Source: the human T2T-CHM13v2.0 reference genome, Homo sapiens
DNA length: 64,000 nt
Assembly: GCF_009914755.1 (NCBI RefSeq)
Contig: NC_060926.1
Reading direction: 5' to 3' (one strand)
The first letter of the stretch is position 1. The number at the start of each line of letters is the position of its first letter. A program made the translations under genes and the position numbers. Below, one piece after another: positions 1-64,000 of this stretch. Below the pieces are notes generated by a model. It had not been told where the DNA came from. It saw only the letters and a list, made by a program, of their open reading frames with translations, and made no database searches.

Positions 1-535
1 TGTAGGGCATATCACAAGCACATGATAAAGGTTTAGCTTATAGTTCTCCTCCTCATCCTTGTCCTGATACTTGTCCTCATCTTGTTCTTTCTCATTTACT
101 TATGGAAGCATGGCCCTCATCAGTATCAGTGTCTATTGAAGTTTAGCACAAACTTTTCCACTAGTGTCTTTTTCACTAGGTCACAAAGTCCTCAAGGGCA
201 AACATCTTATTCTTCATGATTGTATCCCCAGTGTTTAACACAGTGTCTACGTCTTAATAGACAGTTAACAAAAGTATGACAGAGTGATTATGTGTATAAA
301 TACATGAATGAATTGGTGGATGAGTGCTCCTTGTTATAAGAAACTGAGGTCCATAGAGAATGAGTTGGGTAGCAACTTAAGCATACTCATTCTGTAGGAT
401 TACCATATACGCCTAAAGCCAAAACTAATGCCTTAGTATAGTTTGAATTTCCCTTTGCCCAGAAGGTCCTCTTGTGAATTCTTCTAGCATCTTTCTCCAT
501 CCATCCAGAATTGCAGTGTCTTGAGGAACTTGCTT

Positions 536-1212
<677 letters not shown>

Positions 1213-3249
1213 TAAATCATCATTTTAAGCTTCAAGAACTTCAGAAAACACAGAAATAATTTTCTTACTCCAATAATCAAGACCACATCATCTTATTTAT
1301 TTTCAACCTTCTTTGTCTGTCTTTTCTTCCCAGAATTAAAGTTTGGTTTCCATCTGAGCAACCCTCTCTAGACCCAGGCATCTCACCCCTTCCCGGCTCT
1401 GTTCGTTTGCTGCCTCCCCCATGCCCACCCCATGTGTCTTGGTTGCTTTGCTGTTTCAAAAGTTGGGAGGTGCATTTTTAAGTTTTCAGACACCACGGAT
1501 TTAATTGCAACTGCCAAGGTCTAGTCAGAGCTTGGGAAGTACCTATTTTTCATGATCTGTCATCAGGAGCTGTGATAACTCAGCCATGAGCTCACAACCC
1601 AGAGACCTGCATGGCACACTTTTGAAAACAGAATGAAGCTCTGCAGGGTGCTTCTCCAGAATCCCTCACTCCAACAGGCAATTGCCTCCTTCCTTCTTTC
1701 AGCCTCACCTGGAGGCCCACCCCCGCTTTGGTGTTAACCTTCACCTTGCGTGCCTTCCTCGCAGGCATCATTGCACAGTGCCTTCCCATCTAAAAACTTT
1801 ATTTCACCCCATGCAGAAGGGCTGAGCAGCAGAGCAGCTCCCAACAGAGACTGTGCTTTATTGGAGAGCAGGCCTGGGTTGTGTTAATGCCAGCTGACTT
1901 GAGAACCACAGGGGTGTAGGCAGGGCCAATTAACAGGTGAGATCAGGGTCTCTTAAATGCCAGCTACTGCTCCAGGGGTGGTAGGTCACTAATTGTAGCT
2001 GCACTCCTGCCCTTAAATAAATACACTTCTCTAGCAAGAGGGATTAGTTGCTTGCTTACTTCTCCCTTTAGCCGTATTTATATTTAATTGAAATTCTACT
2101 TTTTAGAGGTTCACTTGCAAGTCACTGTTTTGATGTGGGCCAAGACTAGGGTTAGGCAAGCTAGGTACCTGGGATGCAAAATTTAAGGAGGCCTTTACTC
2201 TCAGGTGTTGATCCTGCACTTGCCTGACACAGGGAACAAGTGTGTCTTTAAATGTCACGCACTGCACACCTGGCTTGTCTCACCCCATTCCAGCTCTTTT
2301 TTTTTTTTTTTTTTGGACCCAGTTATTTTAAGCAAGTGATTCTTTAACACAGATTAGGCAAGTATGGTGAGAGTCACAGGAATGCAAACAGCCTCCCTCC
2401 CTCCTGCAAACCTTCCCTGTCATCTTCCTACTGAACCCTGAAATGTTTTATTAGCCTGTAACAAACCCACCCCCATGTTAGAGCTATTGTTTATTAAGAG
2501 ACTTTTATATGTGGGTTCTCAGCTGGGACCACACTTGGTTATTATTTATTGTCATCTGACAAACCTGTGAGGTTGGTTGGTATCTCAGTTTTGCAGATGA
2601 GCAAACCTGGGGTTAGGGGAGGTGGTTCTTCATATAACCAGTGAGAGGCAGAGCCAGGATTCGACCCAGTCTGTCTCCAGTCTTTCTGACTCCCCAGCAT
2701 CCTATATTCATTGAGCTGCCTTTATACCTAATAGGACACCTGTCACCATGCAAGGTAATGCTATTGAATTTTTCAGCGACAGATTTGAGTGTGGAGGAAG
2801 GCAAGGAGCCAGAAGCCTGAGCCTGTAGGGGCCCAGGAAAAGAATGCAGAGTGGAGATTCTAGAGGTAATGTGAAGGAAAAGTTGGAGAGGCCCTATTCT
2901 CTGACTTTACCTGTTCACAGCTGGGTTGACCTTCTGCAGAATAAAATGCTTCTCTCTCCATGTTCCATGGGTCTTCATCCATCCAGCTTTGTATGATCTC
3001 CTGTTGTAGGGTTGCTGCTTCTGTATGTAGGTCAACTCCTGATCCAGCATGAGCTCCTTGAGGGCCAAGACTGGGCTTGCCTCAGTGCTTTTGTGCAGTG
3101 TTTTAATGGAGCCATGCATAAATCCCAGATTTCTTTTACCACTTTCCCAGAGAATTCTGTTTTGCTCAAAAAACTGTTTTGAAAGAATCAAATCATAAGG
3201 AATTATATAAAGCAGAAATTGAAACACGCTTTCTTTCTCTCAATGCCCC

Positions 3250-4060
3250 GCTCCCGCCACGGTCCCTACTGTTGAGCTGGATGCTCCTTCCTCCAGAAGT
3301 TTCTGTACACAAACACAAATGCACCAACACAAACCCATTCATAGAGACATTTTTAAAAAATTTTTTTCCAGTAGCACAGTCAAACAGTGCACACGTTTTG
3401 TGGATTCTCTTTCTCTATTTAATAGTGCAACGTAGCCTTGGGTCTTCCAGTGCACACAGAATTGTCTCATTTGTTTAGCAGCTATGTGTAGATGTACTAT
3501 AAGTGTTTAATGTCTTCTGATGATGGATACTTGGATTGGACTGATCTTTTCTGGCAGTGAACTTCCTTGTACTAAAATATTTGCACTTTTTTTTTTTTGG
3601 CTTGTATTTTTATGGCTTGGAGTCCTACAGATGGAGTTCCTGGGGCAAATAATATACACTATTGGATTTTGGAGGATATTACAGAGTTGTTTTCGAGGAG
3701 GCTGAGCAGGCTTTCTTTTTAAATTATGAATGGGAATGCCTTTCCTTTGCTTCTCTACTTGAACCTCATTAATATTGTACCAATCTTTAGAACACTTTAG
3801 TCATTGTGAAAAGTTAAAGATGAGATTTAATTGCTGTCTTGATTTACATTTCTTTCATATATTAATAACTTTATTTTTTATGTGTTTATTGCCATTAGTA
3901 TTACATGTTCATTCCCTTAGTCTATTTTTCTTTGGGACTGTTTGTCTTTCTCTATTGAATTCTAAGAGCTTTTCTTATGTTGGGTAAATTAGACATTTTT
4001 TTGTCATACGTATAGGAAATGTCTTCCCTAGTTGTTTGTTCTGTGGGTTATTGTTAGTAG
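3250..4060 (-). mobile_element. Ancient L1 (L1M/L1ME) fragment
   Basis: T-rich with L1 3'-end-like motifs such as gatggatacttggattg and tttaattgctgtcttgatttacatttc. Confidence 0.55.
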
Positions 4061-4487
4061 TAGCATCTTTTACAAAAGCCTTCCTATATTTAAATACTTG
4101 TGAAAATTCAGATTAAGGGCATAAGTTTTGAATGCAGACAGATCTGAGTTCAAACACAGGCCACACAGCTTAGTTTGCAGAAGTCCCTTAAAATATCTGA
4201 GCCTCAGTGTCCATGTGTGATACTTAGAAGTAATGAGAAGGAGATAATGGAACAGGTTAAGCATTGACCAAAATAGATGGAATTAACAGAGGCCAGCTCC
4301 AAAAGTCAGAAGTGGGCTGTGGCCTGTTGCTTCCCTGATCTCCCTTTACTCCCCTTACTGTGGCTCTTCCCTAAAACTCGTCTTGGTCTGGAGCATTGAT
4401 TCCCCCTAAATATGTCCCCTCCATTTCCCACTCCAAGAAAAGCCAGATGAGAAAATTCTGTTGGGCCCCTTCCTGCTTAACAGAAGC

Positions 4488-4547
4488 TGGAAAAAGAAGA
4501 CATTCCCTAAGTTAAGTGGAAAAAGAAGACATTCCCTAAGTTAAGTG
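4488..4547. repeat. Perfect 29-bp tandem duplication
   Basis: tggaaaaagaagacattccctaagttaag at 4488-4516 and 4517-4545. Confidence 0.95.
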
Positions 4548-6170
4548 TGTGTTCTGCCAGCCAGTCCATCCGGCCACCTGACAAAGGTCACTCCAACATT
4601 CTCCCATTTACATGGCTGGAACTTGCTGAGCCTCATCATTTCAGCCTGAGATCAATTTGCTGGATTTTCATTTCATTTTCAAGTTGTACGTTCCCTCTTT
4701 CACTCAGACTAGTAATTTCAGGGGCTATATTATAATTTTGAGTTGTTGCTTTTTTGAGACATTACAAAACATTAAACTGCATTTAGCCTTGAATTGTCAC
4801 TTAAGATTATTGCAGGAAATGAGGGCTTTCTCGATCACAAATGTGACAATAGATGGAGAACACAGCTTCTATTATGACTAAATGGGGACAAAGAGTGAAG
4901 AAGAGTTAAGTACACAGCCACATCTTATGTGGGTGCCAAGGAGCCCAGGGAAACCGAGGCCACTGCTGGAAGGATGAGGGGCTGGGCTCGGTGGTGCTTT
5001 GGGAGGCCACACATGCACCAGGGATGAAGCAGAGCCCCCTTCCCACATAAGCAGGCAAATTATGAGGCTGCCTGGGTTTTCTTATCTCCCATTCCACCCA
5101 ATCCTCCTCTATCTTCAGCATCACCCTCACAAAACCTTTAAAGGCCGGCTTCACTTAATGCCAGGCTGCTGGCCTGTGGTTGTGGAGGTCCCTACGGAAC
5201 TGAGGGCGTTTAGAAGATGGGAGAGGGGCCAAGGGTGGACAGCCCTGGGACCAGGATGTGAAGGCTGAAGGGCCTTGCCCTTTTGTGTTTCTTCAGTTTG
5301 TGGCAGAAATAAACGGGAACTGCCCACAGACTTCCTGGGAGTCGGCAGGCCTGGTAACCCCGAGGACGGACCCAGTAGCACCAGGCAGTGGGGCAGCATC
5401 CACCTCTGCTCCATAACTCTGGCTGCTACACCCCCACAGGCCCTTTTCCAGGGTGCTGGGTTCCTGATGCAGGGTCTGCAGCCCAGTGCACTTTCTTCTC
5501 CACCCGAGGCCAACCCAGCAGGTGCGAGATCATGGTGAGGTGCACACCAACCCTCTCTTTTGCCAAGGCCAAATTTGCTGTGGAATCAGGCTATGCACAT
5601 CCTTAGCAGAAAGCTATGATCACAGCAATTTGAGGCACTGGACTGGGTGGCTGAGAAATCCAGTGAAAGATCCGGCAAGCATGGGTAAGGGCCCTCGCAA
5701 CAGGCTCCATATGTCCTGGCTGGTTTGCCCACCGAGCGTGTCTTTGGTCCCAGCTGGGAAGGCAGAACTGACCTCCACCCCTTGAGCCTTCAGGGGCAGA
5801 ACCTTGTGGCAGGCAGTGACAGTCCCACTTTGTAGACAGTCACAGAACGGCCAAGAAACCAAGTAGAGGGAGCTCATGTTCAAACTATTTCTACCCAGTT
5901 GTGCTTCATTTCTATGGGCAGGAAGGCTGACGGCTTCTCCCCAGAGTGGGAGTTATGTAAGAAGTTTTCATTTAGGAAGTCTCTGTCCCCTGGAACCTGT
6001 CTAGGCACAGCCTCCTGGGAGGAAAGGTGGCTGTCCAATTGGTGCAGATTAGACCTACTTTCCTTGCACTGGCCTGGGTAGTTAGGCAATTTGGTTTCAG
6101 ATCCTTGCCATATACTCTCATCAGTCCTTGGGGCTCAGCAACCTTTTATCCAAAGGCTCCTCCCCAACAT

Positions 6171-6190
6171 ACACACAGACACAGACACAG

Positions 6191-6222
<32 letters not shown>

Positions 6223-6230
6223 ACACACAC
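6171..6230. repeat. Compound (CA)n/(CACAGA)n microsatellite
   Basis: acacacagacacagacacagacacacacac... Confidence 0.92.
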
Positions 6231-6954
6231 TCTCCACACCCTACACCCCACACCACATCCCCATCACTTCAGGATTGCCTCCCAAACCTGCCCTAGCTCT
6301 CTGAATGAGGCCTGCTCACCAGCCCCTTCACCTGCGCAAATCTCTGCCCTTTCTCGTGCTAATCTGCCAAACCCACTGGTGTCAAAATGCTCAACTCCTT
6401 AGCGGGGCTTTCAAGCCTTTATTGATGTGGTCCAAGTCCCCATGCCTCAGTCAGCTGGGGTCTCTCTGTTCAGAATTCAGATTCCTGAACTTCTTCCTGA
6501 GGGTGAGGCCCAGAGGTCTGTGCTTGTAAGCAACTCCCCAGGAGAATTTTTTTTACATGAAAGTTGATAAATACCCAGGCAGTTCCCTCCGGAGGCAGGA
6601 GGCTGCAGCTCCAGCATGAGTTGTCTCAAGATGCCATTAGTGGCCTCAGAGAAATAAGCCCTGGGGACTGGAGGTTTGCCCAGAGGGTTCCTCATGCTGT
6701 GTGCCAGGATCTCGCAATATCTTCTGGCCTGTGACTCAGTCATGAAAGGGACATTCTGAGGAGGGGGACTTCAGCTACTCAGTCACCCCTCCCATCTCAG
6801 TTTCCTGGGACTGTGAATCTCAGAGGCCACACCATCTCCAGTTTCACTGCAAACCCTGCCCCACAGCCCCTGTGTCAGGTCTGGGCTCAGACGCCCCTCC
6901 TTCCCCCCTGCGTGGCTCAGGTGCTCCACATTAGGCAGGGAAGGCCTGGCATGA

Positions 6955-7411
<457 letters not shown>

Positions 7412-8471
7412 ACCTTCACATTTTAAATATGTCCATTCCCCAGAGAAATCGGGAAAGACCTGTTGTGTGTCTCCGGTGCTTGAGTAGTTTCCCTTTGACC
7501 GCAGCTGCTTCCCTGGCTTCAGCCACCCATCCCTAGAGTCCCTCTCCCAGCTGGACCTGGAAGATTTCCAAGTTCCTGCCTCATATCTGGAATTGGCTGT
7601 GCTGAAAACGGGTCCCTGAACTCAGGTGAATTCCCTTAGCTCATTACCAGTGTCTCTCAGAGAGCAAGTTAACACGGAAATGCAAGTGTCACCAGCGTTG
7701 CTGCAGATGACCATGACTTGGCGCTTACCTCTCCCTGAGCCTGGTGTCTAGAGCTGCCAGTGCCCAAGGTCTCAGCAGACCACACAGAGGGTGTCAGCCA
7801 CATGTCTTGACTTGTGATAAGTACTGCTTTATTCTGTTTTCCAATTGATTGGTTCAGAACCTGTTCTACCATCAGCACTGCCAGCTCTCTGTGGGAGAGT
7901 CAGTGCCTGAGATGTCGCTTATCACCTACAGGCCTGGGCAAATGGCCCATGTAGTCTAACACTTGTCAAGTTGCCATTTTGAGGTACAAGTAGGGACAGC
8001 TGGGGTGCCACAGAAGGTTTGAGTATGGTGGAACCAGAGAGATTCCAGCTCAGACCCTGTCTCCAGCCCAGCCAGCTGGTGTCTTTGGACAAGCCTGTTT
8101 CCCAGCTGTTAAGTGGGTTCAGTGATGTCCATCTTCCAAGGTTATTGCAGGGCGTGAATTTATAAAACCCCAAGCTGGGCCTTGGGCAATGCAATACATT
8201 GCAGCCTTCTGGTTCCTTCGTCCTAAGTAAGAAGGCATCTTCTCTATTTCCAGCAGCTTCCATAGGGTGCTGGGGTGTGGGGCATTAGAGAGGTCCTGTC
8301 ACAAATCTCAGGCTGGCGATGAGAGGGATATGCATAGAGATGGCCACCTGTCCACCTAACTCTGCTCATGCTCTCCTGCCCCAGAGGGTACTCCTGCTGA
8401 GGTGAGGGGTCCCCTGGGCTGGGGAGAGACCTTTGAGAAGGACGATGGAAAAATAAAAGTCTGCCAGAATT

Positions 8472-8849
<378 letters not shown>

Positions 8850-9192
8850 TTAGAAAGTGCACTTGAGGCAGTTGGGTTACAGTTTGGCTTTATATATTTC
8901 ATGGAGTCAGAAATTGCAGGTAAAGCCATAAATCAATACCTGGAAGGTATATATTGATTCAGCCTGAAAAAGCTGGATACCGCGAAGCAGAAGCTTACAA
9001 GTCATAGGTAGGTTTAGGGATTCTTTTTGTGGCAATTGATTGAAAGACTTAAGCTTTGTCTAAAAATTTGGAGTTGATAGAAAGGAATACTTAAGTTAAA
9101 ATAAGGGGGTCTGCCACCCATCATGTGATGCCATACCAGAAGAAGGTTGAAAAGTGAGCCACATTGTAGTAGATCAAAAAATAAGACCTGTT

Positions 9193-9492
<300 letters not shown>

Positions 9493-10399
9493 TTAATGAG
9501 ATTTTATGGTTTGTAAGGCATGACTCCCCAGGCCCCTTCAAAAGGAAAAAAAAAGTCAGAGCTCAGTCCTCAAGAAGCTTGCCCAAGCCCCAGAGAGGCA
9601 GTGGAGCCCCTGGGATGGACGAGGGAAGCCCAGCACAGAGTTTCATTGACTTGCCTAAAGCCACACAGCTGGGAAAACCCAGTGCCCTGGACTCCACGCT
9701 CCTGATACCGTTGAAGGAAGATCTGAAAAAGAAGGGCTGTGGCCAGGGGCGCCTGAAGGGAAGGAGAGAGGGACAGTAAAGAAGAGTAAGAAAAGAATGG
9801 AGGGAGAAGGAAGACTGGGACAGTCTGGTGCCACCTCAAAAGTCAGGAATAAAGTTAAAGCTTATAAAAGAAGTTAAACTATTCCCTTTATCCCTTTTCC
9901 TCGCCCTGCCCTTCAAAAAGCGAAGGCAAAAATGACTCAGCATTCAGAGCCCCAGTCCGGAAACCTGGCTCCTCACTAACTAGCTGTGTGGCTTTGGCCA
10001 GTTTCCTAACTTCTCTTGATGTTTCTTTCCTCATTTACAAAATGAGAAGGCTGGGTAAGATGATCTCTGTTGTCTCTTCTAGCTGGAAACATTTCTGTGA
10101 TGATTAAAGCAAAAATCCTGGAACCCCTTCTGCTGTGATTGCTTTGAGGTGGAGAAGCCCGCACAATTGCCTTGGGAAGGTGGCTCACTCCTTTTTAGTT
10201 CAGCCAAGGAAGATTTTGGAATGATGGGAAAGCCAGAAGCAGCCTGGAGCTGATGCTCCAGGGTAGAGGAGCAGCCCACTCCCTTGACCACCCCCTCACC
10301 TCCACCAGCAGCCCAAGATCCTTCTGCCTCCCTGGAAATGGCTTAATTTACATCACAGTAACCTGCTTAAAAGGAAGCCAGGGATAACCTGGGTGACAA

Positions 10400-10760
10400 C
10401 ATGAGTTTGCTAGGGGCTACCATGATAAAATAACGTGGGTTCGGTGGCATAAACAACAGACATATATTGTCTCACAATTCCGGAGGCTAAAAGTCTAAGA
10501 TCAAGGTGTCGGTAGGGTTGGCTCTTGGGGCTTCTCTCCTTGGCTCACAGATGGCCCTCTTCTCCCTGTGTCTTTCTGTGGTTGTCCCTCTTGTCTGTGC
10601 ATGTCTGTGTCCAAATTTCCTCTTCCTGTAAGGACACAAGTCATATTAGATTGGGGCTCATTGTAATGACCCCATTTTACTGTAATTGCCTCGTTAAGAC
10701 CCTATCTCCAAATACAGTAACAATTAGATGTAGCAGTGGTTAGAGATGCAACATATGATC
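10400..10760 (-). mobile_element. MLT1 (ERVL-MaLR) solo LTR
   Basis: tttgctaggg...aaacaacagacatatattgtctcacaattccggaggctaaaagtctaagatcaaggtgtcgg is typical of reverse-strand MLT1. Confidence 0.8.
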
Positions 10761-10819
10761 TTCATGATAGTGACCATGACATTTATTATCAATGCTGGAA
10801 TAATTCGAAAGAAATATTT

Positions 10820-11760
10820 TTGAACTTTTTATTAAAGTTTACAACATACATACTGAAAAGTGCACACATTAGATGTTTATAGCTTGAACATACTCACATA
10901 ACCAGATGACTAGTACTCCTGAAATTTCTGCTTTGTGTCCTCTTGTACTTATTCCCTCTCAGGTAACCATCATTCTGACTTCTAACACCATACCTTAGCT
11001 TCTCTTGTTTTTGTAGTTTCTCTACAAAATCAAACAAAATGTAATCTTCCGCATCTGCCTTCTTCAGTGGACATATGTTTGTGAGATTTGCTCATGTTCT
11101 AGGGTGCAGCTTTAGCCTGCTGATCCTCACTGCTGTGTGCAGTGTATAGTATGTCGTTGCGTGAATATTCCACAGTTAGTCTGTGTTTTCTACCATTGAT
11201 GAGCTTTTGTGTAGTTCCCAGTCGGGGATCAATATAGACCTGAAGATCCTAGTGCATGTCTTTAGGTGGACATATTTTACCCTTTTCTCTTTGCATATAC
11301 TTAGAAGCAAATTTCTGGGTCATAGGTTCTGCACATGAACAGCTCTACTAGAGACTGTCAAACACTTTTCCAGAGTAGTTGCACCAATTTACAACCCACG
11401 CTGGCAGTGTACGGGAGTTCTAGGTGCTCCAATTTTTTTTTTTTTTTTGCTTCTACATGGCTTTTTTACTTCTACATGGCTTTTTGCTTTGCTTCTACGT
11501 GGCTTTTTCCCCTCTACCTTTCTTAATTTGGCCATTCTGTTGAGTACATGGCGACGTCTTGCTGTGGTGTTAATTTGCAGTTATGTGATGACTCCTGATG
11601 AGGGACATCCTGGCATTTGTTGACTGGCCACTTGGCTGGCCTCCTTCCTCTGTGAAGTGCCTTTTCAAGTCTTCTGCCCATTTTCTCTATTGGATTATTT
11701 ATCTTTTTTTCTTGTTGTTTTGTAGGAATACTTTATATATTCTCCATGAGTTTTCTGCTG
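10820..11760 (-). mobile_element. Ancient L1 (L1M) 3' fragment
   Basis: ggtaaccatcattctgacttctaacacc, ttttccagagtagttgcaccaatttac and gtgaagtgccttttcaagtcttctgcccattt. Confidence 0.75.
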
Positions 11761-12190
11761 ATTGTAGGACAATTTTTGGAGTCAAAGTGGGGAGTTGTGG
11801 ATAATAAGCTGTAATAAGTGCCATAAACCAGCACCACTAGACAGATTGGCAAACTTGACTTCTCGGCACATAGTGCATTCCAGTTTTACGAAGATTTAAA
11901 GAGACAAATTTGGAAGCACCAATGGCTCATATGAGAACAGAAGGGGGGGAAATGCCATGTTTTCAGTATACAGCTTTATAGGGCTTTCAGTTCCTTCTCT
12001 TCCTACATCTTTTTGAAGATGTTCACCTTCAGAGTCCAACATTGGAATGAGTTTTTATTCCTCTGTGCTGCTGATTCAGCACTCTGTTTTCTATATGTCT
12101 GTGATCATCTGCCTTAGCTTCATTAACCTTCTGACATTTTATGATTCTCTTAGTCCAACCCCCCAATTTTATTAATAAAGAAACAAGCCT

Positions 12191-12549
<359 letters not shown>

Positions 12550-13149
12550 CTAGAATCCAAGGCTACTGTGCTTTTCTCCAAAGGCATCTTCACAAGTCTT
12601 TAGTATTTAAATCAACCCATAAGTACCTTTGACCATGTACAGGGTCATTGGAGGCATTGGTGTCAGCTGGAATATTGGGGTTGGAGGGCAGGCCCTGGCC
12701 TGGAAGCTGGAGGACTTGGCTGCTGATGATAGTGGCTCAGCGAGCAGCCTCTGCTTTCACATTGGCGAGATAATAAGGCTGCACTACAGTGTCCTCTGAC
12801 AGCCCTTCCATCCCTGAGTTCTACATCCAAAAATGTCTCCCCTGAGGGAAGAGAAAGGAGAGCTGGTTTTTTCTTTTTTTAAACAAGAACCAAGTAAATA
12901 AGTATGGATTTCCTTTGAAAGGAAATGATTGGGTTTCTCTAGTCAATAAAGAGAAAGGAGAGAAATAGGGCTTCAAATAAGTAAACTCCTTTGTGATGTG
13001 AGTGGTATTGAATAGTCTCTCAGTTCAAATGGGCAAAAGGAAATGTCTGTTTATGGTTGGAGGCCTCCAGGTTATCCCTGAGAGACTAAGTGATGTTACC
13101 TTAGGAGGCTGAACAACCTCCCCGCAGGCCACTACATTAAAGACATTTA

Positions 13150-13720
13150 TATAATTGAGACTCTTATGGTTGGAAGTAAGTGAAAACCATATTCACATTG
13201 GCTTAAGAAAAAAGAATGTATTAGCTTATATAATTGAAAAGCCTATAGGTAGATCCTATTTTAGGATTGTAGGATCCAGGCTCAAACAATATTAGAAATA
13301 ATTCTTTCTCCTTCTCACAATGTTATGTCTTTGCCTTCCTGTGCATTGGCAAAGGAGAGCTTTTCAGGGAAGCCGCCCCAGTGTTGGGGATGTCATGGCC
13401 ACAGAGTTACAGGCTTGTTTTCCTGGTTTAGCAACTCCAGCAGAATATTTTTTTTTTTCCAGCAGATGTCCTGAGGTTGCCTCTTACGGGCCTGATCTGG
13501 ATCCCATGTTCATCACGGAGGGGACTGGCCCTGTGTCCCTGATTGTCCACTGCTTCTCTGTGTACCCACCTCTGGGTATAGAGAGCGAGGACTACCTCCA
13601 ACCTGAGCTGGAGGGATTGTCAGGGACAATGGCTCCCCAGAACATCGGGTACTCTTACTGGAGGAAGAGAGGATTAGTTTTAGGCAGGCATGAAAACTGC
13701 TGTCTACTTAACCATCCAAG
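13150..13720 (-). mobile_element. Old MLT1 (J/K-like) LTR remnant
   Basis: ttatggttggaagtaagtgaaaacc...tggcttaagaaaaaagaatgtattagcttatataattgaaaag resembles old MLT1 ends. Confidence 0.5.
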
Positions 13721-14993
13721 TACAACAGTGTGCAGAAAACCACGGAAACTCAGGACAGGATGGTGGCAAGACACTACTTTGTCTTTACCTCAAACCCAGG
13801 ATTCTAGGAAGCAGAGAGAAAGAAATAATATTTATCAAATGTCAATATGCCGAGTAATGATGTACAGTCTCATTTTAGATTCCAGTCATCTTTCATGGAA
13901 GATATTAGTTTCCCGATTTTGCAATCAATGAAAATGAAGATAAGAGGGTTCATAACTTGCTCCTTAGAGTTGCATGCTAGCAAATAAAGGGGCCTAGCTC
14001 ATAAACAAGGGCTCTTGATTCTAAAATCTCCCTCACTGCACAGTGCTGTTTTGGAAACTGGGTTTTCAGTGCCCAGAGCTGTGTGAGTCATAAACATAAA
14101 GTTGAAAGGAGCCTCGGCCGTGGGGGAGGAGAAAAAGATCTAGCTTGGATTTTGCTCCATCCCTAGCAGCTGCCCAGCTGGACAACCTCAGGTGAATTTC
14201 CTGCCTTCTCTGGATCCCCCTTTCCTCATTTACAGCTTGGCAGTGTTGGGAAAATCTATGAGGTGTTCCAAGGCTGACTGTGGCCAGTCTGTGATTAAGT
14301 GAGGGCAGGTGACTGGCTGTGCCAGCAATGACCCAGGTGGACGCATCCCAAAGTGGCTCAGGTGTTATATTTTGGGCTTCTGGTTGTGGTTCTCTACTCC
14401 TATCATTCCACCCCCATGTTGGTTTCCTCTTTTCTCCATCTCAGATGCATCTCAGGGCATGGACTGCCCCCAGCCCCCAAACATGCACCTGAGCAAATAC
14501 AGCCTTGCTCTGGGAAGCATTACTCCTAGAAGAGTTCCAGAATTTCTGGAGCCTAATGTCCTGGAGTTCCAGATTTCTGGAACTTGCCCCACTGGTGCCC
14601 TGAGGCTCCTGCCCTACTGCTTCCCAGCCTTCCTTTCTGGCTTGCACTGGTTTGCTTGGAGGAGTTATTTGGTTTCCTATGTCTTTCTCCATCCTCTCCC
14701 AGACTCAGCTCAGAATGCCCACAGGCTTGGGTCACATCAAACCTGAGAGACCAGCAGACTCAAATGTGGTCTCTCAAGTTTGGGAGGGCCCTGGCAGGAG
14801 AGAGGAGGAGTCCTGCTCCTCACTCATGCAGGGCCAGCAGGCAGCCTCTCCAGAAAATAATTGGGCTGTCCTTTGCCCTCCTGCCCTATCTCCGTCCAGG
14901 CTTTAGAGCGACCTGAAACTACTCTATTCTATCTATGCACATCTTTCTGGGAAAGAGGATAACTGTTTTTTCTCCTTTAAGTTTGTAATCATT

Positions 14994-15100
14994 TTTCTAA
15001 GTACCATTACCCTAGAAAACCATTTTCTAAGTACCATTACCCATTTCTAAGTACCCTTACCCTAATATAAACACCCTATATTTTCTAAGTACCATTACCC
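14994..15100. repeat. Four interspersed 19-bp direct repeats
   Basis: tttctaagtacc(a/c)ttaccc at 14994, 15024, 15044 and 15082. Confidence 0.92.
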
Positions 15101-16399
15101 TAATAAAGTAGTACATAGTAATACGTGTGTGTGTGTGTGTTTGTGCAATCAATTCTAGTTTAGTCCACAATTGAGGATAAGACCTTGGCACACACTTTAA
15201 TGAGATTCAGTTTTTTCCATATTTTTCAATAAACACATATTGAGTCCCTACTCTGCTGTACTAGGCATGTGCTGGAACACAGCCCTTGCCTTCCAAGTGC
15301 TCAGAGTGACCCAGGCATGGAAATTCATCACTCATGTGGTTGTCCTGTCTTGGAAGCAAGAACAGTATCTGGGAGGTTCTAAAAAGTTAGGGAGCCCTTC
15401 CCAGAGGAGAGGATACTTGAGCTGGTAGCAGTTTCCTGGAATCTGTCTTGGGCAGAGACATGGAGCGTCCTGGAATTAAGAGTCATTGGAAAAAAGCTGG
15501 AGCACTGGACTCAGATGGAGACTGGTGATAAGGCTTGGAAGACAGGCAGCAGGGAAGTTACAAAAGGCTTAGATGTGATGCTATGATGCTAGGACTGTAG
15601 TGTAAGCCACATGCCATCTGGATGTCTTGTTAAAATGCAGATCCTGACCACAGGTCTAAGATGGGGCCTGAGCTTCTGCACGTCCAACAAGCTCTCGGGA
15701 TATCCCATGCACTACACTCTGAGTAGCAAGAGTGAAGGTGCCCAGGCATGACTGAGAACTTTCCATAAGAGAGTGATCATAATTCCTTGAACCTATGTAT
15801 CTAGGAATTCTAGAAAGTGTAAGTGTATTGTCTAATTTGATTCATATAATGTGAATTATGTGTAATGTGATTTATATAGTTCATGATTTTTAGATGTAGA
15901 TCCTGCAGTCTAGGGAAGTTAAACAACTAGAGTTTTGTAGCTGAAAAGGGCTGCAGAAATTGAAGACAACCTCTCAATTTACAGGCAAGGAAACTCATCT
16001 GTCATCTTTGAGGTCGTTCCTGGTCTAAAAGCCCAAGTTTCTGTGATTCGAATGTGTTGCTCATAGTTTTCTAATTAAAGACAAAAGTTGAATGAAAATC
16101 TTCAGTCAGTCCTGGGAAAGGCCCTAGGCTTGCTTCCCTCTCTGGGCTAAACTCTGGAGGAGGGTGTGGGATTGTATCTCTGGATGATAGCATGGTAAAC
16201 ATGGAAACATAATGCTGGGGGTGATGCACTTGAACTTGGTGGACACCCTTGATTGGAAGTTCCCAGTTTTCAGGCTGCTGTCCACTCATTTTCTTTGCAA
16301 CCTGGACCAAATTGGTTCAACGATAGTGCGTCTTATTGTTTTCATCTGTAAAAATAGGGATAACAGCTCTGTCACTGCATGGTTGGGAGAATCAAATTG

Positions 16400-17500
16400 G
16401 CAGGTCTTCATAAATGTATTGTTCATCTACCATGAACCAGACACTATGCCAAGCACTGCAGACGCAGACATAGACATAGACATAGGATAGATCCAGCCTC
16501 GAACCCCATGGAGCTCACATGGCGGTGCAAAGACTGACATCCAAGACACAAGTTCTGGCTAATTATGTCCAAGTACACAGAATACAGCCAAGAAGTATGA
16601 GGGCAATAAGGATCTATAACAGGAAGGCCTAACAAGGAGGTCTCAGACACTTCTTCCAGGAAGAAGTGATCCTTCAGCAGAGAAGTGAAACATGAATAAC
16701 AGTTAACAAGGAGAGAAGAGAGACTAACTGGGTCAGAGCCCTGAGGCAGGAGTGAGTTGGCTGGCATCAGGAACCAAGAGAGGGTTGGGTGTGAGGAGCA
16801 GGTACAGCAAGGAAAGAAGGAAGTTCAAGGACAGACTGGAGGAATAAGCCTGGTTAGATCCTGTAGGACTTGTTGAGGATTCTGGACCTTATTCTAAGGT
16901 TAATAACAAGCCATCGAAAGGTTTTAAGCAAGGAGGTGATGTGAACTCTTCTGTGACTTAAAATAATCCTGGCTTGTATGGAGAATGGCTTGAGCAGGAG
17001 TGACAGGGAGACTTCTGCCTGGTGTAAGCAGGAGATGATGGTAGTAGCCCCAATCAGGGTTGTGGCAGTGGGAATGGTGAGAAAGGGACAGATTTGGGAG
17101 GTATAACTGGCAAGCTTAGGGATCGATTGGATGTGGGGGTGAGAGGGGAAGAAGTAAAACAGGACGACTTGCAGGTTCCCAGCTAGAAAACCTCAATGCA
17201 TGGCATTGGAGGTTATTATGATTGGGAGTAGTGCAGAGAGGGCAGCTTTGGGTGGGTAGCTGATCATTAATTCAGTTTGGACATGTCCCATTGTAGGTAT
17301 AGATAAGCTCTCCAAGCTGTGATGTTGAGTAAGTAGTTGGCTGCAGGGTTCTGGCCATAGTTGTCTACTGATGCTGGTGACATCGATTTGGGAATTGTAT
17401 ATCCCTAGAGATGATATTTCAAATCAGAGTGACGGAGGAGGTACCCCAGGGAGAGGGAAAAAGAAGGGAGGTAGAGAGCTGAGGGCAGCTCCTGGAGGTG
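16400..17500 (-). mobile_element. L2 LINE fragment
   Basis: L2 3' end (cataaatgtattg...ccagacactatgccaagcactg) plus typical aagccatcgaaaggttttaagcaagg and attggatgtgggggtgagagg. Confidence 0.7.
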
Positions 17501-18164
17501 CTCTGCCATTTGGCGATTATCAAGTGAGATAACAGATGAAGAATAGCTTTAAAAATTAAAGCAGGATGTTCTCATTGTTGCGCTGTACTGTGCTTACTAC
17601 GTACAACAATGTGCATCTCCGACATTTACTGCTGCACTTGGATGGGAGAGATTATATTTAATGTTCACAAATTTGCAAGACTATTTCCTCCAAGTTATTT
17701 TCACCCCTATTAAAAGAAAAGCCCACCAGGAGGGATTTATTCTTATCATGTTGTGCAACAGCAATTTCATTTTCAAATCATTAACAGGAAGGCATCCTCA
17801 TCTGATCATTCTTGCCTCAAAACCCTATCTTAGAAGCCTGATACCATCTCAACCTTCCTGAGAGCTTTACTGATTTCTGTTGAGACCCTCAGCTCTAATT
17901 CAAACACAGTGTGAGCCTGGCTCCTGTGTGCACCTCTCTTAGTATCTCTCCCGTCAGTTGATTTTGTTTTTCTGCCTCTGGTCCTGGCATTTGGCTGCAG
18001 ATTATTCCAAGAATTTCATTGCTAACTTACATGAGATGAACAGATAATAAGAAATGGAATTTATTTTCTAATTTATTTTGAAACTGAATTCCAGATTCTG
18101 TTTATGGGGAGGGGCGGAGTCAGCCTATGATGAGTGAGAACAGTCTTTGACTCAATTTAAATGA

Positions 18165-18477
<313 letters not shown>

Positions 18478-19695
18478 AAATGAATTTTCATGGGCAAGTT
18501 TCCTTCCCCAGGACTGTTTCCAGGCCTGGCAGTGGGGGTGGGGTGGAAGTTCTTGCTTTCCATAAAGTAAATCCAATCAAAAGCAGACATTCTGCAGGAG
18601 TCTAGCTTGCCAGACTCCTATTCAAAGCTAGTTTGCTTCTTTTTAGCTTCTCTCTTAGCAACAGAAAAGTTTATTGTGTTTCCCTTACAAGTAAAAAGGC
18701 CCTTCCTTGTCACAGAGAGGCATCAGAGAGGATCTTTATTTCTTGCCAGCTGACATTGTGTTCTTCACCATGACACCCACAGGAAGAAATTCATTCCTGA
18801 ACTTGTGGCCATTTCAATTGAATTACCTTAATTTGCATTTGCGACTCAGAAAGCATTGGACTTTTGATCTCCTGAGGTATGCTTTCCAGACAAAGCAGCT
18901 GGCTGGGGCTGTGTGTTTCGGTGCATGAACTCTGGACCAGGCTGCCTGGTCAAACTTCTGGCCCTGACACTTTCCTGCTGTGTGAGTTTGGACAGGTCAC
19001 CTAACCTATCCATGCCTCCACTTTTCTATTTGTATAAGCATTGAAATTCAGCAGTGGCCACCTCATGGAGCTTATTGTAAGGTTTAAATAAGCAAGTGCA
19101 AGTTAAGTACTCAGAAGAGTGTCTGTCATACATGTACTATATTAATTTTAGCTGAGTATTACCTCTCTTCTGGGGCAGATGATTGGATTGTCTAATAAGG
19201 AGTATGAGCTGCCATTGATCACTGCTGCTATGCTGAGTGCCTGACATATGATAATGAGGTGGATACTATTATTTTATCAGTTTCACAGAGATATAGGTCC
19301 ATGGTCACACAGTTAATAAGTAGTGGGGCTGAGATTCAAACCCAGGTCTATTTTGACTCCAAATCCTAGTCCTCACCTCCCCACTGCTGCCTCCACTGTA
19401 CACTTTGCCTGAAGAATGGGGGGTAAAGAGGGTAAAGAAGCAAGGTCAAGGTCATGTGGAAAGGTATTTTTGGCCAATTAACCAGATGACCAGGCAGTTC
19501 TAGAGCATCCCTGCCCCTTGTCATTTCACCTGGACGGGAAGCATGTGAGCACAGGGAGTTGGGGAAAGGCTCAGAGCTCTAGTCCTTGGGGGATTTGCAA
19601 TTTTTCCCTCTTGTTGTAATCCTACCTTCTATCAATTTCCCCCTTTATTATATCCTCTACTTTTTTTCCACTCCTTATCTTTAAACTCCAAATAC

Positions 19696-19697
<2 letters not shown>

Positions 19698-19742
<45 letters not shown>
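19698..19742. repeat. (TG)n microsatellite
   Basis: Pure run of about 22 TG units. Confidence 0.97.
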
Positions 19743-19744
<2 letters not shown>

Positions 19745-19984
19745 GTAGGAGTTAAGGCCTTAGGGCAGAGTGGGAAGAGCTCCATTTCCAGGTAGTGGAA
19801 AAGAACTTTGGGCTGTTAAACAGGCTGTTAATCTGGTCCTTTCTCTGCTACTGAATAGAAGAATAACCCTGAGAAAGTCATTGACTCTTTCTGGGCCTTA
19901 TCCATGAGTTTGGGATTGAGGATTGGAAGGTATCTGACATCCTGTGGTTCTAGTCAGCCTTCTCCTAGATCTCTGACCTCTAGG

Positions 19985-20590
19985 AGTGGTCTTGGTGACA
20001 GTGATGATGGTGGTGGTGAGTACTGATGGTGGAGGAGGTGATGAGATAATGACGACAAAGGAAGTTGTTGGTAGAGGTGTTAATGATGGTGGTGGAGATA
20101 GAGGTGAATGCTTGGTGATTGTGACAGAGACAGAGGTGGAAGTCATGGTAGAGATGGTGGCAGTGGCTGTAGCAGTGATGTTGGTAGAGGTGGAGGTGAT
20201 GATGTTGGTGGGGGTGGTAGCGGCATTGGTGTTGGTATTGTTGGTGGTATAGGTGGAGGTGATAATAATGGTGGTGGTGTGGTAGCAGTGTTATTAGTGT
20301 TGGTAGAGGTGGAGGCAGTGGTGGAAACAGTGGAGTTGGTGTAGAGGTGGAGATGATGATGGTGGTGGAAGCAGTGTTGGTGTTGGTGGTAGGGGTGGAG
20401 GTGATGATGATGGTGGGGGTGGCAGTAGTAGCAGTGGTGTTGGTGTTCGTGGTGATGGAGGGTGATGATGATGGTGGCCATAGTAGGAGCAGTGGTATGG
20501 TGATAGAGGTGGAGGTAAGAAAGATGGTGGTAGTGGTGGTGGTACTGGTAGAGGTAGAGATGATTCTGGAGGTGAGATGGTCATAATTGA
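19985..20590. repeat. Degenerate (GGT/GAT/GTA)n low-complexity triplet repeat
   Basis: About 600 bp of ggtggt/gatgat/gtagaggtggag units. Confidence 0.9.
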
Positions 20591-21609
20591 CAGTGGTCCT
20601 TTTCTGACAGCAGTCACTGTGGTCAGCACTATCCCTTCAGTGTCTCCTTTGATCCTCCTGGCAGCTAGTGTTATCTCCATTTGCAGATCAGAAGCCCGAG
20701 GAGCCTGAACTTTAGAGAGTAAGGCTGAGCATCTTGGTGCTGGGTGGAACTGTTCCAGTCAGGTAGAGGCAAAGCCGGAGGTGTCCAAGGAATCCTTTGT
20801 TGGGAAATCTGTGATAGGCATAAGGAGGGAGGGGAGTCAATACTGGCCATATTCATGTTTTGTCCTTCCCAAATCCTTTCCTGTGACAACCCAGTTGTGC
20901 CCAGATGGAAATTGAGGGTTATAATTGTCAGATTTTATTCCCTGAGGCCACACAGCATAGAGTGTCAAAATGGCCTCCATGCTTCTGCACACGTCCTCTA
21001 AGTACTTTATTATTTGTCTACAAATTTCCTTCTTTGGCAGCAGACCCCAGCCTTATGCTCTAGGTCCTGGCCTGCAGCTTCTCTGACAAAGGCTTGTATT
21101 GTCCATGGAGGGGAAGGGCCCCCCTCAGGTGAATTATTTTGGCATAAGTGAATGTCCTCTGATATGTCTTTGGTAAACAGGGTTTTCTGTGTCCTGTTAT
21201 ACCCATTGACTTGCATATGTACTCTGTTTGTACCCCATAGGGCCATCACAGACAGAAACAGAAAAAGAAATGAGTTTTTAGTGTAGAGAACTCAGGGTTA
21301 ATCAGTAGCAAAGGGGGCTTCAGGTTAAAGCCACCTGCCTTGAAGGCAGTTGTCAGAATCCAAGACTCCTCAACCCCTGTCTAGTTCTCCTTTAGGGCTG
21401 AGGGTGCTGGTCTTGTTTGGATGAGAAAGTGATCCCTTCTCTCCATTCCCACTCTTTCTTTTTCTTCCTCTAAGTACAGAGATGGAAATGAGCCAGGCAC
21501 TAGGCCCCAAGCTTGGAGGGCTAATACTGACCTCTTTGACAGAGAAGCTGGCTTCAAATGGATTCCATAGAGGTTCACCAGAGCCCCTCACCTGGAACTC
21601 TCTTTCCCT

Positions 21610-21990
21610 CCTGCAAACATTTATTGAGCAGCTACTATATAAACGTTTTCTGTTACACATTGAGAATACAACAGTGAAGATGGAGCATGTTGCCCTCCTT
21701 GAATTTCTAGTCTAGTTTATACTGCAGTGTTATGATGATGTGAGTAGGAATGAACATTCTTGGTGAACTCATAGAAGGGAACTTGATGTAGACTTGTGAA
21801 GTCAAGGAAGGCTCCCTGGAAGGAGTGACATTTAAGCAGAAACTTCTGGACTAAGATCTGGACTAAGTGTGGGCAATTGGTGTGAGAGGAATAGGGAGGA
21901 AGGAAGAGAGAAGGAGGAAAAGCAGGGGATGAGGAGGGTGTGGTCTCAGCAAAAAAGCAGCGTGTGCAGAGGCATGGAGGCTAAAGAAAA
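21610..21990 (-). mobile_element. L2 fragment
   Basis: caaacatttattgagcagctactat and gtcaaggaaggctccctggaaggagtgacatttaagc. Confidence 0.6.
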
Positions 21991-22049
21991 GAGATGGGGG
22001 AGGGGGCCTAGCAGGTCATGGGGCCTGGGGCATAGAAGAGTGCCATCCT

Positions 22050-22430
22050 ATGCTGTGAACTGAACTGTGTCCCTCTCAAGTCATACATTGAAGCCCTAAC
22101 CCCAAATCTGACTGTATTTGGGGATCGGGCTTTTAGGAGCTGTTTAAGTTTAGTTGAGGTCATAAGGGTGGGACTCTGAATAGGACGAGTGAACATAAAA
22201 GAAGAGGAAGAGAGCTTCTCCCCACCTCTATACCCTTACTTCTGCCATGTCGGAGAATGCAGAGAGATGGTGGCTATCTGCAAGCCAGGAAGCGAGCCCT
22301 CACCCAGCACCAAATCGGCTGGCACGTTGATCTGGGACTTCCCAGCCTCTGGAACTAGGAGGAATAAATTTCTGTTGTTTATGCCATTCAGTCTGTGGTA
22401 TTTTGTTATGGCAGCCTGAGTTGATGAGTA
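22050..22430 (+). mobile_element. MLT1 (ERVL-MaLR) solo LTR
   Basis: ttgaagccctaacccc...ggacttcccagcctctggaact...aataaatttctgttgttt...gtggtattttgttatggcagcctgag. Confidence 0.85.
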
Positions 22431-24732
22431 CACCCCATATCTAGACAAGGGTAGACAGAAACTACTTTCTTGCCTTTAGTCCTTGTTGCTAATTCTATAG
22501 CAGTAACAAGAAGTGGTAGCTGGTGTCTGGTTTTACCTTTGGATAATATAGGTCAATATTATCTCCTAGCTCACACCTCATTCTCTCTTCTGGGACGGTT
22601 CAGCTGTAAAAAAGACTCCCATGGAGGAAGCTCTTAGCTCTGTGCTCCACCCATGCTGGGCCTCCCCAGGTTGGGTTGGAAGGCCAGGCCCTGGCTAGCC
22701 ACTCCTCTGCCTCAGTCACAGGCTTTGGGGGCTGGTCCTCCCAGGGTCTGGGAGCCCACTCAGGGATCTCAGGAAAGGAGACAGTGGGGAAGCAGGGTCT
22801 GTAGGCATGCTTGTTTGTCTCCACACTCCTGAAATGCCCATGCAGGAGAGACCTGGCTAAGTGCACTGGCTGGCTTCATCTGAGGGCTGCATGATTTTAC
22901 CAGACTCTAAAGGGAGCTGGGCCAGTGCAAACAGCACCTGCCTGGGAAGCCCCACGTTTGGACTCATGGGCTGTGTAAATTTGGGCACCTCCTTCCACTT
23001 CTCTGGGGATTCTGCTAGCTCATCAGTAGACTAAACTCTGAGGTCTTTTCAGTGCCAGCATTCTAGAGTTTTAATTCTCTACTATTTATAGGGAGCTGAA
23101 TTGTATTAACAGTGCAGCCTTTCAGCTGTTAATCAGTGTTTATAAGTGGCATGGCTAGAGCCCGTGTGGTATGCATCGACTTGCTGTTTTGGTTGCCCCA
23201 GCTGCAAGCTTCTTCATTATATGCTCTGCAGCTTCCCCGGTGGGCTTGGAGGACATCATGCTCCTCATTACCACCACCCACTCCTGTGCTGTGTGTTACT
23301 AGAGAAGTAGCATTTGGCTTCATCTGCCAGGCTGAGAGATAGCTACAGGTTTATGTAGCTGCACCACATTTTAGGACTTACTATCAGTGGATTGAGAATA
23401 GATTGCATAGAAAGCCACACAGCTACTTACAGTTGAGATCTACATAGAAAAATATTTATTTAGCAGATTCCAGTTGATCATTTATCATGCATCATAAAGG
23501 TACAGGAGCACTAAACCACAATGATGACCCTAAACTCCATTTACTTTGAGTGCAAGTGTCTGTCCTACAGCTTCCAGACAGGAGGGTCTATTTTAGAAAT
23601 ATGTGTTTGTTATGGTAGTGATTGATAGTTTTTCTTCTTGTACTGAAGCTTGTACAGCAGAATGAAATAGCTGTAATGCTTAGCAAATTGCAGCCCATTT
23701 GGAATCTGGCTTCTGTGGCACATTTCAGAGGCCTCTGGCCTCAACGTGGTGGATGGAGTTGCACTGGGGAGAGAGTTCTTTCCTGGGCTCCATCAAACAG
23801 CTGGAACAAGGATGAGACATCAAACCGTCTGTCTTCATGGACAGAGGCAGCCATCTGTGGCATTTACATCATTTTGAAGTTGTGGCCTGCGCCTTTCTGA
23901 AAACCAAATCCCAACAGTTCTTCTGTCTTCTAAAAGAAATTCCTCAGTAGGAAAAAGGGCAAGAAGGAAGATCTGCATAAACGAAGACCTCCAAGCTGCA
24001 GGTCACTAGAAAAGTGATTGCAAAGTTTCCAAGAAAGTCCTAGCTTGGACTTAGACCTTGTCAGAGGACATGGTACCTGGATTTAGCTCTCAGGGAAGGT
24101 GCAGTCAGTCCATGGTCAACTGCATCCCATCCATGCCGCTCCCAATGCCTCTCTGCCTTCCGTTGACAAACTCAGCAATGGGCGGAGATTGCCCTCTCTG
24201 CCACCTCCCTGTTAGCTATTAAGGAACTGGCTTGAAGCTGACCCAATTGCCTTCTCAAGATGATCCGAATAAATAATGGGAAGGGAGAGGTGTGGGCTGG
24301 GAATGGTTGCACATGGCTTGATTTGTGGTGATCTTGAATAAAGATGGGTAGGGAGCAAGAGGGAAAAATAGAAGAGAAAAGAGATGTGATTGCTTTACAT
24401 ACTGGAGAAACATGTACAGAAAGAGGAGAAATGGAAGCAAAAAAGGAAAGGTGGGGAAAAATAAGAGGAAAGGGGAGGGAAAAAGAGACAGAGGGAGAAA
24501 GGATAGGAGAAGAAAGAAGACAGGATGAGGAAGAGCTGTGTGTGGAAATAAGTGGGACTGGCAGGACGGTTGTCTAGGAGTGGAACCAGAGGGAGGGAGT
24601 TTGGAGCTACCGTCTGCTTTGACTGTAGACACTGATGAAAATGTGATGCTTTAAAGGCTTCAGTGACAGTGCTAGGGTCCCTACAAGTGCCCACTGAGCC
24701 AGGGGCTCCACCTCAATTTATGCTTCTCTTAG

Positions 24733-24915
24733 ACCAGTGTTCTCCAACTTGTGTGAGCAGCAGAGTCAACAGAGGGCTTGTTAACCCCAGATTGTGGGCC
24801 ACACCCTCAGAGTCTCTGATTCAGGAGATCTGGGTTGGAGCCTAAGAATTTGCATGTCTAAGAAGTTCCCAGGTGGCGCTGATGCTGCTGTTCCAGGGAA
24901 CACTCCTTTGAGAAT
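24733..24915. mobile_element. MER5A (hAT-Charlie) DNA transposon fossil
   Basis: cagtgttctccaactt...ctgattcaggagatctggg...aagaatttgcatgtctaagaagttcccaggtggcgctgatgctgctg...tttgagaa. Confidence 0.75.
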
Positions 24916-27855
24916 TCTGTCTCAGCCGTTAAAGACTAAACCAAGGTTGGTGCTGATTTGGACGCCTCGGGTCAGACAAGGTCAGTGAGTGAGATCAACA
25001 TCTCAGCTGACTTGCAGAAGCAGATTGCAAACACTAACATATAAATTGAGAAAGTGCTAAAATCTTTTATTGGATGTATTTGTCTCTTTCTGGCTCTTCA
25101 TTCAACTAACCATATGCTTACTTTCCACTGGCAATTGCTATTTAAATGTCAGTTGACAAGCAGATGCTTCTCACCCTACTACATGCAAGTTAATTTATTG
25201 TCCACAAAGCCTGATGGAGTGCTCTCTAACCATGCTGGTTTCCCACTGTCCCCACCCACCCTTTTGTTGCAACCACGCTGAGCCTTGCAGCTCACAGAAG
25301 GTAAGTTGCCTTTGTGTTTCTCCATCCCCTGCTCATGCCCTGTCTCTGCTGGTGCTGCCCTTTTCCAGGCTGACTCTTACTCTCCTTAACTTTCTGTGTG
25401 AATGTTCTTGCCTGTGGGAATGTTTATCCAGCTCTTGTTGCTGCAGTGTTGTTCGGCTCAGACCATTCTCCTAGCCCTTAGAAAACCAGGCTGGGGCCAC
25501 CTTGTACAGCTCAGCTTTGTATCATCAGTCCCTAGGACAGGATCCTTAATAGGCCCCAGCCATCAAGAAGCAATTGCCAAGTAAATAAGCAAAGTACAGA
25601 GAACTTGAATGGGGGGATAAAAGAGGGATAAGGGCTGGGGGCTGGTGGGGAGGTGGAGATGTCTAACCCTTGCTCACTATGGTCAGGATTAGAGAGAAAT
25701 TGAAAAATAGAGACAGGAACAGGCAGGAGGAGGACAGAGCAGACATAATAATCACAGAAATCCTAAATCATCATCAACATACCCCTGCACCCTCAAGGCT
25801 TCAATGATTCCATAAAATGGGACTCCAACAGTAAGTAGAAAAGCTAATATTGGGAATTTATTTAAATTACACAAAATATCTTTGCTTGGGAGGTGATCAA
25901 CTTTCCAGATATTTTGTGCTTAATACAAGCTAAGTATCCATTTTTAGTAGGTACTTATGTAAGATGGATGGACGGATGAATGGGTAGAAGAGAGATGATA
26001 GATAGACAGATGGAGTCATTGTAGGCTAGGTCACCAAGTCATGACCTGAAGTAATATTTTGTTTTAATCTTCTTTGGCTCCCTTGGGCTGGGACTTTACC
26101 TTCCTTTGAGCAGGAAACGTTCTCCAGAGTTTTGCCAAATGCCTGTTCTTGGAGGACCCGCTTCTAAAACTGAAGCAAGACAGTGCATAGGAAAGGTGTT
26201 GTATAGACATGCCACTTGCTGCATCCCATGCTGTCAATGGTCAGCACTTGAGTCTAAAGCTGGAAAAAAACCCTAAAATTACAGTTAAAAAAAAATAATG
26301 GGCTTGCTTGGCAATCGAGGGTAGAATCAATCCAGTGTTCTAAGTAGTATGACCACCCTGGCCCCAGGAGATCTTGGGCAAATCACTTAACCTCAGTTTG
26401 CTCATGTGTAAGACAAGGGAGTTACAAGGCTGGTCTCAAGGTCTCCTCTTGATCTCCTGATCTCTAATGACTCTAAGATGGAATTCTGGGGAACACACTA
26501 GTAGTTACTTTGACTTTAAAGGTTAGAGGGGAGAAAATAGAGCATGGTGTCAGATACATCAATGCCACCATGTCCCAGCCTGCAGAGCTTAATGCACTTA
26601 AGATGAAACCAAGCAGGCTGCCTCTAATGCTGTTGAAATGTCAGGCTTCAGTGCAGGGTGTTGTTAGACATCTGCATTTCTTCTGTTTTTTAAACAACAT
26701 GACTCTGCCAAGAATGAATCTGTGTCATCATCTAATGGCTCTTGTCATTTTAGTGTAGTGATCAAGGAGGAAAAATGAAAGTACTTTATGTGGAAAACCA
26801 GATAAGAAGGTATTTCATAGCCCAGAGTGCAAGGCTGTCTGGAGTATAATACAGATCTATCAGTAATTCAGTTAAAACAGTTTACCTGCTTTACATGAGT
26901 GGGTTCAGTTCATTGATCTTCATTCAAGTTCACACTAAAGTTATTTAACTGTGGGCTGCACATTACACCACACAGACCAAAGAATTATAGATTTTTTCCA
27001 GATGTGATATACAAATCCAAATTGTGATTGCAGCCAAACATGCATTTAGTCAAATCTTTAATACACTCTATTAGGGCGTGAATAAGACTTTAAAGCTTTG
27101 TCTTAGCCACAGGGTAGCTGGGCTAGAGTAGAGCCAATCGCAAACAGCCAGAATAGAAAGTTACCTTGGGATGCAGTATTTATTCTCAACGGTGTATCAT
27201 CTAGAACAACAAACTTTTTTTAATGTAAAAATGAGCAATTACTTGTCATTATAAAATGACAAATTTTACAAGGGGTCAAATTTGGTTTTCTTCCCCTGAG
27301 AGGCTCACCTCCATTACCGTGCTCACTGGTACATGTCTCATGTTTGTCATTGGCTGTACCTGTATGCCTAATGCTCCATTTTCCTAGAGCAAAACTATCT
27401 TTCAAAACACAGGAAGAAAAGCGCCAGCCATTTTCCCCACCTCCAGTTGAGGCAGGGGAAGTTTATCCCAACAGCCCTGCCAAGTAGTTGGCATGATCTG
27501 CATTATTCTAGGATAGCTAGGCAAAGTTTAGAATGAGAAATGCAAAATACATCCTTGTGTTTTCAGGATTATATAAGTTTTAAATGATTTAGAGTTCCCT
27601 TATATGGAAGGCTTTCTAGGAAAAGACTGGCTAACCCTGTTCCTCGCTATAGCTGAGAATGCATACTCAGAGATTTAATTCAGCATTGGTTGCATTGTAG
27701 TGTAACAAATACAGGCTATGTGGGAGGTTCCTTGGGGCTTCCTTGGTTTGATATAACTCTCTGGAATGTGGTTGTTAAAGGGACAGTTGGGGGAATGGGA
27801 AGAGGGGGAGCCTTGCTGCTCTGGGGAGGGGCTAGGAAGGATTCTTTTAGTGGGT

Positions 27856-28160
27856 GCTGTCCAATACTGTAGACACTAGCCACATGTGTCTCTTCCCAAC
27901 TGAGGCATACTGTAAGAGTAAAACCTATACTGGGTTTCAATGACTTAGTATTAAAAAATGTAAGACATTTCATCAATAATTTTTATATTGATTGCATGTT
28001 GAAATTACATGTGAAATAATTATTTTGGGAGTGTATCGGATTAAACAGCAGTATTAAAATTGTTTTCACCCATCTCTTTTTCTCTTTGAATGTGGCTGCT
28101 AGAAAATTTAAAACTACATATATGGCTCACATTCTGTATTTCCAGTGAACAGCACTGTGC
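27856..28160. mobile_element. MER3/MER33-type hAT fossil
   Basis: gctgtccaata...cactagccacatgtg...aatgtggctgctagaaaatttaaaactacatatatggctcacatt...gaacagcactg. Confidence 0.65.
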
Positions 28161-29875
28161 TATATCCATTTTACATGGTGGAATTATGGTGTTTACTTTC
28201 TTGCTTGTGTTTCTGTATTTTTCAAACTGAAAGTATGAATAGCAAACAATATTGTGTTTTGAGAAAAAAATACACAGCATGGATTTTGGAGTCTGGCAAA
28301 GATGTGTCCTAGCTATTGCACTTGGGCAACTAACTTTCTCTGAGCCTGCACTTCCTCATTTGTTAAATTAAGAGAATAACTATTTTGACCTCACCAGGTC
28401 AAAGCTCTCCAGGTTGTTGTCAGGAGTGAGAAATGCATGGGAAATTAGCAGAGTGCTTAGCACAGAAACTGGCTTAGGAAAAACTCAGTAATAAATATTC
28501 TGCATTATTATAGGTTATTTCAAAACACCCATCTGGTGCACAATATGAAAATCTCTGCATTTCTAATTCAGGTCTTTGTCTCTCTTGTTCTACAAGTTTG
28601 TTCTTGCTATTATATCTACCTACTTTTACACCCAGAAAACCAAACTTCCCCTTCTTTGCCTCATCATTGTGACTCTGAGTTGGTTTTCTGTTACTTGTTC
28701 ACACTGAGCTTCTTCCCACTTATTTTTGACTTCAGAGCAGGAATTTTATCCTGGCTACAAACAACACCACAACTCTTTATCTACCCCTGCCTTTGCCTTG
28801 TACCTGGAGGCTGGGTCTTGCTTTTTACTGAACTCTGCTGCTTTTGATGGGATGATCAGTGAAGGACAGTTGACACCAGGCCAGTGCATGTGGGAAGCTG
28901 TCAGAAGAGTAAGGGTCATGTAAACAACAGATCAAGAGAATGAGGAGCAAAGACAGGGCAGAAGAAAAGCAATGTTATCATTCTCTCCCCTTGTTTCACA
29001 AGCCTGCCTTATCTTCTCATTGCCTTTGTCTGTTGGCTTTAAAAGCTGTGCTATGTTCAGCTCATGGTTAGTACAAGGTGTTTCTAATTGCCTTTCTGGA
29101 TTCTCACCGCCTGAAGTACAACCTCCCATGGTGTAGCACAGTTCACATCTAAAACCGTGCAATTTCCATATTCTGGGCAATAACTCCTCAGATGAAGATG
29201 GTTGTACATGTTCTCTGAAATTCAGTGACAGGAAAGAGAAAAAAAATGCAAAACTTTGTGAAAATATGTGGCTTCCTCAGGTATGGTCTTTTTCCTAGTT
29301 CTTTCACAATTAATGAGATGAGCCTCTCAATCAGAGCTGGATGAGATGCAAACAAGGAGCAGGAACTTAAGATGAATTTGGAATAGCACAAGTGGCTGGG
29401 AACACCTGTACTCCTCGAAGTGGGAGAAAAGTCCCGGATTTCTTATGTATTTTTTTAAAATCAGAAATTTTTGTTGTTGCTGTTGTTGTTCCTATCCAGC
29501 ATCTGTAACTAGGTGATTCAGAATAAACTCTTGAATTAAGATGGTATTTTTTTAACCATTTTTTCATCAGATCAATATGTTAGTTCACTTATTTTAGTTT
29601 TAGATTTACTGGATGTTCTCAGGATAGCAAACTCAAAGGAAAAAATAAACAAATTGGCTTATATTTCAAAGTTTTAGGCTGGGAGTTGACAGGAGAAACC
29701 TGTGGAAATTAACAAAGGAGAAGAGTTTCCAAGGCCTTCCTTGCTCACATATGGATTTGTGGAGGATTTGAACACAGCTAGGGTCCCCTCCAACAGCAGG
29801 CAAGGAATACTCAGGCCAGTGCATACAGGAGGCTCAATTCTGGATGTGTGAATGTGGCTGTTTTTTCCTGGAGCA

Positions 29876-30180
29876 TTTATTTATTGGTTTATTGAGACAG
29901 TTTCACTCTGTCAGCCAGGCTGGAGTGCAGTGGCACATTCGTGTCTCACTGTAGCCTTCACCTCCTGGGCTCAAGTGATCCTCCCGCCTCAGCCCCCAAA
30001 AAGTATCTGAGACCACAGGTGTGTATGTACCACCATGCCTGGCTAAGTTTTTCTTTTTTTGTAGAGATGGGGTCTTGCTATGTTGCCTAGGTGGGTCTCA
30101 AATTTCTAGGCTTAAGTGATCCTTCTGCCTTGGCCTCCCAGAGTATTGAGATATCAGGCATGCGCCACCATGTCTGGCCC
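29876..30180 (-). mobile_element. Alu (AluJ-like)
   Basis: cctgggctcaagtgatcctcccgcctcagcc and gtcttgctatgttgcctagg are J-type features. Confidence 0.88.
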
Positions 30181-31387
30181 CCATTTATTAATAGAATATT
30201 TACCATGGGTCATAGGCAGGAAGCATTCATTGCCAACTGTCACTTCCCTAGGGTTTCTAGAAAATCAGAAGATTGAAAATGTGAGTAAATGTTTCTTACT
30301 ACGATTGAAATGTAGGAGAGGAAGGAAGCATTTCTGAAAATGCAAATCCTGCTTTAAGGTAGCAGCTCTCTACAGGGGAATTTACTGTGGGTGTCTTGGC
30401 TCCTTACGAAAAGAGAGAGCAAATGCTTCACAGATCCCCTGATCTTCCTTTGTTCTTTTTTGCTTTTGTCACTGTAACTAAACTCTCATGATACCTGTGA
30501 TTTCAGTTGTTTGTGGTCTATGTAGCATCTTTATCTCTGTCAGTCAGAATTGCAGAACTGGTGGTGGTTACTTAAGTTGGAATACAAATATGTGGGCATG
30601 CAAACAAATGTACATGCAGTAAACATTTGATCTACAGAAGGGCCTTTGAGTGGTCTCTTCTCTAGGGCCTGATTGCTTCTGGGCTGTTGACAGCACAGCT
30701 CAGTGCTGCAAAGGAAGGGAACATGTTACTGGCTGAACTAGAAGGAAGTTTTATATTTGCCATCTCTGAATAATTCTTTTTCCCCACATGAGGGATCTAA
30801 AAGTGTCTGAAAAGAAACACATATGCTGTTGCAGATATGAGCATCATGATTATAGGTGTGCATACCTAGTATGTATATGTCCAAAAAACATTCTTGGCGA
30901 CAGGCTATTCCTGACTTTGCTTCCCCTGAAACTGAATGCAAAACCAGTGTCATTAAATATGCTGCTTTGTTGCCAAAGGGACACTTCTTCCATTTGATTT
31001 AAAAATATCACTAGGTCTTCTTTGTGCAGACATCCTTTAAAATACAAACACTGCTTTATCTAATGCAGCTATACTGTATGTATACATCTTTTTCTTTAAA
31101 ACAAAAAAAGACAAAACCAGATTTATGGATAACATGAACTGCTTTCTGGATACGCAAACAAACACCAATGAAAACATTTTTTTAAAATTAACAGACATCA
31201 ACTGGTATAAATACACTGTCTAAAGCATTTAATGGTCTTTCTTTAACACAGCCAACTCCCCCGGGTTTGAAACAGTGTTAAATTCTCTCTTGCTTGTGGC
31301 AAAAGAAGCTGTCAAGTCCAACACTGAAAAATTGGTACCATTTCCTGGCCAGTAAGCACAGAACAGAGGGGCTAAATATTTTATGGT

Positions 31388-31393
31388 TTTATT
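31388..31393 (-). terminator. Candidate poly(A) signal, LYPD1
   Basis: tttatt on + (AATAAA on -), about 70 nt upstream of the GPR39 exon 2 acceptor. Confidence 0.5.
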
Positions 31394-31460
31394 CATTTAC
31401 TGTGTTCTCATGCTGTGTTTTTCTTTTCTCTGTCTCTCCCTCCTGCTCGTGTCTGCCCAG

Positions 31461-31966
31461 GGCTGATTGTTGTGACATTGGCCGTATGCTGGATGCCCAA
31501 CCAGATTCGGAGGATCATGGCTGCGGCCAAACCCAAGCACGACTGGACGAGGTCCTACTTCCGGGCGTACATGATCCTCCTCCCCTTCTCGGAGACGTTT
31601 TTCTACCTCAGCTCGGTCATCAACCCGCTCCTGTACACGGTGTCCTCGCAGCAGTTTCGGCGGGTGTTCGTGCAGGTGCTGTGCTGCCGCCTGTCGCTGC
31701 AGCACGCCAACCACGAGAAGCGCCTGCGCGTACATGCGCACTCCACCACCGACAGCGCCCGCTTTGTGCAGCGCCCGTTGCTCTTCGCGTCCCGGCGCCA
31801 GTCCTCTGCAAGGAGAACTGAGAAGATTTTCTTAAGCACTTTTCAGAGCGAGGCCGAGCCCCAGTCTAAGTCCCAGTCATTGAGTCTCGAGTCACTAGAG
31901 CCCAACTCAGGCGCGAAACCAGCCAATTCTGCTGCAGAGAATGGTTTTCAGGAGCATGAAGTTTGA
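31461..31966 (+). CDS. GPR39: GPR39 (zinc-sensing ghrelin/neurotensin-family class A GPCR), coding exon 2
   Basis: Polypyrimidine tract and ...gtctgcccAG acceptor at 31459-31460. Translation [20 protein letters not shown]...[24 protein letters not shown]...GFQEHEV* has the TM6 CWxP, TM7 NPxxY and helix-8 FR motifs and matches GPR39 as recalled. TGA at 31964-31966. Exon 1 is upstream, outside the window. Confidence 0.97.
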
Positions 31967-32404
31967 ATGTCAAGCGAGGGAGCCTTGAGTGGGAACTGGC
32001 CCTCCAGCCCTAAGAAAACGTCACTCTCACTCTGCAGTCTCAAACTATGCCCCCATCAGGGATGGAATGGACACTGGAGGCTTTACAAAAGGCAGATGCC
32101 CACCTCAGTGACTTCTAAGGACTGACTCTGCCAGCCTGGCCTTGACTCCGGTTACACAGACATGGGGGTGAACTTTCACTCCACCTCCTTCCTTCAAGTA
32201 CATACTGAAAATTCAGTCAGGCTGAATTTATTCAGAATGCTTTACCGAGCTCTTTCATTATTTGCACAGGAACAAAAGAGAACACGGACTCCCGCTCCCT
32301 ACCCAGAATAAAAGGACACCCAGAAGAAACTCACTCAGGGAGGTGGGGGGTTGGGGGCGAGGGCTGGAAGAACAATGCAGGAGGGGGTGGCATCTCCTTC
32401 AGCT

Positions 32405-32640
32405 TCAGCAGTGTGCCGAGAAGAGGGCTAATTTGAGGAACAGGATGGTGGTGCGGAGCCCTGGCCTGAGGGCCGAGGCAGAACTTCCCCTTTTCTTGGG
32501 CCTTGGCCCGTTACAAAGAGGGGTGTTGCAGCAGCTGATGCAAACTGAGTTCAGTTTCCCTGGGGAGCAGAAGGACTGGTACCCGGCAGAGGCGATGAGA
32601 CAGGCCGCTGATGATGCACAGGACTTGCGGTACATGATCC
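32405..32640 (-). CDS. LYPD1: LYPD1 coding exon 3 (C-terminal LU domain and GPI-signal-like tail)
   Basis: Acceptor tgtgttacAG| at 32642-32641. Encodes GIMYRKSCASSAAC...SVCISCCNTPLCN...TILFLKLALFSAHC* with the CCxxxxCN LU signature and a hydrophobic C-terminus. 52+138+236=426 nt = 141 aa + stop. Confidence 0.96.
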
Positions 32641-32894
32641 CTGTAACACAGACCCAAAGGAGCTGAGTTAACGTGCACCGGCAAAAGAATAGCTGTCCCT
32701 CTCAGCCCAAATCCAAACGGACAGCTCTTCCTTACTCCTCCCACAGCCCAGAGACTAGGTGAGGTCAGGGAAGTGCTTCGGATTGTCTCATTGATATTCA
32801 AGATAGATGGTGAAAGAGACAGGCACTATTTCATTAGTTTTAACAAAACTGTTCCAAAAGCGATTTGAGATGCCAATACCTGTGAATACCTGTT

Positions 32895-32900
32895 AATAAA
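32895..32900 (+). terminator. Candidate distal poly(A) signal, GPR39
   Basis: AATAAA followed by T/GT-rich downstream sequence. Confidence 0.55.
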
Positions 32901-33499
32901 GAGCTGTTAAATAGACTTATTTACATTTTAAGTCAGAGTTCACACTGTGTACAAGACACAGCTTTTTATTTACTTTGTTTTTGGTTCAAACTGTCTCATG
33001 CCAGTGAGGCCCACAAGCAGTGCTTCTAGATTTTATCTCATTTTGCTTTATAAGCGGCCACAGAGCGCTGGCTCTCAACTATGTGTTGATGAAATCCTGG
33101 AGTTCTTTGAAGACAGACCAAATCCCGAAGGGAAATAAATGTATCCCTACTGAATGGGCCCTGAGTTTTCCACGGGATTTAGTGAAGGGGCACCTGGCTG
33201 ACCGTGTGTCCCTCACAGTCTTATTCTAAGGAGAAACGCTCTGTCGTCAGGACACATGGCCATCTGCCAAGCCAGTACCACGCAGCTAGCACTCAATGAC
33301 ACACACTGGGTGCAAAAAAAAGCTTCCCAAGAAGACTAGGGGGCCTGTCTCAAAGAGCATGTGTGTCCTGTCAAGCTGCAGTATAGTCAGTCATCAAATT
33401 AGGGTGTCTTAATCATAAGGTGGAAGTTTATTCAATTCAAATAATACTAGCTAAACTTTTATTTAAGGGCTTCCCTGTCTGTCTCCCAGGCACTATTCA

Positions 33500-33680
33500 G
33501 ACACCCTTAGCGTGTCAGCTTCTTCACTACCCCAAGCAATCCTACAAGGGAGGCCCTCATGATTACCCCCATTTTACAGATGTGAAGCCTCAGGGCTAGA
33601 TTTAGTAACTTGCCCAAGGTCACATGAACAGGAAGTGGAGCAGCTGGGATTTGAACCCAGCATTCTGGCTCCATGCTGTC
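33500..33680. mobile_element. MIR SINE (one of many; others near 2570-2700, 4120-4270, 9950-10080, 18920-19150, 19240-19370, 37110-37350, 60600-60790, 63080-63300)
   Basis: MIR core ccccattttacagatg...taacttgcccaaggtcacatg...ctgggatttgaacccag. Confidence 0.75.
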
Positions 33681-33801
33681 AAGACGGTGTTTACTGTATA
33701 GCAGTAAATTGGATTGCCAATTAACCACAAAAATAACCGGGGATTTTTTAGGGGGAGAGGGTTTACTTTGAAGATAGCTTTTGTTGTGTATGTATGTGGC
33801 T

Positions 33802-33990
33802 TTTTTTTGAGACGGAGTCTTGCTCTGTCGCCCAGGCGCCCGCCACCACACCCGACTAACTTTTGTAGTTTTAGTAGAGATGGGGTTTCACCGTGTTAGC
33901 CAGGATGGTCTCGATCTCCTGACCTTGTGATCCGCCTGCCTCAGCCTCGCAAAATGCTGGGATTACAGGCATGAGCCACTGCGCCCGGCC
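33802..33990 (-). mobile_element. Alu (AluY-like) with internal deletion
   Basis: Both Alu ends present, with TSD tatgtggct. Most of the right arm is missing. Confidence 0.9.
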
Positions 33991-36139
33991 ATATGTGGCT
34001 ATTTTATATCAATGAATTATTTTTTTTGGATAGATGATAGTGTTTAATACTAAAGCTAGACTTAGAATTAACAGGTCTTAATCCTGTTTGCTGCCTTGCA
34101 CAGCTGAGGGATATAGCATCCCACCAGCAGCCGGGGCTCCTTACCCACTCCTTTCCTGCAGGTATGTGGGCAGGTGTGGTTTTGGTTTTGGCTCCGTCCT
34201 CGAGAATTGCCACTTTGGGTGCTATAGAAACATTAAGGAATGAAACTGCCTAAAACTTCCAAGTGGGAGGTAAAGAAGTACTTTAGATTTACCGTAAAAC
34301 ATGCAATTTTATGTCATTTTTTCCCCTCTAACTGCATGTTTGTAGGGATTGATTTTCTAAGACCATTACAAAATCCTGGAAGGCAGCTGCTCTGGTAAGA
34401 TAAAGTCGAGGTACAGAGGATGCCTGTATCTATGTGTGGGAGGCACTGTTTGATTTCTAAGGAATACACTTCAGGGAATTGCCCATAGTCTCTACATTTG
34501 CCATCCATGGCCCTTTTTAGGAAATCATTCTACTCTTTTTATTCCTAAGTATGAAAAACATTAACTGGCATTTATTTGCCACTTCCACTACAGTGACCTT
34601 TTTTCTTTAAGTGAATTTTTAAACTTTTAAAAAAATATTACTGAATGTATTTTTCTCTGTAAAAAAGTTCAGTCAGTAAGGTGAAAATGGACCTTGAGTA
34701 CCCCTGCCTGTTCCAGGCCCTCCGCCGTGTTCCCCTAGAGGCAGATGCTGTCATCAGTGTGGCATGCCTTCTTCCAGGCTGGTTTCTGTACATTTACATA
34801 TATGCCCACAGAGAAATAAAGTCCGTGTGTTTGCACACAGTTGTATCACATCCTATACGCTATTCTGCAATTTGCATTTTTATTTAGTGACATGGCTGGG
34901 AGCTTATTTTTAAGGCGAACTTTGCAGGGTTAAGGATCAGTGATGAGGTAGGTTAGTTGGATAAATAGTGCATGTCCTTATGAAGAGATGGACTAACAGA
35001 GCCATAATCTTTACAACTGCTAAGACCCTCATGTCGTTAGTCAGAAACAATTTATCTTCATAAGGAAAGTTGGGGAGAGGTACAAGCTCTCAAGTTGGTG
35101 GTTCAGGAACTGAGGGCACCACAATGAGGCTTTCTGAAGGGGAAGGTTGACAGCTCCATAAGGGGCATTTACTAGATGTTCCAAGAGGGAGGATGGGGAA
35201 AGGTGTCTGATGTCAGATAGGTGTGTCCATTGCCAGGCTGGCCGCTCCAGGCCAGGCACCCTGAGGAGGCATGAGGGTCATGAGGCTCAGGGTAGCTGTG
35301 GGCTTCTATGAGCCTCCCTTGGTTAAAATCTAAGTCTGGAAACTGGCACGAGAGATGCTTTGGGTGAGATTGGATGTGATTAAAGATGTTTCCAACCGGA
35401 TGAAAGGAAATGTGGACCTAGGCATCAAGGTAAGTGACAGGCAACTGGCTGGTGTCAGGGTATGGAGGAGCTAGCTTTGGAGACATTCAAGAAGAAAAAG
35501 TGTGCTAGTTCTAAACTGGGCAGTGGCAGAGGAAGCAGGTAGGAGGTGTTGTGCTAATAGAAATGGGGAAATTTGAGATTAAAGAGGGCTTTCAGAAAAC
35601 AAAGGCATTTTACTCATCTTTTTGATGAAAATCCACGTGGTGGAGATAACACTGTGCCTCCTTTGAGAGGCATGGGATGGGGCTGAGTGGTGAGGCTGGG
35701 GCAGAGGGACTGATATTTGGAAAGGCTGATGTTTGGAGTCTGCAAAGAAGTGGAAATAAGCCACCTCTCCCATGGCTTCAGATAAAGAAAGAAAAGCTTT
35801 CCAGGTTCATTGTAGGCACTTCAGCAGGCAGGCTGGCGATGGGAACGGAGGTGCAGGGACAAACGGGAATGGTTTTGGGGAATGCTGAGAGCTGCCCTGT
35901 AAGGAACATGTGATTGAATACCACACAGGCTGCTAGGTAGCTTTAAGAAAATGGCCCTGAGGTTTAGGCACGAATGGCTGCCTGCACTGGTGCAACTGGT
36001 GAAGAAAGCCACAGGAGAGAGTCGAAGGCACCAAGGAGTAGAGGGGTGTAGAATAAAGACTCACACTGGAAGGAAATAAGGAATGCTGCCAGGTGGGGAG
36101 GGCCCAGTGAGGACTTAGAACTCCTGAACAGTTCCACCA

Positions 36140-37020
36140 TTCACATGCTTAGGATAAATTCCAAGTAGATCTAAGATTTAAATGTTGGGGGATAAAAACC
36201 CCATAAAAGTACTAAACGACACTTTGGAACCTTGGGAGATTTTTTTTTTATGTAAGAGTTGTAAAGGCTATTCTATGACATAACACCCAGAAGCCATTAC
36301 AGAAAATATTGAAAAATTAGACTACACACACACCCACAAACTCTGCCTAATAAAATCCCTATATGTAAGACAAAAAGACAAGTGAAACATTGGAAAAAAT
36401 AATTGTAACTCAAATCACAAAGCAGATTTCCTTAATATGTAAAAAGGTCCTAGAAATCTATAAGGGATAAATAATAAATCAGTAAGGAATAAATAACTCA
36501 TTAGAAAAATAGGGAAAGCAAATGAACAGACAGTTCACAGAAAACGCAACAGAGCTTTGAAACACATGAAAAGATACTCTCTCATATCATAAGAAGAATG
36601 CAAATTAAAACTACACTGAGATGCCATTATTATTTATCACTTGGGCAGAGATTTAAATGTTTATTATAAACACTGTGTTCATGAATCTTATAAAAAGGCC
36701 CTTTCCCACATTGTTGGTTAGGAGAGTAAATAGGTATAATTTCCATGAAGGCAACGTGGCAATAGCTATCAACATTGCAAATGCATGTACTCTGTGACCT
36801 AGCAATTCCACTTTTACGCATGTACCCTACAGACATACTCACATACATACAAAACGACTATACACAAGGTTATTCATGGTAGAGTAGAGTGTCATGGCAA
36901 AAGAATAGACCATCACTCTATCTATCACCAGGGAAGTGGTAAATTTCCAGTGTCTTATCTGCACACTGCAATTCCACAAAGCCATAGAAGATGATACTGA
37001 GTTAAAAACAAAGCAAAGTA
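36140..37020 (+). mobile_element. Ancient L1 ORF2-end/3' fragment
   Basis: aaatgaacagacagttcacagaaaa, gaatgcaaattaaaactacactgagatgccat and gacctagcaattccacttt. Confidence 0.8.
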
Positions 37021-37645
37021 TGTCTGGAAGTTCCCTCCTTCCTTTTCTCTCCCTCCCTTCCTCCTCCTTCCTTTAAAAAAAAAAAACAAAAAACAAAAAC
37101 AAAACCCAAATGAGTTTATGCTTCTTACTATGCTTCAGATGCAGTTTTAAGAGCTTTATGAATATTAACTCATTTAATCTTTGTAGTAACTCTAGCAATA
37201 ATCCTCATTTTGCAAGTGGGGAAACTGAGGCAAAAATAGGGTAGGTAATTTGCTTAGGGTCCATTCAGGTAATATGTTGTGGAGCTGGGATTTAAGCCCA
37301 GGAGATCTGGATTTATAATCTGTACTCTTAACCATTATACTACACTGCCTGCCATGCTATAACATGCATCCATTGGGGAAAATAAAAATTAAACACATTT
37401 TACATGCATATGCATAAAAATGTATGGAAAAATACACAAAAAAGAGATAATATTGGTTGTCTCTGGCGTGAGATTCTAGGCGGCCACAGGATAGGAGTGG
37501 GAAAAAGACTTTTGACCCTTTCTTACCATTTAAAATCAGAACCACGAGAAGAATGATTTTTAAAATGACGTAAATAAACACCCGCAGTCAACCATCCTCA
37601 AATGGCTTCTTTCTCTGTGTAGTACAAGGTCCTTCCTAGCTATGT

Positions 37646-37659
37646 CCACCAGAGGGCTC
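37646..37659 (+). promoter_or_regulatory. Candidate CTCF site
   Basis: CCACCAGAGGGCTC, one mismatch to the CTCF core. Confidence 0.45.
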
Positions 37660-39689
37660 TAGGGAATGACCACTCTCAAGAAAAGAGCCACCAGGAGCTG
37701 CCCCGAAGCTCAAGTCTCAGGGTCACGGGGCAGGGGTATTTGTGCCTGTGGTTCTCTCTGCTTTTCCTTTAACCAGGACCCCATAAGCTCAGGTCTGGGC
37801 CTGAGGGAGGAGGAGCTGTGAGGAAAACAAGGGCCTTGTCATGGACTGCTGGTGGGAGCAGAGACTGGCATAAGGGCAGTCAGAAGGATCTATAATTCAA
37901 AATGCAACAAATAAAACAGTCCCATTCCTCACCATGTACCTTCAAAACAAAACACACTTTCACATCCTTAATAGGGGAAAGGTACATTTATACTATACAT
38001 ATTAAGCAGCAGTTAAAGTACAGAGCTCTATTCTGATCTGGAAGGTTCTCAATGACAGTTCCAGAATGATAGTTAAGCATACCATTTATGTAAGAAAGAA
38101 ACCACAAAGCAATATAATACGTGCTCCAGTGGTGTGTCTGCAGGGGGATGTGTGTGCACACATGTAAGTGCGTGAGTTGCCATCTCTAAGTCATATCATG
38201 GCAAGAGGTCCAGAGGCAATGCACCAGTGTGGTCCCTTGGGTGGTAGTTTGACGGGTCCACAACACGATGAGGCATCTCTGAAACATGAGACAGGTTTGG
38301 CAAAGAACACCACGGTTCGGCACAACTGCAGCAGCAACATGGGCAGGAAGGAATGGCTGGGTTCTAGCTGGACATGGGCCTGGTTTCCCTGAAACCTCAT
38401 GGCTGGCCTCAGAAACCACCACTGCCGGGTTAGGGTAGGAGAAGGTCATGACCAAGAACAGAGGGGGGACATCGTTTGGAGACTTCCCCAAAGAACTGAG
38501 AGATGCTTCCTTCCCTTCATCCCTGCATGATTTTTCTCTTAATCGCTTCTAATACACTACAGATTTTACTAGTGTGTCTTTATTAATAGAACGTAAGCTC
38601 CAGCAATCAGAACAGTGCCTGGCACATAACGACACAAGTATTTACCAAAGGAATGAATGAATAAATGAAGGGAGGAAAAGGAAAAGACGACAGAAGGAAA
38701 GGGGGTTATTTGAAGGGGGTCTGGAAGTGCTTTTCTGACTGGTTTTGAGTAGGATTTTATTCCTACATTGGTGTCACCTGGGTAACAGAGTTTACATAAA
38801 GCTACAATTCACCTCCAGGCCTTGGTTGACAAAGGCAGAACTGTGAGAGGCTCTGATCTTAGTTAACGCAGATGCAGACCCAGAGCTAGAAGGCTCAACT
38901 GGTAGATGAAGGGCTGTCCATCAAACGTGGCTCGGATAATCCCAGCTTGGACCAGCTCCCAGCCGCCCTACCCTGCAGAGGCACAGAGATGTGTCCTGCC
39001 AAGACCAAGTCATTTCTCACGGCTCTAATCCGCAGACCAGGAGTGTGCCCATGGAACACACCACCCACTATCACCAAATTAATCAAGCCACCCAGCGTTT
39101 AAAACTTTAATCCTCTTTAAGTCTTTAGAGGGGTAATGGCCTCCTGGGGGCTCTTGGATTGAGATGGGTGGCTATGCGTGCTTGCTTTAAAAATACCACA
39201 AATTGTTCTCCCTGAGGAAGTCATTTGTATTAATCTGCCTTATTTATTTGGATGTGAATGATGGGCATGCCAAGGAATGAAGGAAAGGATAAACAAAATA
39301 CTGAGGTTACTTCCCAGGCAGTTCATTCCACTGCAGCCATTGTACCTATTCCCTGGGACCCAAGAAATCAGAATATTAACTTCTTTCACCAAGCTCTGGA
39401 GTTTCCAGAAGCCATGATCCTCTCCTTTAATGGCCTTATCATTAAGTAGATCCTCATGTACTTAATGGGATGGAGGAAACTAAAGAAGCTCATGTCCATA
39501 TTTCATTCTAATTCTGAAATAATTCCTTACCCTGAGGAAAGAACATGAACCCTGGAGTCTAACAGACCTAGACTGGAATTCTCCCTGAGCCACTTCCTTG
39601 GATAATACACTTCACTTCTGTAAGCCTCAGTTTGCCTTTCTGGACCAATGACCCAGTGGACAAAGCTGGAGTTTTGGTTGGACTTTCCA

Positions 39690-40600
39690 ACTTCCCAATG
39701 GACAGAGCTGGAGCAATTTGAGCAACAAAATAAATAATGATAGTATTGGATTATAACCCCATCCAATCAGGTAAATACCCATGAGTTCATGCTGACATAG
39801 ATAAATGAGTAAATAAGTATGTGCAGAAGAGACAAGTTTTTCTTACAGAAGGATTCCAGTTAATAAATGCAGAAGGAATGAGGGAAATAGAAATTAAGAT
39901 TAGAACACCATGGTAACAACTGATGTGGGAGAGATCCACCAAAAGACACTGAAATTATTGGCCAAAGTTGGAGGAGAAACAGTGTATTTATATAGTTTCA
40001 AAGTATCTCCCTCAAGTTATTTATTAATTACAATGGAAAAAATAGTAACTTTACAGTGGAAAAACCCAGCAGATACTATCTGAATCAAAAGCGATCAAAG
40101 TTAACATCACCAGTAAGACATTGACAGCATGCGCCCCTTGCTACAGTGCACTGAGAAGGGTGCATCTCTTCTGAGGATTCTTGTCAAAAATGCAAAACCT
40201 CTATCTGTTCATGAGAAAACAGCAGACAATCCCAAACTGAGGGACAGTGTACAAAAATCTGGACCAGTCCTCTTCAAAAGTGTCAACATCACAAAAGACA
40301 TGGAAAGAATGATGCATTGTCAGAGGTTAGAGGAGAAGGAGACATGACAATGAAATGCATGTGGGATCCTGGATAGGATCTTGGAACAGAAAAAGGCAAA
40401 ACTGTGGGAATCTCAAAACAAAGCATGGTTTCATTAACAGTACTGTGCCAATGTTAATTTCCTAGCCTTGATCATCGTACTGCGGTTATGTAGATTGTTA
40501 ACACTAGCCAAAGATGGGGGAAGGATATATAGAAACTGCACTATTTTTGCAGCTTTTCTATAAGTCTCAATTTATTTCCACATACAACATTTTTTAAAAG
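39690..40600 (+). mobile_element. L1MC/ME-type 3' UTR fragment
   Basis: gatcaaagttaacatcaccagtaa, ggatcctggataggatcttggaacagaaaaagg and aatgttaatttcct. Confidence 0.7.
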
Positions 40601-40610
40601 ACATTGGTAT

Positions 40611-40925
<315 letters not shown>

Positions 40926-41096
40926 CTATTAACTGCTTAACTCTTGCCTCAAAGGGCTTGGAGGCTCCTGAAATGACTGGTTTTCATTGTGATGGGAAGA
41001 GAACATTACTGAAGGAATGTTTTTTCTTCAGTCTTAACATCCATCCATGTAAAAGGAAACAAGGAGTCAATTAGTGTGACTCCTGGCCTCTTTCCC

Positions 41097-41383
<287 letters not shown>

Positions 41384-41844
41384 TCTCTCTCCCTTTTTAA
41401 TTCTCTCTGCCCTAAGAGAGGTGGAGTGATGTGTCTGATTGGTAAATTTGGAAAGAACAGACTGGGCACACGCTGCTTATCCCTTTCCTGTTCCTTCTTG
41501 AAATTGAGTGACTCATAGCAAACAGGTATTCTGCCCTGCTTCTCAGGGCAAGAAACTTCCCATATCTGGTCTTGTCTATGACTGGGTCAACCAGCCGGTT
41601 TGGAGATGCCAATTTGAAAGCTCATTTGACCCCCATCCCCAAGTAATTCCCTCCAACTTAGACTTTCTCAGTAGCAATGGTGATATTTCAGGCCTCATCT
41701 GCCTCGTTCCTTGTTTTATTTCTTAATTTCCTTAGAATCTGGGTGAGAAAGAAGGTTGATAACCATTGGACACTCATTAGACCCCAGTAGGTACCATTTG
41801 TCCCAGTTTGCACAGTGTCCTAGAACTTAATTCTAAAGCCATGA

Positions 41845-42173
<329 letters not shown>

Positions 42174-44299
42174 AAGAAGCATTTTCTAAACTAATCTTCT
42201 CCTACAAATAGCCCCTGGACCTTGAGGATCATAAATGGTCATCATTTAACATTTTTTTCTGCTAGAAGTATTGAGCCTCTTTGTTGTATTGAGACCAAAA
42301 GAAGATCTGTCACCCCCCTCCACTCCCCTACAGATGTACATACAACTTTCGGCAATCTCAGAGAGTTTGAAGCTACAATTCTATTACAAACGACGTGCTA
42401 CAAGTATGCTTTTAAAATAAATTATTTTTCCAGTTTTTTCACTTTAACCTCTGCCCCAGTGGTCGTAAAAACAGAGGCATGGAGACTGAGTTCTTTTCTG
42501 TGGACCATTACGCATCTATCTTTTCCAATAGTTTCCTTTGCCTCTGCTCTTTTTTGCTGTACAAAGACAGAAATTTCTAAACAGAGCCTTTAATAGTCCA
42601 TTACTTTTTACCCATGTTATGCAATGTAGCTTTAAAGACGAACTTTTCCAGCAAACTGCTGCTTGTGTGAATGCCTGTTTGGGAGTGAGACTTCCCTACT
42701 GGAAAAATAACTAACACACACTACACCATAGTTACGATTACATCACAATAAATATTCTATGCAGGACTAGGAACAGTTCCTCAAAGAAAAATGCTTGGGG
42801 AACGGGTAATTGGAATGAACTACAAGCATTTTCACTGAGCTCAAAGAAACTGCAAGAAAAAAGATCTTCGATCTGCATCCAAGTATTTTTTTTGTCTGAA
42901 AGAACACTGTGTGAGGAATTTTGACATTCTCTGCATTCTAATGAAAATGACTTGGAAAGTAGAGGCTTCTCTATACATTTGCCTCATTGCTGCCACGATG
43001 GGCACCGTTTATCAGGAATAAAGAGAGAAGATCAAGAAAGTAGTTCTTTTCTGGAGAATTTTGTGCTCTGGCTCTTAAGTACTTTTGCTTTGCCATGAAT
43101 GTGAATATTTTAAAGGCCAAAAAAGCCCCCTCCATTTGAGTTGCAGATGGCCACAGGAACCCAACAAGAATGCTAACAACTCATTTTAAAAAGGGAAAAA
43201 GAAAGGAAGTGCCAAGTTCCACACTGCATATCCATACTGATGTTGAGCCCATCTTGGCCTAGCTGGTAGAACTGAAAATTGAGAATAATATTAAGGGGCT
43301 GCAATGATCCCTAAGGGTAAAAATAAATGTGTTTCTGAAAACAACAGCCACATCCACAATGAAATAGACATGAAACAAGATAACCCAAGAACACATTTGT
43401 TTTCCTTGTAACAGGGATGCGTTAAGTTCATTATTCAGAGGACTTTGATTACCCTTTTCAAAGATTTTTGGTGAGTTTAATTTTCAAGGCTGTTAACCAC
43501 TGATGTCAACTTAATTATAGCAAGCAAACAACCAACCCATAATGTATGATGCCAATTGTTGGTTTTACTCTAGTCTTGCATTAGACTTGGATTTCTTTGC
43601 TCGTTTATAACTTTCTGAGCGAGGAAGGTTTCTGCGCAGTCACTTGCTTTCCCTTAGCTGGTGTCTTTGTTCTCCAGTTTGCCATGGGGGATTGAGGGAA
43701 CAGATATTTATGACTTATTATCTCAGTATTAACAGTGCCCCCTCAATGATTTATGAAGCTGTGCTGTTGCATTTCTAACCTTGATGTCCTTCTGATTATT
43801 GTTCTCAAATGGTAAGATTAACACAGTGGGGCCCAAAGATTCTTAATCAGTTTCTTGCATACAAATTCACCCAAATGTAGGGAAGAGAGAGTCCTTGGTG
43901 GCATAACGACTTCCAGATGGAATGAACTGAGAACATCTAAGCACTTAACCCAAAGCACCCTTATATTTGTCACCATGAACATGATGTCCTCACACTAAAA
44001 TTTAGTTATACTTTTGTATCTCAGCATTCAATGAACTAGAATTCTAGAATGGCATGTACATCTTGTGTTAAAGTTCAGGACATTTGTTGGTATATGTGTT
44101 TCTTTTCTTCCAAAGGGTGACAGTGATCCAGGATGAAGGTCCTTTGACTATACATTTCAGCGTTCAATTGAGGTAAAATAATGGTGATTTTCGGGAAAGA
44201 AAAATTATCCCTGTCCTTTTTCCAGGGGTCCCTGGAGGTACTTTGTTGAATTTTTCTAATCTTGTGCATGGACTTCTCAAAAGCTGATCTGGCAGACAA

Positions 44300-44705
44300 T
44301 CACAGTTGGCCACTCAGTCACTACCCTTACAGCTACTAGCGGCCATGAGACAGTGATCTGACCCATGAAATGTAAAGAGAATTTCTGGGGGGACTTTGGA
44401 AACGCTTTTGCGTTCTCATTAAAAGGCAAAGCTTAAGACACAAGCTCTTTGGTGCCATCCCTTCCCTTGAACCTGAATACAGTGATCATCTTGTGATCAA
44501 GAGGCAAGAAACCTGAGGACAAAAAGCCAACATGCTTAGGGAAGTAAGAAGAAAAATGGAGAAATTTTGAGTTTTTGATGACATCACTGGGCTGTAGGAG
44601 CAACCCCAAGATCACCTATGTAGACTATCTTGTTACATAAACAAGAAATGCCTTTATGGTTTATGTCCCTGCTACTTGCAGCCAAAAACATTCTTATGTG
44701 ATACA
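44300..44705 (+). mobile_element. Old MLT1 LTR remnant
   Basis: ggccatgagacagtgatctgacccatgaaatgtaa...gactatcttgttacata...tgctacttgcagccaaaaacattctta. Confidence 0.55.
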
Positions 44706-47700
44706 GGAAGCAAGGTCTAGGGTGGAGGCAAGAACAGAAAGGACGGGGGCAGCAGTAATGGCTGGTAAATTCTGTTAGGAAGTGTTGCCCCAGAGACTAA
44801 TGAAGGGATGGAAAATGCTGCTTGATGCCTAGGAGCTGTTGCAGCCATAGCTGCCTTGGCCTTCCACCTGAGGATGATGCCAGGTTTTGTCAATATCATG
44901 ACAGTGATATTAATGATATTCAACAAAGGGGGCAAGAATACAAGCAATTAGTTGAATTCTTAGAGCTCAGTGAAAGAGTGTAAGGGCAAAGCAGACAGCA
45001 GGAGAGTAAAAACGAAGTTTGTTTGCTTCCCTTTGTGGTTTAATTTGCCCAAACTGAATGGTTTAGAAGTATATCCCTCAGCTGAAAGTCTAACTGCCTG
45101 TGTCTTGTGGAACATACCTGTATTTGTAACTTGCATCTTCTGTGTGGGTGAGGACCAGGGGGCATAAAACCATGTGGGGGGATTTTCCTTCTTCCCAAGG
45201 GAGAGCTGATGACCAAGGCTGAATTCCAAGGTAGCAGAGTTCCAGCTGAGGACTGGCCAGTGGTAACCTGGACCCCAGCTTCCTCAACCACCATATAAGC
45301 TGGTGTTGTAGAGGTGTGTGTGTGTGTGTTTCTTGAAAACACTCCTATTCAAAGCAAAGCCAGGTCAGCCTTAAAAGCAAGCTGACAAAAAGAACTATAA
45401 AACCAGGGGTGGATTACATTTCAGAGTGGTTCCTTAAATTACAACTATCACTAACAGGCATTAGTCAGCTATTTCTAGTTTAACTAAAAAGTAAAAGGTA
45501 TATTCAACTTGTCTTTATTCTATTTTTCTTCTTATGCTAAACATTTAAGCTCCTTCATTTCTGCTATAATATTTTGAAATGGTGATAAATCTGTTTTAGC
45601 TTGAAACTTGATTTCTTCAATATACGCAGTCAGCAAATAGTTATTGCATGTCTCCATACCAGTGAGTGTGTGTGTCTGTGTAAGATAGAGGGAAGGTGAG
45701 GTAGAGAGAGAAAGAGAGAGAGAGCATGAGAGAGTGTGCGTGAGAGAGAGCCAACAGCATCCTTTCAGGATCTTGTACATAGAAATGAAAGCCGTGAATG
45801 AAGCTGTAGTTCAATTTGATTAGGAAAATGCACTCTAAAATACTGAGAGGATGTGATGCCAGGCAAACTGAGCTGCTGGCTGGAGAACACTGAACAAAGA
45901 TGAAATTGTTTCTGGATCTTAACTCACTCTTATGCAGAATGTCTCCTGACTTGCTTTATCCCTCTTTCCCTTGCAGCAGTCAGTGACAGGCTGGGTGGAA
46001 AGTTGTCCTTCCTCTCAGAGAATGTTAACTCATCAGCCTCCAGGTGTGGCTCCGGCCTATTGGCTGCCTTTCCCTTTGAAGGCACAGACACTCTTGAGAG
46101 AATCTTGAGCTGGCTTTGGAGCTGGGACCCCTTTGCACTCCCACTTTGGATGTCTTCACTGGGTGGCAGACTAGTCAACCCGCTAGGCTCTAGCTATTTC
46201 TGAATAGGTTCTTTGAAGTTACTGGAGACCCAAGTGGTTTGCTACATTTTGCATAAGTAATAGAACAGTGCATAAACCCCCTTGCCCAGCATCACTTAAT
46301 ACACCTGCTTCTGCTGATGCTCTTTGAAGATGCCTCCGTGGAGGGCATCGCAAACTGCTCTGCACATTCATATTCAACCCGTGTGCAGTATGCATGGACC
46401 ACTGCAGGCTGAGAGCCGCGTGCCTGGCGCGGCCCGCCTCTAGCACTGTCTCCAGTCATTCCACTGTGCTCACAAAGAAGTCCAAGAAATAGAAAAACAT
46501 AAAAAGCTATTGTCCATGTCCAGTGAGAAATGAAATGCACTGGACCGCGTATCACAACTTCCTTAAAATAATACAACTTTATCACTTTTGCATCTGATCC
46601 TGCTCATGGTTTGCAAAGTCATAAACCCCTTGAAATCAATAGCTTGAGCCATCGCTGCTCTATTCTATTTAAACACATCCTCTAAAGAAGCAATTTATTA
46701 CGAACTCTCTATGGTTTCACCTTATCTAAAACACTTAATTCAGTCCATCTCCTGCTTTGCTTTGTAGTGTTGGAAGCAATCAGAAGACTGGAAGCAATTT
46801 ACTAATAAGAGAACATGCCCTACAGCTCTGGCCTGTGAAAAGAGTTTCAGAATCACGATGTAGCCACAAGTCAAATTCTAGAAAGAATTAATGGCACATC
46901 TCATAGTTCTTTCATTTGCTGGCTGATTCATTCCAGGTATGATTGAAAATCCTCCATTACAGGTATGGCCTCTTTTGGTGTTCCCAGGGTAGGAAACACA
47001 TTGTCTTCTACCAGCAACTTTGCTCCAGCTCCCTGAAATATAGTCACTTCTACCACCATGAAAACTACAAAGCAAGGGAGAATCCAGCTTAGTCTTCTAG
47101 AAAAAATTAACAGAGAAGAAAAGATATGTCTCACGGTTAAATGAGTAAGGAGTTCTGCCTATACAAAGGCTGTAATCAAATGATTTGGTTTGGGGGACAA
47201 AAGCTAGGCTTGTGCATGGACATGGTATTCATTGTAGACGACCAAATCATGCCAGCATCTGATCTCTTTAACCAAAACCTTTCTCCACAACCTCTCTCAA
47301 CCTGCTTTATCCTCAAGCTTTCTCAAGGGAAGAGAGAGAAATGGACTTATCAAGATGCTTAAGCCCCCCAGGAAAGAAAACTCCCTTCTGCACCACAGTG
47401 TACTCCTCTGTAAAGTGAAAGTGTGGACCAGAGAGAATAGGGTCTCTTCTAGCCTTAGAGGTGTGGGATTCTTGAGGACGGTGGCCTAAAAGTGAGGCCA
47501 GATGTGGAGCTGGGCATCTGGGACCACCAACAGGGGCCTCAGGAATAGCCCATCCATGTGCCTGAGGATTCCTGTGTTTAAAAGAAACTAATTCAAGATC
47601 TCAAGGGAAAACAGATGAATTATATAATAGATGGGCAAGAATGGACAGTCCAGTACATGGCACCAAGCAGATGTTTGATGAACACCAATTCCTTTGCCGA

Positions 47701-47944
47701 AAACTCACTGGAATGGCTTGCTCTTGGCACATGTTGTTACTTTAATTCAGCAAATTGGCTAATTGGCCAGTGGAGTTCTAAGATTCACAGCCATGCTGCA
47801 TCCCATTCCATTCTCATTCTATCCCATTCCATAAGGTAGGGATCTGCTAAACCTGAGCTTTCTTTTTAGATATCTGCCCCAGCAAGAGGAAGGACACATC
47901 TACCTATGGAATAAAAAACAAAACAAAACAAAAGTGGAAGTGGT

Positions 47945-48255
47945 ATGGATGAGCCATAAAACATGATCCTAAGCAAAAGCAGCCAGCCACAAAAGGCCAC
48001 ACAGTATGAGATTTCACTTACAGGAAATGTCCAGCATAGGCAAATCCATAGAAGCAGAAAGCAGATTAGTGGTTCCCAGGGGCTGGGAAAAGGGGAAAAT
48101 GAGGGGTGACTGCTAATAAAATAAAGTTTCTTTTGGGGTGATGAAATGTTCTTGAACTGGTGGTGATAGTTACACTTCTCTATGAATAAACGAAAAACCA
48201 CATAATTGCATACTTTAAAGGGTGAATTATATTTCAATAAAATTGTTGTTAAAAA
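47945..48255 (+). mobile_element. L1M 3' end
   Basis: aaatgtccagcataggcaaatccatagaagcagaaagcagattagtggtt...gtgaattatatttcaataaa. Confidence 0.8.
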
Positions 48256-49625
48256 TACAAAAAAAGCGGGAAAACATAGAAAATGGCACCACAGCGGAAA
48301 AAAAAAAAAAAAACCTGGAGAAGTGAAAGGTACTTGAATTCCTGTCCCACTGGCTGTGTGATCTTGACTTTTCTGTGTCTTAGATTCACCAACTATCAAG
48401 TGGGGATATTATCTCTTTGTGAACCTTCTAAATTAACTATGAGGATACTACTGTTAGGAACTAAAGGCTGAATTCAAGGACTCCCTCATTCTGAGAAATA
48501 TAGAAACAGTGTACAAACTAACTTGTACTATAATATCTGGGCCACCCTTCAGAAGCAGGTATGGATAGTGAATGGGGCAACTCCTGGTGAGCATCAAGAC
48601 AGGTTTCCATGTCTAGCACTGGTTCCTTGAAGATGGTTATACTGACCGCATTTCTCATTCTCTTGCTGTATCTCATAAGAAAACAGTCAGCCTGTTTCTA
48701 CATTTTACAAGGGGGGAGGCTAAGCCCCTGGGATATTAAGTAAACTCTTTCAAGTTACCAAATGTGAAGAACCTAGAACATAGGGGTTCTCTCCCCTAAG
48801 GGAGCCAATACACTTTCCATTGGACAAGTAAAAAATAGGGGTTTAAGTGTTGAGTCCTTTTGCACAGTGTGCTAATAAACCTTTGCTTAGTTTGGACATT
48901 AGAACCTAAGTTGGTCAATTAGGAAGGAAGGAAGGAAGGTAGGGAGGGCGGGCGGGAGAGAGGGAGGGCAGGCAAGGGTACACTGTCTCTCTCAAAGGCT
49001 GTAGATTCAGAATTTTTGTTTCAGGAGTATGTAAGGGAGGCAGATTTCCTTTTCAAAGTTCAAAGAAAATGGTATGTTTTGTTTTCATACTTCGTTTCAT
49101 TTTCACTTGGGAAAAATGCCCCAGCTTTGAAACCTCTCTGTTTAAACTCATTAGGAAAACTATCAATGACAGCAGCTTTCATGCAATCATAGTGGGAGGA
49201 ATTAGTGTTATGGGAGAGCTGGATCAATCTTCAAATGTTTCATCTATGGAGATGGGAGGTCAGCACCGGCTGCTTGTTCAGCTGGAAAGTTAACATAAAC
49301 AAATACTTCACTCACTGGGAGAGTCCAAGGGAAAGACATTTGATATTCCCCCTCTGAATACTTCCTCAGAAGGCACATGAAAGAGATAGTTGCTTCTTGA
49401 GAACTAAGTGGTCAACTGCTTGGCAAAATGTCTCATCTCGAAGAGCAAGGTGTTTGTTCTTTTAGTGTCTGGAAAGGAAAGGAGGTAGGGATGTGAACAT
49501 TCACGGAATAGAATCCCTTCCTGTGTAATTCCTAACTTCATCGAAGTTGATATGGAAACCCTTTTAGCGGAGCTGGTTTTAATATATGAAGATATATTTT
49601 TTGATATCCAAATATGTTTTAAAGG

Positions 49626-49931
49626 TTTTTTTGTTTCGTTTTGTTTTTGAGACAGAGTCTCACTCTGTTGCCCAGGCTGGAGTGCACTAGAGTAATCTCA
49701 GCTCATTACAACCTCCACCTCCCGGGTTCAAGCAATTCTCACGTCTCAGCCTCCTGAGTAGCTGGGATTACAGGCATGTGCCACCACGCCCAGCTAATTT
49801 TTTGTGTTTTTAGTAGAGATGGAGTTTCACTATGTTGGCCAGGATGGTCTCAAACTCCTGACCTCAGGTGATCCACCTACCTCAAGCTTCCCAAAGTGCT
49901 GGGATTACAGGCATGAGCCGCCGTGCCCAGC
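49626..49931 (-). mobile_element. Alu (AluSx-like)
   Basis: Full consensus including ctcctgacctcaggtgatcc. Confidence 0.92.
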
Positions 49932-50465
49932 TTCATTTTAAAGTTTTTTAAGCTGTTGAAGTCTCCTTTGCCAAAAATAGAATGTGGAACTTTGTTTTTG
50001 TTTTGCACTTTATTCATAGAGCATATTCCATAGCCCATCTGATTGATTCAAAATGGGGTTAACAGTGAGAAATTAAGGACTGCAGATGGGATGTCTAAAA
50101 GAGAGCTAACAGGAGAGGCCTGGTAGGAGGAGGAGAGACAGGGACAAATGGAGGACGCTGGAAGATTAGCAGAGACCCCTGCTACTTCTAACAAAATTGT
50201 TCTGCAAAAATAAAATAAAAAAATCTTAGAAAATGTTCTTCATGCCTACAACATAGCATGGATTAAGGAATTTGTGATCTCAGTATCTGTAAAGGTTAAC
50301 TCAATATTTTCATTTTTCTTACAAGCATTGCATATGTGGGTATATGCAAATATATATACAGGCAAAAATGGAAAAGTATATCCACACACACAAATATATG
50401 ACTGTGTGTGTGTGCGCACATATGTGTGCGCACAGGCATTTGAGCTTGAGTGCATGCACTCCAAA

Positions 50466-50518
50466 GAATACAGGAATAAAGGGACTATGACAGGAATACA
50501 GGAATAAAGGGACTATGA
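50466..50518. repeat. 25-bp direct duplication, period 28
   Basis: gaatacaggaataaagggactatga at 50466-50490 and 50494-50518. Confidence 0.92.
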
Positions 50519-53500
50519 TTAGCAGCACTGGGCCTCATTCCTGCCAAGCCCATCCCAAGGCCAAACTAGAGCCTATCATTTTAGATCTCGGGGAAATTAA
50601 GCAGACATAGACTTAAGAAAACACAGGCTGTGGTTAACTTTCCACTTCTTTCTACTAAGAGTGGATGACCAAGCATTTTTGCGACATCTAGTCCTCTGTT
50701 GCTATCCCTTAGTTAGCTCATGAGAAAATAAGGTGTAAAACTAAACTATCCAAGATATGAAGCCATCCCTGCCCAACTTAATGAGCAACTAACTAATCCA
50801 AAAGGAAAATAGCCATTACTTACACAGCCATAATGTAGATGCAACATGGCATATAAATCAGTAACTCTTGTATTGCAAAACAGACAAATAGATTAATGCA
50901 TGTTGCAAAGGATGGGTGAAGAGATCGATTAGGTTACTGATTCAGACCGTGAACTTTCTCTCAATATACTGCATTTAACTTTTAAATAAGGTTTAGGAGA
51001 ACCTGTAACATTTTGCTCACTGACAGAGCTATATTTTACTAAGGGCAGAAATTGGCTAGTCTATAAAAATTAAATTATGCCCCTTTCACTGTATCTAGTC
51101 AAGAGGAAAAACTCTAATTACAAGATTGCACTGTCAAACAAATGCAAATTCACATTCTTTATTCCCTGGTTTAAAAATTCATACTGGAGGGGGCTTCTAT
51201 TCTGAAATGAAAATCAATATTTGAAATATTTTGCAGAGTGCAATGACAAGCAAGAGCAAAAGAAGTGTCATTATCAAGGGTGCTAGTAAATAGACACCAA
51301 CTCATTAAGTGCAGAGCTAGTGAGAACAAGTCATTCATTATGCAAATATTTAAATATCAATTAGTAAGGACAATGAAAGAAGTTGAAATGAACCTTCCCT
51401 TCCCCACAGCCAGTACCTTATTATTCCAGAAATGACCAAAGGGAACAAGAGTGGTGGATAATAATCTCAGCACATAATAGCAATGTCACTCTGGGGAATA
51501 GGTAAAGGTTAATTTCAAACATACTTCCCAATGGAAAATTAAATGTACCTGCCTCAAAATTTTTAAGAGCTGAGTTTACAGACTTAGTCCAGAAAACTGA
51601 AGGCCTATGCATATTGCATGGCTGGTATTTTTTGGAAAGAGAACACCTTTCATTACTGCTTAATGTCAGACTGGCTTAGTTCATTAAATTTTCTTAGTCG
51701 ATTTAAAGCCCTGGTTTTTCCACATCTATGAAAAAATGCAAGTCCACATAGCACTCAAACTTAAAAATCTCACTGGTTGCTTCCCAGATTCTTTTGACAT
51801 CCACTTCATGGCCTGTCTACCTGGACTGTTAGGTGAACTTGGTGGATATGAAAAATGGCCTAAACTCTTTGAACTTTGCCTGGACTATCTTTTCAGGCAG
51901 ACCTGGCAGGATATTTTACGACATGCTGGCTGTGTGGTATTACAGCAAAGGTGTTGGCCTGAGAAGCAGGCTTCAAGCGCCTCTTAGTAACAGTTGGCTG
52001 GTGAACTTGGACCAAGCATCTAATTTTCCTGGACCTTGCTTTCTTCCTCTGTAACACAAAAAGTTTTGTCCAGATCAGTTCTCAACTCGGGTCACCCCAG
52101 AATCATTGGGAAGTTTATAAAAGACCCATGGCCAGATATACCACAGACTATGAAATGGGCTTCTTTAAGCAGAGACCCAGGCATGTGGAGTTGAACAAAA
52201 CTCCCAGCAAGATTCCAACATGCATCTTTAACTAGGAGTCACTGGGCTCTTTCAGCTCTAGTATGCTGAGATTCTCAGGACAACATATGTTATTGATCAA
52301 ACTTGAAAGAAATTCTGACTTCAATTCTTAATAGCATCATTTAACAGGCATTACTTTCTCTGGAGAGGAGATGTTGACCATGTAATAGAATTACATGCTG
52401 ACTGGCTGTGGCATGAGGAAACAAGATCCTGAAAGAGGACCACCAGATTTCACGAGATTCTATATGTGCAACCCACAGAAAAGAGTCAGATGCCTTGGGC
52501 GCTCAACAACAGTTAGCTCTTGTTAATATGATGATTATACTACAACTGTGTTCACTTAAAGTTTTAGGTTTGCTCTCTATCCTTATTGGCAAAAAATTAA
52601 ATTGGTCCCTAATAAGTACATGGACATAAAAATGGAAGTGCTTTGGAGGTATAAGGCCCCCCTGGACATTGCTCTTTTGATGCAGAAACAGATCCGTTTG
52701 GCTTGTTTCTGTGGAGTTTAGGCTTAGAATGCCTTGCTTCCATGTGCACACACCCCGACCTAGCATCCTTCCCTTCAAAACTTTTTCCTTTGAGTTCATC
52801 GACTGCTTCTGTTTGTCAAACTTCACAATTGAAACTGCCTTATTACTTGATTCTGTCTCTACCTGTTGGGCTGTGACCTGTGGCCAGAGGGGCCTGGTTT
52901 GGAGACAAGGTACCTACCTTGTCTGAGCTTATAGAAAGCGAGCAACCTTAGGCCAGACACTTGAAGTCTGTGCTGAAGTTTCTGTGGATAAAATGGAAGT
53001 TAAAATGCCTGCTCTGCTTCTTTTACAGAGTGGTTTTGAGGACAGAATGAAGCAAGATGAAAAACAGCACTTTGAAAATGGAGTGTGTGGTATTCATCTT
53101 AGATACACTTTTAGAGAAGAAGAAATGTGTCTCAGAAAAAGGACCTCTTCTGACTCAAATTTAGCTTACATCCCCTTCTCAACCATATCCCAGGTGATAA
53201 AATATGACACCCAGGTAAGCAGTGGCCTTGTGGACTCTGAAGAAGTTCTTAACGTGTCCACGGCACATTCTCATTTTGTCTGGCTCTAAACTACTGTCTC
53301 AAGAAAGCTGCAAATATTTGAAAGTAACAATAAAGTGTTAACAGTAATTCTGACTAAAATCACAGCAGTCCCTCTGGTAGAAAGGCAGTAAATTCTTTGC
53401 TCAGGTAAAACGTAGGAAAGAAACACAAGTAGAAAAAAATCCCATTTGTTCAAATTATCCCTATCAGTCTTAAGAATTATCGCCAAGTTTGTTTTGTTTT

Positions 53501-54750
53501 GCATCATTAATAGCCCAAATCCCACGTGCCAAAATAATGTTTACCGCATTTCTCGAGACAAGTTACCCTTGAGAGCCAGTATGTCTGAGGCTTCCCAGAA
53601 GAGTGATTTTGGTGCAACAAATAATGACCTATACAAACCAGCCCTTACAACTGCACACACACCACAACACAACACAGTGTCAAGCTAACATCTGCTTTCC
53701 AAATAACCATGAGGATAGCAATATGACATTTCCAGGCCCTTCTCTGAGAAGAAACGACTTTCCCAAGGTGTTGGCTTTGAAACTAGAGTCCTTGCATTGA
53801 TTTGCCAGCGGGTAAAGGGAATCATATAACAGTTCTAATCACTTCACCGGGCTCTGCAGGCAGTTCACAGAACTAAAGGAAGTGGGGGCTTTGGTTCATT
53901 CACTATCAGCCATCAAGTTATGCTATTTCCCATCCTTTTAATATCCTTAAAATGGCAAGGTCTGTGTTTATGGTTTTGACCTTGAAACTGAAGTAACAGC
54001 TCTACCTATTCTCCCAAAGTTCCAGATATACTTTGGGGAACTTTGACTTCTGATAAGACAGCTGGGGTAGGGGGTGAGGAGAGGGTTGGAAAGTTCTACC
54101 TCAGTGAGAAGATTCTTGGTCAACTAGAGGGAGTGAGGGCTATCCCACAAGACCTCCCCTTCCCCCACAGGATGCTCAGGACTTCTTCTCAGCTAGCCAG
54201 CAGCTAAGCTGGTAGGGCTGAGAACGGCATTCCTTTGAAAGATCTTGGCAATTTGTGCCTGGAAGTTGATGCATTAGTTCTAAAATTAAACAAAGATCCT
54301 GTAGTGTTCTTCAAGGAAATATGGTGTGCCTCTATGACAAAACACATTTTTCAAGCTCTGACCTCTGGGAGCTTCAACTAGCTCCATATTTCAGGCTGAC
54401 AATGCTCACAGGCTACTGTCTAGTTGCCCAAGCCAGGGCTGGTTAGCCATATATTTTCTACCTCCATCAGCTTTTAGCATAGGGAGGTGAAGGGAGTAAA
54501 TAAAAAGAGGAGAGCCACTAATTTACATGCACTTCCCCTCCCAAGACCCTTGGGGAGAAGCCTTGGTAATTAATGAGATTAAAGTAACTTGGAACTCTTC
54601 ATTTTCCCAGCACTGTAAAACTAAATCTGCGATAACCAGTGTGTGGGCATTAAATCAAAGTCAGTCCTTTTTCCTGCTATTTAATGGCCTCCTCACTCCC
54701 ACCCCACAGCCCAGGCTTAAGAGCGAGGGGGAGGGCTGCCAGGCTCTTAC

Positions 54751-54888
54751 CGGCACTTTGCTCCATCACTTCTTTCTGACACATGTCTTGAACGTTCACC
54801 GTGCAATTCACAATGAACTCGGGGGAGGAGCAGTCGTTGTTCAGCTGGAATTCTTCACACTGGTAGCACTGGATTTGCAGCGCAAAGC
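54751..54888 (-). CDS. LYPD1: LYPD1 coding exon 2 (N-terminal half of LU domain)
   Basis: Acceptor tctgtctcgcAG|, donor CCG|GTAAGA, 138 nt. Encodes GFALQIQCYQCEEFQLNNDCSSPEFIVNCTVNVQDMCQKEVMEQSA, with the CxxC start of a three-finger Ly6/uPAR domain and an NCT sequon. Phase 1 matches both neighbouring exons. Confidence 0.96.
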
Positions 54889-55041
54889 CTGCGAGACAGA
54901 CGCAGTCGGGTTCAGATCCGGCCCCCACAGAGCCCACCCCGGAAATCACGACCATCCCACCCCTCAGAGCCAGGCGGCTCCCAGCCTCTGGCAGGCTTAG
55001 ACCACTCCTGGGTCTCCGGGTAGGGCTGGATGTGGCTGACA

Positions 55042-55055
55042 CCGGCAGGGGGCGG
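55042..55055 (+). promoter_or_regulatory. Candidate CTCF site
   Basis: CCGGCAGGGGGCGG matches the CCRSYAGRKGGCRS core fully. Confidence 0.55.
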
Positions 55056-55369
55056 CGCGGGTACCTAGGGTCCTACGGAAGAAAGTGGAATAGTGCCCGC
55101 CACCCCTGGACCCCGGCTCTAGACACAAAGCGCCCATCCATTACCACCCCAGGCCTTTTCCCAAGAAGTTGAAGGGAGGGTGGGGACGGTACCACCGCAA
55201 GAGTGAAGTAGCTCTGGAGATGTGCGTTAGCTCCAGCCTAAGCCAAAGGATTTGCCTAATTGCTAATTGGTTACAAATTACTTAATTACTATTTTGGCAC
55301 CATTCGTGATTACATTCGCAGACGTCTTTTTAGTTTTTATTTATTTAATTTTTAAAGTCAGCGTTTCTG

Positions 55370-57800
55370 TGCCAGGGCTCTGAGGATCCCTGAGCGACCA
55401 CCTGGGAACAACTTGGGTGGAGGTGCCAGACGCCAAGCGCTGCTGCGCCGCAAGTCCCCGAGCCCGGGTCGGCGGCCCTTCTCCGGGGCCGTCCCCGCGG
55501 CGACCCGAATGGCCACAGAGGGTGGGAAAGGGCGTTTGTGAGCGCGCGAACCCTGGATCCCCGACCCCGCAGCCCTTTCTTCCAGGCCCCGGCTTTCAGG
55601 ACAACCGTTCGACTAGGGTCAGTGGTCGGGGTTCCAGCTCTGCAGAGCTTAGTCGGGAGCCAGTAGGCGAACTGGAGAGAGGACGCGAGACCTTTGCGCC
55701 TCTGGACGCTTCGGCCTGGCTGTTCTCGGTGTACGCGCTCCTGTCTAGACCCAACTACCCACGCTCCCGCAGCCCCACATCTATCGCACTCTGAGCGCAG
55801 CAACCCAGCTTCAGCGTGGCCGCAGGCTGCCTCGCGCATCGCTCACCTGTCGGCGGCGCCACTCCCACGGGGTGCCGGAGGCGCCAGACAACTTGGCAGG
55901 GTTCGGGAGATGTCGCCCCCTCTCCCTCGCCCAGAACCCAGCACCGCTCGGACCCTCCCTCCTCTCAAGCCCAGCTTCTCCCGACGGTGCAGCCGGACAA
56001 GCTGCAGCCCGGAGTCCCGCAAACCCGCCGCTCCCCGCTCTCCTCCTGCAGCGCGGGACTTGGACACTTTCCCAGCCTCGCGCCCCGGGGCACCAGTCGC
56101 GGCCGCCAACTCCCGCTGGGCAGCCCCAGCGCAGGGCTGGCCCCGAGGTGGGCGCCTTGGGGGCAAAAGGGCTGGCGGGTAGATGGATTGTGCGCACCTG
56201 GCCTCGGCTGCTGGCCTCTGGGTATTCTCACCTGGAAGCAAGAACAATCCGCAAAAAGTTGCCGCGATGCCTAGGACCCACATTCTCCCGGAGTCCCGGG
56301 GCCGGGAGAGGGCAAGCGCATCAGAGGAGGCGACAGCAGCGGAGGCTGCCCCGGCTGCAGCGGCTGTGGCTGCCGAGGCTGCTGGGGCCCGCGCTGCTGC
56401 CGCGGAGACGACGGTCGTAGCTTAGAGGAGCCGCAGGTGCCGCTCGCGGAGCCTGCATCGCCCGCGCTCGGGCTCCCGGCTGCGGGTCTCTGCTCCTCCC
56501 GCTCGCGCTCCCGGGCCGAGCACCGCGCCTCCGGAGTTGGCGGCTGAGACTGAAGGAACTACTGGCGATCGGGAGCACCCACAAAAGTCTCGCCTTTTCT
56601 CCCCACCTCCCACTCCAGGCATCACGTGACGGCTGCCGAGTTGGGGTGGGGGTGGCGGGCGGGGAAGGCTGGGACGGTCGCTTCACATCCCCACCCCCTT
56701 CCTGTCTTCCTCTTCTCCCGCCTCCGCACGTTCCTGGGAAAGGGGCGCCGGGGGGCGGGAGAGAACTGGTAGTTTTCTGAGATGGGGAGGTTGGGGGAGC
56801 GGCGAGGAGGGCGCAGCAGGTGCCGTGGGGACCTGCCGGGTGCGGACTAGGGTCTGAGGACTGCGTGCCCGGCTGGCCCTTCGCACATAGGAAGGCAGCC
56901 TCCCCACTCCACGTCCTCTGCGCCTTCCAGGACTGGTCGGTACCCCAGCGACTGGGTCCAGCCCACACAACTGAGGCTGTCCCGCTGCGGGCCGCGGGAG
57001 CCTGGCGCCCCGGGAGGCTGACAGGAAGGGCGCGCGTTCCCGTGCGCCTGGCAAAGTTCCACGCCCGCAGGCTCCGTAGGGTGTCCTGTGCAGCTGTGCC
57101 CCCTCTTCCTCCGCGAAGGCCTTCTGTCAAGAACCAGCTCGGCGTGGCCAATCTGGGTGGGGGTGTGGTGGGGACACTGCCTTAACTGTCTCACTTGCCC
57201 GGGCCGCCCTCCCTTCTCCCGCCTGCGCGCACCGCTGGAGGGTGCATTGACACCGCCCTGGTCGCCTAGCCTAGGAGAACGCCGTCCCGGGGACACCTGC
57301 CGTGAGGTCCTACCAGAAAGCAAATCAGGGTGAGGAAGAGGGTTGTTCTCCTCCATTCCTTGTCTCCCAAACGCCAGCCGGCTCCATTCTGCTTTCCCCA
57401 AAGCCACCGATTATTAGCACATACTCCCACGTCCTCTCCTGAAAGGCCATCCCAGCCTCGGACTCGGCCTCTGGCTGCTCCCCACACCCCTCAAATTCGT
57501 CTTCTTTCCGCAAAGTCCAAGTGACCCACCTTGCGGACTCCCGGGGATGCCCCGGTGCTATCTTCGCCTTCCTTCCCGAGCCTTGCAGCAGGTGGTGCGG
57601 GAGACCGCTTGCCCGCCGGAGTGCGTTGGTGCCCCCGCCCCCAATCCGCACATTCCCATCCCCTTTCCGCACATCCTTAGGGAGCATCCATTTCCGTGGA
57701 AATCGCCTCCTAAGCTTTAGCTCCTCTTCACCCTTTTCTCCCCCGGCCACTTCTGGGGGCAGCTCTCTCACGCCGGGACGCTGATCATTTATTTCTGCAT
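55370..57800. promoter_or_regulatory. LYPD1: CpG island / LYPD1 promoter and first exon region
   Basis: Very high GC and CpG density compared with the CpG-depleted rest of the window. GC-box-like GGGCGGGG near 56657-56664 and palindromic E-box TCACGTGA at 56622-56629. Confidence 0.9.
56232..56283 (-). CDS. LYPD1: LYPD1 coding exon 1 (signal peptide)
   Basis: ATG at 56283 with A at -3. Encodes hydrophobic MWVLGIAATFCGLFLLP+G (52 nt), then donor CAG|GTGAGA at 56232/56231. Confidence 0.95.
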
Positions 57801-58147
57801 CCTCCCAGCAGAGCTGGTCTGTAAAGGGGCTTAAATGACTTTCTTTGTAATTCCTCTGCAGAGATCGTTCCATATCTGCCTCAGGCTCCTTCTCTCCCTC
57901 CCTCCCTCCCTCTCCCCCTTCTTTCATTTCTATTTGGTTAACCCCTCGGGGAGACTGAAATGCTTTGACCATTACTCACCTGTCTGCAGACTCTGATCTT
58001 ACAATTGGCTAAATTACTATCTCTGGAGCAAAAGGGCCAATTTATTTATTCCTTCTGGGAACCCATTGTAAGAGCACGTGTGAGTCATGATTCAAGTAAC
58101 TGACTGGGCCAAAAGGTCCTTGAGCAAGTTATTTTCTGTTTTCAGAG

Positions 58148-59374
58148 GGTGCAAATGTGATATAACTTTTATTCAGAAAGGAAACAAAAAGATTTTTTAA
58201 AGTCTGAAAGACAAGGACATTTTACATAATTTTCATTTAAGATAAAATAAAACAAATTGCACAAATTAACCAAATAACACTGATCATACAATACTCTTTA
58301 AAGAAACAATTATGTGCTAAAGTAGCCATATAGATCCTAAAAATATTTCTATTGGGCCTAGTTTACAAGCTCCTGTACATAAGTAATTATAAATAGTTCA
58401 CATCTAGAAAAAATACACATAACCTTTAAAATAGAATTTATCCTTACATATAAACAGTCTTTGTAGAAAAAAAAGGATATTAAAAAGAATTCTTCGTAGC
58501 ACCATTAATTTTATTTTTAAAAGTGAACATTGCAAATAGAAATTTGTTTTCATTTTTAGAGTGCCCAGATTTTAATAAAAAGAGCAAGAAGATAAAAATC
58601 AAATAATATTCAGGATCATAGAGAAGCACTAAGTAAAAGACAATCTAAAGAAATGTCTGGAAGGAAAAACTGGTATTGGGAATAGAATTCGGTCATTTCT
58701 GATACAATGTCACACTCCCAATCAGTGTCCACACTTCAGGACCCTTTTCATTTTTCAGCAGAAGCAGAATGACACTTATTACTATCACCTGAATCTCTGG
58801 CAACGAATCTGAAATTACACTAAAATGAACATTTCCATCAAATTGAGATTTGTGAGATGGAGATGAGGAGGAACCCTCCGATTTTTTGGCAGGCCCTGTT
58901 GTAGGTTTACAGAGTGTACCCACAAACAATTTGAGGACCAGGACAACGAACTTCACAAAAACTTCAGTTGGGATTTTAAAAAATATATATTATCATCAAC
59001 TTCTAAGACTTAGTACATTATTTCAAGAGCATGGCACTGATTCCATTTATTGCTGTCTTTTTTTGCTACAAATATAATTTCTCTTCCAAAAAATTTACAA
59101 CTTCTGTACAAATATTCAAAAAAAGTGCAAAATTAAGGATTCTGTATCATAGATGTGTTTACGCTTAATCCTCTTGAAACACAATAAATGGAGTCTATCT
59201 TTATTGCCCTGTCAGAGAAATAAGCTCTGGTGGGTTGCCTGCTGTGAATTTGACAAGGAAGGCTCTGGTACTGCAATAGTTTATTGTTATCTCTATCAAG
59301 CGGTGCACCCCCCACCCCCCACCCATCATTTCTTAAGCGCTCCAGTCCCAGCTCACTAAGGGAAGAGATGTCCT
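58148..59374 (-). other. NCKAP5: NCKAP5 3' UTR
   Basis: AT-rich, with no recognisable repeats, downstream of the terminal exon stops. Minus-strand AATAAA at 58173-58168. Confidence 0.75.
58168..58173 (-). terminator. Poly(A) signal AATAAA, NCKAP5
   Basis: tttatt on + at the end of the AT-rich UTR. Confidence 0.65.
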
Positions 59375-59656
59375 TTATACATCATTTGAACCTTGACTGG
59401 CACAGGAAGAGAAGCTATCATATAAAGAATCACTCAAAGATTCCAAGTTGTCTACCCCAGGCCTATCTGAACTACTCAAAGATGTCTCTTCATTTTTTTC
59501 TTTTTCTTCCTTCTGTCCTTCAACCTTGTTCAGAGAGTTCTTCTCTTTTTCTAATAAAATCACAGTATTGCTGTTAAATTTATTGAATGACTCTAGGGAA
59601 ATTTTCGATAATCTATTCTCGGGATCGTCTTTTGTTTCTTCAAGTTGTCTCAATTT
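59375..59656 (-). CDS. NCKAP5: Alternative long frame of NCKAP5 last exon (93 aa)
   Basis: Phase-0 reading from the same acceptor is open for 93 codons in AT-rich DNA: KLRQLEETKDDPENRLSKISLESFNKFNSN...LESLSDSLYDSFSSCASQGSNDV*. The tail resembles the recalled NCKAP5L C-terminus. Confidence 0.65.
   Translation of the reverse strand, partial: KLRQLEETKDDPENRLSKISLESFNKFNSNTVILLEKEKNSLNKVEGQKEEKEKNEETSLSSSDRPGVDNLESLSDSLYDSFSSCASQGSNDV
59640..59656 (-). CDS. NCKAP5: NCKAP5 last coding exon, short frame (E)IETT*
   Basis: Strong acceptor ttctaatattttcttctttttattgcAG| at 59658-59657. Phase-1 reading xAA ATT GAG ACA ACT TGA matches the recalled C-terminus of annotated human NCKAP5. Gene order GPR39-LYPD1-NCKAP5 agrees. 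Upstream exons are outside the window. Confidence 0.7.
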
Positions 59657-61792
59657 CTGCAATAAAAAGAAGAAAATATTAGAAACATATTTCTTTGGAA
59701 AATCAAGTTATCCTATCTAATATTCAATTATTGTCTGTATAAAGTACAGTTTAAAGGGACAGAGAAAACCTACAAGTCTTTAATAATCTTCTAGTATAAT
59801 TAGATGTAATAATAAAGCCAATTTTAGGGATAAATCAGGACTTTAATCATTTTACTGAGATAAATAGGTCCCAATTTGCAAATTAAGTGCCACTTAATTT
59901 CATTTTAAATGGATCCATTTGAAATTTGTTCAGGTAAAGTGCCTTATTTTTCTTCATCAAAGTTTCAAACTCCTCTCTTTCCTTGCTAAGTATTAGCTGT
60001 ACTTTTTCTAAATATGAGTAGGTATTGAATTTCAGCCAGAAGTTATGGTAATATGTTTTTTTCTAATAAAAAAAAGACATAAAAATCCCCTAACTTGCCA
60101 TTTTTGAATACATGTTAAGCTTGTTAGAAGCATTGCCATTTTAGTATTTTGTCCCTTTATAGGACTTAAGATATTTGAAAGAGATCTCCAGGTTTTTGGG
60201 TGTAGATCCCAGAAGGCCCAAGGGCTTAAAAATTAAAGCGGCAGGTGAACAGCTGAGTAACCCCTCTGCTCCAGAAGGTCTAGTAATACCAGTTTATACT
60301 GGGATATTACTGTTATTAATACCCTGTATGATGTATAAAGCACTGCACCAAATTCAATAATTATCATAGGTAAACCCTGTAAACATGAATATATTCGGTT
60401 GCTCAGTTGGCTCCTAAGGGCTAAGGTGAGGACAGAGGGAGGCACACTTGCGAAAAACAATGAGAAAAACAGACATGTAAAAGTGTCTACAATATTTCTC
60501 ATCTTCTTTTCCTCTTTCCAGCAGAAATTCCATCCAAACACAGGAAAGAAGCAGGCCCGGGGGCTTGGAGATGATAGTAAGTGTTACCATTTATTAAGCA
60601 TCCACTAGGTAAAAGACACTTAACAGATTCTATCAGCTTTTTCACAAACCTACAAGGTAAACGACCCCATTTTAAAGAGAAGGTATGCAAGGCTCAGAGT
60701 GACAGAGATATTTGCCCAAGGTTGCCCAGCAAGTGGCAGAGAACAGGATTTGAATTTCTGTCTGGCTGCCTTCCATGCTCTTGTTCTTTCCATTAAACCA
60801 TGTTCTTAGGTAATAAAGGACACAATGTCCTGTTTTCCATTTTGTTACCCAAAAATTCCACTTAAATAACTTGCCAAACCGTCTCTAACATGTGCAGTTC
60901 TGCTGTGCACCATGCTCCCCACCCCCAACATTGTTATGCTGGACTCAACAAGGTTGCAATGAGGAAACTGTCTTTTGATTGGGAAAATAGATATAGCCAA
61001 AGCTTATGGATTCTCACATGCTAATGTGAAGAATGGAAAGAGAAGAGAGAGATGGAAGTGGATGGCTTCTGTGTTCCAAGAGCAGACACGGGCAGAATTT
61101 CTCTGCTATAGGAAATGGTATAATTCTATGGGAATATTTGAAAATCATCCTAGATCTAGTGCTTATTTCATTATACTACTAACGTGCAGAAACATTACTC
61201 ACAGAGCTAATTTTCAATCACACACAGCTACCCTGAAACCAGAGGCGGGCTAAGGAACAGACTCCTAGCTGATTACAGAAAAGTGGCTCCATAATTAGAA
61301 ATAACTCCATCCAAGGGCCCCTTTCAACACCATGCCAATTTGCCTACATTTACCAAATGGATGTAAATAAATGGCATTCAATGCAATTTTCTCTTTACCT
61401 GGATGTCTTCTCCATTTTTCTTCATTTAAGAACCACAAGTATTTTTCTTGCCTATTTCTCATCTATGTGGATCTCAAATTCATTCAACACACACTCATTA
61501 GAGAAGCTACTGCAAGGCAGGCTGAAGGCTTTGGTACTGAAGATACACAGCTGAATAAAATTGTGTCCTGCAGGGTGATCATTGAGGCCCTGAGGGCAGA
61601 CAGGCTGAGCTTCGATTTCAGCTTGGCCCTTTCACGGGCTGAGTGCTACAAGCATCCTTCTTCAGGTGTAAAATGGTGATAAGATACATCTTTATTTCAG
61701 GACTGCAATAAGTATTAGAAATAAAGAACTTTAAAGCTCTGGCAGACAGTAGTGGGTGTGCAATAAATGTAAGGCTGGATTCTTATTCTAGA

Positions 61793-61976
61793 ATGGTGGT
61801 TCTCAAAGTGTGTTCCCCAGACCAACAACGTCAACAACACCAAGGAGCTTCCTGGAAATGCAAGTTCTTGGATCCCACCTAGACCTACTACACCAGAAAC
61901 TCTGAGGGCCAGCAATCAGTTTTTAACAAGATTACCAGGTGATTCTGATACATACTGAAATTTGAGACCCACTGGT
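61793..61976. mobile_element. MER5A-family element
   Basis: gtggttctcaaagtgtg...ttttaacaag...ccaggtgattctgat...tttgagacccactgg with terminal inverted repeats. Confidence 0.75.
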
Positions 61977-62630
61977 CTAGAAGAACATGACCCCTGGAGG
62001 GAAGACAGACAGGTGGAAATCATAATTCGTTGTGAAATGGTGGAATTTGGGAAGAGTTAATTGCCATTAAAACACTCACTGTCATCAGGTTTTCAAATGT
62101 TTCAGGCTTACAGATTTGTTGCTTCAGTTAATTATAACAAAGACCTACACTGGCCAGAGAGGTTATAGAAATGAAAGAAGGGACCATTATTTAAAAAAAA
62201 AAAAAAGCAAACAAGAAACATGAACTTCTCGGGTTTCCTTTTATTTTTACAGTTTTGATGAAAAGTGACTGCAGACATATTACTTGACTGTAAAAACAAC
62301 ATCCATGCAAAAGTGACCATATGGACCAACTAGCATTCAGTCTCTAGGCAGAGCAGCCATAAGGAGTGGTGAGGGCTGCAGTCAGCTCAGGAGTATGTGC
62401 TGGATCTAAAGGTGGTAGCAGCTACTTAGATCTAGCTATGCAGAAATGTGGGTGCAGATCTTTCGATTTCAAAGATGAGGAGATACATCTAGATCAATAT
62501 TTGCTTATATTTAAAATTCACTTACTTTTAATTCTTGGCTCACATTTAAAGAAAATAACAAAATACCCAGTATGTATACCGAATTGCAATCTTTGCACTG
62601 TTTGAGTTTCTGAGCTAGGGATGTTGTTTT

Positions 62631-62661
<31 letters not shown>

Positions 62662-64000
62662 GCAGTGTCCTACTTCACCTCATCCACTCCCCTATTTCCC
62701 TTCCCCCAGCTTTCTTTTTGAAGGCCTAGTCCAATGCTACATCATCAGTAGTTTCTCAGTGGAGACTTTGCCTAGGATCAGAAGAGTCTTAACTATGAGT
62801 CTGGGCTCCTCAAGTGGTGCTGCCAGCTACGAATAAAAACACTGAAGTGGCTTACTTTTCTGCCTATAGGAGCATACCGAACCTCAACATTGTCTTGTCA
62901 GATCTCAGATATTTTTAAAATTTTGTAGTTGAATAACATTTAGATTTAACATATAAGGAGGGATTGAGGTGAAACAATAATGTGTTAATGATCTATCTGG
63001 CAAATGACAACAAAATAGTGCACATTAGTTTGCAGCAACTATACGTGAAAGTGCTTTGCAAACTAATCATGGTAATAACAGTTACCATTTAACAGTGTGT
63101 GTTCTGTACAGACACTCTGCTAAGCATAGTGCATAGATTATATGTTTCCATCCTCACATGAATTCTACAGGGTAGGTGCCATTAGTATCTCCATTTATAG
63201 GCAATCAAGGCTTGAGGAAGGTAAGTAACTTGTTTAAATTCCTGTAGCAGTATGGGATGGACTTTGGATTTAGAGCTAGGCAGTGTGCCTGCAGAGATGA
63301 AGCTCTCAACTTTCATCTTGGAAAACTACTTTATGAATATTAGCCAATATTATCTTTAAGGGAAGCATCTGAAATAGCAATTACAGAACAAAAACAATAA
63401 TGATAGACCCGGTGAAGATTAGTGTTTGATGAGAATTGTGTAGGTTCCATAAAACATCGCCAATTCCTTCCTGTGTTGTGCTTCATCAGAATTATGATAA
63501 AATTAATATACTACATTTGTCACCTATAGGTGGCAACAGTTGTACAGATGACTTTTTGGTGGATTTTTTTTTCAACTACACTTGGGAATAAAAGTAGGGC
63601 TAAACAGACAAGATGCAAATACATTTTCAAGCTTAAATAAATAGCTTTGCATGTTCTTAAAATATTTTCCTGCCTTTAGTGTAACCATGGAATTATTAGT
63701 GATAATTCAAGCAAGAAGTGTATAGTGGCATATTCTCCAGAAATCTCTTGAGAATTAGACCTTTATTAATTTAATTCCTTGTAGTCAAGCAGTCATTCAA
63801 TCAAACTAATCTACTATGTGACCAGCTTTGTGCAAACAGTCTTGTGGTCTTGATTCTCAGAGGAAGTTTTATAGAAAAGGGTGCTCTTGGAATGGTTTTG
63901 AAGGGCAAATAGGATTGAAATACACAGTAAGGAGGAGGGAGGGAATTCCAATAAATATTCATCTATTATGCCTCTATTGCAACTGTGCAACACTGTGTAG

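What the first reader, a model, noticed from the sequence alone, without database searches (positions are those of the whole stretch)
59375..59660. Dual-frame NCKAP5 last exon hides a 93-aa protein-like C-terminus
Seen: one strong acceptor at 59658-59657 gives (E)IETT* in phase 1. In phase 0 it gives a 93-codon open frame, KLRQLEETKDDPENRLSKISLESFNKFNSN...DNLESLSDSLYDSFSSCASQGSNDV*, which is long for such AT-rich DNA and starts right at the splice site. A second AG at 59639-59638, 19 nt downstream, would also move a phase-1 upstream exon into the long frame (G|AA ACA AAA = ETK). Recalled, not searched: annotated human NCKAP5 ends in EIETT, and the paralogue NCKAP5L/CEP169 ends in a very similar ESLSDSLYDSLSSCGSQG. 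Inference: the long frame is the ancestral C-terminus with a conserved Ser/Asp-rich motif, and splicing switches it on or off. Part of the nominal 3' UTR would then be coding, and variants there misclassified. It may already exist as a predicted or non-human isoform.
Basis: partly seen in the sequence, partly recalled or inferred. Interest (0 to 1): 0.8.

Follow-up and report, generated by a model that had tools for sequence, protein, structure and literature searches.

The report
NCKAP5 last exon, two reading frames
The last exon of human NCKAP5 can be read in two frames, and the long frame, which the reference transcript treats as 3' UTR, encodes the ancient conserved C-terminus that most other vertebrate gene models already annotate.

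Summary
A 93-codon frame opens at the first base of the last NCKAP5 exon (window 59656) and stops at 59377-59375. The same acceptor in phase 1 gives (E)IETT*.

The long frame is real coding sequence. It is the C-terminus of NCKAP5 models in primates, other mammals, marsupials, birds, turtles and crocodilians (75-98% identity over all 93 residues). More distant relatives keep SLSDSLYDSFSSC.SQGSNDV. Human NCKAP5L on chr12 ends in ESLSDSLYDSLSSCGSQG.

It is a 133-nt cassette exon (exon C, chr2:133163990-133164122, outside the window). Exon B ends in phase 0, so B-to-last gives the long tail. B-C-last, or A-to-last, enters in phase 1 and gives EIETT*.

In non-mammals a further segment (D) follows C and keeps the frame. 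I found no D in the human genome. The EIETT ending is therefore probably a mammalian by-product.

I could not see the other 18 human transcripts, nor any human RNA or peptide data. The tail is so widely annotated elsewhere that novelty is low. No paper I could search describes it.

The parts
59657..59680 (-). 3' splice site of the last NCKAP5 exon: pyrimidine tract and AG (59658-59657)
   Evidence: ttcttctttttattgcag directly before 59656. ORF-derived fragments from other species also start ...LLQ|KLKQ, so the acceptor position is shared.
59378..59656 (-). Long frame (phase 0): 93 codons, KLRQLEETKDD...SQGSNDV, with stop TAA at 59377-59375. It is read when exon B is joined directly to 59656. 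Exon B lies OUTSIDE the window at chr2:133167179-133167315 (window 115179-115315), is 137 nt, and runs from phase 1 to phase 0.
   Evidence: translation; 185 proteins at E<=0.01, and the 120 listed cover 94-100% of it at 75-98% identity; it forms their C-terminus, with the junction ...TQ|KLKQ. Exon B ends.
59640..59656 (-). Short frame (phase 1): AA + ATT GAG ACA ACT + TGA = (E)IETT*, the coding part of the selected RefSeq transcript. It is read in two cases. One is inclusion of cassette exon C, which lies OUTSIDE the window at chr2:133163990-133164122 (window 111990-112122), is 133 nt, and runs from phase 0 to phase 1. The other is direct joining of exon A, which lies OUTSIDE the window at chr2:133170100-133170414 (window 118100-118414), is 315 nt, and runs from phase 1 to phase 1.
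   Evidence: and the hub table; 37 orthologous models end in EIET[TSNG] (33 with exon C, 4 with A-to-last). Exon C ends. Exon A ends.
59378..59458 (-). Conserved C-terminal motif block (residues 67-93: GVDNLESLSDSLYDSFSSCASQGSNDV)
   Evidence: invariant S73 L74 S75 D76 S77 L78 Y79 F82 S83 S84 C85 S87 Q88 S90 in 28 sequences; 21 of 34 identical to the NCKAP5L end.
59570..59602 (-). Second conserved block (residues 19-29: ISLESFNKFNS)
   Evidence: [IV]SLESLNK[LF]N is kept in distant relatives.
59638..59639 (-).
   Evidence: it is preceded by purine-rich AAATTGAGACAACTTGA; 0 of 161 proteins show this junction.

Best explanation
The last exon of NCKAP5 is a terminal exon read in two frames, and the frame is set upstream. 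Exon B (137 nt) ends in phase 0. When B is spliced straight to the last exon, translation runs 93 codons through a disordered tail. That tail ends in the family's conserved motif, ESLSDSLYDSFSSCASQGSNDV. When the 133-nt cassette exon C (3n+1) is included, or when exon A is joined directly, the last exon is entered in phase 1 and translation stops after EIETT. This stop lies in the last exon, so nonsense-mediated decay is not expected (inference). The selected human transcript uses the short frame, so 59378-59639 is labelled 3' UTR there. The long tail is the ancestral end of the protein. Non-mammalian vertebrates read A-B-C-D-tail in one frame. Mammals lack segment D, so C alone now shifts the frame. 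Shown here: the frames, the splice-site phases in the human genome, conservation, the paralogue match, and the absence of a recognisable D in human. Inferred: that human cells make the B-to-last junction, that the selected transcript contains exon C rather than A-to-last, and that the tail acts as a short linear docking or phosphorylation motif.
For: Frames and acceptor. Human exon phases read from the genome: A ends TCA G|gtaaaa; B is ttag|GA AAA...ACC CAG|gtgagg, 137 nt; C is ttag|GAC AAG...CCA G|gtaaca, 133 nt. Orthologues with the long tail: one search found 185 proteins at E<=0.01; the 120 listed, from primates to birds, turtles and crocodilians, have 75-98% identity and 94-100% coverage, and all end in the tail. 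A query not biased towards the tail (human exon A) gave 120 listed mammalian representatives: 57 long tail, 33 exon C + EIET[TSNG], 4 A-to-last EIET, 21 exon C with other ends, 5 other. Marmoset shows the expected arithmetic: X1 is 1948 aa (long) and X3 is 1904 aa (C + EIETT), a difference of 44 = 93-44-5. Deep conservation: one search found 28 representatives at E<=0.001 among 1.84 billion; relatives at 45-66% identity keep the motif. One search shows 14 invariant columns, all in residues 73-90. Paralogue: chr12 hit at E 1e-3 genome-wide; that ORF ends ...ESLSDSLYDSLSSCGSQG*; 21 of 34 identical. Non-mammal models read C-D-tail in frame. D is not found in human genome-wide (best E 0.41 on chr7), not in the 52.5-kb intron (only exon C is significant on the gene strand), and not just downstream of C. 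None of the 120 representatives listed (all mammals by source name) is among the 15 proteins that carry the D motif. AlphaFold2 with 28 sequences gives mean pLDDT 56.5 and almost no secondary structure, which fits a linear motif rather than a domain.
Against: I saw no human transcript, junction, Ribo-seq or peptide evidence. The other 18 RefSeq transcripts of the hub table were not visible. No human-named protein appeared among the representatives (clusters at 90% identity hide members). Most orthologue models are automatic predictions (Gnomon, Ensembl) and may copy each other's exon choices. However, independent ORF fragments from unassembled contigs also carry the frame. Open-frame length alone is not significant (119 of 2000). 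Pfam has no model for the tail. Whether the selected transcript is A-B-C-last or A-last cannot be told from the hub's coordinates; both give EIETT. Loss of D in mammals rests on one genome (human) plus the absence of D in predicted proteins. A weak D-like stretch on the gene strand (20-22 bits, E 0.3-1.2, chr2:133131254-133131337) is below a wrong-strand chance hit of 24.6 bits and proves nothing either way.
Confidence: 0.85

Rival explanations
1. The long frame is an ancestral relic in human. It is still open, but only the EIETT frame is translated, because exon C is constitutively included or exon A is joined directly to the last exon.
For: The selected RefSeq transcript uses the short frame (hub table). 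37 of the 63 mammalian representatives without the tail also end in EIET-type sequence. No human expression data were seen.
Against: The human frame is intact, and only 2 of 93 residues differ from macaque and from marmoset. The exon B donor and its phase are intact. 57 of 120 mammalian representatives carry the tail.
Confidence: 0.08
2. The switch is the alternative acceptor AG at 59639-59638, 19 nt downstream. It would move a phase-1 upstream exon into the long frame.
For: The AG exists, and the arithmetic is right: G|AA ACA AAA gives ETK in the long frame.
Against: There is no pyrimidine tract before it; the preceding bases are AAATTGAGACAACTTGA. 0 of 161 tail-bearing proteins begin the tail at ETK; 157 start with the KLKQ-type first residues, and the other 4 are divergent distant sequences. 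No mammalian protein joins exon C to the tail.
Confidence: 0.03
3. The open frame is a chance ORF in AT-rich 3' UTR with no coding meaning.
For: ORFs of this length are not rare. 119 of 2000 shuffles have one, and a 98-codon ORF lies elsewhere in the same UTR.
Against: Conservation at 75-98% identity from human to birds and reptiles, an invariant 14-residue pattern in more distant relatives, and a match to the paralogue's true C-terminus.
Confidence: 0.01

Closest known systems
NCKAP5L / CEP169 C-terminus (human chr12 paralogue)
   Same: It ends in ESLSDSLYDSLSSCGSQG, 16 of 18 positions identical to ESLSDSLYDSFSSCASQG of the NCKAP5 long frame. In both genes the motif lies downstream of the PF15246-type DSGIGTFP exon.
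   Different: NCKAP5L stops at ...SQG, without SNDV. It shows no similarity to residues 1-55 of the NCKAP5 tail. I found no sign of a frame-switching cassette exon there, but I did not study its splicing. The Cep169 paper (PMC4613824, passages read with 'find') maps CDK5RAP2 binding to the N-terminus and EB1 binding to SxIP motifs, and says nothing about the extreme C-terminus.
Predicted NCKAP5 isoforms of other vertebrates (for example marmoset X1/X2/X4/X6, macaque A0A7N9CW67, dog X2, cattle X2, Alligator sinensis X5)
   Same: The same last exon is read in the same long frame, with 75-98% identity over all 93 residues and the same B-to-last junction ...TQ|KLKQ.
   Different: These are non-human and mostly automatic models. 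Human differs at K3R, and at N30H from macaque. Sauropsid full-length forms insert C+D in frame before the tail.
Frame-shifting cassette exons that give alternative C-termini in a shared terminal exon (dual-coding terminal exons; general knowledge, no specific paper consulted)
   Same: A cassette exon whose length is not a multiple of three (133 nt) decides which of two frames of the same terminal exon is translated. The early stop lies in the last exon.
   Different: Here the short frame is only five codons long. This looks like a by-product of losing a neighbouring coding segment (D) rather than a second evolved protein sequence.

Membership tests
NCKAP5/NCKAP5L protein family, C-terminal tail | The same gene carries the family domain (Pfam PF15246, Nck-associated protein 5 C-terminal) upstream of the tail | tested here: met
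   Human exon A (...MRTLDSGIGTFPLPDSG...) retrieves proteins that all carry precomputed PF15246. Exons A, B and C lie upstream on the same strand of chr2.
NCKAP5/NCKAP5L protein family, C-terminal tail | Terminal motif SLSDSLYDS[FL]SSC.SQG | tested here: met
   Present in the window's long frame, invariant in 28 aligned sequences, and present at the end of the NCKAP5L ORF on chr12.
NCKAP5/NCKAP5L protein family, C-terminal tail | An upstream human exon can enter the tail in frame | tested here: met
   Exon B ends ...ACC CAG|gt in phase 0, the same junction as in the orthologue models.
NCKAP5/NCKAP5L protein family, C-terminal tail | Human transcripts or peptides that use this frame | not testable with these tools
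   No RNA-seq, Ribo-seq or proteomics data are at hand. The peptide strings were found in no paper's main text. Supplements were not searched.
Dual-frame (alternatively framed) terminal exon | The same nucleotides are translated in two frames by different splice forms | tested here: met
   Orthologue models of one species use both frames: marmoset X1 (long) and X3 (EIETT). Human exon phases allow both. For human transcripts this is inferred.
Dual-frame (alternatively framed) terminal exon | Both frames are under protein-level constraint | tested here: inconclusive
   The long frame is strongly conserved. The short frame has only 5 codons, fully overlapped by conserved long-frame codons, so its own constraint cannot be separated.
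   Purine-rich context. 0 of 161 tail-bearing proteins show the junction.
Folded C-terminal domain | A confident predicted fold | tested here: not met
   AlphaFold2 with 28 sequences gives mean pLDDT 56.5, pTM 0.16 and one 4-residue helix. No Pfam match. It behaves as a disordered region with a linear motif.

The most novel reading that the evidence does not exclude
Mammals lost a coding segment (D, ...NPMSILDLYQHSLYGHYGEDGPEQLTHYSFIEQLSG...) that in other vertebrates follows exon C and keeps the frame. This turned the 133-nt exon C into a frame switch. As a result, the human reference protein (EIETT end) lacks the most conserved linear motif of the whole NCKAP5/CEP169 family. Only the exon-C-skipping isoform carries that motif. 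The motif is a disordered, Ser/Asp-rich, probably phosphorylation-dependent docking site whose partner is unknown. Work and variant interpretation based on the reference isoform would then miss the ancestral function.
Probability: 0.5. Interest if true: 0.45.

Novelty: already known. Interest (0 to 1): 0.3.

Why it matters
Pipelines that use only the selected transcript call variants in 59378-59639 '3' UTR'. In the long isoform those variants are missense, nonsense or frameshift changes in the most conserved part of the protein. Constructs and antibodies built on the EIETT isoform lack a motif shared with CEP169. That motif is conserved in more distant relatives that are unnamed in the library; one is bonefish. 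NCKAP5 is little studied. In the library I found only Ciona work showing a centrosomal, axon-growth role (bioRxiv 10.1101/2024.01.15.575616, passages read). Pointing to the right isoform and to an untested motif is therefore practically useful, but it is not a conceptual surprise.

Tried and rejected
1. Pfam scan of the 93 residues: 0 families at E<=1.

3. A whole-genome search with the 1942-aa macaque protein failed twice with a machine error. A 249-residue part of the same stored protein worked.

4. I looked for a human-named protein with the tail. None was among the representatives. Clusters cannot be opened, so human annotation stays unseen.

5. I looked for a relic of segment D in human. 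The genome-wide search found nothing (best hits on chr7 and chr20, E 0.41 and 4). Local tblastn of the 52.5-kb intron with 9 non-mammal queries found only exon C. The three-frame reading downstream of exon C showed nothing.

6. Literature: the motif and peptide strings are in 0 papers. 'NCKAP5L'+'FFAT' is in 0 papers. By their listings, none of the papers found for NCKAP5 + isoform + exon (18), NCKAP5 + NCKAP5L + C-terminal (15) or NCKAP5 + microtubule (64, 15 listed) deals with the C-terminal isoforms.

7. I considered from memory that S-L-Y-D-S-F-S in an acidic tract resembles an FFAT-like or beta-TrCP-like (DSxxxS) motif. Neither was tested, and I do not claim either.

8. Structure prediction of the tail gave no fold, so no fold search was run.

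9. No complex prediction was run, because there is no candidate partner.

Full report
**1. The observation**

On the minus strand the window reads ttcttctttttattgcag|AAATTGAGACAACTTGAAGAAACAAAAGAC. The AG at 59658-59657 sits behind a long pyrimidine tract, and the exon starts at 59656.

Read from the first exon base, the frame stays open for 93 codons: KLRQLEETKDD...DNLESLSDSLYDSFSSCASQGSNDV, with TAA at 59377-59375. Entered with one base carried over, the same bases read xAA ATT GAG ACA ACT TGA. That is 17 nt (59656-59640), exactly the coding part the hub table gives for NM_207363.3. The second AG at 59639-59638 is there too. All coordinates in the finding are correct.

**2. Is it more than chance?**

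The open frame by itself is weak evidence.
- The exon has 33% G+C, and the per-codon stop probability is about 0.076.
- 119 of 2000 shuffles of the exon hold some sense ORF of 93 codons or more.
- The real 3' UTR holds another 98-codon ORF.
- The window has 97 stop-to-stop frames of 93 codons or more.
- Only 1 of 2000 shuffles is open for 93 codons from the very first exon base.

Conservation settles the matter.

**3. Conservation**

A search of 5.8 billion proteins for longer proteins holding the 93 residues found 185 at E<=0.01. The 120 listed are all NCKAP5 or unnamed. They come from primates, many other placentals, marsupials, birds, turtles and crocodilians. Identity is 75-98% over 94-100% of the query. 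In every one the match is the C-terminus.

A search of 1.84 billion cluster representatives found 28 at E<=0.001. These include long proteins (1459-2074 aa) at 45-66% identity that still end ...SLSDSLYDSFSSC[AT]SQ[GA]SNDV and keep [IV]SLESLNK[LF]N.

In an alignment of 28 tails, 14 columns are invariant, all between residues 73 and 90.

The human genome itself holds one other match, on chr12 (E 1e-3). The ORF there ends ...GLETSESLSDSLYDSLSSCGSQG*, and 21 of 34 residues are identical. This is the NCKAP5L locus by position and by its DSGIGTFP exon.

**4. What sets the frame**

I mapped the upstream human exons, all of which lie outside the window, with part of a macaque protein and read their ends.
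- Exon A (chr2:133170100-133170414, 315 nt) ends ...CCA GCT TCC TCA G|gtaaaa, in phase 1.
- Exon B (133167179-133167315, 137 nt) runs from phase 1 to ...ACC CAG|gtgagg, in phase 0.

B joined to 59656 therefore gives ...ATGTQ|KLRQLEETKDD, the same junction as in the orthologue models (...TQ|KLKQ).

A search with human exon A, which is not biased towards the tail, listed 120 mammalian representatives. Their endings are as follows:

| Ending | Count of 120 |
|---|---|
| Long tail | 57 |
| Additional segment DKVPRMC...KSAAP followed by EIET[TSNG] | 33 |
| Exon A joined directly to EIETS | 4 |
| The additional segment with other endings (read-through and the like) | 21 |
| Other | 5 |

The additional segment is human exon C (chr2:133163990-133164122). 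It runs ttag|GAC AAG ... CCA G|gtaaca, is 133 nt long, and goes from phase 0 to phase 1.

The three splice forms therefore give:
- A-B-C-last: ...KSAAPEIETT*
- A-B-last: the 93-residue tail
- A-last: ...PKPASSEIETT*

Marmoset models show the expected arithmetic. X1 (long) has 1948 aa and X3 (C + EIETT) has 1904 aa, a difference of 44 = 93-44-5.

The hub's coordinates fit both A-B-C-last and A-last. I infer that the selected transcript is A-B-C-last, because 33 of the 37 EIET-ending models are of that type. One of them, aye-aye 'isoform 1', has 1909 residues. That is the length I recall, from no call, for the human reference protein.

**5.

This AG is preceded by AAATTGAGACAACTTGA, with no pyrimidine tract. 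Of 161 tail-bearing proteins, 157 begin the exon with the KLKQ-type residues that the +19 site would remove. The other 4 are divergent distant sequences. No mammalian protein joins exon C to the tail. This part of the interpretation has no support.

**6. Why the short frame exists**

Alligator, turtle, bird and more distant models read A-B-C-D-tail in a single frame. D is about 63 residues (...NPMSILDLYQHSLYGHYGEDGPEQLTHYSFIEQLSG...IPS) and lies between a C-like segment (DRTLRVCTYSASS...) and KLKQ. Some sauropsid models skip C and D together (P0097, P0109, P0113).

None of the 120 representatives listed (all mammals by source name) is among the 15 proteins that carry D. In human, D is not found by three searches:
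- genome-wide (best E 0.41, on chr7);
- local tblastn of the whole 52.5-kb intron between exon C and the last exon with nine queries. Only exon C is significant on the gene strand. The best D-like stretch there scores 20-22 bits, below a 24.6-bit hit on the wrong strand;
- directly downstream of exon C.

My reading is that C and D together once kept the frame, that mammals lost D, and that C alone now shifts the frame into an early stop. This is an inference from one mammalian genome plus predicted proteins. I cannot tell whether C and D are one exon or two outside mammals.

**7. What the tail is**

Pfam has no model for the tail. AlphaFold2 with the 28-sequence alignment gives mean pLDDT 56.5, pTM 0.16 and a single four-residue helix.

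The tail is therefore most likely a disordered region that carries two short linear motifs. The terminal motif is Ser/Asp-rich, with invariant Tyr, Phe and Cys, and is a good candidate for a phosphorylation-dependent docking site. Its partner is unknown.

The Cep169 paper (PMC4613824, passages read with 'find') places CDK5RAP2 binding at the N-terminus and EB1 binding at SxIP motifs, and does not mention the C-terminal end. An EMBO J paper (PMC12130464, one passage) reports only NCKAP5L phosphosites at Ser440 and Ser767. A Ciona preprint (10.1101/2024.01.15.575616, passages) shows centrosomal localisation and an axon-growth role for the single Ciona orthologue.

No paper in the library holds the motif or the tryptic peptide strings. 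Supplementary tables were not searched, and phosphoproteomic supplements could well hold tail peptides.

**8. Novelty and verdict**

The frame is real coding sequence, and splicing chooses it.

It is not hidden, however. It is the annotated C-terminus in well over a hundred public orthologue models, including macaque and marmoset. The hub counts 19 human transcripts, of which I could see only one, so I expect predicted human isoforms to carry it.

What I could not find in print is any description of:
- the frame switch by the 133-nt exon;
- the absence of segment D in mammals;
- the fact that the selected human isoform lacks the family's most conserved motif.

This is useful for variant annotation and for anyone working on NCKAP5 or CEP169. 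It is an ordinary kind of alternative-splicing outcome. Interest 0.3.

Noticed in passing
window 58693-58989 (-): A second long open frame (98 codons) lies in the sense strand of the NCKAP5 3' UTR. It is AT-rich and low-complexity in look, and I take it for a chance ORF. It shows how weak ORF length alone is in this exon.
   Followed up: no
window 59397-59720 (+) and 59254-59577 (+): Two 107-codon open frames lie antisense to the conserved tail. This is the usual shadow of a coding frame on the opposite strand, and nothing suggests that they are used.
   Followed up: no
window 59318-59336 (-): A G-run (GGGTGGGGGGTGGGGGGTG) lies about 40 nt downstream of the long-frame stop codon, in otherwise AT-rich UTR. 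Its function is unknown.
   Followed up: no
outside the window, chr2:133163936-133163989 (-), just 3' of exon C (locus L009): Read-through of the exon C donor gives GNNQRTCWPCRFLSLGSR* in human. This is identical to the ending of a gelada 'isoform X3' model (P0122). It would be a third possible C-terminus, by intron retention or an alternative poly(A) site.
   Followed up: partly
outside the window, chr2:133131254-133131337 (-) (locus L013): A weak similarity on the gene strand to the non-mammalian segment D (SFM-IKMNKLKGYRHSLYGSLTTSVPSAL against SFMGSPMSILDLYQHSLYGHYGEDGPEQL; 20-22 bits, E 0.3-1.2). It is not significant, but it is the only candidate relic.
   Followed up: partly
proteins P0163, P0164, P0169, P0175 (bat and bovid models): Their endings ...SDSDSDRTMEIMVLELEGAS read the second half of exon C in another frame (compare frame 1). 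This could be an alternative splice site inside exon C or a model artefact.
   Followed up: no
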